NCBI GenBank assembly: GCA_963828255.1
Contig: CAWHDZ010000040.1
Span: 1-64,000, forward strand
Direction: 5' to 3'
Length of the DNA stretch: 64,000 nt
DNA from: an uncultured delta proteobacterium
Lineage (GTDB): Bacteria > Myxococcota > Myxococcia > Myxococcales > Anaeromyxobacteraceae
Positions 1 through 64,000 of this stretch are shown piece after piece; the stretch's first letter is position 1, and every line of letters starts with the position of its first letter. The notes under the pieces were generated by a model. That model did not search any database. It was not told where the DNA came from and saw only the letters and a program-made list of their open reading frames with translations. The translations under genes were made by a program, and so were the position numbers.

Positions 1-7
1 CCAAACT

Positions 8-47
8 GACGGGGGAATTCGCGAGAGCGGGTTCCCCCGTCGCTTTG
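8..47 (+). terminator. Intrinsic terminator-like hairpin of an upstream gene outside the window
   Basis: 15-bp stem GACGGGGGAATTCGC/GCGGGTTCCCCCGTC (two G-U pairs) with a GAGA tetraloop, followed by GCTTTG. Confidence 0.6.
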
Positions 48-219
48 TGGGGTGAGGAGTTTGCTCCGAGCCCGGCAGACCAGACTGTCACGCCCCATCC
101 GGGTTCGGGTGTTTTCCCGAGCCTCCACCCGGATTCAATCTCCGCAGGCTCGGGACCTCTCCCAATATCGGCGGCCCGCCGGATCGAGCACACTCCTCCT
201 CAGAAAGGGAGAACAGACC

Positions 220-639
220 ATGAAGACCATCAACGGCGGCAGCGCAGTGCAGGGCGGGTACTACCTCTCGAAGAGCAACTGGGAGATCTTCCCCATCGAG
301 AAGGACGGGCAGAAGCTCCCCGGCACCTCCTCCGAGCACTACGTGAAGGTCAACACCGCAGCGGCCCTTGCCCTCATGCCGGTGCTCGGCGGCCTGATGG
401 TGGTCTTCCTCCCCTTCATCGGCCTCTACCTGGCGGCGAAGACGGCGGTCGGCGGAGTGACGGGCGCGTTCAGCCGCTCGGCGCAGGACCTCGGCGCGAC
501 CATCACCCCGGGCTGGGCTCCCGGCGCCGCGCACATGACTGGCAAGGCCACCGAGGAGAAGGCAGCTGAAGGCGAGAAGATCGCCGACCCGAAGCTCGAG
601 CAGCTCGCCAAGGAAGTGGACGAGAAGCGCAAGGCGTAG
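220..639 (+). CDS. Hypothetical membrane protein (139 aa)
   Basis: AAAGGGAG RBS before ATG 220; host-like codon usage; hydrophobic stretch AAALALMPVLGGLMVVFLPFIGLYLAA. Confidence 0.8.
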   Translation: MKTINGGSAVQGGYYLSKSNWEIFPIEKDGQKLPGTSSEHYVKVNTAAALALMPVLGGLMVVFLPFIGLYLAAKTAVGGVTGAFSRSAQDLGATITPGWAPGAAHMTGKATEEKAAEGEKIADPKLEQLAKEVDEKRKA

Positions 640-669
640 CGCGAGGGTCTCCCTTCAGAAGCAAAGGAA

Positions 670-700
670 CGAGGGGCGGCGCGAGCCGCCTCTCGGCGTT
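670..700 (+). terminator. Terminator-like hairpin after the 220-639 gene
   Basis: CGAGGGGCGGC-GCGA-GCCGCCTCTCG, 11-bp stem with a GNRA loop; weak U tail. Confidence 0.5.
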
Positions 701-1576
701 CGTGGCCCGCCTTCCTCCCAACGATGTGAGGCTGCAGATCAGCTTCGACCCGAAGTGATATCGACACGGGCAGATCCGTCGGATAGGCACTGCCGTATTC
801 GCGGAGTGAGGCGGTCCTGATCACCCCAGCACTCCTCGCTATCGGTGCCTGTTCGGGAAGCGGCACCACGTCGCCGTTGCCCGCCGCAACGGACGTGAAC
901 TCGCTGACGAAGCTTGTTCTCCCCGCTGGCGACTTACATCGGCGGCTGTCACGCCGGGTATCGCTCGCTCGGGAGGGCGGCCCGTTTCGCTCGGCGGCCC
1001 GCAGGAAGCGCAGAGGCAGGCGCCCGGAGCCGGCTTCGTCGCGGGCGCCACGCCCCGAGGGGAAGGGCGGCGCCTCTGCACTCTCATGTTCTGCCTTGCC
1101 GCGCCGGCCGTCCACGGACCTCCGTGGGTTGACCCGACCGGAGCCAGCACCCACCCGCACGGACTCGCCCGGTCGAGGGACCCTGAAGTGGGCGACGTCA
1201 GCTCGACACCGGCAGTTCCACCCGGAAGGTCGCCCCATGGCCGGGCGCGCTGGTCGCCGGGATGCTGCCGCCGTGCGCGGTGACGCTGGCGTGGCAGATG
1301 GCGAGTCCGAGCCCCGGACCCTGGTCACGGCCGGGCCCGGACCGGGCGACGATCCCTCCAGTTCATCGATCCCCGCATCGTGTTCCACCGGAGGAAGTGC
1401 GCCAAGCGTCGCGCACGCTGACCGGCAGAACCCGCCCTCCCGTCCGCGGGCAGTCCCTGTTCGATTCCCTCGACCGGGTCGAACGATCCAGGCTCTTTCA
1501 CCGGGATCACGATGAGCCCAGGATGGCTGCAGGTCCTGCGGGCGGAACCCGAGGGATCGAAAAGGGGGGAAACCAC

Positions 1577-1867
1577 ATGAGATACGTCATGATACTCGCC
1601 GTGGCCGTCGCGGCCGTGACCGCAGCAGGCTGTGGCTCGAGCAGCAAGAACACCTGCGGTGACGCCTGCAACGCGGTCTTCACGTGCGCCACCAAGCTCG
1701 AGGCGACTCCACCGTTCGCCTCCGTGGCCGAGTGCGAGGCGGGCTGCAATGCCTCGCAGTGCGCGGACCTGCAGGCGACGGTCGACTGCATCGTCGCCAT
1801 CCAGTGCACGAACATCGCCGCCGTGGAGGCAGCCATCACGCAGTGCCAGGAAACCCACTGCCCGTAG
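1577..1867 (+). CDS. Small cysteine-rich lipoprotein (96 aa)
   Basis: GGGGGA RBS; signal peptide MRYVMILAVAVAAVTAAG-C with lipobox; 10 further Cys in the mature part. Confidence 0.8.
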   Translation: MRYVMILAVAVAAVTAAGCGSSSKNTCGDACNAVFTCATKLEATPPFASVAECEAGCNASQCADLQATVDCIVAIQCTNIAAVEAAITQCQETHCP

Positions 1868-2218
1868 CCGGGCCCGGGTCGATGGCTACCTGCACGGCCG
1901 CAGGAGGCGGCGGGATCTTCAGGGGTAGGTCAGCGTGCCCTGCGCGAACAGTGTCGCCGGACTGGTCACCGGCGGGGGCCTCGAGGAGACGCCCATCTCC
2001 GTGGCCCGGATGGTGACGATCCCCGCCGTGCGATCGACCGCGACGCCGGGCAGCGGGTTCAGCGTCGTGGCGACGATCCTCCAGCCCCAGGAGCAGGTGC
2101 TGCGCCAGCTGAACTCGAACTGGATCCAGCTCACCGGCGTGCAGGCACCCTGGCTCGGCAGCGGAAAGGATGTCGGCGTTTCACGCACCACCACGGGGTC
2201 ATCGGATAGTCTGTCGGG

Positions 2219-3742
2219 ATGGTGCATCCCCGCCCGCCGTCCCGCCGCTCCGTGCGACGTCCGGCCAGGCCCCTCCTGATCGGCGCCATCGCCCTCGTCC
2301 TCGCCGCCGTCGCGGTGGTGTGGATTGCGGCCCCGCGGGCCATCCCGCCGGCCCCGTCCGAGCAGTCGCACGCGGCTTCCCCGCCGGCCGACGCTCCACC
2401 CGCCCCACCGCCGGCGGAGATCCCCGACCCCCGACCGGCCTTCCTGGCCGCGCGGGCGACCTTCACGTGCGGTGACGCGACAGGCGAGGCCGTCTTCGTC
2501 ACCCCGGAACGCGCCCTCGCGTCCATCCCGTGCCGCGAGGGGCAGGGGCAGGTCCTGCTCTCCGACGGCCGCGACCTCCTCGCCCGCGTGCTTCCCGGGG
2601 CGCCGTCCGGCACCTCCTTGCTCCACCTCCCGGGCGCGTCGGCGTCGTTCGTCCCCCCGGGATCCGCCACCGGGCTCGCCGACGGGGCCACGCTGCTCGT
2701 GGGACTGGAGGGCGCCGGGCCCCGGACCGTCGGGGAGGCCGTGGCCAGGGGGCTCGTCCCTCTGGACGGGCTGCCGCTCCTTCGCGCCGAGGAGGCGGCC
2801 GGCCCCCTCGGCGGGGCGATCCTGGACGCAGCCGGCAACCTGGTGGGGGTCGCGCCGTCCACCCCGCCCGATCCCGCCCGCCCATGGCTGGCCGTTCCGG
2901 TGGAGGCCTTCGCCGGCGCGCTCGGCCGCGACGTGCCCGCCGCCTGGACCCCGGCCGCGGAGCAGGCCGCCGACGAGGACCGGCGCGCCCAGGGCAATCT
3001 CTGGAACCGGCTCGTCCGCTCCGCGGTGCTCCTCTCCGCGACGCCGGGGCCGGACGGCCTCGCCCTGGTCGTGGCCCGCGTCTCCGCCGGCCGCCCGCCC
3101 GCGGAGACGGTTCGACTCGACGTGAACCCGATCGCCCGCGACTGCGACCCCACCGGGCGGATCGTGGACTGGCGGACGGGCCCCCGGGCCTTCGACGGAG
3201 CTCCCGTGCCCCGGGAGGTGGCGGCGCGCCTCTCCCGGCTCGTGCCTCCCACTGGCGGCGGCGCGGTCTGGGCGGGGTCGGGGCTCGCACGCATCGACTG
3301 CGACCTGGCCGGCGTGGCCGACGGGGCGACGCTTTCCATTCCGGGCAGCGACCCACCGGCGCCCGTCCCGTTCCCCCGCGCGGGATTCCCGACGAGGCCC
3401 GGTCCTTCCGACGACACCCGGAAGGCGGTGGTGGTGTCGGATCCGGCGGCCGACCTGGACCGGGCCGCTGCCGCCGAGGAGGAGGTGGCCTGGGAGGTGG
3501 GGTGGCGACAGGCCTTCCGGGAGGCCAACGATCGGGTGGCCCAGGCCAAGCAGGCACGGATGGACATCCAGGCCCAGCGCGAAGAGGCGCGCGGGAACTT
3601 CCAGTACGTGCTCGAACAGCAGCTCGAGGGGGACCTCGAGGTCGCCCGGCTGGAGGAGAGGAGGGCCGCCGAGGCCCTGCAGGACCTCGACCGCCGGGCC
3701 TCCCTCGCCGCCGTGCCCCGCGCCTGGCGCCGGGCGGAGTGA
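2219..3742 (+). CDS. Membrane-anchored protein with a degenerate trypsin-like domain and C-terminal coiled coil
   Basis: N-terminal TM helix; Pro-rich linker; GEAVFVTP and GPLGGAILDAAGNLVGV resemble S1C protease motifs without the catalytic residues. Confidence 0.65.
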   Translation: MVHPRPPSRRSVRRPARPLLIGAIALVLAAVAVVWIAAPRAIPPAPSEQSHAASPPADAPPAPPPAEIPDPRPAFLAARATFTCGDATGEAVFVTPERALASIPCREGQGQVLLSDGRDLLARVLPGAPSGTSLLHLPGASASFVPPGSATGLADGATLLVGLEGAGPRTVGEAVARGLVPLDGLPLLRAEEAAGPLGGAILDAAGNLVGVAPSTPPDPARPWLAVPVEAFAGALGRDVPAAWTPAAEQAADEDRRAQGNLWNRLVRSAVLLSATPGPDGLALVVARVSAGRPPAETVRLDVNPIARDCDPTGRIVDWRTGPRAFDGAPVPREVAARLSRLVPPTGGGAVWAGSGLARIDCDLAGVADGATLSIPGSDPPAPVPFPRAGFPTRPGPSDDTRKAVVVSDPAADLDRAAAAEEEVAWEVGWRQAFREANDRVAQAKQARMDIQAQREEARGNFQYVLEQQLEGDLEVARLEERRAAEALQDLDRRASLAAVPRAWRRAE

Positions 3743-3745
3743 GGA

Positions 3746-3769
3746 GGCCGGCGCCCGCTGACGCCGGCC
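3746..3769. terminator. Hairpin between convergent genes
   Basis: GGCCGGCG-N8-CGCCGGCC inverted repeat between stops at 3742 and 3780. Confidence 0.35.
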
Positions 3770-3779
3770 CCTGGCCGGG

Positions 3780-6575
3780 CTACTGCGCCGGGTTCCCGTC
3801 GGCGTCGAGGATCACCGGCGCCCCGAGCCCGAGCTCGGAGAGCCCCTTCTCGATCTTGGCCCGGTCGCCCACCACCACCCAGACCACCTCATCGGGCTGG
3901 ATGAACCTGGCGGCCGCGGCCACCTGCTCCGGCGTCAGCGCCAGCACCTTGCCGGCGTAGGCGTCGTAGTAGCCGTCGCCGAGCTGGTAGGTCACCACCT
4001 CGGAAACCGATCCGGTCACCGCGCCGTTCGTCTCCCAGCGGCCGGGCAGCGCGAGCGTGAGCGATCCCTTCGCGGAGGCAAGCTCGTCGGCGGTGACCGG
4101 ACGCGTCCCCACGATCCCGGCGAGCTCCTTCTGGATCTCCTGGACCGATTCCTTGGTCTTGTCAGCCTGGACGGCGGTGAAGACGAAGAAGAGGCGGGGG
4201 CCGCGCGCATCGGGGAGCAGGCTACTGGCGCCGTACGACCAGTGCTTGTCCTCGCGCAGGTTCATGTTGATGCGGGCGGTGAAGGCGCCGCCGAGGACGC
4301 GATTCACGACTCCCTGTGCGATCTCGTCCGGGTTGGCCCGCGGTGGCGCCGCCTGGCCCGCCAGGATGACCGACTGGGCCGATCCGGGCCGATCGACGAC
4401 GTAGAGGCGAGGCGCGGCGCGCTTGCCAGCCAGCGCCAGGTCCTTTTCGGGCGCCTTCCCGGGCGCCCACCCGGCGAAGAGCCGCTCGAGGCGGGGCAGG
4501 ATCTCCTTCATGGTGGTGTCGCCCACCACGATCAGCACCGCGTCGGAGGGGTGGAAGCGGGCCTGGTACCAGCGCTCCACGTCGGCGCGGGTCAGCGCCG
4601 TCACCGAAGCCGTCGTCCCGGAGCCGGACATCGGGCTCGCATAGGGGTGGCCGTCCCCGTAGACCAGGCGCGGCAGGACGCGGCTGGCCATGCCGTTCGG
4701 CTGGCTCCGCTCCCGCTCGATGCCGGCGAGGAGCAGCTTCCTCTGCCTGTCCAGCTCCGCCTCGGGGAACGACGGGTGCAGGACCACGTCGGCGAACAGC
4801 TCGAGGGACGGGTCGAGGTTGGTCTTGAGGGCCGAGAGCGAGACCGTGGTCGAGTCGAGCGACGAGCTGGCGGAGAGGGTGGCGCCCAGGTCGCGGAGCG
4901 CATCGGAGATCTGCAGCGAGCTCCGCGTGGCGGTGCCCTCGGTGAGCAGCGTCGAGGCCAGGCGCGCCGTCCCCGCCGCCCCCTTGGGATCGGAGGAGTA
5001 CCCGGCGTCCACCACGAGCTGGAAGTTCACCAGCGGCACCGAGGGGCGGGGGACGACCATGATGCGCAGCCCGTTGCCCAGGACCGCCTTCTCCACCTCG
5101 GGGAACTTCGGGGCGGGGGGCGTGCCGGCATCGGGAACCTTGGAGCGGTCCACGTCGACGCCCGAGACCTTGCCGTCCTTCCAGGGGGTGACCTGGAGGA
5201 CGTACACGCCGTCGGAGAGCCAGTTCCGCGCGGCAGCCTGGACCCGCGCCGGGGTGGCGCTGCGGATGCGCGCCAGCCGTTCCTCGTAGAAGTCGGGACG
5301 GCCTCCGTAGATCTCGCTCTGGGCCAGGATGTCCGACTTCCCGCCGAACCCGCCGATGCGCTCCGCGCCGCGGGTGAAGGCGGCCAGCATCTCGGTGCGC
5401 GCGCGGTCGAGCTCGACCTGGGTCGGTCCCTTCTCGAGGAAGCGGGTGAGTTCCTCGCGGGTCACCGTCTCGACTGCGAGGAGGTCGCCGCCGGGCCGCG
5501 CGGTGGCCTGGATCAGGAACTGGCTCCCGATCTCCCCGGGGTCCTGCATGGCCATGACGTCGGTGGCGATCTGGGCGTCGTACACCAGCCGCTTGTAGAG
5601 GCGGCTCGACTTGCCCGACGAGAGCACCCGGGCGGCGAGTTCCAGGTCGAGGGAGTCGGGGCTGATCCCCTCGGGCGTGTTCCACACCAGGTAGACCCGC
5701 GCCTGGGGAACACGGTCCTGCATGCTCCCGCGGTGTTCGCCGGTGCGCTTCGCGACCCAGGCCTCCTGCCGGACGAGGGGAGGGCCGGAGGGGATGTTCC
5801 CGAAGTGCTTCTCGACGCGGGCCTTGACGTCCTCGGCCTTCACGTCACCGGCCACCACGAGCACCGCGTTGGCCGCGCCGTACCAGTCCTTGAACCAGGT
5901 CTTCACGTCGTCGAGGGTGGCCGCGTCCAGGTCCTCCATCGAGCCGATGACCGTCCAGGAGTAGGGGTGTCCCTTGGGATAGGTGGCGGCCGTGAGGACC
6001 TCGTCGACCCGGCCGTAGGGCTGATTCTCCCACTGCCGCTTCTCGTTCTTGACCACGCCCCGTTGCTCGTCGAGCTTGGCCTGGGTGACCGCGCCCAGGA
6101 GGTGCCCCATGCGGTCCGACTCCATCCAGAGCACGGTGTCGAGGGCCGGGGTGGGCACGTTCTGGAAGTAGTTGGTCCGGTCAGGGTTCGTGGTGCCGTT
6201 CCGGTCCGTGGCGCCGATGCGGTCGATCACCTTGAACCAGTCGTCGTTGTAGTGCTCGCTCCCGTTGAACATCACGTGCTCGAAGAGGTGGGCGAACCCG
6301 GTCTTGCCCGGCCGCTCGTTCTTCGACCCCACGTGGTACCAGACGTTGACGGCGACGATGGGCGCCTTGTGGTCCTCGTGGACGATGAGCACGAGGCCGT
6401 TCGACAGCACGAAGCGCTGGTAGGCGATCTTCGGGGTGTCGATCCCGGGGGCCGCGGGGACGGGGGTGGACCTGGCGGCCCGGGACGGGGCGGCAGGGGT
6501 CTTGGCAGGGGTCTTGGCGGGGGCCGCCGGTGGGGCGGCGAGCACGAGGGCGGTGGCGAGGGCGACGAGTGTCAT
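3780..6575 (-). CDS. M16 family (pitrilysin/PqqL-like) zinc peptidase, exported
   Basis: Signal peptide; HLFEH inverted zinc motif in GFAHLFEHVMFNGS; two M16 halves; NLREDKHWSYG. Confidence 0.92.
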   Translation of the reverse strand: MTLVALATALVLAAPPAAPAKTPAKTPAAPSRAARSTPVPAAPGIDTPKIAYQRFVLSNGLVLIVHEDHKAPIVAVNVWYHVGSKNERPGKTGFAHLFEHVMFNGSEHYNDDWFKVIDRIGATDRNGTTNPDRTNYFQNVPTPALDTVLWMESDRMGHLLGAVTQAKLDEQRGVVKNEKRQWENQPYGRVDEVLTAATYPKGHPYSWTVIGSMEDLDAATLDDVKTWFKDWYGAANAVLVVAGDVKAEDVKARVEKHFGNIPSGPPLVRQEAWVAKRTGEHRGSMQDRVPQARVYLVWNTPEGISPDSLDLELAARVLSSGKSSRLYKRLVYDAQIATDVMAMQDPGEIGSQFLIQATARPGGDLLAVETVTREELTRFLEKGPTQVELDRARTEMLAAFTRGAERIGGFGGKSDILAQSEIYGGRPDFYEERLARIRSATPARVQAAARNWLSDGVYVLQVTPWKDGKVSGVDVDRSKVPDAGTPPAPKFPEVEKAVLGNGLRIMVVPRPSVPLVNFQLVVDAGYSSDPKGAAGTARLASTLLTEGTATRSSLQISDALRDLGATLSASSSLDSTTVSLSALKTNLDPSLELFADVVLHPSFPEAELDRQRKLLLAGIERERSQPNGMASRVLPRLVYGDGHPYASPMSGSGTTASVTALTRADVERWYQARFHPSDAVLIVVGDTTMKEILPRLERLFAGWAPGKAPEKDLALAGKRAAPRLYVVDRPGSAQSVILAGQAAPPRANPDEIAQGVVNRVLGGAFTARINMNLREDKHWSYGASSLLPDARGPRLFFVFTAVQADKTKESVQEIQKELAGIVGTRPVTADELASAKGSLTLALPGRWETNGAVTGSVSEVVTYQLGDGYYDAYAGKVLALTPEQVAAAARFIQPDEVVWVVVGDRAKIEKGLSELGLGAPVILDADGNPAQ

Positions 6576-6656
6576 GGAAGGCGTTTAGCCGATTCGCCGC
6601 TCCCATGCCAGCCTGTTCGGGGTAGACTTCCGCCCCCTTTGGACCCGAGAAGAGCC

Positions 6657-9653
6657 TTGCCCTCCGTCACCCGCATCGAGGTCGGAACCCGGCCCGAATT
6701 CACAGACAGTCTGGGGGCCTCGGTGGCCCGGAGGGTGCGCGACCACCTCGGCCTCTCCCCGCGCCGGGTCCGCACCCGCGACGTCTTCCTGGTCGAGGCC
6801 CGGCTCTCCCCGGCCGAGGCCGAGGCGGTGGCCCGCGAGTTCGCCGGCCCGGTGGTGCGCCAGGGGGCGGTGGGTCGTCTCGACGACGGACCCTTCGACG
6901 TGGCCGTCTCGGTGGGCTTCAAGCCCGGCGTGACCGACCCGGTGGCGAAGAGCGCCCGGGTGGCCATCGAGGACCTCCTGGGGCGGCCGCTGGGGGAGGG
7001 GGCGCACGTCTACACCTCGCGCCTGTACCTCCTCGACGGCGTCACCGAGGGGGAGGCCGGGCGCATCGCCCGGGCGCTGCTCGCCAACGAGGTCATCGAG
7101 CGGGTGGCGGTGCAGCCGTACGCCCGGTGGAAGGAGTCGCCTCCCGACCTCTCGGTCCCGCGGGTGGCGGAGCACGCCCCGCGCCCCGTCGAGGCGGTGA
7201 GCCTGGAGATCCCCGACGACGCGCTCCTCGCCCTCTCGCGGGAACGGCTGCTCGCCCTCTCCCTCGACGAGATGCGGACGCTCCGCGACTTCTACCGCAA
7301 GGCCGCCTCCGACCCGGCGCGCCGCGCCGCCGGCCTGGGCCCCGACCCCACCGACGTCGAGCTCGAATGCCTGGCCCAGACCTGGTCCGAGCACTGCAAG
7401 CACAAGATCATGAACGCCACCCTCTCCTACCGGGAGGAGGGGAAGGCGCCGGAGGAGATCCGCTCCATCTTCAAGACCTTCATCCGGGGCACCACCGAGG
7501 CGGTGGACGAGGCCATCCAGGAGCGCGAGGGCAAGAGCTGGCTCGTCAGCGTCTTCCACGACAACGCCGGGGTCATCGAGGCCACCGACGCCTTCCACCT
7601 CGTCTACAAGGTCGAGACCCACAACAGCCCGTCGGCCCTCGACCCGTACGGCGGCGCCATCACCGGAATCGTTGGCGTGAACCGGGATCCCTTCGGCACC
7701 GGCATGGGCTCCGACCTGCTCGCGAACACCTGGGGCTACTGCTTCGGCCCCCCGGACTGGAAGGGGGAGCTCCCGCCCGGGCTGCTCCACCCGCGCCGCA
7801 TCCGCGACGGCGTCCACGCGGGCGTCATCGACGGCGGCAACCAGTCGGGCCTCCCCTATGGCCGAGGCTGGGAGTTCTTCGACGAGCGCTTCCTGGGGAA
7901 GCCGCTCGTCTACTGCGGCACGGTGGGGCGCATGCCGGTCACCGTCGCCGGGGAGCCCGGCGAGGTGAAGCACGCCCGCCCCGGGGACCGGATCGTCATG
8001 GTGGGTGGCCGCATCGGCAAGGACGGCATCCACGGGGCCACCTTCTCCTCGGCCGAGCTGACCGAGGAGAGCCCGGTCCAGGCCGTCCAGATCGGCGACC
8101 CCATCACGCAGAAGATGATGTTCGACTTCCTGCTCGAGGCCCGCGACCTGGGGCTCTACTCGGCCATCACCGACAACGGTGCGGGCGGCCTGTCCTCGTC
8201 GGTGGGCGAGATGGCGAAGCAGCCGGGCGGGGCCAGGCTCGATCTGGCCCGCGCGCCCCTCAAGTACCAGGGGCTCGCACCCTGGGAGATCCTGGTCTCC
8301 GAGGCGCAGGAGCGCATGACGCTCGCGGTGAGGCCGGAGAAGCTCGCGGAGTTCCTCGCGCTGGCCCGGCTGCGCGAGGTCGAGGCGACCGACCTGGGCG
8401 AGTTCACCGCCGAGCCCAGCTTCCGGCTGGAGCTCGAGGGGCGCGCCGTCGGGCTCATCCCCATGGAGTTCCTCCACGAGGGCGATCCCGAGATGCGCAT
8501 CGACGCGGAGTGGAAGGAGCCGGTCCGGGCCCGCTTCGCCGCCGCACCGGCGCCATCGACCGGGGAGGGCAATGCGCTCCTGGCTGCCTTCCTCTCCCGC
8601 GACAACCTGCGCTCGGCCGAGCGGCTCGAGCGGACCTACGACCACGAGGTGAAGGGGCTCACCGTGGTGAAGCCCTGGATCGGGGCCCACCGCGACGTGC
8701 CGTCCGACGCGGCGGTCTTCCAGATCGCCCACGACGGCTCCCTCGTGGGCTACGCGCTCGCCGAGGCGGCCTTCCCCGCCTACAGCGACGAGGACGCCCA
8801 CGCCATGGCCCAGGCCGGCGTGGACCTCACCGTCCGCCGGGTGGTCGCCGCCGGGGCGCGCATCGACCGCATCGCGCTCCTCGACAACTACTGCTGGCCC
8901 GATCCGCTGCCGGGCGCGAAGAACCCCGACGCCGCCCACAAGGCGGCGCAGCTGGTCCGCGCCTCGCGCGGCCTCTCCGAGATCTGCCGGGCCTACGGCA
9001 CGCCGCTCATCTCCGGCAAGGACTCGATGAAGAACGACGCGGTGGTGGGGGGCAGGCGCATCAGCATCCCCCCCACGCTGCTGGCCTCCGCCATCGCCGT
9101 GGTCCGCGACGTGCGCCGGGCCGTGACCCTGGAGGCGGGCGCCCCGGGGCAGCTCCTCTACGCCGTCGGCGAGACCGGCGACGAGCTCGGATGCACCGAG
9201 TACGCGGCCCACCGTGGGGAGGCCGGCGGGCGGGTCCCGCGCTGCAGCCCGGAGCCGTTCCGCGTCCGGTACGAGAAGGTCGCCTCGGCCATCGAGGGCG
9301 GGCTCGTGGCGGCGGCCCACGCCCCCGGACGAGGCGGGCTGGCCCGCTCCCTCTTCCTCCTGGCCCGCGCCGCCGGGCTCGGGCTCTCGGTCGATCTCTC
9401 CCTCGCGCCCGAGGACGGGCGGCCGGGATGGGAGGCGCTCCTCTTCTCCGAGTCGGCCGGGCGCTTCCTGCTGGTCGTCGAGCCGGGGAAGGGCGCCGCG
9501 CTCGAGGCGAGGCTGGCCGGGGTTCCGCTGGCCCGGATCGGCTCCTTCGACGAGGGCGGCCGGCTGCGCATCGCGCTCTCCGACCAGGTCCTGGTGGACG
9601 AGGACGTCGCCACGCTCGCCCGCGCCTGGAAGCGGGAAGGGGTGCGGCCGTGA
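6657..9653 (+). CDS. purL: Phosphoribosylformylglycinamidine synthase subunit PurL (with PurS-like N-terminus)
   Basis: QTWSEHCKHK, KVETHNSPS, GKDGIHGATFSS, DNGAGGL, SEAQERM, ISGKDSM, LFSESAGRF; TTG start at 6657 inferred (TTG 6639 is an alternative). Confidence 0.92.
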   Translation: MPSVTRIEVGTRPEFTDSLGASVARRVRDHLGLSPRRVRTRDVFLVEARLSPAEAEAVAREFAGPVVRQGAVGRLDDGPFDVAVSVGFKPGVTDPVAKSARVAIEDLLGRPLGEGAHVYTSRLYLLDGVTEGEAGRIARALLANEVIERVAVQPYARWKESPPDLSVPRVAEHAPRPVEAVSLEIPDDALLALSRERLLALSLDEMRTLRDFYRKAASDPARRAAGLGPDPTDVELECLAQTWSEHCKHKIMNATLSYREEGKAPEEIRSIFKTFIRGTTEAVDEAIQEREGKSWLVSVFHDNAGVIEATDAFHLVYKVETHNSPSALDPYGGAITGIVGVNRDPFGTGMGSDLLANTWGYCFGPPDWKGELPPGLLHPRRIRDGVHAGVIDGGNQSGLPYGRGWEFFDERFLGKPLVYCGTVGRMPVTVAGEPGEVKHARPGDRIVMVGGRIGKDGIHGATFSSAELTEESPVQAVQIGDPITQKMMFDFLLEARDLGLYSAITDNGAGGLSSSVGEMAKQPGGARLDLARAPLKYQGLAPWEILVSEAQERMTLAVRPEKLAEFLALARLREVEATDLGEFTAEPSFRLELEGRAVGLIPMEFLHEGDPEMRIDAEWKEPVRARFAAAPAPSTGEGNALLAAFLSRDNLRSAERLERTYDHEVKGLTVVKPWIGAHRDVPSDAAVFQIAHDGSLVGYALAEAAFPAYSDEDAHAMAQAGVDLTVRRVVAAGARIDRIALLDNYCWPDPLPGAKNPDAAHKAAQLVRASRGLSEICRAYGTPLISGKDSMKNDAVVGGRRISIPPTLLASAIAVVRDVRRAVTLEAGAPGQLLYAVGETGDELGCTEYAAHRGEAGGRVPRCSPEPFRVRYEKVASAIEGGLVAAAHAPGRGGLARSLFLLARAAGLGLSVDLSLAPEDGRPGWEALLFSESAGRFLLVVEPGKGAALEARLAGVPLARIGSFDEGGRLRIALSDQVLVDEDVATLARAWKREGVRP

Positions 9654-10450
9654 AGCCGGTCCGCGTGCTCCTGCCGGTGGGCTTCGGCCTCAACTGCGAG
9701 GACGAGACGGCCCGGGCCTTCCGCATGGTCGGCGCCGAGGTGGACCTGGTCCACCTCACCGACCTCTTCGCCCGGCGCCACGGTCGGCGCATGGCCGACT
9801 ACCAGGTGCTCGCCATGGTGGGAGGCTTCTCGTACGGCGATCACGTGGCTGGTGGGCTGGTGCTCGCCACCCGCATCCGCGCCCACCTGAAGGACGACCT
9901 CACGGCCTTCCTGTCCGGGGGCGGCCGGGTGCTGGGCATCTGCAACGGCTTCCAGACCCTGACCCGGCTCGGGCTCCTGCCCGGGCCCGGGGCGGGGGCG
10001 CCGGACTTCACTCCGAGTGCAACGCTCACCAACAACGAGCGGCTCGGCTACCGGGACGCCTGGGTCCGCGTCGCGCCCGATTCCCGGAGCTCCTGCGTCT
10101 GGACCCGCGGGCTCGCCGCGGTGGACCTGCCCTCCCGCCACGGCGAGGGGCGCTTCGTGGCCGGGTCGGACGAGGCGCTGCGCAGGCTCGACGCCAGCGG
10201 CCAGCTGCCGCTCCGCTACGTGGACGCCGCGGGCAAGGTGACGGAGGGCTGGCCGGAGAATCCCAACGGCTCGGCCCTGGGCGTGGCCGGCGTGTGCGAC
10301 GCCACCGGGCGGATCCTCGGGCTCATGCCCCACCCCGACGCCTTCCTGTACCCCTGGCACCACCCTGACTGGCCCCGCCGCCGCCGAGAGATCGAGTCGC
10401 GGGAGGCGGGCGGGCTGGCCTTCTTCCGGGCGGGCGTCGAGGGCACGTAG
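9650..10450 (+). CDS. purQ: FGAM synthase glutaminase subunit PurQ
   Basis: GLNCEDET, GGFSYGD, GICNGFQ, HGEGRF, NPNGS, GLMPHPD; GTGA overlap with the purL stop. Confidence 0.92.
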   Translation: MKPVRVLLPVGFGLNCEDETARAFRMVGAEVDLVHLTDLFARRHGRRMADYQVLAMVGGFSYGDHVAGGLVLATRIRAHLKDDLTAFLSGGGRVLGICNGFQTLTRLGLLPGPGAGAPDFTPSATLTNNERLGYRDAWVRVAPDSRSSCVWTRGLAAVDLPSRHGEGRFVAGSDEALRRLDASGQLPLRYVDAAGKVTEGWPENPNGSALGVAGVCDATGRILGLMPHPDAFLYPWHHPDWPRRRREIESREAGGLAFFRAGVEGT

Positions 10451-11725
10451 ATGGCCGGGAACGGACGGCTGCTGCTCCTCGTCCCCACCCAGAGCTACCG
10501 GGCCGACGACTTCCTGGCCGCGGCCCGCCGGCTGGGCGTCCCGGTGCTGGTGGGCACCGACCGCTGCCACCGCATCGAGGAGGCCTTCGGTCCGAGCGAC
10601 GGGCTCCTCTCCATCGACTACCGGAAGCCGGAGGAGGCGGCCGACGAGATCGCCCGCGAGGCCGCGCGCCTGCCCATCGCCGGGATCGTTCCGGCCGACG
10701 ACGGGACGGCGGTGATCGCGGCGCTGGCCGCCGAGCGTCTCGGGCTGCCGCGAAACTCCCCGGCGGCGGCGAGGCGGACGGTGAACAAGCTCGCCCAGCG
10801 GGAGGCGCTTCTGGCGGCCGGCCTGCCGGTGCCCTGGTTCCGCGCCTTCCCGGTGGCCGACGGCCCCGCAGGCCCGGCGGCCACGGTCCGGTACCCCTGC
10901 GTGCTGAAGCCGCTCGGCCTGTCGGGGAGCCGCGGCGTCATCCGGGCCGACGACCCGGAGTCCTTCTGCGAGGCCTGGCGCCGCGTCGTGGACATCCTCG
11001 CGGCGGCCCGGAGCGACCGGAAGGCGCGGGAGCATGGAGAAGGGAGCCGGATCCTGGTGGAGGCCTTCGTGCCCGGCGCCGAGGTGGCGCTGGAGGGGCT
11101 CCTGCGCGGCGGGCGGCTGGAGCTGCTGGCCCTCTTCGACAAGCCCGACCCCCTCGACGGCCCGTTCTTCGAGGAGACGATCTACGTCACGCCGTCGCGC
11201 CACCCCCCGGAGGTCCAGGCGGCTGTCTTGCTGGCCATCACCGCGGCGGCGGAGGCGCTGGGGCTCCGGGAGGGGCCGGTCCACGCCGAGGCCCGGCTCG
11301 GGCCGGACGGCCCGGTGATCCTGGAGGTGGCGGCACGGACCATCGGCGGTCTCTGCGCCCGGGCCCTGCGCTTCGGGGCCGGGGCCTCGCTCGAGGAGAT
11401 CGTGGTGGCCCACGCCGTGGGGCTGCCGCTCTCGTCGATCCGCCGGGAGGCCCAGGCCTCGGGCGTGATGATGCTCCCCATCCCCCGGCGCGGGATCCTC
11501 CACGGGGTCGCAGGCCTCGACGCGGCGCGCGCGGTGCCCGGCGTGGACGACGTCGTGATCACGGTTCCGGAGGGGCGGGAGGTGGTTCCGCTGCCGGAGG
11601 GGGACGCCTACCTGGGCTTCCTCTTCGCGCGCGGGGAGTCGCCCGACCGGGTGGAGGAGGCGCTCCGGGAGGCCCACCGAAGGCTCTCCTTCGACATCCG
11701 GACGCCGTTGCCGACCGTGCGATGA
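10451..11725 (+). CDS. ATP-grasp domain protein (ligase of unknown substrate)
   Basis: YPCVLKPLGLSGSRGVIRAD, LVEAFVPGAEVALEG, HAEARL, ILEVAARTIGG; ATG directly follows the purQ TAG. Confidence 0.85.
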   Translation: MAGNGRLLLLVPTQSYRADDFLAAARRLGVPVLVGTDRCHRIEEAFGPSDGLLSIDYRKPEEAADEIAREAARLPIAGIVPADDGTAVIAALAAERLGLPRNSPAAARRTVNKLAQREALLAAGLPVPWFRAFPVADGPAGPAATVRYPCVLKPLGLSGSRGVIRADDPESFCEAWRRVVDILAAARSDRKAREHGEGSRILVEAFVPGAEVALEGLLRGGRLELLALFDKPDPLDGPFFEETIYVTPSRHPPEVQAAVLLAITAAAEALGLREGPVHAEARLGPDGPVILEVAARTIGGLCARALRFGAGASLEEIVVAHAVGLPLSSIRREAQASGVMMLPIPRRGILHGVAGLDAARAVPGVDDVVITVPEGREVVPLPEGDAYLGFLFARGESPDRVEEALREAHRRLSFDIRTPLPTVR

Positions 11726-11741
11726 GCACCTGCCCGCGGCG

Positions 11742-13157
11742 TCAGTCCCGGTCGGGCGGGGCAACCTGCCCCGCGGTGGGCTCCGCTCAACAGAACCAGT
11801 TCTCGGTGAGGCGCGGCGATCCGGCGGTCGAGAAGGGGCGGGCGACGTGGGAGTGGGCCCGTCCCGCAGCGGCGAGCGCCATCGCCTTCACCTCGGCCAT
11901 GGTCGAGGCAGGGTCGTCCCCACGCGTCGCCGCCGCGCCCACCAGCGCCGCCACCCGGGACTGGAGCAGGTCCATCCGCGGGTCGGGATGCTTCCATCGC
12001 CAGGTGAGACCGGCGGTGTCGATCCCATCGAGCGCCAGCTCCGGGTCGCCGACCAGCAGGGAGCCTGGTGGCACGAGGAGGCGCAGGGAGAACTGCACCG
12101 GGTCGATCCGCCCGAGCCACCCCTGCTCCTCGAAGGTCTCGAGCAGGTCGAGGTAGCCCGCCAGGGTTTCCCAGGGAGTGAAGGGGACCAGCGTGGGGCG
12201 CAGGGGGAGGGCGGCCTCGTCGCAGGCCGCGAAGGCGCGGAAGACGTCCTCCCGGACGTGACCCTTCTCGAGCTTCCCGAGCACGCGATCCGAGAGGGAC
12301 TCCACGGCGGAGACCACGAAGATGGCCCCGCAGGCCGCGAGCTCGGGCAGGAGGCCGGCGTGCCGGACCAGGTGCTCCACCTTGGCCGTGAAGTCGAAGG
12401 TGACCGCGGGGAAGCGCCGGTGGAGCTCCCGCGCGACCCGCAGCGCGTGCCCCGGTCCGTTCAGGAAGTCCGGGTCGCCGAAGGTGACATGGGTGACGCC
12501 GGCCGAGACCTGGTTGCCCACGTCGGAAAGGACCGTCTCCGGCGGGATCGCGAAGAAGCGGCCCCCGTAGACGGCGGGGATGGGGCAGTGGCGGCAACGG
12601 TGCAGGCAGCCGCGGGTGGCCTCGGCGTAGCCGGCGGGGCGCTCACGCCCGTCGGCCTCCCGGAGCCGGGCGTAGCGCTCCGGAGGGGGCAGTCCGTTGC
12701 GACGGGGGACGGGGAAGTCGAGCCTCCCGAGCGTCGCCTCGCCCCCGCCCCGCTGGACGAATCGGGAGAGGTCCTGGCATTGCTCGGCCGCCAGGGCCAG
12801 GGAGACCAGCTCCTCCTCGCACTCGCCGCCCAGGATGGCCGAGGCGCCCGCCTCGAGGAGCAGGGGCGCGTGGAGCGGCGCGTACGTTCCGTGAAAGGCG
12901 ACGATCGCAGCCGGGTTCACGCCCTTGGCCCGTGCCGCGGCGTCGAGGCCGAGCCGCAGGGCGGTGTGCATGGGGACGGAGATGGCGATGAGGCGTGCAG
13001 CCCGCACGCGCACCTCGTCGAAGGGCTCGACGGCGAGGTCCATTGACGCGGGGTGGAACCCGGCGCGGGCCAGGAAGGCCGCGGGCGACGCGATGCCCTG
13101 CGGCTGGTGCCCCAGCTCGTAGGTGGAGACGAGGAGGACCTCTCCCTCGCCCCGCAC
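11742..13157 (-). CDS. B12-binding-domain radical SAM selenoprotein with CUAEP tail (471 aa; Sec at TGA 11789-11787)
   Basis: EATRGCLHRCRHCP (CxxxCxxC); B12-binding-like N-terminus; the frame continues WFC-TGA-AEPTAGQVAPPDRD-stop; SECIS-like hairpin 12 nt after the TGA. Confidence 0.88.
11756..11774 (-). promoter_or_regulatory. Bacterial SECIS element (selenocysteine insertion hairpin)
   Basis: mRNA UGA-GCGGAGCCCACC-GCGGGGCA-GGU-UGCCCCGC: perfect 8-bp stem with a G-containing apical loop resembling the GCAGGU core of the E. coli fdhF SECIS. Confidence 0.8.
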
Positions 13158-13160
13158 CGG

Positions 13161-13439
13161 CTATCCCTTCTTGGGAGGCGGGACGAAATCTGGCGGGAGC
13201 TGGGCTCCCTCGCCGAAGAAGAACTGCTCCGCCTGCTCGAAGAGGATCTTGTTGGTCTTCGGGTCGCCCGGGGCCAGCCGGTACTCGTTCAGGATCATCT
13301 TGAAGTGCTCGAGCCACATCTTCCAGGCCTCCTGGGAGATGGAGTCGAAGATGCGCTGGCCGAGCTCGTTGGGGAACGGCTTCACGGCCATGCCCGGCAG
13401 CTCCCTGCCGAGCTTCTTGCAATGGACCATCCGAGACAT
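13161..13439 (-). CDS. yggX: Fe(II)-trafficking / oxidative damage protection protein YggX
   Basis: [13 protein letters not shown]...[35 protein letters not shown]. Confidence 0.9.
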
Positions 13440-13458
13440 CTCGAGTCCCTGCGGCCGG

Positions 13459-13692
13459 TCAGGAGATGAGCGAGGCGGGCGTGACGCCGAGCGCCTTGCT
13501 GAGGGACTCGAGGGTGTCGAGCGGAGGCGTGCGCTGCCCGCGCTCCAGCATCGAGATGTACGAAACGGACAGCCCGGCCTTCTTGGCGAGCGTCTCCTGG
13601 GAGAGCTTGCGGCGGAGCCGCTCGGACTTGAGGTGCGTGGCGAACTTCTCGGAGAGGGAGGCGGTGCGGCTCTTCTTGGTGGTCTTGGCCAT
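13459..13692 (-). CDS. XRE-family helix-turn-helix transcriptional regulator
   Basis: [41 protein letters not shown]. Confidence 0.9.
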
Positions 13693-13742
13693 GGGGCGTG
13701 TCTAACATCGCCTGCACCGAGGGTCGAGGAAATCGGCGGGGC

Positions 13743-14957
13743 CTACCCGGACGGAGCGCGAACCAGGATCACGTCCACCCATTGTCCGCGGCGCAGGCGG
13801 GAGGCGCCCGGCGGGAGCACCGCCAGCCCCTCCAGCCCCACCACCGACGTGAGGTGGCCGCTCTGCTGGGTCTTCAGCCCCTCGACCCAGAGTGAGTCCC
13901 GGTCGCGGCGCAGCCGGCAGCGCAGGTAGAGGGTGAGTTCCGGGGGCTTCTCCTCCGGGGAGCCCAGCCGGGCGCGCAGCACCATCCGGCCGCTCCCCCG
14001 CAGCCCCGCCATGGCCCGCAGCGCCGGGCGCACGAAGAGCTCGAAGGTCACGAGCGAGCTGGCCGGGTTTCCGGGGAGGCCGAAGACCGCCATCCTTCCC
14101 CAGCGGCCGAAGGCCACCGGCTTGCCCGGCCGCATGGCCACCTTCCAGAAGTCGAGGCGGGCCCCCGAGCCCTCGAGCCCGGCCCGCACCAGGTCGCGGT
14201 CGCCGACCGAGACCCCGCCGATGGAGACCAGCGCGTCGAGGCCGCGCGCCGCCGAGAGGGACCGGCGCAGCGATGCCGGGTCGTCGCCGGCGAGCGGGAG
14301 GCGCACCGGGACCGCTCCGGCCTCGGCGCAGGCGGCGGCGAGCTGGTGGCCGTTCGACTCGAAGATCTGGCCGGGGCGGGGAGAGCCCCCCAGCGGGACG
14401 ATCTCGTCACCGGTGGCCAGGATGCCCACGCGCGGCCTCCGGTGTACGGCGAGTTCGGGCATCCCCAGCGCGGCCGCCAGCCCGATGGCGCCCGCGTCCA
14501 CCTCGAGCCCGGCGGCGAGCGCCACCGCGCCCTGGGCGACGTCGGCCCCGGCCCGCCGGACGAATCGCCCGGCTGATGCGGCGCGGCGGAAGCGGGCCAG
14601 CTTGCGGGAGCGCCCCACCTCCTCCTGCATCTCGACGCAGTCGGCTCCGGGCGGCAGCGGCGCGCCGGTGAAGATCCGCGCGCAGGCCCCGGCCGGGAGC
14701 GGCCGGCCACGATCGTCGCCGGCGAAGACGTCGAAGGCCACGGGGAGGCGGGCGCCGGCCTCCGGCGCATCGGCGGCGCGCAGCGCGTACCCGTCCATCT
14801 GGGAGTTGTCGAAGGGGGGGAGCGGCCGGTCGGCCCGGACCTCCTCGGCGAGCGCCCGGCCGAGGGCCGCGGCCAGTGGGACCCGCTCGGGCGGGAGGGG
14901 CGCGACGTCGTCGATCGCCTCGAGGATGCGCGCGAGGGCTTGAGGGGGCGTGAGCAC
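13743..14957 (-). CDS. moeA: Molybdopterin molybdenumtransferase MoeA
   Basis: PPFDNSQMDGYA, RIFTGAPLPPGAD, TGDE, GGVSVGDRD, MRPGKP, GLPGNP. Confidence 0.93.
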   Translation of the reverse strand: MLTPPQALARILEAIDDVAPLPPERVPLAAALGRALAEEVRADRPLPPFDNSQMDGYALRAADAPEAGARLPVAFDVFAGDDRGRPLPAGACARIFTGAPLPPGADCVEMQEEVGRSRKLARFRRAASAGRFVRRAGADVAQGAVALAAGLEVDAGAIGLAAALGMPELAVHRRPRVGILATGDEIVPLGGSPRPGQIFESNGHQLAAACAEAGAVPVRLPLAGDDPASLRRSLSAARGLDALVSIGGVSVGDRDLVRAGLEGSGARLDFWKVAMRPGKPVAFGRWGRMAVFGLPGNPASSLVTFELFVRPALRAMAGLRGSGRMVLRARLGSPEEKPPELTLYLRCRLRRDRDSLWVEGLKTQQSGHLTSVVGLEGLAVLPPGASRLRRGQWVDVILVRAPSG

Positions 14958-15002
14958 CCTCCGGTTCTAGCGGGCCGGAGCCGTCCGTGACAACATCCGC
15001 GC

Positions 15003-17306
15003 ATGCCCAACCGCCCCGTTCCCGAGGTCTCCCCGGAGGCGCTCGTCGCCGAGTTGCGCCGCACCGCGGGGAAGGCGGTTTCGCTGCCCGAGATCCTCTC
15101 GCGAATGGGGGTCCACCCCCGGGCGCGCCGGGCCGCCGCCAAGGTCATGAAGACGCTCGTCCGGGACGGCGCCGTGCAGGAGGTCGGTGGACGGTTCGAG
15201 ATCCCCACCCCGAAGGCGCCCGAGCGCGCCCGGCAGGCCAGGGGGCAGGCGCCGGGGCAGGGCGGCAAGGCGCTGGAAGGGGGGAAGGGGCTCGTCGGCT
15301 TCTTCACCCGGCACCGCGACGGCTTCGGGTTCCTGGCGCGACTCGACCGGCAGGGACCGGACCTGTTCGTCGCCCCCGGCGACGGCGGCCGGGCGGTGGA
15401 CGGCGACGTGGTGCGGTTCGAGATCTTCGGCGGCCGGCGCGGCGAGCAGGCCCGCATCGTCGAGGTGGTGGAGCGCGGACGCCGCATGCTCATCGGGGCC
15501 TACGCGGCCCGGGGCCAGGAGAGCTTCGTCGTCCCGATGGACGAGCAGTTGCCGCCCGTGGTGCCGGTGCCGGAGACGCGCCTCGTGAAGAACGGTGAGG
15601 TCGCCAAGGTCTGGCTGGAGACGGGCTCCGGACCCCTGGCCGGACGGGTGGTCGATCGCGTCCCCAACCCGAAGGCCCCCTCCGTCGAGGTGCTGCGCGC
15701 CGCCTACGGGCACGGGTTCGCCGACGTCTTCCCGCCCGAGGTCGTGACCGAGGCGGAGGCCACGCCGGACCGCGTCCGCCGCGAGGACAGGGAAGGGCGG
15801 CGCGACGTCACGGCCATCCCGCTCGTCACCATCGACGGCGAGGACGCGCGTGACTTCGACGACGCGGTCTTCGTCGAGAAGCTGCCCGGCCGTGGCTACC
15901 GGCTGGTGGTCGCCATCGCCGACGTCTCCCATTACGTCCGTCCCGGTCGCCCCCTCGATGCCGAGGCCCTGCGGCGCGGCACCAGCGTCTACTTCCCGGG
16001 CACGGTGCTGCCCATGCTCCCCGAGCGGCTCTCCAACGGGGTCTGCTCCCTCAACCCGGAGGTGGAGCGGCTCTGCATGGTGGCCGACATGCGCTTCGAC
16101 GCATCGGGCGCCCCGGGCGCGGTGGAGGTCTACGCCGGGGTGATGCGGTCGGCGGCCCGCTGCACCTACACCGAGGTGGCGCGCATGCTCGACGGCGAGC
16201 GCGTGCCGCACCGGGAGTTCCTCCGCGACGGCTTCGTCCGAATGGGCGAGCTGCAGGAGATCCTGGGCGGGGTCCGGCGCCGGCGCGGGTCGATCGACTT
16301 CGACCTGCCCGAGTCCAAGATCCTGCTGGGCGAGGACGGCAAGGTGCTCGCCATCGAGCGGCGCCCCCGCAACCGGGCCCACCGCATCGTCGAGGAGTTC
16401 ATGCTGGCCGCCAACGAGGCGGTGGCCCGCTGGTTCGGCGACCGGGAGCTCCCCACCATCTACCGGGTCCACGGCCTGCCCGACGAGGACAAGCTCCAGG
16501 CCTTCCTCGACCTGGCGCGGGCCCAGGGCTTCGAGGTCCCCGAGGTGGGATCGGGACCGCTGGCGCTCTCCGGACTGCTCGATCGCCTGGCCGGCCACCC
16601 GCAGCAGCGCGCGCTCAACCAGCTCCTGCTCCGGGCCATGATGCAGGCGGTCTACAGCCCGGAGAACATCGGCCACTACGGCCTGGCCGCCGAGCACTAC
16701 CTCCACTTCACCTCGCCCATCCGGCGCTACCCCGACCTGATCGTCCACCGCCTGTTGCGCGAGGCGCTGGGGGAGTCGCCGGGGAGGAAGCCCCGCGCCG
16801 GCGAGCTGGAGCGGATCGCCCTGGTGGCCTCCGACCGGGAGCGTTCCGCCATGAAGGCGGAGCGGGACGTGAACGCCTACTACGCGGCCATCTTCATGGC
16901 CGACAGGGTGGGTGAACGCAGCCCGGGTACGGTCTCGGCGGTGGTGGAGTTCGGACTCTTCGTCTCGATGGAGCGCTGGTACGTCGAGGGGCTGGTGAAG
17001 GCGGAGGACCTCGGCGACGGGTTCGTCCTCGACAAGGACGGCCACGCGCTCGTGGAGAAGCGGAGCGGGCGGTCCTACCGCGTCGGCGACGACGTCGAGG
17101 TGGAGGTCGCCGCCGTGGACCCGGCCCGCCGCCGCATCGACCTCGCGCTCGTGGAGGGTGGGAAGACGCGAGCGCCCGGCGCGCCCCGGGCGAAGGGGCG
17201 CGACCGGGGAGGCGCGAAGGAAGGGAAGCGATCGCAGGGCGGAGGCAAGCGCCCGGTGAAGCCCGGGCGCGCCGAGGCAGGCAAGAAGAAGCGGCGCCGC
17301 CGGTAG
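15003..17306 (+). CDS. rnr: Ribonuclease R
   Basis: HRDGFGF cold-shock domain, TIDGEDARDFDDAV, EEFMLAAN, HFTSPIRRYPDL, S1 domain, basic tail. Confidence 0.93.
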   Translation: MPNRPVPEVSPEALVAELRRTAGKAVSLPEILSRMGVHPRARRAAAKVMKTLVRDGAVQEVGGRFEIPTPKAPERARQARGQAPGQGGKALEGGKGLVGFFTRHRDGFGFLARLDRQGPDLFVAPGDGGRAVDGDVVRFEIFGGRRGEQARIVEVVERGRRMLIGAYAARGQESFVVPMDEQLPPVVPVPETRLVKNGEVAKVWLETGSGPLAGRVVDRVPNPKAPSVEVLRAAYGHGFADVFPPEVVTEAEATPDRVRREDREGRRDVTAIPLVTIDGEDARDFDDAVFVEKLPGRGYRLVVAIADVSHYVRPGRPLDAEALRRGTSVYFPGTVLPMLPERLSNGVCSLNPEVERLCMVADMRFDASGAPGAVEVYAGVMRSAARCTYTEVARMLDGERVPHREFLRDGFVRMGELQEILGGVRRRRGSIDFDLPESKILLGEDGKVLAIERRPRNRAHRIVEEFMLAANEAVARWFGDRELPTIYRVHGLPDEDKLQAFLDLARAQGFEVPEVGSGPLALSGLLDRLAGHPQQRALNQLLLRAMMQAVYSPENIGHYGLAAEHYLHFTSPIRRYPDLIVHRLLREALGESPGRKPRAGELERIALVASDRERSAMKAERDVNAYYAAIFMADRVGERSPGTVSAVVEFGLFVSMERWYVEGLVKAEDLGDGFVLDKDGHALVEKRSGRSYRVGDDVEVEVAAVDPARRRIDLALVEGGKTRAPGAPRAKGRDRGGAKEGKRSQGGGKRPVKPGRAEAGKKKRRRR

Positions 17307-17324
17307 GCGCGCCGCCAACCGCCC

Positions 17325-17558
17325 TCAGCCCCGGGCCTCGGAGGCGGGCACGAGGCGGGCCGAAGCCGGGTCCTCGGTGTCCCAGGAAAGCACCAGGCCG
17401 GCCCGGTCGAGCGCGGCGAAGAAGGGCTCCCACCCGGTGCGTCCGGCGGTTTCCCCGTGCTCGAGCAGGGCGGGAGCGCCGTCCCGGAGCGCCGGCGACA
17501 GGTGCCGGAACCCGGCCAGGTCGAGGATCGCCCCCCGATCGTGCGTTGCGCGCTTCAC
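17325..17558 (-). CDS. Hypothetical protein (77 aa)
   Basis: GTG start abuts the CBS gene stop; host-like codons. Confidence 0.6.
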   Translation of the reverse strand: MKRATHDRGAILDLAGFRHLSPALRDGAPALLEHGETAGRTGWEPFFAALDRAGLVLSWDTEDPASARLVPASEARG

Positions 17559-18002
17559 CTACTTGCCGAGGGCGCTGGCGAAGCCGATGAGGGCCTCGAG
17601 GCAGTTCGTGGTGGTGAGGATCCCGACCAGGTCGCCCTTGGCGTCCACCACCAGCACGCCGTTGAGCTTCCGGTCCTCCATGAGCTTCGCCACGTCGGCG
17701 ATCCCGTCGTCCGGGCTCACCTTGTGCGGCTTGGGGTTCATGGCCGCGGTGACCGGCGTGCGGGCCAGCAGGTAGTGGACCTCCCAGGTGTCGAGGCTGG
17801 TGGCCTTGCTGGGAGTGAAGTCCTTGAGCATCTTCTCGGTCACCACCCCGACCACCTTGCCGGAGTGCATGACGGGAAGCCGCCGGATGTTCTTCTCCTT
17901 CAGCTTGTGGATCGCCTCCACGATGCTGGCGGAATCCTCGATGGTCAGCGGGCTGGGCGTCATCCAGCGCCGCACCTTGGTCATGCTCGGGTCGTAGGTC
18001 AT
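17559..18002 (-). CDS. CBS-domain pair protein (AcuB-like)
   Basis: MTPSPLTI...IRRLPV...VGVVT and a second repeat MNPKPHKV...LVGILT. Confidence 0.88.
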   Translation of the reverse strand: MTYDPSMTKVRRWMTPSPLTIEDSASIVEAIHKLKEKNIRRLPVMHSGKVVGVVTEKMLKDFTPSKATSLDTWEVHYLLARTPVTAAMNPKPHKVSPDDGIADVAKLMEDRKLNGVLVVDAKGDLVGILTTTNCLEALIGFASALGK

Positions 18003-18009
18003 GGCTCGG

Positions 18010-18714
18010 TCAGGCTCCCAGGAAGGCCTTCTTGACGTGCTCGTTGCCGAGCAGTTCCTCTCCGGTCCCGGAGAGTACCACCCTTCCGGTCTCGAGCACG
18101 TAGGCCCGGTGGGAGATGCGCAGGGACTGGAAGACGTTCTGCTCGACCAGCAGGATGGTGGTCCCCTGCTTGTTGATCTCCTTGATGATCTCGAAGATGT
18201 TTTTCACGAAGAGTGGAGAGAGGCCCAGCGACGGCTCGTCGAGGAGCATGAGCCGGGGGTTGGTCATGAGCCCGCGCCCGATGGCCAGCATCTGCTGCTC
18301 GCCTCCCGAAAGAGTGCCCCCGAGCTGCTTCTGCCGCTCGGCCAGGCGCGGGAAGAGCGTGAAGGCCCGCTCGATGTTCCGCTGCCGGTCCGGGCGGGTC
18401 GCCTTGATGAAGGATCCCATCCGGAGGTTCTCGAGGACGGTCATCTCCGGGAAGATCCGGCGCCCTTCCGGGACCTGGACCACCCCCAGTTCCACGACCT
18501 GGTGCGACTCCAGCTTGCCGAGGTCCTTCCCCTCGAAGGTGATGGTCCCGGACTTGGGGCGCACCAGCCGCGAAACGTTCTTCAGGGTGGTGGACTTGCC
18601 GGCGCCGTTGGCGCCCAGCACGGTGACGATCTCTCCCTGGTTCACCTCGAGGGAGAGGCCCCAGAGCACCTGGAGGTCGCCGTAGCTGAAGTCGAGGTTC
18701 TCGATTCGGAGCAC
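18010..18714 (-). CDS. livF: Branched-chain amino acid-type ABC transporter ATPase
   Basis: GANGAGKST, VPEGRRIF, LSGGEQQM, LDEPSLGL. Confidence 0.9.
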   Translation of the reverse strand: MLRIENLDFSYGDLQVLWGLSLEVNQGEIVTVLGANGAGKSTTLKNVSRLVRPKSGTITFEGKDLGKLESHQVVELGVVQVPEGRRIFPEMTVLENLRMGSFIKATRPDRQRNIERAFTLFPRLAERQKQLGGTLSGGEQQMLAIGRGLMTNPRLMLLDEPSLGLSPLFVKNIFEIIKEINKQGTTILLVEQNVFQSLRISHRAYVLETGRVVLSGTGEELLGNEHVKKAFLGA

Positions 18715-18727
18715 GGGGGATCCTCGT

Positions 18728-19450
18728 TCAGACGTGGGCCTCGCCCAGGTAGGCGGTGACCACCTCGGGGTTGGAAACGACTTCCTGGGGCGAGCCCTCG
18801 GCGAGCTTCTCGCCGGAGTTGAGCACCACGATGCGATCGGAGATCCGCATGATGGCCTTCATGTCGTGCTCGATGACCATCTGGGTGAGCCCGCGCTTCT
18901 TGATGTCGAGGATGAGCTCGATGATCTCGTCGCTCTCGGCCGGGTTGAGGCCGCCCATCACCTCGTCGAGCAGGAGGAGCTTGGGCCTGGTGGCCAGCAC
19001 GCGCGCCACCTCGAGCTTCTTGCGCTCGCCGATGGGGAGGCCACCGGCCAGGAAGTCGGACTTGTGGGCCATCTTCACCACCTGGAGCTGCTCGCGGGCG
19101 ATCTCGCGGGCCTCCGGAACCGAGCTGGTCCGGACCAGTGCTCCCACCACCACGTTGTCGAGCACGGTGAGCTTGGCCAGCGGGCGCACCTTCTGCCAGG
19201 TCCGGACCATGCCCCGCTTGCACACCATGTCCGGCGTCATGCCGTTGAGCTTCTCCTCCTGGAAGAGGATCTCGCCCTTGGTGGGCGGGTAGTAGCCGGT
19301 GATGCAGTTGAAGAGGGTGGTCTTCCCGGCGCCGTTGGGGCCGATGAGCCCCATGATCATCCCCTCCTCCATGGAGAAGGAGACGTCGGAGTTGGCCGCC
19401 AGGCCGCCGAAGAACTTGCTGACCTGCTTGATCTCCAGGATGGGGCTCAC
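18728..19450 (-). CDS. livG: Branched-chain amino acid-type ABC transporter ATPase
   Basis: FGGLAANSDVS, GPNGAGKTT, LLDE, IEHDM, VVTAYLG; GTG start overlaps the livM stop. Confidence 0.9.
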   Translation of the reverse strand: MSPILEIKQVSKFFGGLAANSDVSFSMEEGMIMGLIGPNGAGKTTLFNCITGYYPPTKGEILFQEEKLNGMTPDMVCKRGMVRTWQKVRPLAKLTVLDNVVVGALVRTSSVPEAREIAREQLQVVKMAHKSDFLAGGLPIGERKKLEVARVLATRPKLLLLDEVMGGLNPAESDEIIELILDIKKRGLTQMVIEHDMKAIMRISDRIVVLNSGEKLAEGSPQEVVSNPEVVTAYLGEAHV

Positions 19451-20532
19451 CGGGCGCCTCCCGCCGCGGCGCGCGACCGGCGCTTCCGCATGGAGTTCTT
19501 GATGGCGCCCAGCACGCCGTCGGGCATGTAGAGGATGGTGAGGGCCACCAGCACGCCGTAGATGAGCATGTGGGCGTGGGAGAGGTTGTCGCGCAGGAAC
19601 CGGCCGATGCCCGAGCCGGCGTCCACGAGGCCGCTCCCCACCAGCAGGTCGGTGAGCACGTTGGAGCGCAGCGCCTCGGAGAGGGCCACGAGCAGGGCCG
19701 CTCCCACCACGGGGCCGATGATGGTGCCGATCCCGCCGATGATGGCGGTGAGGACGATCTGGACCGAGATGTCGAGCCCACCCGCGGTCTGCGGGTCCAC
19801 GAACCCGACGTAGAGACCGTAGAGCGCCCCGGCCCAGGCGGTGAAGATGGCGGAGAGCATCAGGGCGATGTTCTTGTACTTGGTGAGCGGGATGCCCAGC
19901 GAGTTGGCGGCGTCCTGGTCCTCGCGGATGGCCTGCAGGTAGTAGCCGACCTTGGAGCCCTGGAACCAGACGGTCACGATCACCGTGATCACCGCGAGCG
20001 AGAGCCCCAGGTAGTAGAAGGGCACCTTGGAGACGAAGTCGGTTAACACCACGCCCCCGATCACCAGGGGGGGGATGGCGGAGAGCAGGATGCCCTCGGC
20101 GCCGTTGGTCATGCCCTTCCAGTTGAGCGCGGTGAGCCGGAAGATCTCCGCCACCGCGATGGAGGCCAGCACGAAGTAGGGGCCGCGCAGGCGGAACGTG
20201 ATGCTCCCCACGATGGCCGCGACCAGCACCGCCAGCAGGAGCGCCGGAAGCAGTCCCCACCAGGGCGCCACGCCCTTCGACTCCAGCAGGATGATGACCG
20301 TGTAGGCGCCGATGCCGAAGTAGGCGGCGTGCCCCACCGAGTACTGCCCGCCGTAGCCGCCGATGAGGTTCCAGGCCTCGCCCATGATCACGGCGAGGAA
20401 GAAGAGGACCATCATGTGGAGCGCGTAGGGGCTTTCCACGAACTTCGGGAAGACGGCCAGGAGGCCCACCGCGACGACGCCGGCGATGGTGGGGAGGGCG
20501 GCCAGGCCGCGGTTGCGGGGCTTCGCGAGCAT
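19447..20532 (-). CDS. livM: Branched-chain amino acid-type ABC transporter permease
   Basis: WNLIGGYGGQYSVGHAAYFGIGAY, RLRGPYF, AIREDQDAA, IGGIGT. Confidence 0.9.
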   Translation of the reverse strand: MLAKPRNRGLAALPTIAGVVAVGLLAVFPKFVESPYALHMMVLFFLAVIMGEAWNLIGGYGGQYSVGHAAYFGIGAYTVIILLESKGVAPWWGLLPALLLAVLVAAIVGSITFRLRGPYFVLASIAVAEIFRLTALNWKGMTNGAEGILLSAIPPLVIGGVVLTDFVSKVPFYYLGLSLAVITVIVTVWFQGSKVGYYLQAIREDQDAANSLGIPLTKYKNIALMLSAIFTAWAGALYGLYVGFVDPQTAGGLDISVQIVLTAIIGGIGTIIGPVVGAALLVALSEALRSNVLTDLLVGSGLVDAGSGIGRFLRDNLSHAHMLIYGVLVALTILYMPDGVLGAIKNSMRKRRSRAAAGGAR

Positions 20533-20537
20533 GGCGG

Positions 20538-21404
20538 CTAGACCCGGGACTTTCCGAAGAGGCCGGCCGGCTTGAAGAGGAGGATGAGCAGGAAGAGGAC
20601 GTAGACCACCAGGTCCTTCAGCCCCGAGCTGATGTAGGCGCCGGCCAGCGACTCGGTGGCGCCGATGATGATGCCGCCCACCGTCGCTCCCATGACGCTG
20701 CCCATGCCGCCCAGGACCACGATGACGAAGGCCTTCAGGGTGAAGGGCTGACCCACCTGCGGGAAGATGTAGTAGGTCGGCGAGATGAGGGAGCCGGCCA
20801 CGGCGGCCAGCCCGGCGCCGATCCCGGTGGCCAGGATGCTCATGCGCTTGACGTTCACCCCCATGAGCTGCGCCGCGTCCCGGTCCTGGGCCGTGGCGCG
20901 GATGGCCTGGCCGGTGTCGGTCTTGAGGAGGAACCAGTAGAGGGCCGCCGTCACCGCAGCGGTGATGACGAAGGAGAGGAGCAGCGGCGTCGAGACCGAG
21001 ATCTCCCCCAGCCGGAAGCTCCCCGAGGAGTAGGTGGTGGAGATGATCCGGTAGTCGGAGGTGAAGAGCAGCATCATGGTGTTGCTGAGGATGAGCCCGA
21101 TGCCGATGGTGAGCAGGATCTGGTTCTGCGGCAGCGCGTTCAGGACCTTGTTGATGACCGTCTTCTGCAGGATGGCCCCGAAGAGGAAGAGCAGGGGGAA
21201 GACGAAGACGATCGACACGAACGGGTCCACGTTGCCGAGCGTGAAGAGGAAGAATGAGGCGTACATCCCCAGCATCACCAGGTCGCCGTGGGCGAAGTTG
21301 ATGATGCGCATCACGCCGAAGATGATGGTGAGGCCCACGCCGATGAGGGCGTAGGCCCCACCGATCAGGACGCCCGAGAGCAGCGACTGGAGGAAGATGG
21401 TCAT
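20538..21404 (-). CDS. livH: Branched-chain amino acid-type ABC transporter permease
   Basis: GLTIIFGVMRIINFAHGD, AIRATAQD, AFVIVVLGGMGS. Confidence 0.9.
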   Translation of the reverse strand: MTIFLQSLLSGVLIGGAYALIGVGLTIIFGVMRIINFAHGDLVMLGMYASFFLFTLGNVDPFVSIVFVFPLLFLFGAILQKTVINKVLNALPQNQILLTIGIGLILSNTMMLLFTSDYRIISTTYSSGSFRLGEISVSTPLLLSFVITAAVTAALYWFLLKTDTGQAIRATAQDRDAAQLMGVNVKRMSILATGIGAGLAAVAGSLISPTYYIFPQVGQPFTLKAFVIVVLGGMGSVMGATVGGIIIGATESLAGAYISSGLKDLVVYVLFLLILLFKPAGLFGKSRV

Positions 21405-21423
21405 CGCCGGGCGCCCCTCCTGG

Positions 21424-22575
21424 CTACTTCCAGCCCGGGAACGGCCAGATGGGCTTGCCGCTCTGCAGCGCCTGCGGCCAGACGGTGAAGTACTTGCCGT
21501 CCTGGACCTGCTCGACCAGCATCTGGTGCTTGTTCTGGTTCTGGTAGCCGTCGAAATCCTCGAACTTCACCGGGCCGAAGACGCCGTCCCACTTGCCGGC
21601 GCGCAGCCCTGCCGCGAGCTTCTCGCGGTCGCCGGCGGCCTTGGCGGCGGTCTCGCCCATGATCATCATGGCGATGTAGGCGTTGGCCGCGTGGTAGGTC
21701 GGGGTCTTCCCGAAGCGCTTGCTGTACCGATCGCCGAAGGCCTTGGCGCCCGGCCAGTTCACGTCGGGAGTCCACTGGGTGGACGAGAACACGCCGTGGG
21801 AGATGTTCTTCTCGCTGGCGAACTTGTCGGTGGAGAAGCCGGCTCCGGCGCCCAGGAAGGCCATGGGGGTGAGCTGGAGCTCGCGCGACTGGCGCATCAG
21901 CGTGATGGCGTCGGCCACGTAGGAGACCATGAACATGATGTCGGGGTTGGCGCCCTTCACCTTGACCAGCGTGGAGCGGTAGTCGGGGGAGCCGGGGGAG
22001 TAGGCCTCCTCGAAGACCACCTTGATGCCCTTCTTCTCGGCGTAGTCCTTGGCGCTCTTCGCGCCCGAGACGCCGAAGTCGGTGTTCTCGGAGAGGATGG
22101 CGATGCTCTTCGGCTTGCCGAGCGTCGTCGCCATGTCGAGGAGGATGGCGGCGTAGTCGCCGGTGGTGGCCGAGACCCGGAAGACGTACTTGTAGCCCTG
22201 CCGGGTGATCTCCTCCTTGGAGGCGACCGGGTTCACCAGCGGGACCTTGTACTGCTCCGCCTTCTTGGCCACGGCGTTCGTGACCGCGGAGGTGTAGGCG
22301 CCGACGACGCCGACGACGTTGTCGCGGGTGGCGAGCTTGTCCATGGCGGAGAGACCGACCTGGGGCTTGCCGGTGTCGTCCTCCCAGACGAGCTGCACCT
22401 TCACTCCCTTGGCCGCCAGGTCCTCCTCGGCGAGCTTGATCCCGTTGGTGAGGTTCTCGCCGATGGGGGCCTGCGGACCGGTCATCGAGTTGATGACTCC
22501 GATCTTGACCTGGGACACCGCGAGTGTGGGTACGGCGAGGAGCGCTGCAACTGCCAGGGAGAGGATGCGCTTCAT
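21424..22575 (-). CDS. Branched-chain amino acid-type ABC transporter substrate-binding protein (LivK/LivJ family)
   Basis: Signal peptide MKRILSLAVAALLAVPTLA; VKIGVINSMTG, EDDTGKP, ENTDFG. Confidence 0.88.
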   Translation of the reverse strand: MKRILSLAVAALLAVPTLAVSQVKIGVINSMTGPQAPIGENLTNGIKLAEEDLAAKGVKVQLVWEDDTGKPQVGLSAMDKLATRDNVVGVVGAYTSAVTNAVAKKAEQYKVPLVNPVASKEEITRQGYKYVFRVSATTGDYAAILLDMATTLGKPKSIAILSENTDFGVSGAKSAKDYAEKKGIKVVFEEAYSPGSPDYRSTLVKVKGANPDIMFMVSYVADAITLMRQSRELQLTPMAFLGAGAGFSTDKFASEKNISHGVFSSTQWTPDVNWPGAKAFGDRYSKRFGKTPTYHAANAYIAMMIMGETAAKAAGDREKLAAGLRAGKWDGVFGPVKFEDFDGYQNQNKHQMLVEQVQDGKYFTVWPQALQSGKPIWPFPGWK

Positions 22576-22670
22576 CTTTTTCGACCTCCGCGACGGGGCC
22601 GCTGGGGGGCGGCCCGACAGGGTGTGGGCCTTGCGAACCGGCCGACTTTCATAGCACGCCAGGGTCGGCC

Positions 22671-22709
22671 ATAAGAAGAGAGCGCCGGGACCGTTCGATC
22701 CCGGCGCTC
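22671..22709 (-). terminator. Intrinsic terminator after the porin gene
   Basis: 11-bp stem GAGCGCCGGGA/TCCCGGCGCTC followed on the - strand by TCTTCTTAT. Confidence 0.65.
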
Positions 22710-22745
22710 CATGATGCAGGGCGTCAAATCGTGACGACGCGACCT

Positions 22746-24071
22746 CTAGAACACCAGCTGGGAGTTGAGGGAGAACTGGCCCTGGCTGTAGCTGTCGCCG
22801 TTGAAGAAGAAGCTGGTGGCGCGGGAGTACTCCGCCGACATGCGCCAGTTCTTCCCAGCGTAGCCGATGAGGCCGGCTGCCCACTGGAAGTTCTGGACGC
22901 GGGTGCCGGCCACGGCGAGCAGGCTATCGGTGTAGGCGTTGAACGGGCTCTGGGTGCCGCCCCAGCCGGCGTACGCCTTCACGAGGTTGTCCGGACCGAC
23001 GAGGACCTGGAACCAGCCGCCGAGCGCGGGGACGGCGTTGGCGTTGGTGATGGTCCAGGGGGAGGTCGGGGTGGGGCGGGTGGCGGAGATGGCGATGCCC
23101 TGGCTGTTGCCGAGGGAGCCGGGCTGGTCCCAGCCCTTGGCGCTGTAGATGGAGCCGAGGACGTTGACCATCCAGATATTGAGGACCATGTCGCCGCCGA
23201 AGATGTAGGAGTTCACGTCGACGTTGGTGTTGGTGGCGGGGCTGACGAAGCGGTTCTTCTGCCAGCCACCCCAGCCTGCGAGCTCGAGCATCTTCTTCCC
23301 GCCGGTCTTGTAGGCCACGGCCAGGCGCCCCTCGAAGGCCGGCACGCGCGAGCGGTTGCCGGCGCCGAGGTCGACGGAAGCGGAAGGCGAGATCGTGGCG
23401 TCGCCGGCGGCGTTGTCCTGGGGATTGACCGCTGCGACCTGCGCGTTGAAGGCGATCCCGTCCTTGGGATTGATGTCGTAGCGGGCCTCGATCATCGGTG
23501 CCCGGCCATTCAGCGTGCCGGCGAACTGGAAGAGCGGGTTCGCGATGTAGGCGATGGAGACCGGGCGCAGCAGCGAGACGATGTGGTCGTCCTGGCCGAT
23601 GCGGAGCGTGAAGGCGCCCCAGGCGGCGTCGGCGTACGCCTTGCGCAGCCGGACGACCGGGCTGTAAAAGGCGACCGAGTTGGCCGCGGTGCTGGTGAAG
23701 CCACCCTGGAAATCGATCTCGACGAGTGCCGACATCTTGGCCTTGGTCCAGCCGGCCGAATCGTCGAAGGCGAGGCGCGAGCCGAGCCGGGTCTGGCGGA
23801 CGTCGAAGAGGACGTTGCCCTCGCAGGAGGCGCCTCCCGTGCAGCGGGCGGGGAACGGGTAGTTGCGATTGCCCAGCGAGTCGTTGAAGAAGGCGTTGAA
23901 GACGAAGAACCCGTACGGCGTGAAGGTGACCGGCGACGGCTTCGGCGCCTCCTTCACGACGACGGTGGTGTTCTCCTTGACGACCACTTCCTGGCTGGTG
24001 CTCTGGGCGTGGGTGGCGGCGGGGATCACGGCGAGCAGCGCCGCGGCTCCGAGGATGGAGATCCTTCTCAT
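22746..24071 (-). CDS. Outer-membrane beta-barrel porin (DcaP-like)
   Basis: Signal peptide; RQTRLG, EIDFQGG, RLRKAY motifs; alternating beta-strand pattern; C-terminal Phe (QLVF). Confidence 0.75.
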   Translation of the reverse strand: MRRISILGAAALLAVIPAATHAQSTSQEVVVKENTTVVVKEAPKPSPVTFTPYGFFVFNAFFNDSLGNRNYPFPARCTGGASCEGNVLFDVRQTRLGSRLAFDDSAGWTKAKMSALVEIDFQGGFTSTAANSVAFYSPVVRLRKAYADAAWGAFTLRIGQDDHIVSLLRPVSIAYIANPLFQFAGTLNGRAPMIEARYDINPKDGIAFNAQVAAVNPQDNAAGDATISPSASVDLGAGNRSRVPAFEGRLAVAYKTGGKKMLELAGWGGWQKNRFVSPATNTNVDVNSYIFGGDMVLNIWMVNVLGSIYSAKGWDQPGSLGNSQGIAISATRPTPTSPWTITNANAVPALGGWFQVLVGPDNLVKAYAGWGGTQSPFNAYTDSLLAVAGTRVQNFQWAAGLIGYAGKNWRMSAEYSRATSFFFNGDSYSQGQFSLNSQLVF

Positions 24072-24144
24072 CTGTGTGACTCCCTGTGGGCGGGTCTGGG
24101 GGAGGCCCGGAATGGCCTCGGCGGAGGCCGTTGTCTTCCCTTTG

Positions 24145-26538
24145 TCAACGGCGGAAGGCGCACACCGTAACTGCATCACCCCCCTCTTGTGGATCCCCCC
24201 TTCGAAAATTTTCTACATAGGGTGACTCTTTGAGGTGAGTCCGGAGGGCTTCCTTGAGGGCGCCGGTCCCGTGCCCGTGGAGGATCAGGGCATCCAGGGC
24301 GCCCTCGGCGAATTGCCGGTCGAGGAAGGCGTCCACCGCGCGGAGGAGGTCGTCCACGCGCATCCCGCGCACGTCGAGCCGGCGGGATCCGACGCTGAGC
24401 GGCGCAGGCCGCGCATCCTCGGCGGCACGGAGCCGATCTTCCTGGGCGCGGGCCAGGCTCGCCCCCTTCGCCTTCCCCCGGAGCGGGAGCAGGTCGGCGA
24501 CCGGGCGCCGGACCCGCAAGCCCCCGAGCCGGACCACCGCCTCTTCCCCCGAAACCTGGAGCACCTCTCCCTCCTGTCCGAGCGACGCGACGCGCACCCG
24601 GAGTCCGGGTGCGATCGTCGCCCCGGGTACGGTCTCGGGAGCGGCGGCGGCCTGCGACACGGCCACGCGCGAGGCCTTCGCGAGCGACTCCGACCACTCC
24701 TCGAGCTGCCGGGAAGCCTCGCTGGCCTTCCTCACCGTGGGGGCGGTCTGGAGCCCGGCGAGCACCTTGCGGACCTCCTCGCGCGCAGCCTCCACCTCGT
24801 CGGCCAGCGACGCGGCGACGCGTGCGGACGCCTCCTTCTCCGCGCGGAAGGCCGCCTCCTCGCGCCGGGCCGCCTCCTCCTCCCTCCGGCGCGCCGCCGC
24901 GGCGTCCCGTTCGAGCCCCGCCCGCTGGGCCTCGAGCCGCGCCCGCTCGTCGGAGAGCGCGCGCAGGGCCTCGCCGAGCGCCCCGCCCCGGCCGGAGAGG
25001 GAGGCCCGCGCCCGCGCCAGGACCGCCTCCGGCAGGCCCACCCGGCGCGCCACCTCGATGGCCGACGAGCTCCCCGGGCTTCCCAGGTGCAGCTGGAAGG
25101 TGGGGGCGAGCCGGTCGGGATCGAAGCCGACCCGGGCGTTGGCGAAGCGCGTGTCGGAGAGGGCCAAGGCCTTCAGCTCGTCGAGGTGGGTGGTGACGAG
25201 GACGGTGGCGCCCCGGTCGAGCAGGTCCTCGAGGAGGGCCGCGGCCAGCGCTGCGCCCTCGCGCGGGTCGGTGTCGGCCGCGATCTCGTCCACGAGAACC
25301 AGCGTGGCCGGCCCTGCCCCCGCGCCGATGTCGCGCACGGCGGTCAGGTGGGCCGTGAAGGTGGAGAGGTCCCGGGACAGGTCGCCGTGCTCCTCGACGG
25401 CGGCGCGGACCGAGCCGTAGAAGGGGAGGCGGGACCCTCGCCCGGCCGCGATGGGGAGCCCCGCCTGGAGCATGAGCGCGGAGAGCCCGACCGCGGTGAT
25501 GGCGACCGTCTTGCCGCCGCCGTTGGGGCCGGAGACGACGAGCGCGCGCCCGGGCGGCTCGAGCCGGAGGTCGCTCGACACCACCTTCTTGTCCTGCAGG
25601 ACGAGGATGGGGTGGCGCAGGTCGCGAAGCCAGATGCCGTCGCCCGGGGTCACCACCTCGGGGGCCGAGGCGTCCAGGTCGGAGGCGAGCAGCGCCTGCC
25701 CCTCGAGCAGGTCGAGCACCGAGAGGGTGGCGAGGTCGCGGGCCAGGTCGGCGGACCGGGCCGTCACCCCCCCGGAGAGCTCGCGCAGGATCCGCTCCTC
25801 CTCCTCGGCGGCCATGGCGTTCGCGATGGCGAGCTCGTTTCCCATCTCCACCATGCCGTCGGGCTCGACGAAGAGCGTCTGCCCCGACTGGGAGGCGTTG
25901 TGGACGATGCCCGGGACGGCGGATCGGGAGCTCGCCAGCACCGGGAGCACGTAACGATCGTTGCGGATGGTGAAGTACCCGTCGCGCAGGTGGCGGGAGA
26001 CCGTCTCGTCGCCGAGCAGCGACTCGACCTGGACCTTCATGGCTCGGTGCAGCCCCCGGGCCCGGTCGCGCAGGCGCGCGAGTTCCGGGCTGGCCCGCTC
26101 GGAGATGGCCCCCGAGGGCTCGATGGCCGCCTCGATGCGGTCGGCCAGCCGTCCGGCGTCCGAGAGGGACGAAGCCAGGGACCAGAGCCGGGGCAGGTCG
26201 GTCTCCCGCGCCGCGAGCACGGCCCGGGTGCGCGCCGCCGACCGGGCCAGCACCGCGATGTCGCGCAGGGCGAGCGGCTCGAGGACACCACCCTTGGCGG
26301 CCCGCTCGAGCGCCGCCGCGGGGTCGCCAGGCGCGGCGATGGGCAGCGAGGTCCGGGCCTCGCAGAGCACCCTGGCCTCGGCGAGCCGCGCGAGCGCCTC
26401 GCGGACCTCCGCGGGGGTATCGAGGAAGGGGAGGGCCGTGGCCCGGCCCTTGCCGCCCGCCGTCCGGCAGCGCCCGGCCAGCGCCTCGAGGATGCGCGGC
26501 CAGCCCAGCTCCTCCAGCGTGCGCGGGTGGGCGATCAC
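24145..26538 (-). CDS. mutS2: MutS2 (ATPase with Smr endonuclease domain)
   Basis: GIVHNASQSGQTLFVEP, SGPNGGGKT, LSTFTAH, LVDE, TTH, Smr motifs LDVRG and HGHGTGAL. Confidence 0.92.
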   Translation of the reverse strand: MIAHPRTLEELGWPRILEALAGRCRTAGGKGRATALPFLDTPAEVREALARLAEARVLCEARTSLPIAAPGDPAAALERAAKGGVLEPLALRDIAVLARSAARTRAVLAARETDLPRLWSLASSLSDAGRLADRIEAAIEPSGAISERASPELARLRDRARGLHRAMKVQVESLLGDETVSRHLRDGYFTIRNDRYVLPVLASSRSAVPGIVHNASQSGQTLFVEPDGMVEMGNELAIANAMAAEEEERILRELSGGVTARSADLARDLATLSVLDLLEGQALLASDLDASAPEVVTPGDGIWLRDLRHPILVLQDKKVVSSDLRLEPPGRALVVSGPNGGGKTVAITAVGLSALMLQAGLPIAAGRGSRLPFYGSVRAAVEEHGDLSRDLSTFTAHLTAVRDIGAGAGPATLVLVDEIAADTDPREGAALAAALLEDLLDRGATVLVTTHLDELKALALSDTRFANARVGFDPDRLAPTFQLHLGSPGSSSAIEVARRVGLPEAVLARARASLSGRGGALGEALRALSDERARLEAQRAGLERDAAAARRREEEAARREEAAFRAEKEASARVAASLADEVEAAREEVRKVLAGLQTAPTVRKASEASRQLEEWSESLAKASRVAVSQAAAAPETVPGATIAPGLRVRVASLGQEGEVLQVSGEEAVVRLGGLRVRRPVADLLPLRGKAKGASLARAQEDRLRAAEDARPAPLSVGSRRLDVRGMRVDDLLRAVDAFLDRQFAEGALDALILHGHGTGALKEALRTHLKESPYVENFRRGDPQEGGDAVTVCAFRR

Positions 26539-26963
26539 CGCTGCTCCGCGGGCGGCCCCTGCTGCCGGGCCAGCAGCCAGGCGACGGCGAGGCTGCGCGG
26601 GACCCCGCCGGCGAGCGACCAGGCGACCACGCCCGCCGGGGCGTCGAGCCACACCCAGGCCATGAGCCCCTCGGAGAGGAGCCAGAAGCCGAGGAGCCAG
26701 GTGGCGAGGGCGCGCACCCGGCCCGGCGTGCCGGGCGGGACGAGCGACAGCACGAGGAGCGCGATGGCGGCGAGCACCGCCGAGGTCACCGGGGCGAGCA
26801 CCGCGGGCGAGACCATCTGGCGGATCGCCTCGGGCATGTAGGCGTGGAGGAGGTGGGGAGGGGCCAGCGGAGGCACCACCCAGGACAGGGCGTCGAAGGC
26901 GAGGTTCTCGGCCCACGCTGCGATGAAGAGGGCGATGCCCCCCGATCGAAACCCCTTCGCCAT
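26535..26963 (-). CDS. Hypothetical membrane protein
   Basis: About four hydrophobic segments; stop overlaps the mutS2 GTG. Confidence 0.65.
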   Translation of the reverse strand: MAKGFRSGGIALFIAAWAENLAFDALSWVVPPLAPPHLLHAYMPEAIRQMVSPAVLAPVTSAVLAAIALLVLSLVPPGTPGRVRALATWLLGFWLLSEGLMAWVWLDAPAGVVAWSLAGGVPRSLAVAWLLARQQGPPAEQR

Positions 26964-27044
26964 GCGCCTCCCGCACCCCCCCGAGGCGCCGGAGTCTGCC
27001 ACAGGTCGCCGTTTCCGTGGGAAGGGCGGGTTAGGATGGCGGCC

Positions 27045-28244
27045 ATGGCACGGAAGCGGACGGCAGAGGTGCTCCCCGGGCTCGAGGTCCTGTCGCGTCG
27101 CCGGTTCGCGCCCCTGCGCGGGCTTCGGGTTGGCCTGGTGTGCAATCCCACCGCGGTGGACCGGCGGCTCCGCCACGCCGCCGACGTGCTCTCGGCGGCC
27201 CCCGGGGTGCGCCTCTCCGCGCTCTTCGGCCCGGAGCACGGCGTCCGCGGCGACGTGCAGTACATGGCCTCGGTGGGCGACGAGCGGGACCGGGTCACCG
27301 GGCTCCCGGTTCACTCCTTGTATGGGTCGTCGCCCGAGTCGCTGCGCCCGGGGCGCTCCCTCCTCCAGGGGCTCGACGCGCTGGTCTTCGACGTCCAGGA
27401 CGTGGGCGCCCGCTACTACACCTACCAGGCCACCATGATGCTCTGCATGGAGGCCGCAGCCGAGGCCGGGCTGCGCTTCGTGGTGCTCGACCGGCCCAAT
27501 CCCGTCGGCGGACGGGAGGTGGAGGGGCCGGCGATGCGTCCCGGGTTCCAGAGCTTCTGCGGCATGCACGACCTGGCCGTCCGGCACGGCATGACGGTGG
27601 GAGAGCTGGCGGCGCTCTTCTGCCAGGAGCGGGGGCTCGACCTCGACCTCGAGGTGGTGCCCTGCGAGGGCTGGAGGCGGCGAAGGAGCTTCGCCGAGAC
27701 CGGGCTCCCCTGGGTGCTCCCCTCGCCCAACATGCCCACCCCGGAGGCCGCGCTGGTCTACCCGGGGATGTGCCTGCTCGAGGGGACGAACCTCTCGGAG
27801 GGGCGCGGAACGACGCGCCCCTTCCACCTGTTCGGCGCCCCCTGGCTCGACGGGGGGCAGCTGGCCCGCGACCTCGGGGCGGAGCGGTTGCCCGGGGTCC
27901 GCTTCCGCGCCGCCGGCTTCACGCCCACCTGGGACAAGCACCAGGGGCGGCTCTGCCACGGCGTCGAGCTGCACGTCCACGACCCGGTGGCCTTCCGCCC
28001 GTTCCGGACCGGGCTGGCCTGCGTGGCGGTGGCGCGGGCCCAGGACCCGGACCGCTTCGCCTGGCGCACCGAGCCCTACGAGTTCGTCACCGGCGTCCCC
28101 GCCTTCGACCTCCTGTGCGGGTCGGACCGGGAGCGACGCGCCATCGAGGCCGGCGACGGCTGGCGCGAGCTGGCCCGCGGCTTCGCGGGGGAGGAACGTG
28201 CCTTCGCCCGGCGGCGGGCGCCGTTCCTCCGCTACGCGGACTGA
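27045..28244 (+). CDS. namZ: Exo-beta-N-acetylmuramidase NamZ (DUF1343)
   Basis: LFGPEHG, FDVQDVGARYYTY, VLDRPNP, RHGMTVGE, PSPNMP, SEGRGTTRPF. Confidence 0.9.
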   Translation: MARKRTAEVLPGLEVLSRRRFAPLRGLRVGLVCNPTAVDRRLRHAADVLSAAPGVRLSALFGPEHGVRGDVQYMASVGDERDRVTGLPVHSLYGSSPESLRPGRSLLQGLDALVFDVQDVGARYYTYQATMMLCMEAAAEAGLRFVVLDRPNPVGGREVEGPAMRPGFQSFCGMHDLAVRHGMTVGELAALFCQERGLDLDLEVVPCEGWRRRRSFAETGLPWVLPSPNMPTPEAALVYPGMCLLEGTNLSEGRGTTRPFHLFGAPWLDGGQLARDLGAERLPGVRFRAAGFTPTWDKHQGRLCHGVELHVHDPVAFRPFRTGLACVAVARAQDPDRFAWRTEPYEFVTGVPAFDLLCGSDRERRAIEAGDGWRELARGFAGEERAFARRRAPFLRYAD

Positions 28245-28258
28245 GGCAGGATGGCCCC

Positions 28259-28810
28259 ATGAGACAGACCGCGATCCTGGGCGGCTCGTTCAACCCGCCG
28301 CACGTGGCCCACGTGATGGCCGCCTACTGGACCCTGGCCACGCAGGGGGTCTCGGAGGTCTGGATGCTGCCCAGCTTCCGCCACCCGTTCGGAAAGATGC
28401 TCGCGCCCTTCGAGGACCGGGTGCGCATGTGCGAGCTGGCGGCGGCGCCCCTGCGCGGCCTCCACGTCTGCACCGCCGAGGCCGACCTGAAGGACGACCC
28501 GCTGGTGGGGAAGACCGCCCGCACCCTCGAGTACCTGGTGGAGAAGCACCCGGACCGGCAGTTCACCCTGTTGGTGGGCGCCGACATCGTGGCCGACACC
28601 CCCAAGTGGTACCGCTTCGACCGGGTGCGGGAGCTGGCCCGGGTCATCGTGGTGGGGCGGGCCGGCGAGGTCGCCTTCGCCGACGGACCGGCGCTTCCCG
28701 GGGTGTCCTCCACCGAGGTGCGGGAGCGGCTCTCCCGGGGCGACGACGTCGCGGCGCTCGTGCCCACCCGGGTGCTCGCCTACATCCGGGAGCGCGGACT
28801 TTACCAGTAG
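28259..28810 (+). CDS. nadD: Nicotinate-nucleotide adenylyltransferase
   Basis: GGSFNPPHVAH, VGAD, VSSTEVR. Confidence 0.9.
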   Translation: MRQTAILGGSFNPPHVAHVMAAYWTLATQGVSEVWMLPSFRHPFGKMLAPFEDRVRMCELAAAPLRGLHVCTAEADLKDDPLVGKTARTLEYLVEKHPDRQFTLLVGADIVADTPKWYRFDRVRELARVIVVGRAGEVAFADGPALPGVSSTEVRERLSRGDDVAALVPTRVLAYIRERGLYQ

Positions 28811-28825
28811 TGAACCCGGGCGCGG

Positions 28826-31234
28826 TCAGCCGATGCGCCGGAAGGCCAGCGCCCCCGACTCGACAGCCACCTCCAGCTCGTCGCCGGGGACCAGCTCGCC
28901 GCCCAGGATGCGCTCGGCGATGGGCCCCTCGACCAGGCGCTGGACGGCGCCGCGCATGGGGCGGGCGCCCAGGGAGGGGTCGAACCCCCCGTTGGCGAGC
29001 AGGTGCTCCACCACGTCGTCGCCGGCGAAGAAGCGGATGCGCCGCTCGGCGGCCAGCCGCTCCGACGACTGGCGCAGGAGCAGCGACGCCACGTGGGCCA
29101 GGTCGTCGCGGGAGAGGGCCGGGAAGACCAGCCGCTCGTCGAGCCGGTTCCAGAGCTCCGGGGGGAGCGCGGCGCGGGCCGCCTGGCTGGCGCGGTCCTC
29201 GCGGGTCGGGCCGGTCTCGGCGCCGGCGAAGCCCATCACGCCGGACGAGGAGCGGGTGGCCTCGAAGCCGCCCAGGTTGGTGGTGAGGACGACCACCGTG
29301 GAGGAGAAGTCCACCTGGCGGCCCCTCCCGTCGGTGAGCCGCCCCTCCTCGAGGACCTGGAGGAGGAGCAGGAGGACGTCGCGGTGGGCCTTGTCGATCT
29401 CGTCGAGGACCACGACGCTGGCGGGCCGGCGCCGGACGGCGTCGGTGAGCTGGCCCCCCTCGCCGTAGCCGACGTACCCGGGGGCGGCCCCCACGAGCCG
29501 CGCCACCCCGGTGGGCTCGCTGCACTCGCTCATGTCGAGCCGGACCAGGGCCTGGTCGTTGCCGAAGAGCGCGTCGGCCAGCGCCCGGGCCAGCTCGGTC
29601 TTGCCCACCCCGGTGGGGCCGAGGAAGAGGAAGCTGCCCATGGGGCGGCGGGAGGCGAAGCCGGCGTAGTTGCGCCGCAGGACGCGCGCCACCCGGGCGA
29701 TGGTCTCGGGGTGGCCGACGATCCGCTGGGAAAGCGCGTCCTCCAGGCCGAGCAGCCGGTCGCGGTCGCCGGAGAGGAGGCGCGACTCGGGGATGCCCGC
29801 CATCTGGGCGACCACGCGGGCCACGTCGGCGGCGGCCACGGCCGAGGCGCCCTGCCGGCGGGCGCGGGAGCCGGCCAGGTCCATGGCGGCCACCGCCTTG
29901 TCGGGGAGGAACCGGTCGCGAACGTAGCGCGAGGTGAGGGCCGCGGCGGCCTCGACGGCCTCCGGGGCGAAGCGCACGGCGTGGTGCTGCTCGTAGCGGG
30001 GCAGGATGCCCTCGAGGATGCGGACGGTGTCGGGGACCGAAGGCTCGCGCACCAGCACCGGGGTGAAGCGGCGCTCCAGCGCCGGGTCCCGCTCGATGTG
30101 CTTGCGGTACTCGTCGTGGGTGGTGGCGCCGATGCAGGGGAACTCGCCGCGGGCCAGGCCGGCCTTGAGCTCGTTGGCGGCGTCCTGAGGCCCCTCGCCG
30201 GTGGAGCCGGCGCCCATGAGCGTGTGCACCTCGTCGATGAAGACCACCACGCGCCCCTCGGCGCGCCGCACCTCGTCCTGGATCCCGCGCAGCTTCTCGG
30301 AGAAGGAGCCGCGCAGCTGCGTGCCCGAGAGCACGCTGGCCATGTCCAGCTCCACGAGGACTCGCGGTGAACCCTGGGCGAGCAGCCGCTGGGCCACTCC
30401 CTCGACGATGGCGGTCTTGCCCACCCCGGCCTCGCCGACCAGCAGCGGGTTGTTGGTGCGCCGCTTCCCGAGCACGTCGAGGGTCTGCTCCACCTCGACC
30501 TCGCGCCCCACCAGTGGATCGAGCCGTCCGGCCGCGGCCAGCTCGGTCAGGTTGCGCCCCAGCTGGGAGAGCCAGGGGAAGTCGGCCGGGTCGAGGGCGT
30601 GGGCCGTCCGGGAGCGCGAGGGGCTCGCGGCCGGGGCGGCGAACGCGGGGCGCGAGGGCGGCCGCGGCGAGAGGTCGAGCGTCCCGGCGCCGGTCTCCGG
30701 CTCGTCGTCGTCGATCGGTTCTCCCTCGAGGTCCAGGTCCCCGGGCTCGGTGCGGTGCGGGGCGGAGGGCCGTCGCGGGGCGGGGGCGGGGGCCCGGGTG
30801 GCGGGCTGGGACACGCGGCGCAGCCGCCGGGGCATTCCGGCCGTGTAGTAGGAGAGGGCGACGTTCCGCAGCGCGGCCAGCTCGAGACCACAGGCCGAGA
30901 GCAGCTGGTGGGCCGAGCACTGCCGCACCCGGGTCATGGCGATGAGCAGGTGGATGCAGTCGGTCTCTTCGGCCCGCAGCCCCTCGGCCACCTGGCGGGC
31001 ACGGTCGCGCAGGTCGCGCTCGAGCCCCTCGGGCTCCTCGGGGGCGCCGGGCATGGCGAGCAGGATCCGATCCTCGTCGACGCCCCGCTCGCGGAGCAGC
31101 ATCTCGGCCCGGTTGGGCACCACGAAGAAGGCCAGGAGGAGGTGGGCGCTGGTGAGGCGCTGGTTCACGTTGCGTGCGATGTCGCCCGCCTCGGAGAGGA
31201 CCTGGGCGAGCTCCATCGACTCGATGACGGCCAT
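28826..31234 (-). CDS. ClpA/ClpC-family AAA+ ATPase
   Basis: Clp N-domain; LDPLVGRE, GEAGVGKT, FIDEVH, GPTGVGKT, LDEIDKAH; MGF loop; no middle coiled coil. Confidence 0.9.
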   Translation of the reverse strand: MAVIESMELAQVLSEAGDIARNVNQRLTSAHLLLAFFVVPNRAEMLLRERGVDEDRILLAMPGAPEEPEGLERDLRDRARQVAEGLRAEETDCIHLLIAMTRVRQCSAHQLLSACGLELAALRNVALSYYTAGMPRRLRRVSQPATRAPAPAPRRPSAPHRTEPGDLDLEGEPIDDDEPETGAGTLDLSPRPPSRPAFAAPAASPSRSRTAHALDPADFPWLSQLGRNLTELAAAGRLDPLVGREVEVEQTLDVLGKRRTNNPLLVGEAGVGKTAIVEGVAQRLLAQGSPRVLVELDMASVLSGTQLRGSFSEKLRGIQDEVRRAEGRVVVFIDEVHTLMGAGSTGEGPQDAANELKAGLARGEFPCIGATTHDEYRKHIERDPALERRFTPVLVREPSVPDTVRILEGILPRYEQHHAVRFAPEAVEAAAALTSRYVRDRFLPDKAVAAMDLAGSRARRQGASAVAAADVARVVAQMAGIPESRLLSGDRDRLLGLEDALSQRIVGHPETIARVARVLRRNYAGFASRRPMGSFLFLGPTGVGKTELARALADALFGNDQALVRLDMSECSEPTGVARLVGAAPGYVGYGEGGQLTDAVRRRPASVVVLDEIDKAHRDVLLLLLQVLEEGRLTDGRGRQVDFSSTVVVLTTNLGGFEATRSSSGVMGFAGAETGPTREDRASQAARAALPPELWNRLDERLVFPALSRDDLAHVASLLLRQSSERLAAERRIRFFAGDDVVEHLLANGGFDPSLGARPMRGAVQRLVEGPIAERILGGELVPGDELEVAVESGALAFRRIG

Positions 31235-31311
31235 TGGCCGCACGATGCGATATCGAGCGGATCCGGTCAATTATTCGCCCGGATCCGGGCGATCCGGGGC
31301 AGCCGCGGCCG

Positions 31312-32145
31312 TCAGTCGAGCCCGAGGTCCCGCAGCTGCTCCTCGTCGAGCCCCAGGAAGTGGCCCACCTCGTGGAGCAGGGTCACCCGGATCTCCTCGA
31401 GGAGCTCCTCCCGGTCCCGGGCGTAGCGCTCCAGGTTGCGCTGGAAGAGGGCGATGGAGGAGGGGAAGTGGCTCCAGGGATCCATGGAGGCCTTGTCCCC
31501 GAGCGGCGACCCCCGGAAGATCCCCAGGATGGACGGGGAGTGGGGAGGGTCGGAGAGGAGAAGCTCCTCCACCTCGGGGAGGTCCTCGACCGTCACGGCC
31601 ACGTTGGCGAGGTACCGGCGCACCGGCTCGGGCAGCTCGGCGAGCGCCTCCTCCACCACCGCCTCGAAGGCGTCGGGCGAGAGGGCGACCGGCTCCGGGA
31701 AGTCCCCGGGTGCGAGCTCCCGGGCCCGTCGGAGGTGGCGTTCCGACCCCTCGGCGCGCCCCAGCCGCTCCAGGCAGAGGCCGAGCATCCAGTGGCAGCC
31801 GGCGTCGCCCGGGTCCTCGTGGAGGATCCGCGTGAGCAGGTCGGCGGCCTCCTCGAATCTGCAGTTCTCGTGGAGGGCGCTGGCCTCCTCGGCCCGGACG
31901 TCGAGGTCGTCGGGGAATGCGCGCACGGCCACCGCGATCCGCGCCAGGGCGACCCGGGAATCCCCCAGGGCGAGGAGCGCTTGCCCCTCCGCCAGCGCCA
32001 GCCGCGCGGCCAGATCCTCGTCGTCGGAGCGCCCGGCCAGCCGGGATCCCTCGATGGCGAGGTCGAGCGCGCGCTCCGCGTCCCCCTCGTCGAGGGCGTC
32101 GTGCGCCTCCTCGAGCAGGGTCTCGGCGGTGACGTTGCCGGGCAA
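31312..32145 (-). CDS. TPR protein with a C-terminal minimal zincin metallopeptidase domain
   Basis: TPR-like helices followed by IALFQRN...IRVTLLHEVGHFLGL. Confidence 0.82.
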   Translation of the reverse strand: MPGNVTAETLLEEAHDALDEGDAERALDLAIEGSRLAGRSDDEDLAARLALAEGQALLALGDSRVALARIAVAVRAFPDDLDVRAEEASALHENCRFEEAADLLTRILHEDPGDAGCHWMLGLCLERLGRAEGSERHLRRARELAPGDFPEPVALSPDAFEAVVEEALAELPEPVRRYLANVAVTVEDLPEVEELLLSDPPHSPSILGIFRGSPLGDKASMDPWSHFPSSIALFQRNLERYARDREELLEEIRVTLLHEVGHFLGLDEEQLRDLGLD

Positions 32146-32154
32146 GAGGACTCC

Positions 32155-33504
32155 CTAGCCCGCGACCGGCTTCTCGGCCGAGGCGATGTAGACCACGTTG
32201 CGGGTGCTCTCCTTGCCCCGGTACATGGCCCGATCGGCCAGGTCGAGGAGCAGCGCCTTCGTGGGGGCGTGCTCGGGGTGGCTGGCCAGGCCGATGGAGA
32301 CGGTGAGGCGCACCGAGAGCCCCTCGCGCGAGAGGAACCGCCTGTCCTCGACGGCGCGGCGGATGCGCTCGGCCACCTTGAGCCCGCCTCCCGAGTCCAC
32401 GCCGGTGAGGAGCGCCACGAACTCGTCCCCTCCGTACCGGACCAGGATGTCGTCGTCGCGCACGCAGGAGCGGAGCACTTTCCCGAACTCGCCGAGCAGC
32501 GCCGACCCCATCAGGTGGCCGTGCCGATCGTTCACGGCCTTGAACCGGTCGAGGTCCATGAAGAGCAGCGTGAAGGGCCTGCCGCCCGAGAGCTCCCGGT
32601 CGAGGGCCACGTCGAGGAAGCGGTTGTTGTAGAGCAGGGTCACGTCGTCCACGTAGGCCAGCTGCTCGACGTGCGAGAGCCTGCCGAGCGCGCGAAGGGC
32701 GGAGCCCAGGTGGTGGCAGATGAAGGCGGCCCGGCCGGCGCGCTCGGCGTCGAAGGGATCGGAGAGGAGCAGGCAGACCGCGCCCAGGATCTCGGGGCCG
32801 TCGGAGACCGGGAGGAAGAGGCAGCGGGACGGAGGGCGGTCGCCCGTCTCGGGGAGGTCGAGGAGGATCGTGGCGTCGAGGGCCAGCTCTCCCAGCCGGG
32901 GGAGGGCTGGCGCGAGGATCTCTCCCGCCTCCTCGGCGGTGATGCCGTGGACCCCGGAGAGGCGCCAGCCCTCCGCGCCCTCCCGCTCGAGGAGCACCGC
33001 GCCGCGGGCGCCGCACTCGGTGGCGAGCGCCGGCAGCGCCAGCGGGATCACCTTGTCCCGCTCCAGCGTCCCGGTGATGCGCTGGCAGGTCTCGAAGAGG
33101 TTGACGTGCCCCCGGAGCGCCGAGTTCTCGGCCAGCAGCGCACGGGTGGAGAGGGAGCGCTGCACCGAGAGCTGCAGGGCCTCCGGCGTGACCGGCTTCA
33201 CCAGGTAGTCGGAGGCGCCGGCGCGCATGGCCCGGACGGCCGGGTCGACCCGGTCGAGGGCCGTGATGACGACCACCTGGACGTCGGGGTCGAGCCGCTT
33301 GGCGTCGGCCAGCAACTGGAGGCCGTCGCCGCCGGGCATGACGATGTCGGTGAGGAGGACGTCGAAGCGCCGGCCCTCGAGGAGCCGGATCGCGGCCGGG
33401 GCGTTCTCCGCGACCTCGACCGCGTAGCCGGCAGCCCGGAGGTAGTCGGCGTAGAGGGTGCGGGCGAAGCGCTCGTCGTCCACGAGGAGGACCGAGGCCT
33501 GCAT
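32155..33504 (-). CDS. Response regulator / diguanylate cyclase (REC-GAF-like-GGDEF)
   Basis: VLLVDDE...LTDIVMP...KP receiver; RDDDILVRYGGDEF with intact I-site and A-site. Confidence 0.9.
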   Translation of the reverse strand: MQASVLLVDDERFARTLYADYLRAAGYAVEVAENAPAAIRLLEGRRFDVLLTDIVMPGGDGLQLLADAKRLDPDVQVVVITALDRVDPAVRAMRAGASDYLVKPVTPEALQLSVQRSLSTRALLAENSALRGHVNLFETCQRITGTLERDKVIPLALPALATECGARGAVLLEREGAEGWRLSGVHGITAEEAGEILAPALPRLGELALDATILLDLPETGDRPPSRCLFLPVSDGPEILGAVCLLLSDPFDAERAGRAAFICHHLGSALRALGRLSHVEQLAYVDDVTLLYNNRFLDVALDRELSGGRPFTLLFMDLDRFKAVNDRHGHLMGSALLGEFGKVLRSCVRDDDILVRYGGDEFVALLTGVDSGGGLKVAERIRRAVEDRRFLSREGLSVRLTVSIGLASHPEHAPTKALLLDLADRAMYRGKESTRNVVYIASAEKPVAG

Positions 33505-33528
33505 GCAGGCTGGTATACCATGACCCCA

Positions 33529-34296
33529 ATGCCCATCCCTCCCGGCCGCCAGGTCCTCCGGTTCCAGGCGGGAGGCGTCCCGTTGGCCCTTCCCCTCCTG
33601 GCGGTCCGCGAGATCGTGCCGGTCGGCGCGGGCTCCGTCCGCGGGGTCCCGGAGGGGGCGCTGCCGCTGGCGGAGCGGCTGGGGCTCAGGGGCGATCCCC
33701 GCTTCGCGCTCCTCCTCGAGGGGGCAGGGCTGCCGACCCTTCTCGTGGACCGCATGGACGGGGTGGGGGACATGGCAGGCGCGGAGGCCTTCCTCCTCCC
33801 GGAGCGGGCCGTCGCCGCCGATCCCTCTCCCTTCGCGTCGGTGCTCTGCTTCGGTGGCGCGCTCCTCCTGGAACTGGCGCCCGCGGCGCTGTACGGCATG
33901 CGCGCCAAGGCGCCGCGCCCCTTTCCCCTCTCCGGAGACCTTCCCCCCTCCGACCGGGAACTGCTGGCCGAGCGCGCGGGGCGCGTGCTGGCGGTGCCCC
34001 TGCAGCTCGTGGTCCAGGTCGTGGCTCCGGTCCAGCTGTTCCGGGTTCCCCTGGCGCCGGAGGGGCACCGCGGCCTGCTCCACCTCGGGCGGGCCATCCA
34101 CCCCGCCTGGGACGCCGCCGCCATCCTCGGAGAGCCGGCCTCGGGCGATCCCCACGTCCTTCTCCTGCTCGACGCCGGAGGAACGACGGCGGGCGTGCTC
34201 GTGGACCGGGTCCTCGGGCTCTCGGAAGGGGAGGGAAGCAGCCACGTCCGGAGGCCGCCGTGGGACGTGCTGCTCGCCCCGGGGAATGAAGGATAA
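33529..34296 (+). CDS. Tandem CheW-like domain protein
   Basis: Two CheW-like repeats (LALPLLAVREI...LLVDRM; LAVPLQLVVQV...GLLHLG...GVLVDRVLG); ATG 33520 is an alternative start. Confidence 0.7.
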   Translation: MPIPPGRQVLRFQAGGVPLALPLLAVREIVPVGAGSVRGVPEGALPLAERLGLRGDPRFALLLEGAGLPTLLVDRMDGVGDMAGAEAFLLPERAVAADPSPFASVLCFGGALLLELAPAALYGMRAKAPRPFPLSGDLPPSDRELLAERAGRVLAVPLQLVVQVVAPVQLFRVPLAPEGHRGLLHLGRAIHPAWDAAAILGEPASGDPHVLLLLDAGGTTAGVLVDRVLGLSEGEGSSHVRRPPWDVLLAPGNEG

Positions 34297-34365
34297 GGTG
34301 CGAGGAAGATTGACACTCGCGCGAGCGGCGCGTTAGCTCTCCGGCAGCACCCGTCCGAGAAAACA

Positions 34366-35433
34366 ATGCCCAAGAACCTGCTGCTCGCCGACGACTCGGT
34401 CACCATCCAGAAGGTCGTGGGCATCGTCTTCGCCGGGGAGGACTACCGGATCACCGCCGTGGACAACGGCGAGGACGCGCTCGCCCGGGCGCGGGAGACC
34501 CGGCCCGACATCGTGCTCGCCGACGCCGTCATGCCCCGCATGAACGGCTACGAGCTCTGCCAGGCGCTGAAGGCCGACCCGCAGCTCGGCGAGGTGCCGG
34601 TGCTCCTGCTCACCGGAACCTTCGAGCCGTTCGACGAGGCCCGGGCCCGTGCCGCGCGCGCCGATGGCCACGTGGTGAAGCCCTTCGACAGCCAGGCCCT
34701 GCTCACACGCGTGCGCGAACTCGTCGAGGGGGTGACGGCCGAGCCGCTGCCGCTCCCGTACCCGCGCATGACCCCGTCTCACGCGCAGGCCCCGGCGCAC
34801 ACCCCCTCCCGGCCGCACCTGGCGCCTCCCGCGCACACGCCGGCCCCCTCGCACGCGCCCACCCCGGTGGCCCGCCTGCAGCCTGCCGGCCCCCCGCGCC
34901 GGACGGTTCCGCCTCCGCTGCCGCCTCCCGGGCACCCGCTGCGCGCCGGCGCCGTGCGTCCCGGAACGCTCCCGCCCACCAGCGTGAAGGGCGCGGGGAT
35001 CCGGCCGCCACCTCCGCCCCCCGCCGCGCGAGGCGCGACGGCGCCGCCCCGGCCCTTCGCTCCGGCTCCGGCCCGGGCCCCGGCTCGCCCGCCGCCCCCG
35101 GAGCCGTTCGGGATGGCCGGCCCGGCCACCGCCGACGACGACTGGAGCGATGTCTCGACCGGCGCCGCCGTGGTCCCGCCGCCGCCGACGACGACGGCGC
35201 CGCGGCGCGAGCCCACCGCGCAGCCGTCCGCCGCCGCCGCGCCGGCCGCCCCTCCGGCCACTCCTCCGGCCACGGCGCAGGCCGACGGGGGCGAGGCCGC
35301 GCTGCGGCTGGCCATCTCGCAGGCGTCGCGCGAGGTGGTGGAGAAGATCGCATGGGAGGTGGTCCCGCAGCTCGCCGAGGTGATCATCCGCGAGCACGTG
35401 GAACGCCTGGTGAACGAGCGCCAGAAGCACTGA
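34366..35433 (+). CDS. romR: RomR-like polarity response regulator
   Basis: Receiver, Pro-rich linker and C-terminal SREVVEKIAWEVVPQLAEVIIRE; next to valS as recalled for Myxococcus. Confidence 0.8.
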   Translation: MPKNLLLADDSVTIQKVVGIVFAGEDYRITAVDNGEDALARARETRPDIVLADAVMPRMNGYELCQALKADPQLGEVPVLLLTGTFEPFDEARARAARADGHVVKPFDSQALLTRVRELVEGVTAEPLPLPYPRMTPSHAQAPAHTPSRPHLAPPAHTPAPSHAPTPVARLQPAGPPRRTVPPPLPPPGHPLRAGAVRPGTLPPTSVKGAGIRPPPPPPAARGATAPPRPFAPAPARAPARPPPPEPFGMAGPATADDDWSDVSTGAAVVPPPPTTTAPRREPTAQPSAAAAPAAPPATPPATAQADGGEAALRLAISQASREVVEKIAWEVVPQLAEVIIREHVERLVNERQKH

Positions 35434-35460
35434 ACGAGGCCGCGCCCGTCGGAGAACCAA

Positions 35461-38400
35461 GTGTCCGAAGAACGACAGACCCCGCCCTCGACCGAGCTGT
35501 CGAAGGCCTACGACCACACCGACGTCGAGCCCCGCTGGTACCGCACCTGGCTCGAGCGCGGGTACTTCCACGCCGACGAGAACGACCGGTCCCGGCCGGC
35601 CTTCTCCATCGTCCTTCCGCCGCCCAACGTCACCGGTTCCCTGCACCTCGGCCACGCGCTCACCGCCACCATCCAGGACATCCTCATCCGCTGGAAGCGC
35701 ATGAGCGGGTTCAACGTGCTCTGGCTCCCCGGCACCGACCACGCGGGCATTGCCACCCAGATGGTCGTGGAGAAGGAACTGCAGCGGACCGAGAAGAAGA
35801 GCCGGCACGACCTGGGGCGCGAGGAGTTCCTGCGCCGGGTCTGGGCATGGAAGGAGCAGTACGGCTCCCGCATCGGGGTGCAGCACCAGGCGCTGGGCGC
35901 CTCCCTCGACTGGCAGCGCGAGCGCTTCACCATGGACGAGGGGCTCTCCCGCGCGGTCCGCGAGGTCTTCGTGCGGCTGTGGGAGGAGGGGCTCGTCTAC
36001 CGGGCCAAGAAGCTCATCAACTGGTGCCCGCGCTGCCACACCGCGCTCTCCGACCTCGAGGTGAACCACGAGGAGAACCACCCCGGGGAGCTGTGGAGCT
36101 TCGCCTACCCGCTGGCCGACGGAACCGGCGAGATCGTGGTGGCCACCACCCGCCCGGAGACCATGCTGGGCGACACCGCCATCGCCGTGCACCCCGACGA
36201 CGATCGCTGGCGCGCCGTGGTGGGGAAGAACGTGCGCCACCCCGTGACCGGCCGGGAGTTCCCGGTGGTCGCCGACGCCGTGCTCGTGGACCCGAAGTTC
36301 GGGACCGGCGCGGTGAAGGTCACGCCGGCCCACGACTTCAACGACTTCGCGGTTGCGGAGCGGCACGGGCTGCCGCTCCTGTCGGTCATCGGCCCGGACG
36401 GGCGCATGACCGCCGAGGCCGGCCCGTTCCAGGGAATGGATCGCTTCGAGGCCCGCAAGGCGGTCAAGGCCGCGCTGGCCGAGAAGGGGCTCGACCGCGG
36501 GGCGAAGCCGCATCTCCTGCCGCTCGGCCGCTGCCAGCGCTGCGAGACGGTGCTCGAGCCGCTCCTCTCCGACCAGTGGTACGTGAAGATCGAGCCGCTG
36601 GCCCGCCCGGCCATCGCCGCCGTGGAGGAGGGGCGGACCCGCTTCATCCCCGAAGGGTGGACCAACACCTACATGGCGTGGATGCGCAACATCCACGACT
36701 GGTGCATCTCGCGCCAGCTCTGGTGGGGCCACCAAATCCCGGCCTGGTACTGCGAGAGCGGGCACCCCACCGTGGCCCGCACCACGCCGGAGTCCTGCGC
36801 CACCTGTGGCAGCCGGACGCTCCGGCAGGACGAGGACGTGCTCGACACGTGGTTCTCCTCGGCCCTCTGGCCCTTCTCCACGCTGGGCTGGCCCGACCGG
36901 ACCAAGGATCTCGAGACCTTCTACCCGACCTCGGTCATGGAGACCGGGCACGACATCATCTTCTTCTGGGTGGCCCGGATGATGATGATGGGCATCCACT
37001 TCATGGGCGACGTCCCCTTCCGCACCGTCTTCCTGCACCCCATGGTGCGCGACGAGAAGGGGCAGAAGATGTCGAAGACGAAGGGGAACGTCATCGACCC
37101 CCTCGCCATCACCGAGAAGCAGGGCGCCGACGCGCTGCGCTTCACGCTGGCGGCGTTGACCAGCGCCCAGGGGCGCGACATCAAGCTCGCCAAGGACCGC
37201 ATCGAGGGGTACCGGGCCTTCGCCAACAAGCTCTGGAACGCCACCCGGTTCGCGCTCATGAACCTGGATGGTGCGCCCGACCTCTCCCGCGCCCCCGAGC
37301 TGGCCCGCACCCCGGCCGACCGCTGGCTGATGGCCCGACTCGCACGTGCGGTGAATGGCACGGTGGACGCGCTGGAGTCCTACCGCTTCGACGAGGCGGC
37401 CAGCACGGTCTACCGGTTCTGCTGGAACGACCTCTGCGACTGGTACATCGAGCTGTCCAAGGAGGCGCTCTACGGCGACGACGCCGGGAAGAAGGCCGCC
37501 GCACAGGCGGTGCTGGCCCACGCCCTCGACACGGCGCTCCGGCTGCTCCACCCCCTGATGCCCTTCGTCACCGAGGAACTCTGGCAGATGCTCGGCCAGC
37601 GTCTCGGCGTCGCCGGTTGGGCCCCCTCGCTCCTCGAGGCCCGGTACCCGGAGCGCCGGCCGGTGGACGAGGCCGCGGAGCGCAGCTTCGGCCCGGTGCT
37701 GGGCGTCATCGAGGCCATCCGCAACGTCCGCGGCGAGATGAGCGTGCCCTGGAAGACGGTCTTCCATGGCGTCGAGGTGGGCGGGCTCTCCGCCGAGGCC
37801 CTGGCCACCCTCCGCTCCGAGCAGGGGCGGGTGGAGCGGCTCGGGAACGTGCAGGGGCTCGTGCTCCACGAGGCCGGGCGACCGGCCGGCCGCCGCCCGC
37901 AGTGCGCGGTCGCCGTCGGCGACGGGTTCGAGGTGCTCATCCCGCTGGCCGGGGCGGTGGACATGGCTGCCGAGACCGCCCGGGTGGACAAGGAGATCGC
38001 CCGGCTGGAGGCCGAGGTGGACGGGGTGGCCAGGAGGCTTTCGAACCCGAGCTTCGTCGAGCGCGCGCCGAAGGAGGTCGTCGAGGAGTCGCGGGCGCGT
38101 GTCGAGGAACTCGGGGAGAAGCGGAGGAATCTGGAGGCGCACCGGGCGCTCCTGACCGGGGAGGCGGAGAAGGCGCCCGCAGCCGAGGTGGCCCGGGTGA
38201 CGGAAGCGGTGGCGATCGCCTTGCCGGAGCCGTTGGCTGCCCCGTCGCCGGCGCCGCTGGTGCGGCGGGAGCCACAACAACTGGTGGTGAAGCAGCGGGC
38301 GAACCTGATCCGCAAGCCCTCCGGGAAGATGGTCAAGCGGGCCAGCGGGGGGATGGTGCGCCGCGTGCCCGCGCCGCTGGCGCTGCCGGGGAAGAAGGGG

Positions 38401-38550
38401 AAGAAGGCGGTCGTGAAGGCGAAGAAGGTCGTGAAGAAGAAGAAGGTCGTGAAGAAGAAGAAGGTCGTGAAGAAGAAGGGCGTGTCCGAGAAGAAGCTGG
38501 TCGCCGCGAAGCGGCGACCTGTGGGGCGGCGACCTGTGAGGAACCGCTAG
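35461..38550 (+). CDS. valS: Valine--tRNA ligase with a Lys-rich C-terminal extension
   Basis: PPPNVTGSLHLGH, DWCISRQLWWGH, KMSKT. Confidence 0.96.
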   Translation: MSEERQTPPSTELSKAYDHTDVEPRWYRTWLERGYFHADENDRSRPAFSIVLPPPNVTGSLHLGHALTATIQDILIRWKRMSGFNVLWLPGTDHAGIATQMVVEKELQRTEKKSRHDLGREEFLRRVWAWKEQYGSRIGVQHQALGASLDWQRERFTMDEGLSRAVREVFVRLWEEGLVYRAKKLINWCPRCHTALSDLEVNHEENHPGELWSFAYPLADGTGEIVVATTRPETMLGDTAIAVHPDDDRWRAVVGKNVRHPVTGREFPVVADAVLVDPKFGTGAVKVTPAHDFNDFAVAERHGLPLLSVIGPDGRMTAEAGPFQGMDRFEARKAVKAALAEKGLDRGAKPHLLPLGRCQRCETVLEPLLSDQWYVKIEPLARPAIAAVEEGRTRFIPEGWTNTYMAWMRNIHDWCISRQLWWGHQIPAWYCESGHPTVARTTPESCATCGSRTLRQDEDVLDTWFSSALWPFSTLGWPDRTKDLETFYPTSVMETGHDIIFFWVARMMMMGIHFMGDVPFRTVFLHPMVRDEKGQKMSKTKGNVIDPLAITEKQGADALRFTLAALTSAQGRDIKLAKDRIEGYRAFANKLWNATRFALMNLDGAPDLSRAPELARTPADRWLMARLARAVNGTVDALESYRFDEAASTVYRFCWNDLCDWYIELSKEALYGDDAGKKAAAQAVLAHALDTALRLLHPLMPFVTEELWQMLGQRLGVAGWAPSLLEARYPERRPVDEAAERSFGPVLGVIEAIRNVRGEMSVPWKTVFHGVEVGGLSAEALATLRSEQGRVERLGNVQGLVLHEAGRPAGRRPQCAVAVGDGFEVLIPLAGAVDMAAETARVDKEIARLEAEVDGVARRLSNPSFVERAPKEVVEESRARVEELGEKRRNLEAHRALLTGEAEKAPAAEVARVTEAVAIALPEPLAAPSPAPLVRREPQQLVVKQRANLIRKPSGKMVKRASGGMVRRVPAPLALPGKKGKKAVVKAKKVVKKKKVVKKKKVVKKKGVSEKKLVAAKRRPVGRRPVRNR
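38410..38481 (+). repeat. 18-bp tandem repeat x4 (VVKKKK) in the valS tail
   Basis: GTCGTGAAGAAGAAGAAG-type units at 38410, 38428, 38446 and 38464. Confidence 0.85.
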
Positions 38551-38551
38551 C

Positions 38552-39415
38552 GTGCCCGCCCTCTCCCCCGCCGTCGAACGCCTCCTCGACCTGGCCATCG
38601 AGGAGGACCTCTCCCTCGGCGATGCCACCAGCGAGGCCACCATCCCCGCGACCGACACCGGCCGCGGCACCTTCCTCGCCAAGGAGGACCTGGTCCTGGC
38701 CGGCACGGCCGTCGCGGTCCGCGTGTTCGAGCGGATGGGAGCCGCCTGCCGCTTCGACCGGACCGACGGGGCCCGCGTCGCCAGGGGCGAGATCTTCGGT
38801 GACGCGACCGGAGCCATGCGCGCGCTGCTCGCGGCCGAGAGGACCGCGCTCAACTTCCTGCAGCGCCTCTCCGGGGTCGCCACCGGCACCCGCCGCGCCG
38901 TGGACGCGCTCGCGGCCTCCGGCGGACGGACGCGACTGCTCGACACCCGCAAGACCACGCCGGGGTGGAGGCGGCTCGAGAAGGAGGCAGTCCGCGCCGG
39001 TGGCGGGGTGAACCACCGCTTCTCGCTGGGCGACGGCATCCTGGTGAAGGACAACCACGTGGCGGCCTGCGGGGGAGTGGGGGAGGCCGTCCGGCGCGCA
39101 CGCGCACGGGGCAACGCCATGCTGCGGGTCGAGGTGGAGGTCGTGGACCTGCCCGGCCTCGACGAGGCCATCTCCGCCGGGGCCGACATCGTGCTCCTCG
39201 ACAACATGACCGACGAGGCCATGGCCGAGGCCGTCCGGCGCGCCGCCGGGCGGGTCCTCCTCGAGGCCAGCGGGAACATGTCCCTCGAGAGGCTGCCCCG
39301 CGTCGCGGCGACCGGGGTGGACTTCGTCTCGATGGGCGCCCTCACCCACAGCGCGCGCGCCGCCGACATCTCCTTCGAGGTCGAGCCGGCCCGGACGACC
39401 CTCCCGGCGGTTTGA
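38552..39415 (+). CDS. nadC: Quinolinate phosphoribosyltransferase
   Basis: ERTALNFLQRLSG, DTRKTTPG, HRFSL, KDNH, LLDN, EASG. Confidence 0.94.
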   Translation: MPALSPAVERLLDLAIEEDLSLGDATSEATIPATDTGRGTFLAKEDLVLAGTAVAVRVFERMGAACRFDRTDGARVARGEIFGDATGAMRALLAAERTALNFLQRLSGVATGTRRAVDALAASGGRTRLLDTRKTTPGWRRLEKEAVRAGGGVNHRFSLGDGILVKDNHVAACGGVGEAVRRARARGNAMLRVEVEVVDLPGLDEAISAGADIVLLDNMTDEAMAEAVRRAAGRVLLEASGNMSLERLPRVAATGVDFVSMGALTHSARAADISFEVEPARTTLPAV

Positions 39416-39447
39416 CAGCCCGGGGCGGCGACCCCGACAATCCGCCC

Positions 39448-40455
39448 ATGGCCGAGGTCGTACCGGGGAGCGAGGAGCTGGTCCTCGCGTTCCTCGCCGA
39501 GGCGGCGGACGACTTCGTCTCCGGCGAGGCCATCAGCGGCAAGCTCGGGCTCTCCCGGGCGGCGGTCTGGAAGCACGTCAACGCGCTCCGGGGACAGGGC
39601 TACCGGATCGAGGCCCTCCCGGCCCGCGGCTACCGCCTGGTGGCCATCCCCGACCGGCTGGGCGCGCTGGAGATCGGGCCGCTCCTCAACACCCACGACC
39701 TGGGGCAGGTTCTCCACTGCTCCGCCGAGATCCCCTCCACGAACGACCGGGCCCGCGAGCTGGCCGACGCCGGCGCGGCCCACGGCGAGGTGGTGGTCAC
39801 CGAGTGCCAGACGGCTGGCCGCGGCCGCCGCGGCCGTTCCTGGGCGTCGCCGGCCGGTCAGAACCTCTACCTCTCGGTCATCCTGCGCCCGTCGCTCCCG
39901 CCGCAGCGCGCCCCCGAGCTGACCCTGGTGGCCTCGGTGGCGGCCTGCGAGGCCTGCAGGAAGGCCGGCGTCGAGGCCGGCATCAAGTGGCCGAACGACG
40001 TCCTCGTCGCGGGGCGGAAGGTTTCCGGGATCCTCACCGAGCTGTCGGCCGAGCCCGACATGGTCCACTGGGTCGTCCTGGGCATCGGGGTGAACCTCAA
40101 CTCCGGATCCGGGGACTTCCCGGCCGACCTCCGCGGCGTGGCGACCAGCCTCTCCATCGAGCGGGGCCAGCCAGTGCCCCGGGCGCTCTTCGCGGCGGCG
40201 CTCCTCGCCGAGCTCGAGCAGTGGCTCGACCTCCACGCCGACCAGGGGTTCGAGCCGATCCGGGCCGCCTGGCGGGAGCAATCCGTCACCCTGGGGCGGG
40301 AAGTCCGCGCCGACGGGGAGGCCGGGGAGATCACCGGCGTCGCCGAGGACATCGACGAGACCGGTGCGCTCCTGGTCCGGGCCCGCGGTGGACTGATGCG
40401 CGTCGTGGCCGGCGACGTCCGGCTCGTCGCTCGCGTTGACCCAGAAGGGGCGTGA
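39448..40455 (+). CDS. birA: Bifunctional biotin ligase / repressor
   Basis: HTH SGEAISGKLGLSRAAVWKH; STN, QTAGRGRRGRSW, KWPND, GIGVN. Confidence 0.93.
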   Translation: MAEVVPGSEELVLAFLAEAADDFVSGEAISGKLGLSRAAVWKHVNALRGQGYRIEALPARGYRLVAIPDRLGALEIGPLLNTHDLGQVLHCSAEIPSTNDRARELADAGAAHGEVVVTECQTAGRGRRGRSWASPAGQNLYLSVILRPSLPPQRAPELTLVASVAACEACRKAGVEAGIKWPNDVLVAGRKVSGILTELSAEPDMVHWVVLGIGVNLNSGSGDFPADLRGVATSLSIERGQPVPRALFAAALLAELEQWLDLHADQGFEPIRAAWREQSVTLGREVRADGEAGEITGVAEDIDETGALLVRARGGLMRVVAGDVRLVARVDPEGA

Positions 40456-40470
40456 GGCTACCCTCCCGCC

Positions 40471-41235
40471 GTGCTTCTCGCCATCGACGTCGGCAACACC
40501 AACACGGTGCTCGGAGCCTTCGAGGCGTCGTCGCTCCGGCACCAGTGGCGCGTGGAAACTTCCCAGAGCCGCACCCACGACGAGTGGGGAATCCTGGTCC
40601 GGCAGCTTCACGCCTCGGTGGGGCTCGACCCGGCCCGGGTGCGGGCCATCGTGATCTCCAGCGTGGTGCCCCCGCTGGCCTTCGCCCTCGAGCAGATGTC
40701 GCAGCGCTACTTCGGCGTGAAGCCGCTCTTCGTCGGACCCGGAGTGAAGACGGGCCTCCCCATCCTCTACGACAACCCCCGCGAGGTCGGCGCCGACCGG
40801 GTGGTGAACGCGGTGGCCGCCTTCGCACGGTTCAAGCGCGGGCTCATCGTGGTGGACTTCGGCACCGCAACCACCTTCGACGCCGTCTCCCCCCGCGGCG
40901 AGTACCTGGGCGGCGCCATCGCTCCCGGCATCTCCATCTCGATGGAGGCCCTCTTCCGCAACGCCTCCAAGCTGCCCCGGGTGGAGTTCGCCCGGCCTCC
41001 CCACGTGGTGGGGAAGAACACCGTGGCCAGCATGCAGAGCGGGATCGTGTTCGGCTACGTGGGGCTCGTGGACGGGATCTGCGAGCGCATGCAGGCCGAG
41101 CTCGCCTTTCCAACGCTGGTCGTCGCCACCGGGGGGCTCGCCCCGCTGGTGGCCGGGCTGTCGAAGGCCATCGCCGAGGTGGACGAGCACCTCACCCTCG
41201 ACGGGCTCCGGATCATCCACGAGATGAACGGGTGA
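40471..41235 (+). CDS. coaX: Type III pantothenate kinase
   Basis: IDVGNTN, GADR, VDFGTATT, GGAIAPG, TGG. Confidence 0.94.
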   Translation: MLLAIDVGNTNTVLGAFEASSLRHQWRVETSQSRTHDEWGILVRQLHASVGLDPARVRAIVISSVVPPLAFALEQMSQRYFGVKPLFVGPGVKTGLPILYDNPREVGADRVVNAVAAFARFKRGLIVVDFGTATTFDAVSPRGEYLGGAIAPGISISMEALFRNASKLPRVEFARPPHVVGKNTVASMQSGIVFGYVGLVDGICERMQAELAFPTLVVATGGLAPLVAGLSKAIAEVDEHLTLDGLRIIHEMNG

Positions 41236-41756
41236 GCGGGACTCCGGGACAGCCAGGAGAGCGCGCCCTGCCGGCCGAGGCGGCTGCCGCCCTGGAGCTG
41301 GGGCTGCGCCGGTTCCGGGGGGACGACCCTGAGGGCGCCCACGAGGCCTTCGCGCAGGCGTACCGCCGCGCCGCCTCCGACCCGCGCGTCCAGTCCTGGT
41401 ACGGGCTGACCCTCGTGCTGGTCGAGAAGAACTCCAACCTGGGCGTGGTCCTCGTGGACGGAGCGGTCCGCACCGGCCGGCCCGACCCCGAGCTCCTCAT
41501 CAACCAGTCCCGGGTGGCCATGGCGCTGGGGCAGCGGGTCCGGGCGGTGCGGGCGCTCGAGCGCGGGATGGCGCTGCACCCCGGGAACCCCGACCTCACC
41601 GCCGCCCGGCTCGCGCTGGGCACCCGGCAGAGGCCGGTGCTGTCCTTCCTGTCGCGGCGCAACTGGCTGAACCGCCTGCTGGGGCGCATCCACCACGGGT
41701 GGACGGCGCGCCGCTCGGCCTCCGGGAACGCTTCCCGGACGGACGGGGAGGGCTGA
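41232..41756 (+). CDS. TPR-like hypothetical protein
   Basis: GTGA overlap with coaX; TPR-like helices; RQRPVLSFLSRRNWLNRLLG C-terminus. Confidence 0.7.
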   Translation: MSGTPGQPGERALPAEAAAALELGLRRFRGDDPEGAHEAFAQAYRRAASDPRVQSWYGLTLVLVEKNSNLGVVLVDGAVRTGRPDPELLINQSRVAMALGQRVRAVRALERGMALHPGNPDLTAARLALGTRQRPVLSFLSRRNWLNRLLGRIHHGWTARRSASGNASRTDGEG

Positions 41757-41759
41757 CCG

Positions 41760-42899
41760 GTGGCCGACTGCCCGCTCTCCGTCGAGGCGCTCTCGCCGGC
41801 GCTGCGCAAGTACGTGGATGGCAAGGCGCCGGCCCCGCTCCGCACCATGGGGGCGAAGGGGCTCGTCCCCGCGGCCGCGCCCGGCGACCTGGTCACCATG
41901 CTCTACTTCCTCTCCTTCGACGCCGACCCCGCGGTGGCGGCGACCGCGGGCAAGTCGGCGGCCTCGCTGCCGGAGAGGGTCTGGTCCACTGCGCTCCGCT
42001 CCGAGTCGATGGAGGCGCCGGTCCTCGACTGGCTCGCCGACCGGCTCGCCACCGCCTCGGGGGCGCTGCAGGCCATCCTGCTCAACCAGTCGACCTCCGA
42101 CGAGACGGTGGCGCGCCTGGCCCCGATCGTGCCCGGGCCGCTGGTGGACATCATCCGCCAGAACGAGCTGCGCCTCCTGCGCCACGACGACATCGTGCGC
42201 GGGCTGTGCCGGAACCCCAACGCGCCCGCCTCCACCCTCGACGGCGCCTGCGACTTCTGCGTGCGCAACGGCCTCGTGCTCCTCGACGTTCCGCAGCTCG
42301 TCGAGGCGCACCGGCGCATCCACGGCACCGACCCGGTCGCCCTGGTCGCCGAGGACTCGGCGGCCACCCTCATGGCCGAGTACCGCGCCGAGCTGGCGCA
42401 CGACGAGGCCGAGGCGACCGGCTCGATCCCCCCGCCCACCCCGGAACAGGAGGAGAAGCGGCTCACCATGACCCAGCGGGTCCTCAAGATGTCGGTGTCC
42501 CAGAAGATCAAGCTGGCCACCCTGGGGAACCGGGAGGCCCGGACGCTGCTCCTGCGCGACTCCAACCGGCTGGTCAGCCTGGCCGCGGCCCAGAGTCCCC
42601 GCATGACCGACGGCGAGATCCTCGGCCTCGCCAACTCGAAGACCGCCAGCGCCGACGTGCTGCGCTACATCTACGAGGGGCGCGACTTCACCAAGATCTA
42701 CGCCCTGCGGGCCGCCCTGGTCCGCAACCCCAAGGTGCCGCTCCCCACCGCGCTCAAGTTCCTCCCCACGCTCCAGGAGAAGGACATCAAGGAACTGGCC
42801 CGCGACCGCAACGTCCCCGCCACCGTGCAGGCCCAGGCCAAGGCGTGGGTCATGAAGCGGGAGCAGGCCAGCAAGGGGTCGATGGACGGGAAGCACTGA
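41760..42899 (+). CDS. Hypothetical helical-repeat protein
   Basis: Strong host codon bias; in operon; QKIKLATLGNREARTLL...ALVRNPKVP region. Confidence 0.75.
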   Translation: MADCPLSVEALSPALRKYVDGKAPAPLRTMGAKGLVPAAAPGDLVTMLYFLSFDADPAVAATAGKSAASLPERVWSTALRSESMEAPVLDWLADRLATASGALQAILLNQSTSDETVARLAPIVPGPLVDIIRQNELRLLRHDDIVRGLCRNPNAPASTLDGACDFCVRNGLVLLDVPQLVEAHRRIHGTDPVALVAEDSAATLMAEYRAELAHDEAEATGSIPPPTPEQEEKRLTMTQRVLKMSVSQKIKLATLGNREARTLLLRDSNRLVSLAAAQSPRMTDGEILGLANSKTASADVLRYIYEGRDFTKIYALRAALVRNPKVPLPTALKFLPTLQEKDIKELARDRNVPATVQAQAKAWVMKREQASKGSMDGKH

Positions 42900-42927
42900 T
42901 GGGCTCCAGGCGCTGAGGGCGGAACGG

Positions 42928-44490
42928 ATGCGGATGGGGCGGGCGATCTGGCTCTCCGCCGCGACCATGGCGTCGCGGGTGCTGGGGCTCGTGCGCGACC
43001 AGCTCTTCGCGGCGCTGGTGGGCGCCAACCGCTGGTCCGACGCCTTCGTCGTCGCCTTCCGCATCCCCAATCTCCTCAGGGACCTGTTCGCCGAGGGTGC
43101 GCTCTCGTCGGCCTTCGTCCCCACCTTCGCCGACGCCCACGCGAAGCGAGGGAAGGAGGACGCGCACCGGCTCGCCAACGCGCTCGTGGGGGTCGTGCTC
43201 GTCGTGGTGGGGGGCGTGGTGCTGGCCGGGCTCGTCGCCGCCCCGGCCATCGTCCGGCTGCTCGCGCCCGGGTTCGGCCCGGAGGAGGCGGCCTTCGCCG
43301 CCTCGCTCACCCGGATCATGATGCCGTTCCTGCTCCTGGTCTCGCTCTCCGCGGTGGCCATGGGCATGCTGAACGCCCAGTCGCGCTTCACCGCGCCGGC
43401 GCTGGCGCCGGCCCTCTTCAACGTGGGGGCCATCGCGGTGGGGATCTGGCTCTGGGCGACCGGGCAGGGTCCGCGCGCCGCGGCGGTGGGGTGGTCGGTG
43501 GGAACGCTGGTGGGCGGGGCGATGCAGCTCGCGGTCCAGGGGCCCAGCCTGCGCGCGCTGGGCTTCCGCCTCCGGCCCCTCTTCGGAAGGGCGGCGCTCG
43601 CCGACCCGGGCATCCGCCGCATCGGGCGGCTCATGGGCGCCGCCGTGATCGGGCTCTCGGCCACCCAGGTGAACATCCTCGTCAACACCATCTTCGCCTC
43701 GCACGAGGTGGGCGCGAACACCTGGCTTCAGATGGCCTTCCGGCTCATGCAGCTCCCGCTCGGGGTCTTCGGCGTGGCCATCGCCACCGTGGCCGGGGCC
43801 GGCGTGGCGCAGCGGGTCGCCGCCGGGGACATGGACGGGGTGCGGGAGACGCTCGGCTCGGCCATGCGGCTGGTGGCCTTCCTGAACGTGCCCGCCGCGG
43901 TGGGACTGATCACGCTGGCCCACCCCATCATCTCGCTGGTCTACGAGCACGGCCGGTTCGGCTCCGCCGACGCCTCGGCCACCGCCGACGCGCTGGTCTT
44001 CTACGCCGTCGGGCTCTACGGCTACTCGGCGGTCAAGGTCCTCGCGCCGGCCTTCTACGCCGTCGACGACGCCCGCATCCCGGTCGTCGGGAGCGTGGTG
44101 GGCATGACCTCCAACGTGGCGCTGGTGCTGCTGCTCCACCCGGTGCTCGGGTTCAAGGGCATCGCGCTCGGCACGGCGCTGGCCGCGACGGCCAACTTCG
44201 CGGTGCTGGCGGTGGCCTGGAAGTGGCGCCACGGGGGGCTGGGGAACGCCGGCATCTACCGGCAGCTCGGCCGGACGGTGCTCGCCTCGGCGGTGATGGT
44301 CGGGGTGGTGCTGGGAGTGAAGGCGGCCATCGGGCCGGTCCTCCCCGCGGCCGGGCTGGCCCGGCAGGCGCCGCTCGCGCTCCTGCCCATCGCGGCCGGC
44401 GCGATCGCCTACTTCGCGGCGGCCCGGGTGCTCGGGGTGAAGGAGCTCTCCGAGGTGGCCTCGGCCCTACGACGACGCCGGCGGACCTGA
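42928..44490 (+). CDS. murJ: Lipid II flippase MurJ
   Basis: SRVLGLVRD, AFRIPNLLRDLFAEGALSSAFVP, RLMQLPLGVFG. Confidence 0.93.
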   Translation: MRMGRAIWLSAATMASRVLGLVRDQLFAALVGANRWSDAFVVAFRIPNLLRDLFAEGALSSAFVPTFADAHAKRGKEDAHRLANALVGVVLVVVGGVVLAGLVAAPAIVRLLAPGFGPEEAAFAASLTRIMMPFLLLVSLSAVAMGMLNAQSRFTAPALAPALFNVGAIAVGIWLWATGQGPRAAAVGWSVGTLVGGAMQLAVQGPSLRALGFRLRPLFGRAALADPGIRRIGRLMGAAVIGLSATQVNILVNTIFASHEVGANTWLQMAFRLMQLPLGVFGVAIATVAGAGVAQRVAAGDMDGVRETLGSAMRLVAFLNVPAAVGLITLAHPIISLVYEHGRFGSADASATADALVFYAVGLYGYSAVKVLAPAFYAVDDARIPVVGSVVGMTSNVALVLLLHPVLGFKGIALGTALAATANFAVLAVAWKWRHGGLGNAGIYRQLGRTVLASAVMVGVVLGVKAAIGPVLPAAGLARQAPLALLPIAAGAIAYFAAARVLGVKELSEVASALRRRRRT

Positions 44491-46344
44491 CCCGCCGGAC
44501 CCACCGTCGCCCCCGGAGCGGTCCTCGAGGATCTGCAGCACCATGGCGAGGGCCTTGCGGGTCTTCTCGCGGATCTTCTCGTCGCTCTTGATCTTCTGGT
44601 AGGCGCGCAGGACGCGATCCTCGGCCTGGGCGGACTGCCCCTCGAGCTCCTGGATCCGCAGGGAAAGTCCGGTGGCTCGACCCTCGGCCTCGGCGCGGAA
44701 GGCCTCGCCGGACGCGCGTTGGCCCTCCACCTCGCTGCGGAGCGCGAGGGCCTCGGCGGCGCGCGCCCCGGTGTCGGCGCGGGCCGACTGGAGCTCGAAG
44801 CGGAGACCGTCGGCGTCGGCGCGGGCCGACTGGAGCTCGAAGCGGAGACCGTCGGCGTCGGCCTGGGCCGACTGGAGCTGGGAACGGAGACCGTCGGCGT
44901 CGGCGCGGGCCGACTGGAGCTCGAAGCGGAGCCCCTCGGCGTCGTTGCGGGCCGACTGGAGCTCGGAACGGAGGCCGTCGGCCTCGGCGCGACGGGCGTC
45001 CGACTCGACGCGCCTGGTCTCGACCTCGTTCCGCAGACCGTCGACGGTCGCCTCCAGGGTGGCGACCTCGTTGCGAAGTCCGGCGGCCTCGCCCCGGACG
45101 CCGTCCGCGGAGGAGCGCAGGGATTCGATCTCGGCGCGCAGCCCCTGGGCCTCGGTCCGGGCGACCTCGATCTCCCGTTCCAGCTCCTCGGTCTGCCGCT
45201 CCGCGTTCACCAGCTCGGAGCCACGCTCCTTGGCCGAGAGTTCGGCCGCGGAGAGCCTCGACCCGATGGCGGCGAGCTCGCCCTCCTTCTCGGCCGTCCG
45301 CTGCTCCGAGAGGGAGAGCTGGTCCTGGGTTCGGGTCAGCTGCCCCTCGGTCCTCGCCAGCTGCTGGGCGGCGGCCTCGAGCTTGCCCTGCAGCGCGCCC
45401 AGCTCGGCGTCCCGGACGGCGAGGAGATGCTGGGCCTCGTTGGCCTCCGCGCGGAGGGAGTCGGTCAGCTGCCGCGCCTCCAGGAGCGCCGCGGTGGCCT
45501 CCTCGTCGGCGCCCGGAAGCACCTCCACCTCCTCCAGGAAGATCGGCGTCTCCTCGATCGCCACCGACTCCACCAGGGGTGCGACCCGCCTCGGCGGAGG
45601 GGGAGGAGGGGAGGGAGCGACGTTCCGGAACGGGTCCGGAGCGGAGTGGGGGACGATCGGCGAGACCTTCGACGCCTCGGCGGCCTCCTCGGCCAGGGAG
45701 GCAAGCGCGGCGGCCATGTCGCGGTCGAACTCGGAGAGGGAGGGCGACTCGTCGGCCTCGGGCATCAGGGTGAGGGGCGGCTCGGAAGCCGGGGAGCCGG
45801 GGGCGTGGGCGCTGGGCTCGTCTCCGCCCCGGCTGATGCTGTCGAACGCGTCGTCGAGCGCCTTGAGGTCGACGTCCTCCTCCGCGGCGCCAGGCCCGGT
45901 CCCGGCGTGGGCGCCCTCGAGCTCCACGTCGTCCAGGGTGATGAGCTCCTCGTCCTCCGGCGACGCATCGGGGAGGCCGACCAGCGCGCCCACCCGCTCG
46001 ACCAGGGTCTCGGGCTGGAAGGGCTTGAGGAGATAGTCCTCGGCGCGCGTCTTCAGCTTCCGGTGCTGGTCGAAGGTCTCGGGCGTCGCCTCGGAGCTGG
46101 TGATGACGAGCGGGATCGACTTGAGGGTCCCGTCCTTCTTGAGCCGGTTGCACCAGGAGTAGCCGGAGAGGCCGGGCAGCTCCACGCAGAGCACCACGCA
46201 GTCGGGGTGCAGGGCCCTCGCGAGCTCGAACCCCTCCTTGCCGTCCGGACTGGTGCGGACGCCGTAGCCCCGCGACTCGAGGGCCGAGGACATCGCGCGC
46301 GCAAAGGTGGAGTCGCTCTCGATGAGGAGGACGTTCTTCTGCAT
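44467..46344 (-). CDS. frzS: FrzS-like pseudo-receiver / coiled-coil motility protein
   Basis: Receiver with IESD in place of the acidic pair and VLCVEL lacking the phospho-Asp; QHRKLK motif; long coiled coil ending AYQKIKSDEKIREKTRKAL. Confidence 0.7.
   Translation of the reverse strand: MQKNVLLIESDSTFARAMSSALESRGYGVRTSPDGKEGFELARALHPDCVVLCVELPGLSGYSWCNRLKKDGTLKSIPLVITSSEATPETFDQHRKLKTRAEDYLLKPFQPETLVERVGALVGLPDASPEDEELITLDDVELEGAHAGTGPGAAEEDVDLKALDDAFDSISRGGDEPSAHAPGSPASEPPLTLMPEADESPSLSEFDRDMAAALASLAEEAAEASKVSPIVPHSAPDPFRNVAPSPPPPPPRRVAPLVESVAIEETPIFLEEVEVLPGADEEATAALLEARQLTDSLRAEANEAQHLLAVRDAELGALQGKLEAAAQQLARTEGQLTRTQDQLSLSEQRTAEKEGELAAIGSRLSAAELSAKERGSELVNAERQTEELEREIEVARTEAQGLRAEIESLRSSADGVRGEAAGLRNEVATLEATVDGLRNEVETRRVESDARRAEADGLRSELQSARNDAEGLRFELQSARADADGLRSQLQSAQADADGLRFELQSARADADGLRFELQSARADTGARAAEALALRSEVEGQRASGEAFRAEAEGRATGLSLRIQELEGQSAQAEDRVLRAYQKIKSDEKIREKTRKALAMVLQILEDRSGGDGGSGGSGPPASS
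44773..44982 (-). repeat. 42-bp tandem repeat x5 encoding 14-aa coiled-coil units
   Basis: Units start at 44773, 44815, 44857, 44899 and 44941; consensus ADGLRFELQSARAD. Confidence 0.9.
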
Positions 46345-46399
46345 GCCGGGATCCTATGGCCGCCCCGAACGCGATGTCAAAAGCCTTCGGGGACGGGCG

Positions 46400-47234
46400 C
46401 TATCGCTCGACGGATTGCGCCGTCTCGACCAGCCGGACCAGATCGGCCTCGTCGAGGTCGGAGACCAGCGAGTAGACGATTCTCGTTCCGGCGCCACACG
46501 GCCACGTTGTAGCCGCGCATGTTCATCACCCAGATCGTCTCGGCTCCGGCCTTGACCGCGCGCCCCTCGTCGGCCACGCGCCGCTTCGGGTCGTCGATGA
46601 TGAAGAGGCCGAGCCGGCCGCCGCGCGGCGTCTCGTAGCGCATGTAGGCGGCGGGCCAGTCCCGCAGCTGGGCCAGGCGCGCCCCGACCAGCTTGACCCC
46701 CTCGCCCCGGAAGGCCGGCGGCTTGGGGTTGAAGTCGAGCTTGCTCGCCAGGATGCCGGGGATGACCTCCGGCGCGATGGATGCCGTGCTGAGCTCGAGG
46801 GGCAGGTCGCGGGCGTGCTTGCGCACCGCCTCCTCCACCATCGGGTCGGTGGCCCGGTGCCCGGCGAAGACCACCAGCGCACCGGCCACGCAGGCGGCCA
46901 TGGCCGCCACGGGGAGGGGGGAGAGGATGCGGCGCCACCAGGCGGCGGGGCGCTCGACCTCGGCGTCGAGGGCGGCGGAGATGCGGCGGCGCAGGGCGTC
47001 GGGCGCGGTGGCGTGCGGAACCCCGGGGGCGAAGGCCTCGCGAAGCCGCGCGCGCAGCGCCGAGCGGAAGGCCATGGCCGAGGCGGCCACGTCCCGGCAG
47101 CCGGTGCAGGCCGAGAGGTGCGTCTCGAGGGAGGCGCGGTCGTCGTCGCCGAACTCGCCGTCGAGGTAGGGCTCGAGGAGCCGCTCCACGTCGCCGCATT
47201 CGAAGGTCGTCCTGGAAGTCGCGCCCTGCGTCAT
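46400..47234 (-). CDS. zf-HC2 anti-sigma factor with an apparent 1-nt frameshift near the 3' end
   Basis: HLSACTGC zinc motif; TM helix; removing one base at 46480-46481 restores EIVYSLVSDLDEADLVRLVETAQSVER-stop; as sequenced the ORF runs to 46377. Confidence 0.8.
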
Positions 47235-47250
47235 GTCCTCGAGTCCGGTG

Positions 47251-47898
47251 CTACGAGATTCCGCGCTTCCGCTTCCAGGCGTCGAGGTCGACGCTCCGGT
47301 CGCGGATGGTCCCATCGTCTCCGCCCGCGTGCAACACTCCCGACGAGGCGGCGTATTCCGAGAGTTGCTTCTGGAGGAGGCGCCGACCCCGGAACAGGCG
47401 GCTCATCACCGTTCCCACCGGGACGTCGAGGATGTCGGCGATCTCCTTGTACGAGAAGTCCTGGAGGTCGGCCAGGATCACCGCCAGCCGGAAATCGACC
47501 GGGATGGAGTCGATGGCGCGAAGGACGTCGTCGGAGAGCAGGCGGTCGAAGAAGGCGCGCTCGGGGTCCTCGGCGACGTCGGCGGCGTCGCGCGAGACCA
47601 GCCGGTCCTGCACCGAGTCGCGCTCGTCCTCGACGATGTTGCGCTCCTTGGTGGTCCGGCGGTACCGGTTGATGAAGGTATTGGTGAGGATCTTGTAGAG
47701 CCAGGCCTTGATGTTGGTGCCGCGCTCGAACTTGTCGAAGAAGCGGAAGGCCCGGAGGACGGCGTCCTGGACCAGGTCCTCGGCGTCGCGCGGGTTCCGG
47801 GTGAGCCGGAGCGCAGCGGCGTAAAGGCCGTCGAGGTGTGGCAGCGCCAGCGTCTCGAACTCGCGGCGGGTGCTCTCGATGGCTCTGGCTGGCGGCAC
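47251..47898 (-). CDS. ECF sigma factor (RpoE-like)
   Basis: [52 protein letters not shown] before the GTG. Confidence 0.9.
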
Positions 47899-48063
47899 GA
47901 TCTTCCCCCTCCCGTGACGAACGGGTGAATGTTGTCGCTTGTTCCCGGCCGAACGCCCCATATGGGTATAAATCGGGCGGCCCCCCGAACCCAACGGCAC
48001 CCATTGATAAGGCGCCTCCGGGCGCTGGCAAGCCGTCGGTGCTATGAAGCGCCCAACCCCGCC

Positions 48064-49362
48064 ATGTTCCGACTGTTGTTCGCCGATGACAAAGGGGTCG
48101 TCTACGACCACCCCGACCTCCTCGCCGCCGCCCGGACGGGGGGCGACGTCGTCCGCCCGTCCGGCCGACCGTTGCCCCTCCCAGAGGGGGGGGCGCTCTG
48201 CGTCCTGCCCGGAAGGCGACCGGTCGGTCTCGATCCGGAGACCGGGGAGCAGGTCGTCCTCCGGAAGGTGACGGTGGCACGCCGCACCTTCGCTCCGGTG
48301 GCGGTGGGGGCGACGCTTCCGCCGGGATACACCCGGACCCTGCTGCCAGCCGCCGCCCGGCCGCCGCTCGGGACGGCCGGGGCGCCGATCCTGCCGCAGT
48401 GGGCCTACACCGCCGCCGCCCTGGGGCCCGACGGGCCGGTGGCCTGGGCGCTCCACACCGACCGCCGGCGCCACTGGGATCCGGCCACCCATTCCACCCC
48501 GGACCTGCCGACCCTGGTCGAGGAACGGCTCTCCCGCGCCGACAACCCGGTCTACCGGCAACTGGCCCGCTGCGCGCTCCAGTGGTCCTGCTTCACCGCG
48601 CAGAACACCTTCTACGGGAGGGACGAGGGGGCCATCCCGGCCTCCTCGGCCTGCAATGCCCGCTGCGTCGGCTGCCTCTCCGAGACCGCGGAGGGGATGC
48701 CCCCCTCCAGCCACGACCGGATCCTCCGCGCTCCCTCCGCCGAGGAGATGGCCGAGGTCGGCGCCACGCACCTCGAGACCGCCACGGGCCGGACCATGGT
48801 GAGCTTCGGCCAGGGGTGCGAGGGGGAGCCGCTGCTCCGCTGGAAGGAGATCGCCCGGGCCATCCGGCTGGTCCGGGAGCGGACCGCGCGCGGCTCCATC
48901 AACGTGAACACCAACGGTTCCTTGCCCGCCGCGGTGGCGGCCCTCGCCGACGCGGGGCTCGACGCCGTCCGGGTCTCGATCAACACCGCGTCGCCGGATC
49001 TCTACGAGGCCTACTACCGCCCGTCGGGCTACGGGCTCGCCGACGTGGAGCGGTCGATGAAGGTGGCGAAGGGGAAAGGGCTCTACCTGGCCCTGAACCT
49101 GCTCCTCTTCCCGGGAGTCACCGACCGTGAGGCGGAGGTGGAGCGCCTCTGCGCCCTGGTGCGCCGGGTGAGGGCCGACCAGGTCCAGGCACGGTCGCTC
49201 GCCATGGACCCCGACGTCTACTGGGAGATCGCCCGGGAGCGCGGGGGGGGCGGCGCGGCGCTTGGGATCCCGGCTCTTCTACGGGCGCTCCGCGAGGCGC
49301 GCCCGGGGCTCGTCATCGGCAATTTCGCCCGGGGACGCTCGGAGCGGGGGAGGGCGGCGTGA
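48064..49362 (+). CDS. Radical SAM protein of unknown function
   Basis: [23 protein letters not shown]. Confidence 0.85.
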
Positions 49363-50561
49363 GCGAGGTCGAGGCGACGCTGGAGCTGCAGAAGGACCTG
49401 GTGCGCCACCTGCGCGCCGGCCACCCCTGGGTCTTCCGCAAGGCCATCGAGCGGGCGCCCCGGGGGCTCGATGCCGGAGCCATCGTCGACGTGGTGGAGG
49501 GCGGGCGGTTCGTGGCCCGCGGCTACCTCGACCCGCACTCGGCCATCACCGTGCGCATCCTCACCCGCGAGCCGGCCGAGCAGGTGGACCCTGCGTTCTG
49601 GCGCGGGCGCATCCGCCGCGCGCTGGCGCTGCGCAGCGAGCTGGTTCGCGGCACCACCGGCTACCGGCTGGTCCACGGCGAGAACGACGGCCTCCCCGGC
49701 GTGGTGGCCGACCGCTACGGCGACTTCGTGGTGCTGAAGCTCTACTCGGCCGGTCTCACCCCGCACCGCGGGGACATCGTGGAGGCCCTCCGCCAGGAGG
49801 TGCAGGGGATCGCGGGCGTCTTCGGGCGCGACGAGGTGCCCCGGGACGAGGATTCGGACGACGCGAAGCCGCAGGGGCGGGTCCTCTGGGGCGCCACGCC
49901 CCCTGACCGGATCGAGATCGACGAGCACGGGATGAAGCTCCTCGTGGACGTCCGGCTCGGGCAGAAGACCGGCCTCTTCCTCGATCAGCGGGAGAACCGG
50001 AGGCTCGTGCGGGAGATGTCGGCGGGGCGCGGCGACGCGCTCAACCTCTTCGGCTACACCGGCGGCTTCTCGGTGGCCGCGGCGCTCGGGGGAGCCAGGC
50101 ACGTGGTCACCATCGACGTGGACAAGGACGCCATCTCGCTCGCCCGGGAGAACTTCCGCGTGAACGGCCTCGACCCGGCCGACCACGCCTTCGCCTCGGA
50201 GGACGCCTTCGAGATCCTGCGCCGCTACAAGGACCAGGGGCGGAGGTTCGACCTCGTGGTGTGCGACCCGCCGGCCTTCGCCAAGTCGCAGAAGGCGGTC
50301 GAGGGGGCCATCGCGGGCTACGCCTCGCTGAACCGCGCAGCCCTGCACGTGCTGGCGCCCGGGGGGCTGCTCGTCACCGCGAGTTGCAGCGCGCGGGTCT
50401 CGCCCGAGCAGTTCCACGATGCCGTGAAGGAGGCCGCCTTCAAGTCGCGGATCGATCTCCAGATGGTCGAGGACCGGCGCCAGCCTCCCGATCACCCGGT
50501 GGCGCCCCAGTTCCGCGAGGGGCGCTACCTCAAGTGCTCCTTCTACCGGCGCCCCTCCTAG
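49359..50561 (+). CDS. RlmI-family SAM-dependent rRNA methyltransferase
   Basis: PUA-like GHPWVF, GENDGLPG, GQKTGLFLDQRENR, FGYTGGFS, DPPAF, SCS. Confidence 0.88.
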   Translation: MSEVEATLELQKDLVRHLRAGHPWVFRKAIERAPRGLDAGAIVDVVEGGRFVARGYLDPHSAITVRILTREPAEQVDPAFWRGRIRRALALRSELVRGTTGYRLVHGENDGLPGVVADRYGDFVVLKLYSAGLTPHRGDIVEALRQEVQGIAGVFGRDEVPRDEDSDDAKPQGRVLWGATPPDRIEIDEHGMKLLVDVRLGQKTGLFLDQRENRRLVREMSAGRGDALNLFGYTGGFSVAAALGGARHVVTIDVDKDAISLARENFRVNGLDPADHAFASEDAFEILRRYKDQGRRFDLVVCDPPAFAKSQKAVEGAIAGYASLNRAALHVLAPGGLLVTASCSARVSPEQFHDAVKEAAFKSRIDLQMVEDRRQPPDHPVAPQFREGRYLKCSFYRRPS

Positions 50562-50573
50562 CGCTCCCGCAGA

Positions 50574-51101
50574 ATGGTCCAGCCCGGACAGTACCTGGAG
50601 CGCCCCGCCCTGATCGACGCGGGCGGCGTCACGCTCGAGGGGCTCTTCCACCGGGGTGACCGACCGCCGGCGCTCCTGCTCTGCCCGCCGCTCGACGCCG
50701 AGGGGATGGACGCCCCGCTGCTCGCCGAGGTGGCCTGGGCGGGCGCCCGATCGGGGCACGCGTCGCTGCGCTTCCAGCACCGCGGGCGCGGAGCGTCGCA
50801 GGGCGCCGTCGATCCTGCCGTCGCCGTGGACGACGCGCTTTCCGCCCTGGCCCACCTCCGCGAGACGGCGGGGCCTCTCGCCGGCGTGCTGGGGCTGCGC
50901 GGGGGGTGCGCGACGGCGATGGAGGTGGCGCGCCGCGCCGGGCTTCGACGCGCGGTCCTGGTCGGGCCGGACGGTGGCGCACCGGCGGCCGGAAGCGTGG
51001 AGACCCTCGTGATCCTCCCCGGTGAGAGGGATCCCTCCTTCCAGGAGGGGCTCTCCCGCGCGGCCCGGGACGCGGTGGCCTGGCTCTCCCGCCGGGGGTG
51101 A
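50574..51101 (+). CDS. Degenerate alpha/beta-hydrolase-fold protein
   Basis: LLCPP...GMD, LRFQHRGRGASQG; nucleophile elbow reads GLRGG. Confidence 0.65.
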   Translation: MVQPGQYLERPALIDAGGVTLEGLFHRGDRPPALLLCPPLDAEGMDAPLLAEVAWAGARSGHASLRFQHRGRGASQGAVDPAVAVDDALSALAHLRETAGPLAGVLGLRGGCATAMEVARRAGLRRAVLVGPDGGAPAAGSVETLVILPGERDPSFQEGLSRAARDAVAWLSRRG

Positions 51102-51119
51102 CACCCCCGCGACAGCCGG

Positions 51120-52084
51120 TCAGCGGCGGAAGCCGTGGAGGAGGCCGAGCGCGGAGAAGAGCAGGAGCCCGAGCGCGGCCAGCGCCCTCCACCCGGGCGA
51201 AACGAGCGGGAGCCGGAAGCGGATCGACGGGTCGCGGGGATCGGTCCGGACCAGGTCCGCCGAGGCCTCGGGCGGCGCCGGGGTGGCGCGGATCCAGGCC
51301 GTCGCCAGGGGCGAGAGCACCGCGATCCCGATCGCCATCGCGGCCAGCCCCGCCGCCACCGAGCCCCCCGCCTCCGGGTCGCCGCCGGCCAGCGAGGCCA
51401 CCAGCGAGCCCAGCCCGTTGTTCACCGCGTGTGCGGCCACGGCCGGCCAGATCGACCCGGACCTCCAGGCCAGCCATCCCAGGAACACCCCCAGGAAGAG
51501 GACGGCGGGGAAGCGCACCGGGTCGAGGTGGATGGCGGCGAAGAGCAACGCCGACGCCGCGATCGCCACGCCGGGCGGGAAGCGGGTCCGCAGCGCCGAG
51601 AGCAGGTAGCCTCGGAAGGCGATCTCCTCGGCGAGGGGGGCGAGCACCGCGGCCACGAGCGCCATGCCCAGCTGGTGGCGCCGCGAGCCCTCGAAGAGCC
51701 GGGTCACGTCGAAGGTGTCCACCCAGGCGCGCGGGACGAGCGCCGAGGTGACCGACATGATCCCCGCGGCCACGAAGAAGAGCGCCAGTCCGCAGGCGGC
51801 GCCGAGGAGCACCTGCCGCCGGGGCGGACGCCGCGTGAGCAGGAGGAACGGGCCGGGCCGGAGGTTGGAGCCCGCCGCCAGGAGCGCCGGGGGGAGGAGG
51901 AAGACGAAGATCTCCGTCCAGAGCAGGCCGAGGAGGGGGTGGAAGGACTGGGCCGTCCCCCCAAGCCCCATGTAGAGCAGCAGGAGGAGCAGGAAGAACG
52001 AAAGCCCGCTCTTCCCCCCGGAGAGAGGGGTGGCGCCTCGGGGGGCGCGAGTTCGTTGTGGCCGATGTCCACGTTCCGGAACAT
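51120..52084 (-). CDS. CPBP (Abi/CAAX) intramembrane metalloprotease with an apparent 5' frameshift
   Basis: EEIAFRG, FAAIH, HAVNN; intact ORF 51120-51971; an upstream hydrophobic segment is in frame but the start codons are in another frame. Confidence 0.75.
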
Positions 52085-52102
52085 GATAGTGAACGAATCG
52101 AG

Positions 52103-53323
52103 ATGGGCACCTTTCGCGACCGTACCGTGATCCTCGGAGTGGGCGGCGGCATCGCCGCCTACAAGTCCTGCGAGGTGGTCCGCCTCCTCGTGAAGGGCGG
52201 CGCGGACGTCCGCGTGGTCATGACGCCCAACTCCACCCGCTTCGTCGGCCCGCTCACCTTCCAGGCGCTGTCCGGCCACCCGGTGCTGGTGGACCTGCTC
52301 GACCCCGCCTCCGAGGCGTCCTACGGACACCTGGAGCTGGCCCGGCGCGCCGACCTCCTCCTCGTGGCGCCCGCCACGGCAGATCTCATCGGGCGGCTGC
52401 GCGCCGGGATGGGCGACGACGCCGTCACCACGACGGCGCTCGCCTGCACCTGCCCGGTCCTGCTCGCCCCGGCCATGAACACCCGGATGTGGGAAGGGTC
52501 GGCGGTACAGGAGAACCTCGCCGCCCTGCGCGCCCGGGGCTTCCACGTGGTGGGCCCTTCGAGCGGCGAACTCGCCGACGGGGACGTGGGGGAGGGACGG
52601 CTCGCCGACCCGCCCGAGATCGCCGCCGCCGCCGCGCGCATCCTCGGGCCGCGAGACCTCGAAGGTCGGCGCGTCCTCGTCACCGCCGGTCCCACCCGGG
52701 AACCTCTCGACCCGGTGCGCCACATCTCCAACCCGTCCACCGGGAGGATGGGCTTCGAGGTGGCCCGGGCAGCCGCACGCCGGGGCGCACAGGTGATCCT
52801 CGTGTCCGGTCCCACCTCGCTGCGCGACCCCGACGGCGTCCGCGTCGTCCGGGTCGGAACGGCCGAGGAGATGGCGGCCGCCGTCCTGGGTGCGGCCGAG
52901 GAGCAGGACCTCTTCGTCGCCGCCGCGGCGGTCTCCGACTACCGCCCCCGGGACCCGTCCCCGTCGAAGAGGAAGAAGGCCGACGGCGGGGAGACGCTGG
53001 TGCTCGAGCGGACCCGCGACATCCTGGCCACGCTGGGGGAGCGGCTGGCAGGCCGGGCGCGCTCGCCCGTGCTGGTGGGGTTCGCCGCCGAGACCGAGGA
53101 CGTGGTCCAGAACGCCCGGGAGAAGCTGCGCCGGAAGCGCTGCGACCTGGTGGTGGCGAACGACGTCGGCGAGCCGGGCGCCGGGTTCGGTGGGGAACGC
53201 AACCGGGTCTCCATCGTCGGTCCGTCCCAGGTCGAGGAGGTGGAGGGCACGAAGGGCGCCGTCGCCGACGCCATCCTCGACCGCGTGGTCCCGCTCCTCG
53301 ACGCGCGCCGTCCTCGGCCATGA
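52103..53323 (+). CDS. coaBC: Phosphopantothenoylcysteine decarboxylase/ligase
   Basis: [43 protein letters not shown]. Confidence 0.94.
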
Positions 53324-54084
53324 GCGGCGACTCCAAGATCCCCGCGGAGGCGGCCGCGCTGGCCACCGAGGCGGTGCGCCACCTCTGGTGGCTGCGCGAC
53401 GCCGGGGTCCGCGAGGTCCCGCTCGCCGGCTCGCCTCGCCTGGCCGGGGCGGTGGTCGTCGAGGCGGCGAAGGCGGCGCCGTCGCCCCCCACACTCTCCG
53501 AGAAGGGCTGCGGCAGCGAGTCGCTCCTCGCCATCCGCGCCGGCCTGGGCGACTGCACGCGGTGCAGGCTGCACGGCGGGCGGACCCGGCTGGTCTTCGG
53601 CGTCGGCAATCCGTCCGCCCAGCTCATGTTCGTCGGCGAGGGGCCGGGCGCGGACGAGGACCTCCAGGGGGAGCCCTTCGTGGGGCGGGCCGGACAGCTG
53701 CTCACGAAGATGATCGAGGCCATGGGCTTCGCCCGGTCCGAGGTCTACATCGCCAACGTGGTGAAGTGCCGCCCGCCCGGGAACCGCGACCCGGAGCCGG
53801 ACGAGATCGCCGCCTGCGAGCCCTTCCTCAAGGCCCAGATCGCGGCCGTCCGACCGCGCGTCGTCGTGGCGCTGGGTCGCTTCGCCGTCCAGACGCTGCT
53901 GCGGGACGCCACGCCCATCGGCAAGCAGCGCGGCCGCTGGCGAGAGTACGAGGGGGTTCGACTCATGCCCACGTTCCACCCCGCCTACCTGCTGCGCAAC
54001 CCGGCCGAGAAGAAGCCGGCCTGGGAGGATCTCCAGCTCGTCATGAGGGAGTTCGGCAAGGCGGCGCCGGGGAGGGAATCGTGA
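53320..54084 (+). CDS. Uracil-DNA glycosylase family 4 (Fe-S)
   Basis: [30 protein letters not shown]. Confidence 0.92.
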
Positions 54085-55451
54085 CCGGCCCGGGGCGCGC
54101 CCCGCGGATGGCGCTCGCCGCGGTCCTGGCCGCGGCGGCGGTCCTCTCCCTGCGGACCGGCGAGGCCGCCGAGCCCGCGCGCCCCCGCGTCCTCCTGCTC
54201 GACGTGAAGGCCCCCATCACCACCGGCACCGCCGAGTACGTCGAGGCCGGGCTGGCCCGCGCCAAGCTGGAGGGCTACGCCGCAGTGGCCATCGTGCTCG
54301 ACACGCCGGGAGGACACCTCGAGGCCACCCGCGACATCGTCCAGCGCATGCTGGCGAGCGACATCCCGACCATCGTCTGGGTCGGGCCGGCCGGCGCCCG
54401 GGCCGGGTCGGCCGGGGTCTTCATCACGCTGGCGGCCGACGTGGCCGCCATGCACCCCACCTCGGTCATCGGCGCCGCCCACCCGGTCCTGGGAGGGGGC
54501 GAGGACGTCGAGAAGCAGGCCGGAAAGGAGATGGCGCGCAAGATCGAGAACGACACCGCCGCGCTGGCGCGGAGCATCGCCACCACCCGCGGCCGCAACG
54601 CCGACTGGGCCGAGAAGGCGGTGCGGGAGAGCGTCTCGGCCACCGCCGAGGAGGCGCTCTCGCTCCGGGTCGTGGACGTCGTCGCCCCCGACATGGCCGC
54701 CGCGCTGGCCTTCGCCGAGGGGAGGAGCTACGCGCGCGCCGGAACCGCCCACGTCCTCCGCGCCCGCGACGCCCAGCTGGACCGCGGCGAGATGACCGTC
54801 CGGCAGCGGACGCTGGCCTTCCTCTCCGATCCCAACGTCATCGCCATCCTCATGATGCTGGGCTCGCTGGGGATCGCGCTCGAGTTCTACCACCCGGGGG
54901 GCATCGTCCCGGGCGCGCTGGGAGCCTTCTTCCTGCTGCTCGCCTTCCTCTCCATGAAGATCATCCCGGTCAACGTGGGCGCGGTCCTGCTCATCGTGGC
55001 CGGCGTCGCGCTGCTGGTGGTGGAAGGCTACGTGACCACCCACGGGATCGCCGGCATCGCCGGAGCCGCGCTGCTCGGGATCGGGACCCTCTTCTTCATC
55101 GACCGGAGCTCCGCGGAGTACCGGTTCGACCCCGCGCTCCTCACCCTTTCACCCTGGGTGATCTGGCCGACGCCGCTGGCGCTCGCCGCCGTCCTGGGAT
55201 TCATGGGCTGGAAGGTGGCCCGGACCCGCACCGAGAGGCTCCGGCTGGGCGCTCCCGGCATGATCGGCGAGGTCGGCGAGGCCGTGAGCGACGTCGGCCC
55301 CGGCGCCGGGGAGGCCTTCGTCCACGGCGAGCTGTGGGCGGCGCGGTCCACCCATCCCATCGCCCGGGGAACGGCCGTCCGGGTCCGCGACGTGCAGGGC
55401 CTGGTGCTCCACGTCGAGGCTGCTCCCGGCCGCCACGGTGTATTACCCTGA
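54081..55451 (+). CDS. nfeD: NfeD membrane-bound serine protease
   Basis: [22 protein letters not shown] region, C-terminal GELW OB fold. Confidence 0.88.
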
Positions 55452-55487
55452 GTGAAGTCCGGGCCCCGCCCGGAGAGGAGATCGCGC

Positions 55488-56240
55488 ATGCCCGCCCTTG
55501 GATTGCTCATCCCCATCGCGCTCGTGGCCGGCTGGCTGGCCATGGGCCTGCGCATCATCAACGAGTACGAGCAGGGGGTGGTGCTGCGGCTCGGCCGCTT
55601 CGTGGGGGTCCGCACCGCCGGCCTCAAGTGGATCATCCCCTTCATCGACCGCATGATCATCATCGACATGCGGGTCACCGCCGAGCAGGTGCCGCCCCAG
55701 GACGTCATCACCCGCGACAACGTCTCGGTGAAGGTGAACGCGGTGATCTACTTCCGCGTGGTCGAGGCCTCGAGGGCCTTCCTCCAGGTCACCGACTTCC
55801 TCTTCGCCACCAGCCAGTTCGCCCAGACCACGCTGCGCTCGGTGCTGGGCCAGGTGGAACTCGACGAGCTGCTCTCGCAGCGCGACAAGATCAACCGCCA
55901 GCTCCAGGAGATCATCGACCGCCACACCGAGCCCTGGGGCGTGAAGGTCAGCGCCGTCGAGGTGAAGCAGATCGACCTGCCCGAGGAGATGCGCCGCTCC
56001 ATGGCCGGCCAGGCCGAGGCGGAGCGCGAGCGGCGCGCCAAGGTCATCAACGCCGAGGGCGAGCTCCAGGCGGCCACCAAGCTCGGGGAGGCGGCCGACA
56101 TCATCTCCCGCTCCCCGGGGGCGCTGCAGCTCCGCTACCTCCAGACACTCGTGGAGATCTCCTCCGACAAGGGGACGAACGTGGTCTTCCCGCTCCCGCT
56201 CGACCTCATCCGGCCCTTCCTGGAGTCGAAGCAGAAGTAG
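55488..56240 (+). CDS. SPFH/band 7 (slipin) protein
   Basis: [44 protein letters not shown]. Confidence 0.92.
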
Positions 56241-56284
56241 CCATCGGCGAAATAGGGGGCGAGGACGGGCGTAGGAGGAGCACC

Positions 56285-56980
56285 ATGCCCCGCCCGTCCC
56301 TCGTCGCCATCCTCGTCGCCGCCGCAGCCCTCCCCGTGCTGGCCCTCGCCGGGCCGGTCGCCACCCCGGTCCCGGTGAGCGGGACCTTCGACCGGGTCGC
56401 CTCCCGGGGAGACTTCGACGTCGAGGTCCGGGAGGGAAGCCCGGCGTCGGTCGAGATCGTCTCGGAGCCCGGGTGGGCGGAGCGGATCCAGGTCGATGTC
56501 TCCGGGGCCGAGCTGCGCCTCTCGCGTCGGAAGACCTTCGACTCGGCCGAGGGCGTGGTCGTGAAGGTGGTGATCCCCAGGTTCCGCGCCCTCTCGGTGA
56601 GCGGAAGCGGGAAGGGAACGGCCGAGTCGGGGGGCTCGCCCCGGGAGGTGGCGCTCGCGGTGAGCGGTTCGGGGGAGCTGGCCTGGAAGGGCGCTGGCGC
56701 GGCCCTCGACGTCCAGGTGTCAGGCTCCGGAGAGGTGACGCTCGCCGGCGGTGCGGAGAGCCTGAAGGTGGCGCTCTCCGGATCTGGAGAGGTCGATGCG
56801 AAGGACTGCGCGGTGAAGGACGCCACGGTCGCCATCGCCGGATCGGGCGACGTCGATCTCCGCCTGGCCGGGGGAACGCTGGACGCCCAGATCGCCGGCT
56901 CGGGCGACGTGACGTGGACGGGCGAGGGGAAGCTCGGCGCGGTGTCGATCGCCGGATCCGGGAAGGTCCGGAAGCGCTAG
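56285..56980 (+). CDS. DUF2807 / GIN-domain beta-helix exported protein
   Basis: Signal peptide; repeated (V/I)(S/A)GSG(D/E)V units. Confidence 0.82.
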   Translation: MPRPSLVAILVAAAALPVLALAGPVATPVPVSGTFDRVASRGDFDVEVREGSPASVEIVSEPGWAERIQVDVSGAELRLSRRKTFDSAEGVVVKVVIPRFRALSVSGSGKGTAESGGSPREVALAVSGSGELAWKGAGAALDVQVSGSGEVTLAGGAESLKVALSGSGEVDAKDCAVKDATVAIAGSGDVDLRLAGGTLDAQIAGSGDVTWTGEGKLGAVSIAGSGKVRKR

Positions 56981-57888
56981 GTCAGCCCGGTCCGGATCGT
57001 CCCCGCGGGGTCGGACCAGGCCCTGGCCATGGCCGGGGTGTTGAATGCGAATCCAGGCTCCCCGGAGGGTCCCACCACGATGACGCCGCCCAGCCCGCCG
57101 ACGCGCTCGCCCAGGATCCGGATGCCCTCGGATGCGGCGGCCGGGGCGCTGCGCCCCGCGCCCACCAGGTCGGCGACGAGCCGGGCCAGGGTGACCCGGA
57201 TGATGGGCTCGCCGTGCCCGGTGGCGGAGACGGCGGCGAGCAGGTCGTCGGCGTAGGTCCCGGCGCCGATGATGGGCGAGTCGCCCACGCGGCCGGGGCG
57301 CTTCAGGAAGGTGCCGCCGGTGGAGGTCGCCGCGGCGACGTGCCCGGCCCTGTCGCGGGCCACCGCCCCGATGGTGCCGCCGCCCACGTGGATGGGCGTC
57401 ACGCCCCGTGCGGCGTCGAAGCGGGCGCGCTGCTGGGGGATGACGAGCCGCTCGTTCGGCCAGGCCGGGATTCCCATCTCGCGGGCGAACCCCGACGCGC
57501 CCTCTCCCATGAGCAGCAGGTGGCCCGAGCGCTCCAGGACCGCGCGTGCGAGGAGGATGGGGTTCTTCACGTCCTTCACGCAGGCCACCGCGCCGGCGGA
57601 CAGGGTGGGGCCGTACATGAGCGAAGCATCCAGCTCGACGTCGCCCGAGGCGGTGAGCGTGGCCCCGGTCCCGGCGTTGAAGGTGGGGTCGTCCTCGAGG
57701 AGGGAGGCCGCGAGCACCACCGCGTCGAGCGCGCTCCCGCCGCCGCGGAGGACCTCCCAGGCGGCAGCAGCGGCCCGCCCAACGCCCTCCTGGCGAGGCG
57801 CCTCCGGGCCCAGGCCCGAGGTCCCCGAGTCGTCGAGGGCGCCGGCGCCGCCGTGGACGGCGATGGCAGGAAGGGAAGGCGTGCCCAT
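56977..57888 (-). CDS. iaaA: Isoaspartyl peptidase / L-asparaginase (Ntn hydrolase)
   Basis: HGGAG, FNAG, ELDAS, GTIGAVA, TSTGG, GRVGD, TGHGE. Confidence 0.9.
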
Positions 57889-58008
57889 GGCCGCCGGAGC
57901 CTAACCCGACCGGGCAGGCGCGCAAGGCGCTTCTCGCCTTGACGGGTCCGCCCACCCGTTCCAATGTCTCGGACGCCCCGGTCAGGGGCCACATCCAGAG
58001 GGGAACAC

Positions 58009-59193
58009 ATGTCCGGACGCGAAGTGGTCATCGCAGGCGCGGCGCGCACACCCATCGGCTCGTTCCTCGGAAGCCTGGCGGCCGTCCCGGCCCCGCGGCT
58101 GGGCGCCGTCGCCATCCGCGCGGCCCTGCTGCGCGCCGGCGTGGATCCGGCGGCGGTGGACGAGGTGGTGATGGGGAACGTCCTGCAGGCCGGCGTGGGG
58201 CAGGCGCCGGCCCGGCAGGCGGCCCGCTTCGCCGGCATCCCCGACGGGACCCCGGCCTGGACGCTCAACAAGGTCTGCGGCTCCGGCCTGAAGTCGGTCA
58301 TCAGCGCGGCGCAGGCCATCGCGCTCGGCGATGCCGACGTGATGGTGGCGGGCGGCATGGAGTCGATGTCCAACGTGCCCTACTACGACACCAAGCAGCG
58401 CACCGGCTCCCGCATGGGCAACGTGACGCTCGTGGACGGCCTGGTCTTCGACGGCCTCACCGACGCCTACGACGGCGTCCACATGGGCATCTGCGCCGAG
58501 GCCACCGCCGAGAAGTTCGCCATCGGCCGGGCCGCGCAGGACGCCTTCGCCGTCGAGTCCACCCGGCGCGCCATCGAGGCCCAGAAGGGCGGCCGATTCT
58601 CGAAGGAGATCGCCCCGGTCGAGATCGAGGGCAAGAAGGGGGAGAAGACCGTCGTCGCCGAGGACGACGGGCCGAAGAACGCCCGCCCCGACAAGATCGG
58701 CACGCTGAAGCCGGTCTTCAAGAAGGACGGCACGGTCACCGCCGCCAACGCCTCGTCGATCAACGACGGCGCGGCCGCGGTGGTGCTGATGAGCGCCGAG
58801 CGGGCGAAGAGGGAGGGCCGTCCCGTCCTGGCCCGCCTGGTCGCCTGGGGAGGCGCCGCCCGCGCCCCGGTCGAGTTCACCATCGCCCCGGCCGATGCCA
58901 TCCAGAAGACCTTGAAGAGGGCCGGGCTCACCACGAAGGACATCGACCTCTGGGAGCTCAACGAGGCCTTCGCGGTGGTCTCGCTCGCCAACATGCAGCT
59001 TCTCTCCCTCGAGGGGAGCAACGTGGACGTGAACGGCGGCGCGGTCTGCCTGGGCCATCCCATCGGGGCGTCGGGCGCCCGCATCCTGGTGACCCTGCTC
59101 CACGCCATGGAGGAGCGGAAGGCGCGGCGCGGCCTGGCCAGCCTCTGCATCGGCGGCGGCGAGGCGGTGGCGCTGGTGGTGGAGCGCCCATGA
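58009..59193 (+). CDS. Acetyl-CoA C-acetyltransferase (thiolase)
   Basis: [24 protein letters not shown]. Confidence 0.94.
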
Positions 59194-59891
59194 ACAAGGT
59201 GGTCCAGAGCGCCGACGCGGCGGTGGCCGACGTCCCCGACGGCGCGACGTTGCTGGTCGGCGGGTTCGGCCTGTGCGGCAACCCCGAGAACCTCATCACC
59301 GCCCTGCACCGCAAGGGGGTGAAGGATCTGACCATCGTCTCCAACAACTGCGGCACCACCGAGGAGGGGCTGGGCGTCCTCCTCCAGTCCCGCCAGATCA
59401 AGAAGATGGTGTCGTCCTACGTGGGGGAGAACAAGGTCTTCGAGAAGCAGTACCTGTCCGGCGAGCTGGAGGTCGAGCTCGTCCCCCAGGGCACGCTGGC
59501 CGAGCGCATCCGCGCGGGCGGCGCCGGCATCGCCGGCTTCTACACCGCCACCGGCGTGGGCACGGTGGTGGCCGACGGCAAGGAGCTGCGCCGCTTCGGC
59601 GACCGCGACTACCTGCTCGAGCTGCCCATCCGCGCGGACTTCGCGCTGGTGCACGCCTGGAAGGCCGACACCTGGGGAAACCTGATCTTCCGGAAGACCG
59701 CGGCCAACTTCAACCCGATGATGTGCGCGGCGGCCAGGGTGTGCATCGTCGAGGCAGAGCACGTCGTCGAGGTCGGCCAGCTCGACCCCGGCCAGATCCA
59801 CGTCCCCTCCATCTACGTGAAGCGCATCGTGCAGGCCGTGGGCTTGAAGAAGCCCATCGAGCGGCGCACGGTCCGTCCCCGGGCGAGCTGA
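59190..59891 (+). CDS. scoA: 3-oxoacid CoA-transferase subunit A
   Basis: GGFGLCG, SNN, SYVGEN, PQGTLAE, NFNP. Confidence 0.9.
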
Positions 59892-59893
59892 CC

Positions 59894-60550
59894 ATGGCAC
59901 TCTCGAGAGAGCAGATCGCGAAGCGGGTGGCCCTGGAGCTGCGCGACGGCTTCTACGTGAACCTGGGCATCGGCATGCCCACGCTGGTCTCCAACTTCGT
60001 GCCGCCGGGAGTCGAGGTGGTGCTGCAGAGCGAGAACGGCATGCTGGGCATCGGCCCGTACCCGTTCGAGGGGCAGGAGGATCCCGACCTCATCAACGCC
60101 GGCAAGGAGACGGTGAGCGAGATCCCCGGCACCGCCTACTTCTCCTCGGTCGAGTCCTTCGCGATGATCCGCGGCGGGCACGTGGACCTGGCCATCCTGG
60201 GCGCGTTCGAGGTCTCCGAGAAGGGGGACCTGGCCAACTGGCTCGTGCCCGGCAAGATGGTGAAGGGCATGGGCGGCGGCATGGACCTGGTCGCCGGCGC
60301 CCGCCGCGTCATCGTGATGATGGAGCACGCCAGCAAGGACGGGAAGCCCAAGGTCCTGCGGCAGTGCTCGCTGCCCATCACCGGACGCGGCTGCGTCTCG
60401 GCGGTGTGCACCGACCTGGCCTGGATCGAGATCGGGCCCGGCGGCCTCCTGCTCCGCGAGCTCGCGCCGGGCGTCACCGTCGAGCAGGTGCAGGCCCTCA
60501 CCGAACCCCGCCTCCAGATTTCACCCGACGTGAAGACGATGCGGGTCTGA
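59894..60550 (+). CDS. scoB: 3-oxoacid CoA-transferase subunit B
   Basis: [20 protein letters not shown]. Confidence 0.9.
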
Positions 60551-60562
60551 CCGGAGCGGACG

Positions 60563-61348
60563 ATGCCCAGGAGGCCGGTCGTCACCTTCCTCTCCGACTT
60601 CGGGGCCGGGTCGGGCTACCCGGCCCAGATGAAGGGGGAGGTGCTGCGCCTCCTCCCCGACGCCACGCTGGTGGATCTCTCCCACGAGGTCCCTCCCTTC
60701 GACGTCCTGGCCGGGGCGCTCCTCCTCGAGGCCTGCGTGCCGCGGTTCCCCGAGGGGTCGGTGCACGTGGCGGTGGTGGACCCGGGCGTGGGGACCTCCC
60801 GCCGTCCCCTCTGCGTGGTGGACGGGGCGGGGCGACGCCTGGTGGGACCGGACAACGGGCTCCTCACGCCGTTCCTCGGGGCGGGCTCGGCCGCCTTCCT
60901 GCTCTCCGACCCGGAGCTCGTCCCCCGGGATCCGAGCCCGACCTTCCACGGCCGCGATCTCTTCGCGCCGGTGGCGGCGTGGCTGGCGGGGGGCGGGGAC
61001 CCGGCGCGGCTCGGGCCGCGGGTCGCCGATCCGAGGAGGATGGACGGGCTCCGGGCCGCGCCTGGGCCCGGCGGGCTCGAGGGGACGTGCCTCGCCGCCG
61101 ACCCGTTCGGGAACCTGGTCACGAGCGTCCGCCGCTCCGACCTGGGCGCGGCGTCGGTCGCCGGCGTGACGGTGGCCGGACGCCCCGCCCGGCTCGTCGC
61201 GACGTTCGGGGAGGGTGATCCCGGCGAGCTCCTCGCGCTCTGGGGGAGCGGGGGCAGGCTCGAGATCGCCCTGCGCGAGGGGAGCGCGGCGAAGGACCTC
61301 GCGAGCTGGCGGGGCGCCCCGGTGCGGGTCGCGACCCTGCCGTCCTAG
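60563..61348 (+). CDS. SAM hydrolase / halogenase family (DUF62)
   Basis: SDFG, VVDPGVG, PDNG, TFHGRDLFAP, DPFGN. Confidence 0.9.
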   Translation: MPRRPVVTFLSDFGAGSGYPAQMKGEVLRLLPDATLVDLSHEVPPFDVLAGALLLEACVPRFPEGSVHVAVVDPGVGTSRRPLCVVDGAGRRLVGPDNGLLTPFLGAGSAAFLLSDPELVPRDPSPTFHGRDLFAPVAAWLAGGGDPARLGPRVADPRRMDGLRAAPGPGGLEGTCLAADPFGNLVTSVRRSDLGAASVAGVTVAGRPARLVATFGEGDPGELLALWGSGGRLEIALREGSAAKDLASWRGAPVRVATLPS

Positions 61349-61932
61349 TCGATGAGCCCCTGGTCCTTGGCCATCCTGGCCAGACGGACCTTGAGCCGCT
61401 CGAAGCGCTTCATCAGCGCGGCCGTCTCGACCTTCTCCCCGCCCCCGGAGGCGAGCACCTCGGAGATCTCCACCCAGGAGAGCTTCTGGTCCACCCGCAG
61501 CGCGAGGAGCGAAACGTCCTCGACGTCGAGGGACTCGCGCAGGGTGTCGAGCACCTGCCGCTGTCGCTCCACCTTGACGTGGGACCGGGTGCGGATCTCC
61601 TCGGCCAGCGCCGATGCCTCCCCGGTGAAGAAGCGCCGCGCGCGCCTCCGCCAGGCCTCGTTGCGCAGGTTGATGGCGGCGTTGTAGGCCAGGCGGAAGC
61701 TCCAGGCCTTGAGCGAGCCCTCGCCGCGCCAGGTGGCGAGCCCTCGCCAGACGTTCTCCGCGAAGATCGAGAAGGCGTCGCTGGCGTCGTCCTCGTTGCG
61801 CAGCATGGAGCGGAGGTAGCGCAGGACCGGCGGGCCGAACTCCTGGATGGCCGCGGTGGCCGCCCCGGGCCGGTCGCCGGACGCGATGAGCGCCCCGATG
61901 CGCGCCTCGATGTCCGTCCCGGGTCCGGTCAC
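61345..61932 (-). CDS. ECF-type sigma factor coupled to a Ser/Thr kinase
   Basis: Region 2 WRGEGSLKAWSFRLAYN; region 4 LRVDQKLSWVEISEVL; GTG overlaps the kinase stop. Confidence 0.8.
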   Translation of the reverse strand: MTGPGTDIEARIGALIASGDRPGAATAAIQEFGPPVLRYLRSMLRNEDDASDAFSIFAENVWRGLATWRGEGSLKAWSFRLAYNAAINLRNEAWRRRARRFFTGEASALAEEIRTRSHVKVERQRQVLDTLRESLDVEDVSLLALRVDQKLSWVEISEVLASGGGEKVETAALMKRFERLKVRLARMAKDQGLID

Positions 61933-64000
61933 GGCGGCAGGTTCATGCGGGAGAGGAGGGCGGCGTAGCGGGGGGCGCCGCGCAGGGAGCGCAGGAGGGG
62001 ATCGCCCTTCACCTCGAGTGCAAGCCCGCTGTCCCGGTGCTCGAAGGCCCGCTCCAGCCAGCCCATGGCGAGGTCGGTCTCGCCGCGCCAGGCGTGGACC
62101 TCGGCGATCTGGAAGGCCGCGCCGTGCTCGTGGGTCCGGATGAGCTCCTGCAGTGCCGCCCGGGATTCCGGTTCGCGCCCCAGGTCGTGGTAGGCCAGGG
62201 CGGCGCCCATGGTGCGCCAGAGGGGCTCGGTATTGCGCTGGGACGCGGCCAGGGCCTCGGCCGGCTTGCCCGCGAGCAGGTTCATCACCGACAGGTGGCG
62301 GAGCGCCAGCCGGTTGTCGGGGTCGATCTCCAGCGCCCGGGCGAGCGCCTTTCCGGCGGCCGGCAGGTCCCCGTTCATCATCTGGAGGAGCGCCATGTCG
62401 GTCCAGGCGTATACGTAGAGGGGATCCCGGTCGGCGACCGTCCGGAGCGCGGCCACTCCCTCGGGGATGCGGCCGTTGGCCCCCAGGTACCAGGTCCCGT
62501 AGCGGCGCAGGGTGTCGGTCTGGCGCGGATTGAGCTCGAGGGCGCGCTCGAAGTCGGACTTCACGCCCGGCCAGTCCCAGAGGATCCCGGCGCGGACGAA
62601 GCCGCGCGCCCCGTAGCCGTCGGGAAGGTCGGGAGCCAGCGAGACGGCCCGATCGGCGGCCTCGACGGCGCGGCGCTTGAACTCGGCGACCTCGGCCGCG
62701 GACTCCCGGTAGTCGGCCGAGGCCGCCAGCGCCACCGCCAGCCCGGCCCAGGCGGGCGCGAATCCCGGGTCGGCGGCGATGGACTTCTCGTACGCCGAGA
62801 TGGCGCCGCGGAAGCCGTCGCTGGATCCGCGGCTGTAGTAGAGCTGGCGCCCCAGGAGCAGCTTCTCGTAGGCCTCCGGGACCGAGGTCCTCCGCTCGGG
62901 CTGGGCAGCCGACCGTCCGGGCGCGAGCTTCACCCGCAGTGCCTGGGCCACGGCGCGCGCGATCTCGTCCTGGATCGCGAAGACGTCGGTCGCCTCCCGG
63001 TCGAAGGTCTGCGACCAGAGCTGGTACCCGTCCTTCACGCCGACCAGCTGTGCGGAGACCCGCATGCGCGGTCCCGACTGCCGGACGCTGCCGTCGAGGA
63101 CGGCGTCCACGCGGAGATCCTGGCCGATCCGGGAGAGCGGCACGTTCCCGCCCCGGAAGGTGAAGGAGGAGGTACGGCCGGCCACGCGGAGGCCGTCCAC
63201 CTGGACGAGCGCGTTCAGGATCTCCTCGGCAAGGCCGTCGGCGAAGTGCCCCTGGTCCTTCCCGGACGAGAGGTCGGTGAAGGGGAGGACGGCCACCGCC
63301 GGCACGCTTCCGGCCGGCTGGAACCAGTCCTGCCCGGGGGACTGGTCACGCCGGAGGAACCAGGCGCCGAAGGCGACCAGCGCGGCGACCGCCAGCGCTC
63401 CCGCAGCGATCCAGGCGCCCCTGCGCGCAGACCTCGGGCGGGGAGGGGGAAGGGAGCCGGAGCCTCCCGAGCCCTCGACCTGCCGGAGGACGGGGGTCAG
63501 CGCGGCCGCGACCTCGGCGGCGTCCCGGTACCTGTGCACCGGATCCTTGGCCAGCATCCGGGCCACCACCGCGGAGAGCTCGGGCGCCTCCGGCGCCTCC
63601 AGCGCCCGGGCCGGGCGGCTTCCCATGGCGGAGCGCCCCTCGTCGTCCGGGAAGGGCGGCTCGCCGGTCAGCATCCTGTAGAGCATCACCCCGAGTGCAA
63701 ACACGTCGGTCCGCTCGTCCTCCGGCGCCCCCCGCCACTGCTCGGGCGCCATGTAGGCCGGCGTTCCGCCGTCCACCTTCCGGCGCCCGAAGGCCTGCGC
63801 CATGCCCAGGTCGAGCAGCTTCACGTGGCCGTCGTCGCAGAGGAAGACGTTTCCGGCCGAGAGGTCGCGGTGGACGATCCCGCGCGCGTGGGCATGGGAG
63901 AGGCCGCGCGCCACCTCGACCGCGATCCGCAGGGCCTCGGCGAGCGGCACGGGGCGCGTGGAAAGGCGCTGCGAGAGCGTCTCCCCGTGGAGGAGCTCGA
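61929..64000 (-). CDS. Ser/Thr protein kinase with TM helix, TolB-like and TPR domains (5' end outside the window)
   Basis: HRDLSAGN, VKLLDLG, GTPAYMAPE, DVFALG; VAVLPFTDLS; TPR-like repeats. Confidence 0.88.
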   Translation of the reverse strand, partial: ELLHGETLSQRLSTRPVPLAEALRIAVEVARGLSHAHARGIVHRDLSAGNVFLCDDGHVKLLDLGMAQAFGRRKVDGGTPAYMAPEQWRGAPEDERTDVFALGVMLYRMLTGEPPFPDDEGRSAMGSRPARALEAPEAPELSAVVARMLAKDPVHRYRDAAEVAAALTPVLRQVEGSGGSGSLPPPRPRSARRGAWIAAGALAVAALVAFGAWFLRRDQSPGQDWFQPAGSVPAVAVLPFTDLSSGKDQGHFADGLAEEILNALVQVDGLRVAGRTSSFTFRGGNVPLSRIGQDLRVDAVLDGSVRQSGPRMRVSAQLVGVKDGYQLWSQTFDREATDVFAIQDEIARAVAQALRVKLAPGRSAAQPERRTSVPEAYEKLLLGRQLYYSRGSSDGFRGAISAYEKSIAADPGFAPAWAGLAVALAASADYRESAAEVAEFKRRAVEAADRAVSLAPDLPDGYGARGFVRAGILWDWPGVKSDFERALELNPRQTDTLRRYGTWYLGANGRIPEGVAALRTVADRDPLYVYAWTDMALLQMMNGDLPAAGKALARALEIDPDNRLALRHLSVMNLLAGKPAEALAASQRNTEPLWRTMGAALAYHDLGREPESRAALQELIRTHEHGAAFQIAEVHAWRGETDLAMGWLERAFEHRDSGLALEVKGDPLLRSLRGAPRYAALLSRMNLPP

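Follow-up and report, generated by a model that had tools for sequence, protein, structure and literature searches.

A putative selenoprotein of the CUAEP-tail radical SAM family, its kinship with ArsL and its likely partner ligase

RESULTS

Gene content of the locus

The window analysed here is a stretch of 64,000 nt of contig CAWHDZ010000040.1 from an uncultured member of the Anaeromyxobacteraceae (assembly GCA_963828255.1; 99.2% complete, 6.6% contamination). A radical SAM ORF on the minus strand starts with a GTG at 13157 and extends for 456 codons, with LTENWFC as its last residues, to an in-frame TGA (11789-11787). The frame then continues for 14 codons (AEPTAGQVAPPDRD) up to a second TGA (11744-11742); WFC precedes the first TGA and AEP plus 11 more codons follow it, in agreement with the initial annotation, which had reported a frame open past the TGA for AEP and 14 codons in all. 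When read through, the gene (11742-13157, minus strand) is predicted to encode a CUAEP-tail radical SAM selenoprotein of 471 aa, matching NF040546, with selenocysteine (Sec) at position 457. This protein has a cluster motif (C184-x3-C188-x2-C191), a Rossmann-type N-terminal domain and a C456-U457-A-E-P tail, i.e. both the CxxxCxxC motif and the C-[U/C]-A-E-P tail that define the family. Close relatives of the gene are from uncultured Anaeromyxobacteraceae (93% identity) and close homologs are present in Anaeromyxobacter isolates.

Upstream, a gene for a 92-aa YggX Fe(II)-trafficking/oxidative-damage protein (13161-13439, minus strand) ends 3 nt short of the start of the radical SAM gene. A small gene for an XRE-type helix-turn-helix protein (13459-13692, minus strand) is located between moeA and yggX; the sequence cluster to which it belongs was observed in 41 of 80 loci, essentially Anaeromyxobacter-like ones, and its product may be a regulator of the unit formed by yggX and the radical SAM gene. 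Convergent with the radical SAM gene is a plus-strand gene (10451-11725) encoding an ATP-grasp protein of the L-amino-acid-ligase type (424 aa) with an invariant cysteine, Cys302. Positions 3743-10450 of the window contain purL/purQ-like genes, which lead directly into the ligase gene, and a minus-strand gene for an M16 peptidase; as purQ is adjacent in only 7/80 loci, it was regarded as a local neighbour. A promoter scan of the region detected no site, and the sole terminator-like site in the scan, inside yggX and at chance level, was discarded. Contigs from four RNA libraries overlap parts of the region, with one run spanning all 30 of its bins with sequence of relatives; contigs as such cannot show transcription.

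Comparative evidence for read-through of the in-frame TGA

The codon at the TGA position was compared across the best 80 of 464 related loci, of which 70 have TGA, five have a cysteine codon (TGC/TGT) and five end before the tail. Past the TGA, [A/S]EP continues in 68 of the 70 and the other two reach a contig end. All 24 over-cut-off matches in a sample of 201 Myxococcota genomes, which overlap in part with the 80 loci, contain one TGA. Among 29 Chloroflexota genomes with the enzyme, nine have the TGA version and 19 the Cys version, while one copy is cut off. The alignment of homolog C-termini and the search for Sec genes that had been proposed as checks on read-through both gave positive results, namely Cys at the TGA position with [A/S]EP conserved beyond it, and selA, selB, selC and selD all over cut-off. 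In the host genome, selA, selB and selD exceeded their profile cut-offs and tRNA-Sec (selC) scored 78.3 bits with a TCA anticodon. A second 'tRNA-SeC' predicted by ARAGORN on contig C30 was discounted, being absent from the 14 Rfam matches.

A predicted bacterial SECIS hairpin, GCGGGGCA-GGU-UGCCCCGC (11774-11756, minus strand), begins 12 nt downstream of the TGA and has a covarying 7-bp core with a G-containing 5-nt loop. Folding energy was rejected as proof of a SECIS element as the value for a 61-nt stretch (z = -0.58) is uninformative at 71% GC. Synonymous recoding of the tail produced 7/7 pairs in the same register in 181 of 5000 cases, but the hairpin is rare in its position: only 101 of 70,117 TGA triplets genome-wide have 7/7 pairs there, 37 of these 101 with the loop G. 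In 115 distinct tails, at least 6/7 pairs were found in 63/91 TGA tails as compared to 2/24 Cys tails, and a register shift of 1-2 nt reduced the stem count to 0-15 of the 91 TGA tails. Several stem pairs in these 115 tails switch among G-C, C-G, A-U and U-A, i.e. compensatory change, and the loop G is present in 88/91 TGA tails versus 15/24 Cys tails. What is conserved is a stem of 7 bp, closed by a C-G pair, and a 5-nt loop, AG(U/G)UN. The hairpin had initially been described as 8 bp long; its position and its pairing in this gene are as described but the conserved stem is 7 bp, the eighth pair (A-U) occurring in only 14/91 TGA tails. The comparative evidence, and not fold energy, is decisive for the prediction of a SECIS element. 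The host selD gene (G000 C3:30344-31270) also has an in-frame TGA and is of the selenoprotein form, with a similar hairpin bearing a CAGGU loop ~30 nt downstream.

A true stop at this TGA, with the protein ending at WFC, is highly improbable: database entries do end at WFC and the hairpin by itself is of ordinary stability, but homologs have Cys codons at the same place, [A/S]EP is conserved downstream of the TGA, hairpin and TGA go together, selA/B/C/D are in the genome and selA occurs in 9/9 Chloroflexota genomes that carry the TGA version. The UGA of the radical SAM gene almost certainly encodes Sec, generating a vicinal Cys-Sec pair. The initial annotation had drawn the same conclusion and is upheld by the Cys-aligned homologs, the TGA-specific hairpin and the selA/B/C/D genes; it had also anticipated truncation by gene callers, and 8/10 members of the database cluster are indeed 456 aa in length. 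A selenium link beyond the codon was considered and rejected as selA, present in 17/19 Chloroflexota genomes with the Cys version, is not clearly enriched over a background that is already 114/151. An extra Cys occurs in the tail of 6/22 Cys versions versus 2/86; this difference, although suggestive, is driven by related genomes and was set aside.

Family membership and kinship with ArsL

Scores against NF040546 (cut-off 500) were 613 bits for the truncated protein and 627 bits when read through one TGA, bearing out the original assignment to the CUAEP/CCAEP-tail family. NF040546 is a named, already curated family, to which the gene adds a further member rather than defining a new type. The preprint describing the family (Haft and Gwadz, bioRxiv 10.1101/2022.07.06.499078) gives it, in the available part, as uncharacterized and connects the CU motif with the binding of heavy metals.

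Apart from that of its own family, the NCBIfam model with the highest score was ArsL, NF040542 (258 bits, E 1.5e-76), with the next model at 40 bits. The protein is not itself an ArsL by the criteria of that model, as 258 bits is below the cut-off of 450 and the tail is WFCUAEP, not RCCLKC. Identity to an ArsL-family protein was 31% over 408 aa. When 1.84 billion representatives were searched without a profile, the best 150 matches included family members with WFC/WFCC tails and two ArsL-type proteins. Phylogeny was examined with a maximum-likelihood tree built by a quick method from 92 proteins, with six B12-type radical SAM proteins as outgroups. In this tree the CUAEP family and ArsL each had an SH-aLRT support of 99 and were together separated from the six outgroups with a support of 100; branches to the outgroups are long, and one empty outgroup row was dropped. 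Both families have A284-x-E286 in place of the GxE of the outgroups and F326-[T/N]-P-W where 6/6 outgroups have a G at 326, positions which we take to be SAM-binding motifs. H223 and D255-x-T257 are also common to both. On these sequence comparisons, the CUAEP family is placed as sister to ArsL. One database protein, P0144, combines an ArsL-like body with an FCCAEP tail and branches beside ArsL (support of 90, long branch); judged by its sequence, it may link the two families.

A single-sequence search yielded no solved-structure relative of the radical SAM protein, and neither sequence nor fold searches yielded an ArsL structure. The AlphaFold model is of high confidence (pLDDT 94.5, pTM 0.93), with block means in the tail of 81-87 over residues 431-460 that then fall. 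The top fold match was AprD4 (TM 0.69, 18% identity), followed by TsrM, and OxsB, TokK and CysS were also matched.

Co-occurrence with an ATP-grasp ligase

All three domains of the convergent ligase (ATPgrasp_N, ATP-grasp_4 and LAL_C2) scored over cut-off, and the ligase profile matched PDB 3VOT (BL00235) with an E-value of 2.4e-68. Cys is present at position 302 in 71/71 aligned copies; Sec at this position was rejected, a motif scan having identified 82 TGC/TGT codons and no TGA, and a TGA in the ligase match of genome G233 is its normal stop.

The distribution of both genes was determined in 473 genomes sampled from three phyla, in which the ligase was found in 67/70 genomes with the CUAEP enzyme. 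In Myxococcota (201 genomes), both genes occur in the same 24. Chloroflexota (151 genomes) comprise 27 with both, two with the enzyme only, eight with the ligase only and 114 with neither, and the corresponding numbers for Acidobacteriota (121 genomes) are 16, one, five and 99. These tallies include two unpublished genomes (G196, with neither gene, and G379, with the ligase only) and three sample centres that were known beforehand to hold the enzyme; the phylum counts overstate independence as the genomes within each sample are kin. The ligase is present in 49/80 flanking regions, in both orientations, many flanks being short. It occurs without the enzyme in 13/80 ligase genomes, often beside Nfu, and no enzyme match was detected even at E 1e-8 in the five of five ligase-only genomes tested, indicating that the ligase may have work of its own. 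In the genomes of 12 loci (L192-L199, L212, L217, L224 and L228, with L212 from an unpublished genome), a Cys-bearing ligase is present, mostly adjoining NfuA, but the radical SAM family gave no match. Two acidobacterial ligase matches (L217 and L220) have one in-frame TAG each. Five long database proteins (P0124, P0168, P0169, P0170 and P0171) were rejected as evidence of ligase-radical SAM fusion: the P0168 join includes an AMP-binding domain, and in P0169-P0171 parts are missing or the frame is not kept. Being single-contig singletons where inspected, with P0169-P0171 defective, they count as adjacency at most. The ligase is likely to be a functional partner of the CUAEP enzyme.

Iron-sulphur and arsenic genes in the neighbourhood

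YggX lies next to the enzyme in 23/24 Myxococcota genomes with the enzyme. Neighbour counts, obtained with a custom ORF caller that may miss genes, were 45/80 loci for YggX and 22/80 for Nfu/IscA, i.e. one of them in 67/80 and never both; a second set had 17/40 and 13/40 regions, respectively (30/40 with one, never both). Rarer neighbours were DUF169 (6/80), SUF (5/80) and CDGSH (5/80). A formyltransferase paralog of Chloroflexota is present in 13/40 regions, all beside YggX; it was rejected as part of the host locus, the host genome having only weak matches (E 3e-16 or worse). In four Chloroflexota loci (L179, L181, L182 and L184) the module adjoins lipB, lipA and 2-oxoacid dehydrogenase-like genes, so NfuA in those genomes may also serve lipoyl synthase. 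YggX is likely to be an accessory for the Fe-S cluster of the CUAEP enzyme. No YggX-radical SAM module was found in the literature searched, which included the available part of PMC13149037 and covers subscription journals thinly.

A search for arsR, arsC, acr3, arsD, arsA, arsH, arsN, arsQ and aquaporin genes gave 0/105 CUAEP loci (1.13 Mb), with an ArsB-like transporter in 3/105 and a weak methyltransferase match in 1/105, whereas ars genes are present in 5/5 ArsL plasmid loci examined. The host genome has no match to arsN or arsQ at E 1e-8 and weak ArsM-like matches only, and its acr3-arsC pair is on another contig than the CUAEP gene. As dedicated ars genes are lacking and the neighbours relate to Fe-S clusters, the context points to iron-sulfur upkeep, not arsenic resistance; ancestry, as read from sequence, points to ArsL chemistry.

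The chemistry of ArsL is described in two preprints (Yao preprint; Serrano preprint), a 2026 review and the arsQML paper. ArsL cleaves SAM to methylthioadenosine and an aminocarboxypropyl (ACP) species; according to the two preprints, no other radical SAM enzyme with CxxxCxxC is known to release an ACP radical. Three C-terminal cysteines bind arsenic and the tail is needed for product. Methylated arsenic is also accepted (2026 review). Among 36 listed ArsL plasmid loci, five were examined and four (L127, L134, L136 and L137) contain an ATP-grasp gene; all four also carry a gene for a GTP-binding protein. Arsinothricin-type peptides may exist; no report linking arsinothricin to an ATP-grasp or a dipeptide was found in a literature search with thin coverage of subscription journals. 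The one ArsL-linked ATP-grasp that was aligned has only 19% identity to the CUAEP-partner ligase and none of three checked has the equivalent of Cys302, so the two pairings may be independent.

DISCUSSION

A proposed function and its alternatives

The reading we favour, with a probability of about 0.5, is by analogy an ArsL-type transfer of ACP onto an atom held by the Cys-Sec pair, followed by ligation by the ATP-grasp enzyme. The [4Fe-4S] cluster would cleave the C-gamma-S bond of SAM, producing methylthioadenosine and an Fe-ACP species. The Cys-Sec pair would bind a two-coordinate acceptor and present it to this species. Trivalent arsenic is the only precedent for such an acceptor and methylarsenite would suit a two-ligand arm; within this ACP model we put arsenic at somewhat short of an even chance, with sulfur, selenium or another metalloid making up the remainder. 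The ligase would then form an amide bond to give a dipeptide, and invariant Cys302 may take the thiol-bound product. YggX, or Nfu in other lineages, would restore the cluster, which is prone to oxidation, in the way that Dph3 serves Dph1-Dph2. No cobalamin would be required. Because a single ligase travels along with a sister of ArsL, the product is likely a modified amino acid or dipeptide. A metal(loid)-binding role for the Cys-Sec arm, which the initial annotation had raised, is plausible by analogy with ArsL. Counting against an ArsL-type model, the CUAEP tail has two ligands and that of ArsL three; against arsenic as the acceptor, dedicated ars genes are missing from the loci. The shared motifs, as sequence features, do not prove which S-C bond of SAM is cleaved. 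The module looks like housekeeping, being present in 16/17 genomes of its own family, and not like a patchy antibiotic cluster.

It is possible, although unlikely, that the module maintains or modifies an Fe-S protein and has the ligase plus YggX or Nfu as its core, the radical SAM enzyme performing a Dph2-like ACP transfer to a protein residue or serving cluster repair and its Cys-Sec arm being a redox relay instead of a substrate carrier. Such a role would fit the recurrence of only Fe-related neighbours (besides the ligase, DUF169 and the formyltransferase paralog), the persistence of the ligase beside Nfu where the radical SAM gene lies elsewhere or was not detected, and the lack of a recurrent exporter or self-resistance gene. 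It is harder to reconcile with YggX being far wider than the module (90 versus 24 of 201 Myxococcota genomes), as expected of an accessory, with the joining of free amino acids by the solved ligase relatives BL00235 and BacD, and with the binding of substrate by the matching tail of ArsL.

Slightly more doubtful is ordinary 5'-deoxyadenosyl chemistry, either an ArsS-like adenosyl addition to a metalloid or an AprD4-like hydrogen abstraction, with the Cys-Sec arm binding substrate or returning a hydrogen or electron. Almost all CxxxCxxC enzymes use such chemistry, according to the available text of the Serrano preprint, and the top fold match, AprD4, is a diol dehydratase; the SAM-binding motifs, however, group with ArsL and not with the outgroups, and a partner that ligates amino acids suits an amino acid derived from ACP more than it does a nucleoside.

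The initial annotation had labelled the protein a B12/radical SAM enzyme and suggested that the arm might shuttle a methyl group. A cobalamin-dependent class B methyltransferase, in which the Cys-Sec arm carries a methyl or a methylated metal, is improbable. HgcA, which uses cobalamin chemistry, provides a precedent for pairing such chemistry with a CU motif. The CU motif of HgcA is noted in the available part of the family description (Haft and Gwadz, bioRxiv 10.1101/2022.07.06.499078). Residues 8-118 have a match to Pfam B12-binding (E 1.9e-6) and the fold matches include TsrM, OxsB, TokK and CysS, but the Pfam score of 28.1 bits is below the cut-off of 32.1, the first motif of the N-terminal domain lacks a His with conservation of at least 85%, and named B12 methylase models reach at most 40 bits against cut-offs of 251-650. 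The same N-terminal region is found in ArsL, which is not a methylase. One database protein (P0014) joins the CUAEP family to a MerB-like domain; this join is a singleton, and neither the host genome nor any of 193 loci gave a match. Neither the B12 label nor the methyl shuttle is supported; the closest characterised relative, ArsL, was reconstituted with SAM, reductant and As(III) in reactions for which the accessible sections name no cobalamin (Yao preprint; Serrano preprint).

Significance

The read-through itself is catalogued and ordinary; it is the ArsL kinship and the partner ligase, neither of which features in the initial annotation, that make the function testable. A Sec-containing sister family of ArsL, present in 70/473 sampled genomes with one ligase, is a place to look for a second case of ACP-radical chemistry and a new metabolite. 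We regard as tentative, and on balance doubtful, the wider proposal that CUAEP enzymes form a second, far wider ACP-radical class that uses Sec, makes a C-As or C-Se/S bond and produces a housekeeping dipeptide with a Cys-ligase and an iron donor. If true, a CUAEP dipeptide would be made in Myxococcota, Chloroflexota, Acidobacteriota and other soil/sediment phyla, and ArsL would be the specialised antibiotic-making sister of the class.

Comparison with known systems

The protein resembles NF040546 members over its full length, exceeding the cut-off and having the CU-AEP tail, and as a protein does not differ from them; the Haft and Gwadz account, in its available part, mentions neither the module with ligase and YggX/Nfu nor the sister relationship to ArsL. 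The ligase shares the ATPgrasp_N/ATP-grasp_4/LAL_C2 layout of BL00235 (PDB 3VOT) and BacD but differs in that an invariant Cys closely follows its conserved R-x-x-G-G loop; it scores far below the BacD and DdaF cut-offs. For diphthamide, the available part of PMC8251694 describes Dph3, a small iron protein, as restoring the cluster of the ACP enzyme Dph1-Dph2. The likeness lies in ACP-radical chemistry and in an iron protein that restores the cluster, for which YggX would be the counterpart; Dph1-Dph2, in contrast, has an unrelated fold without CxxxCxxC and acts on a protein histidine. Compared with ArsL of arsinothricin biosynthesis (NF040542), the CUAEP enzyme is longer by ~45 residues ahead of the tail, has two ligands (CU, with Sec) instead of three Cys, and occurs in a YggX/Nfu context with no ars operon, arsM, arsQ or arsN nearby. 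The two nevertheless share a domain layout at ~31-34% identity, the altered SAM-binding motifs, a vicinal C-terminal chalcogen pair and, often, a nearby ATP-grasp gene.
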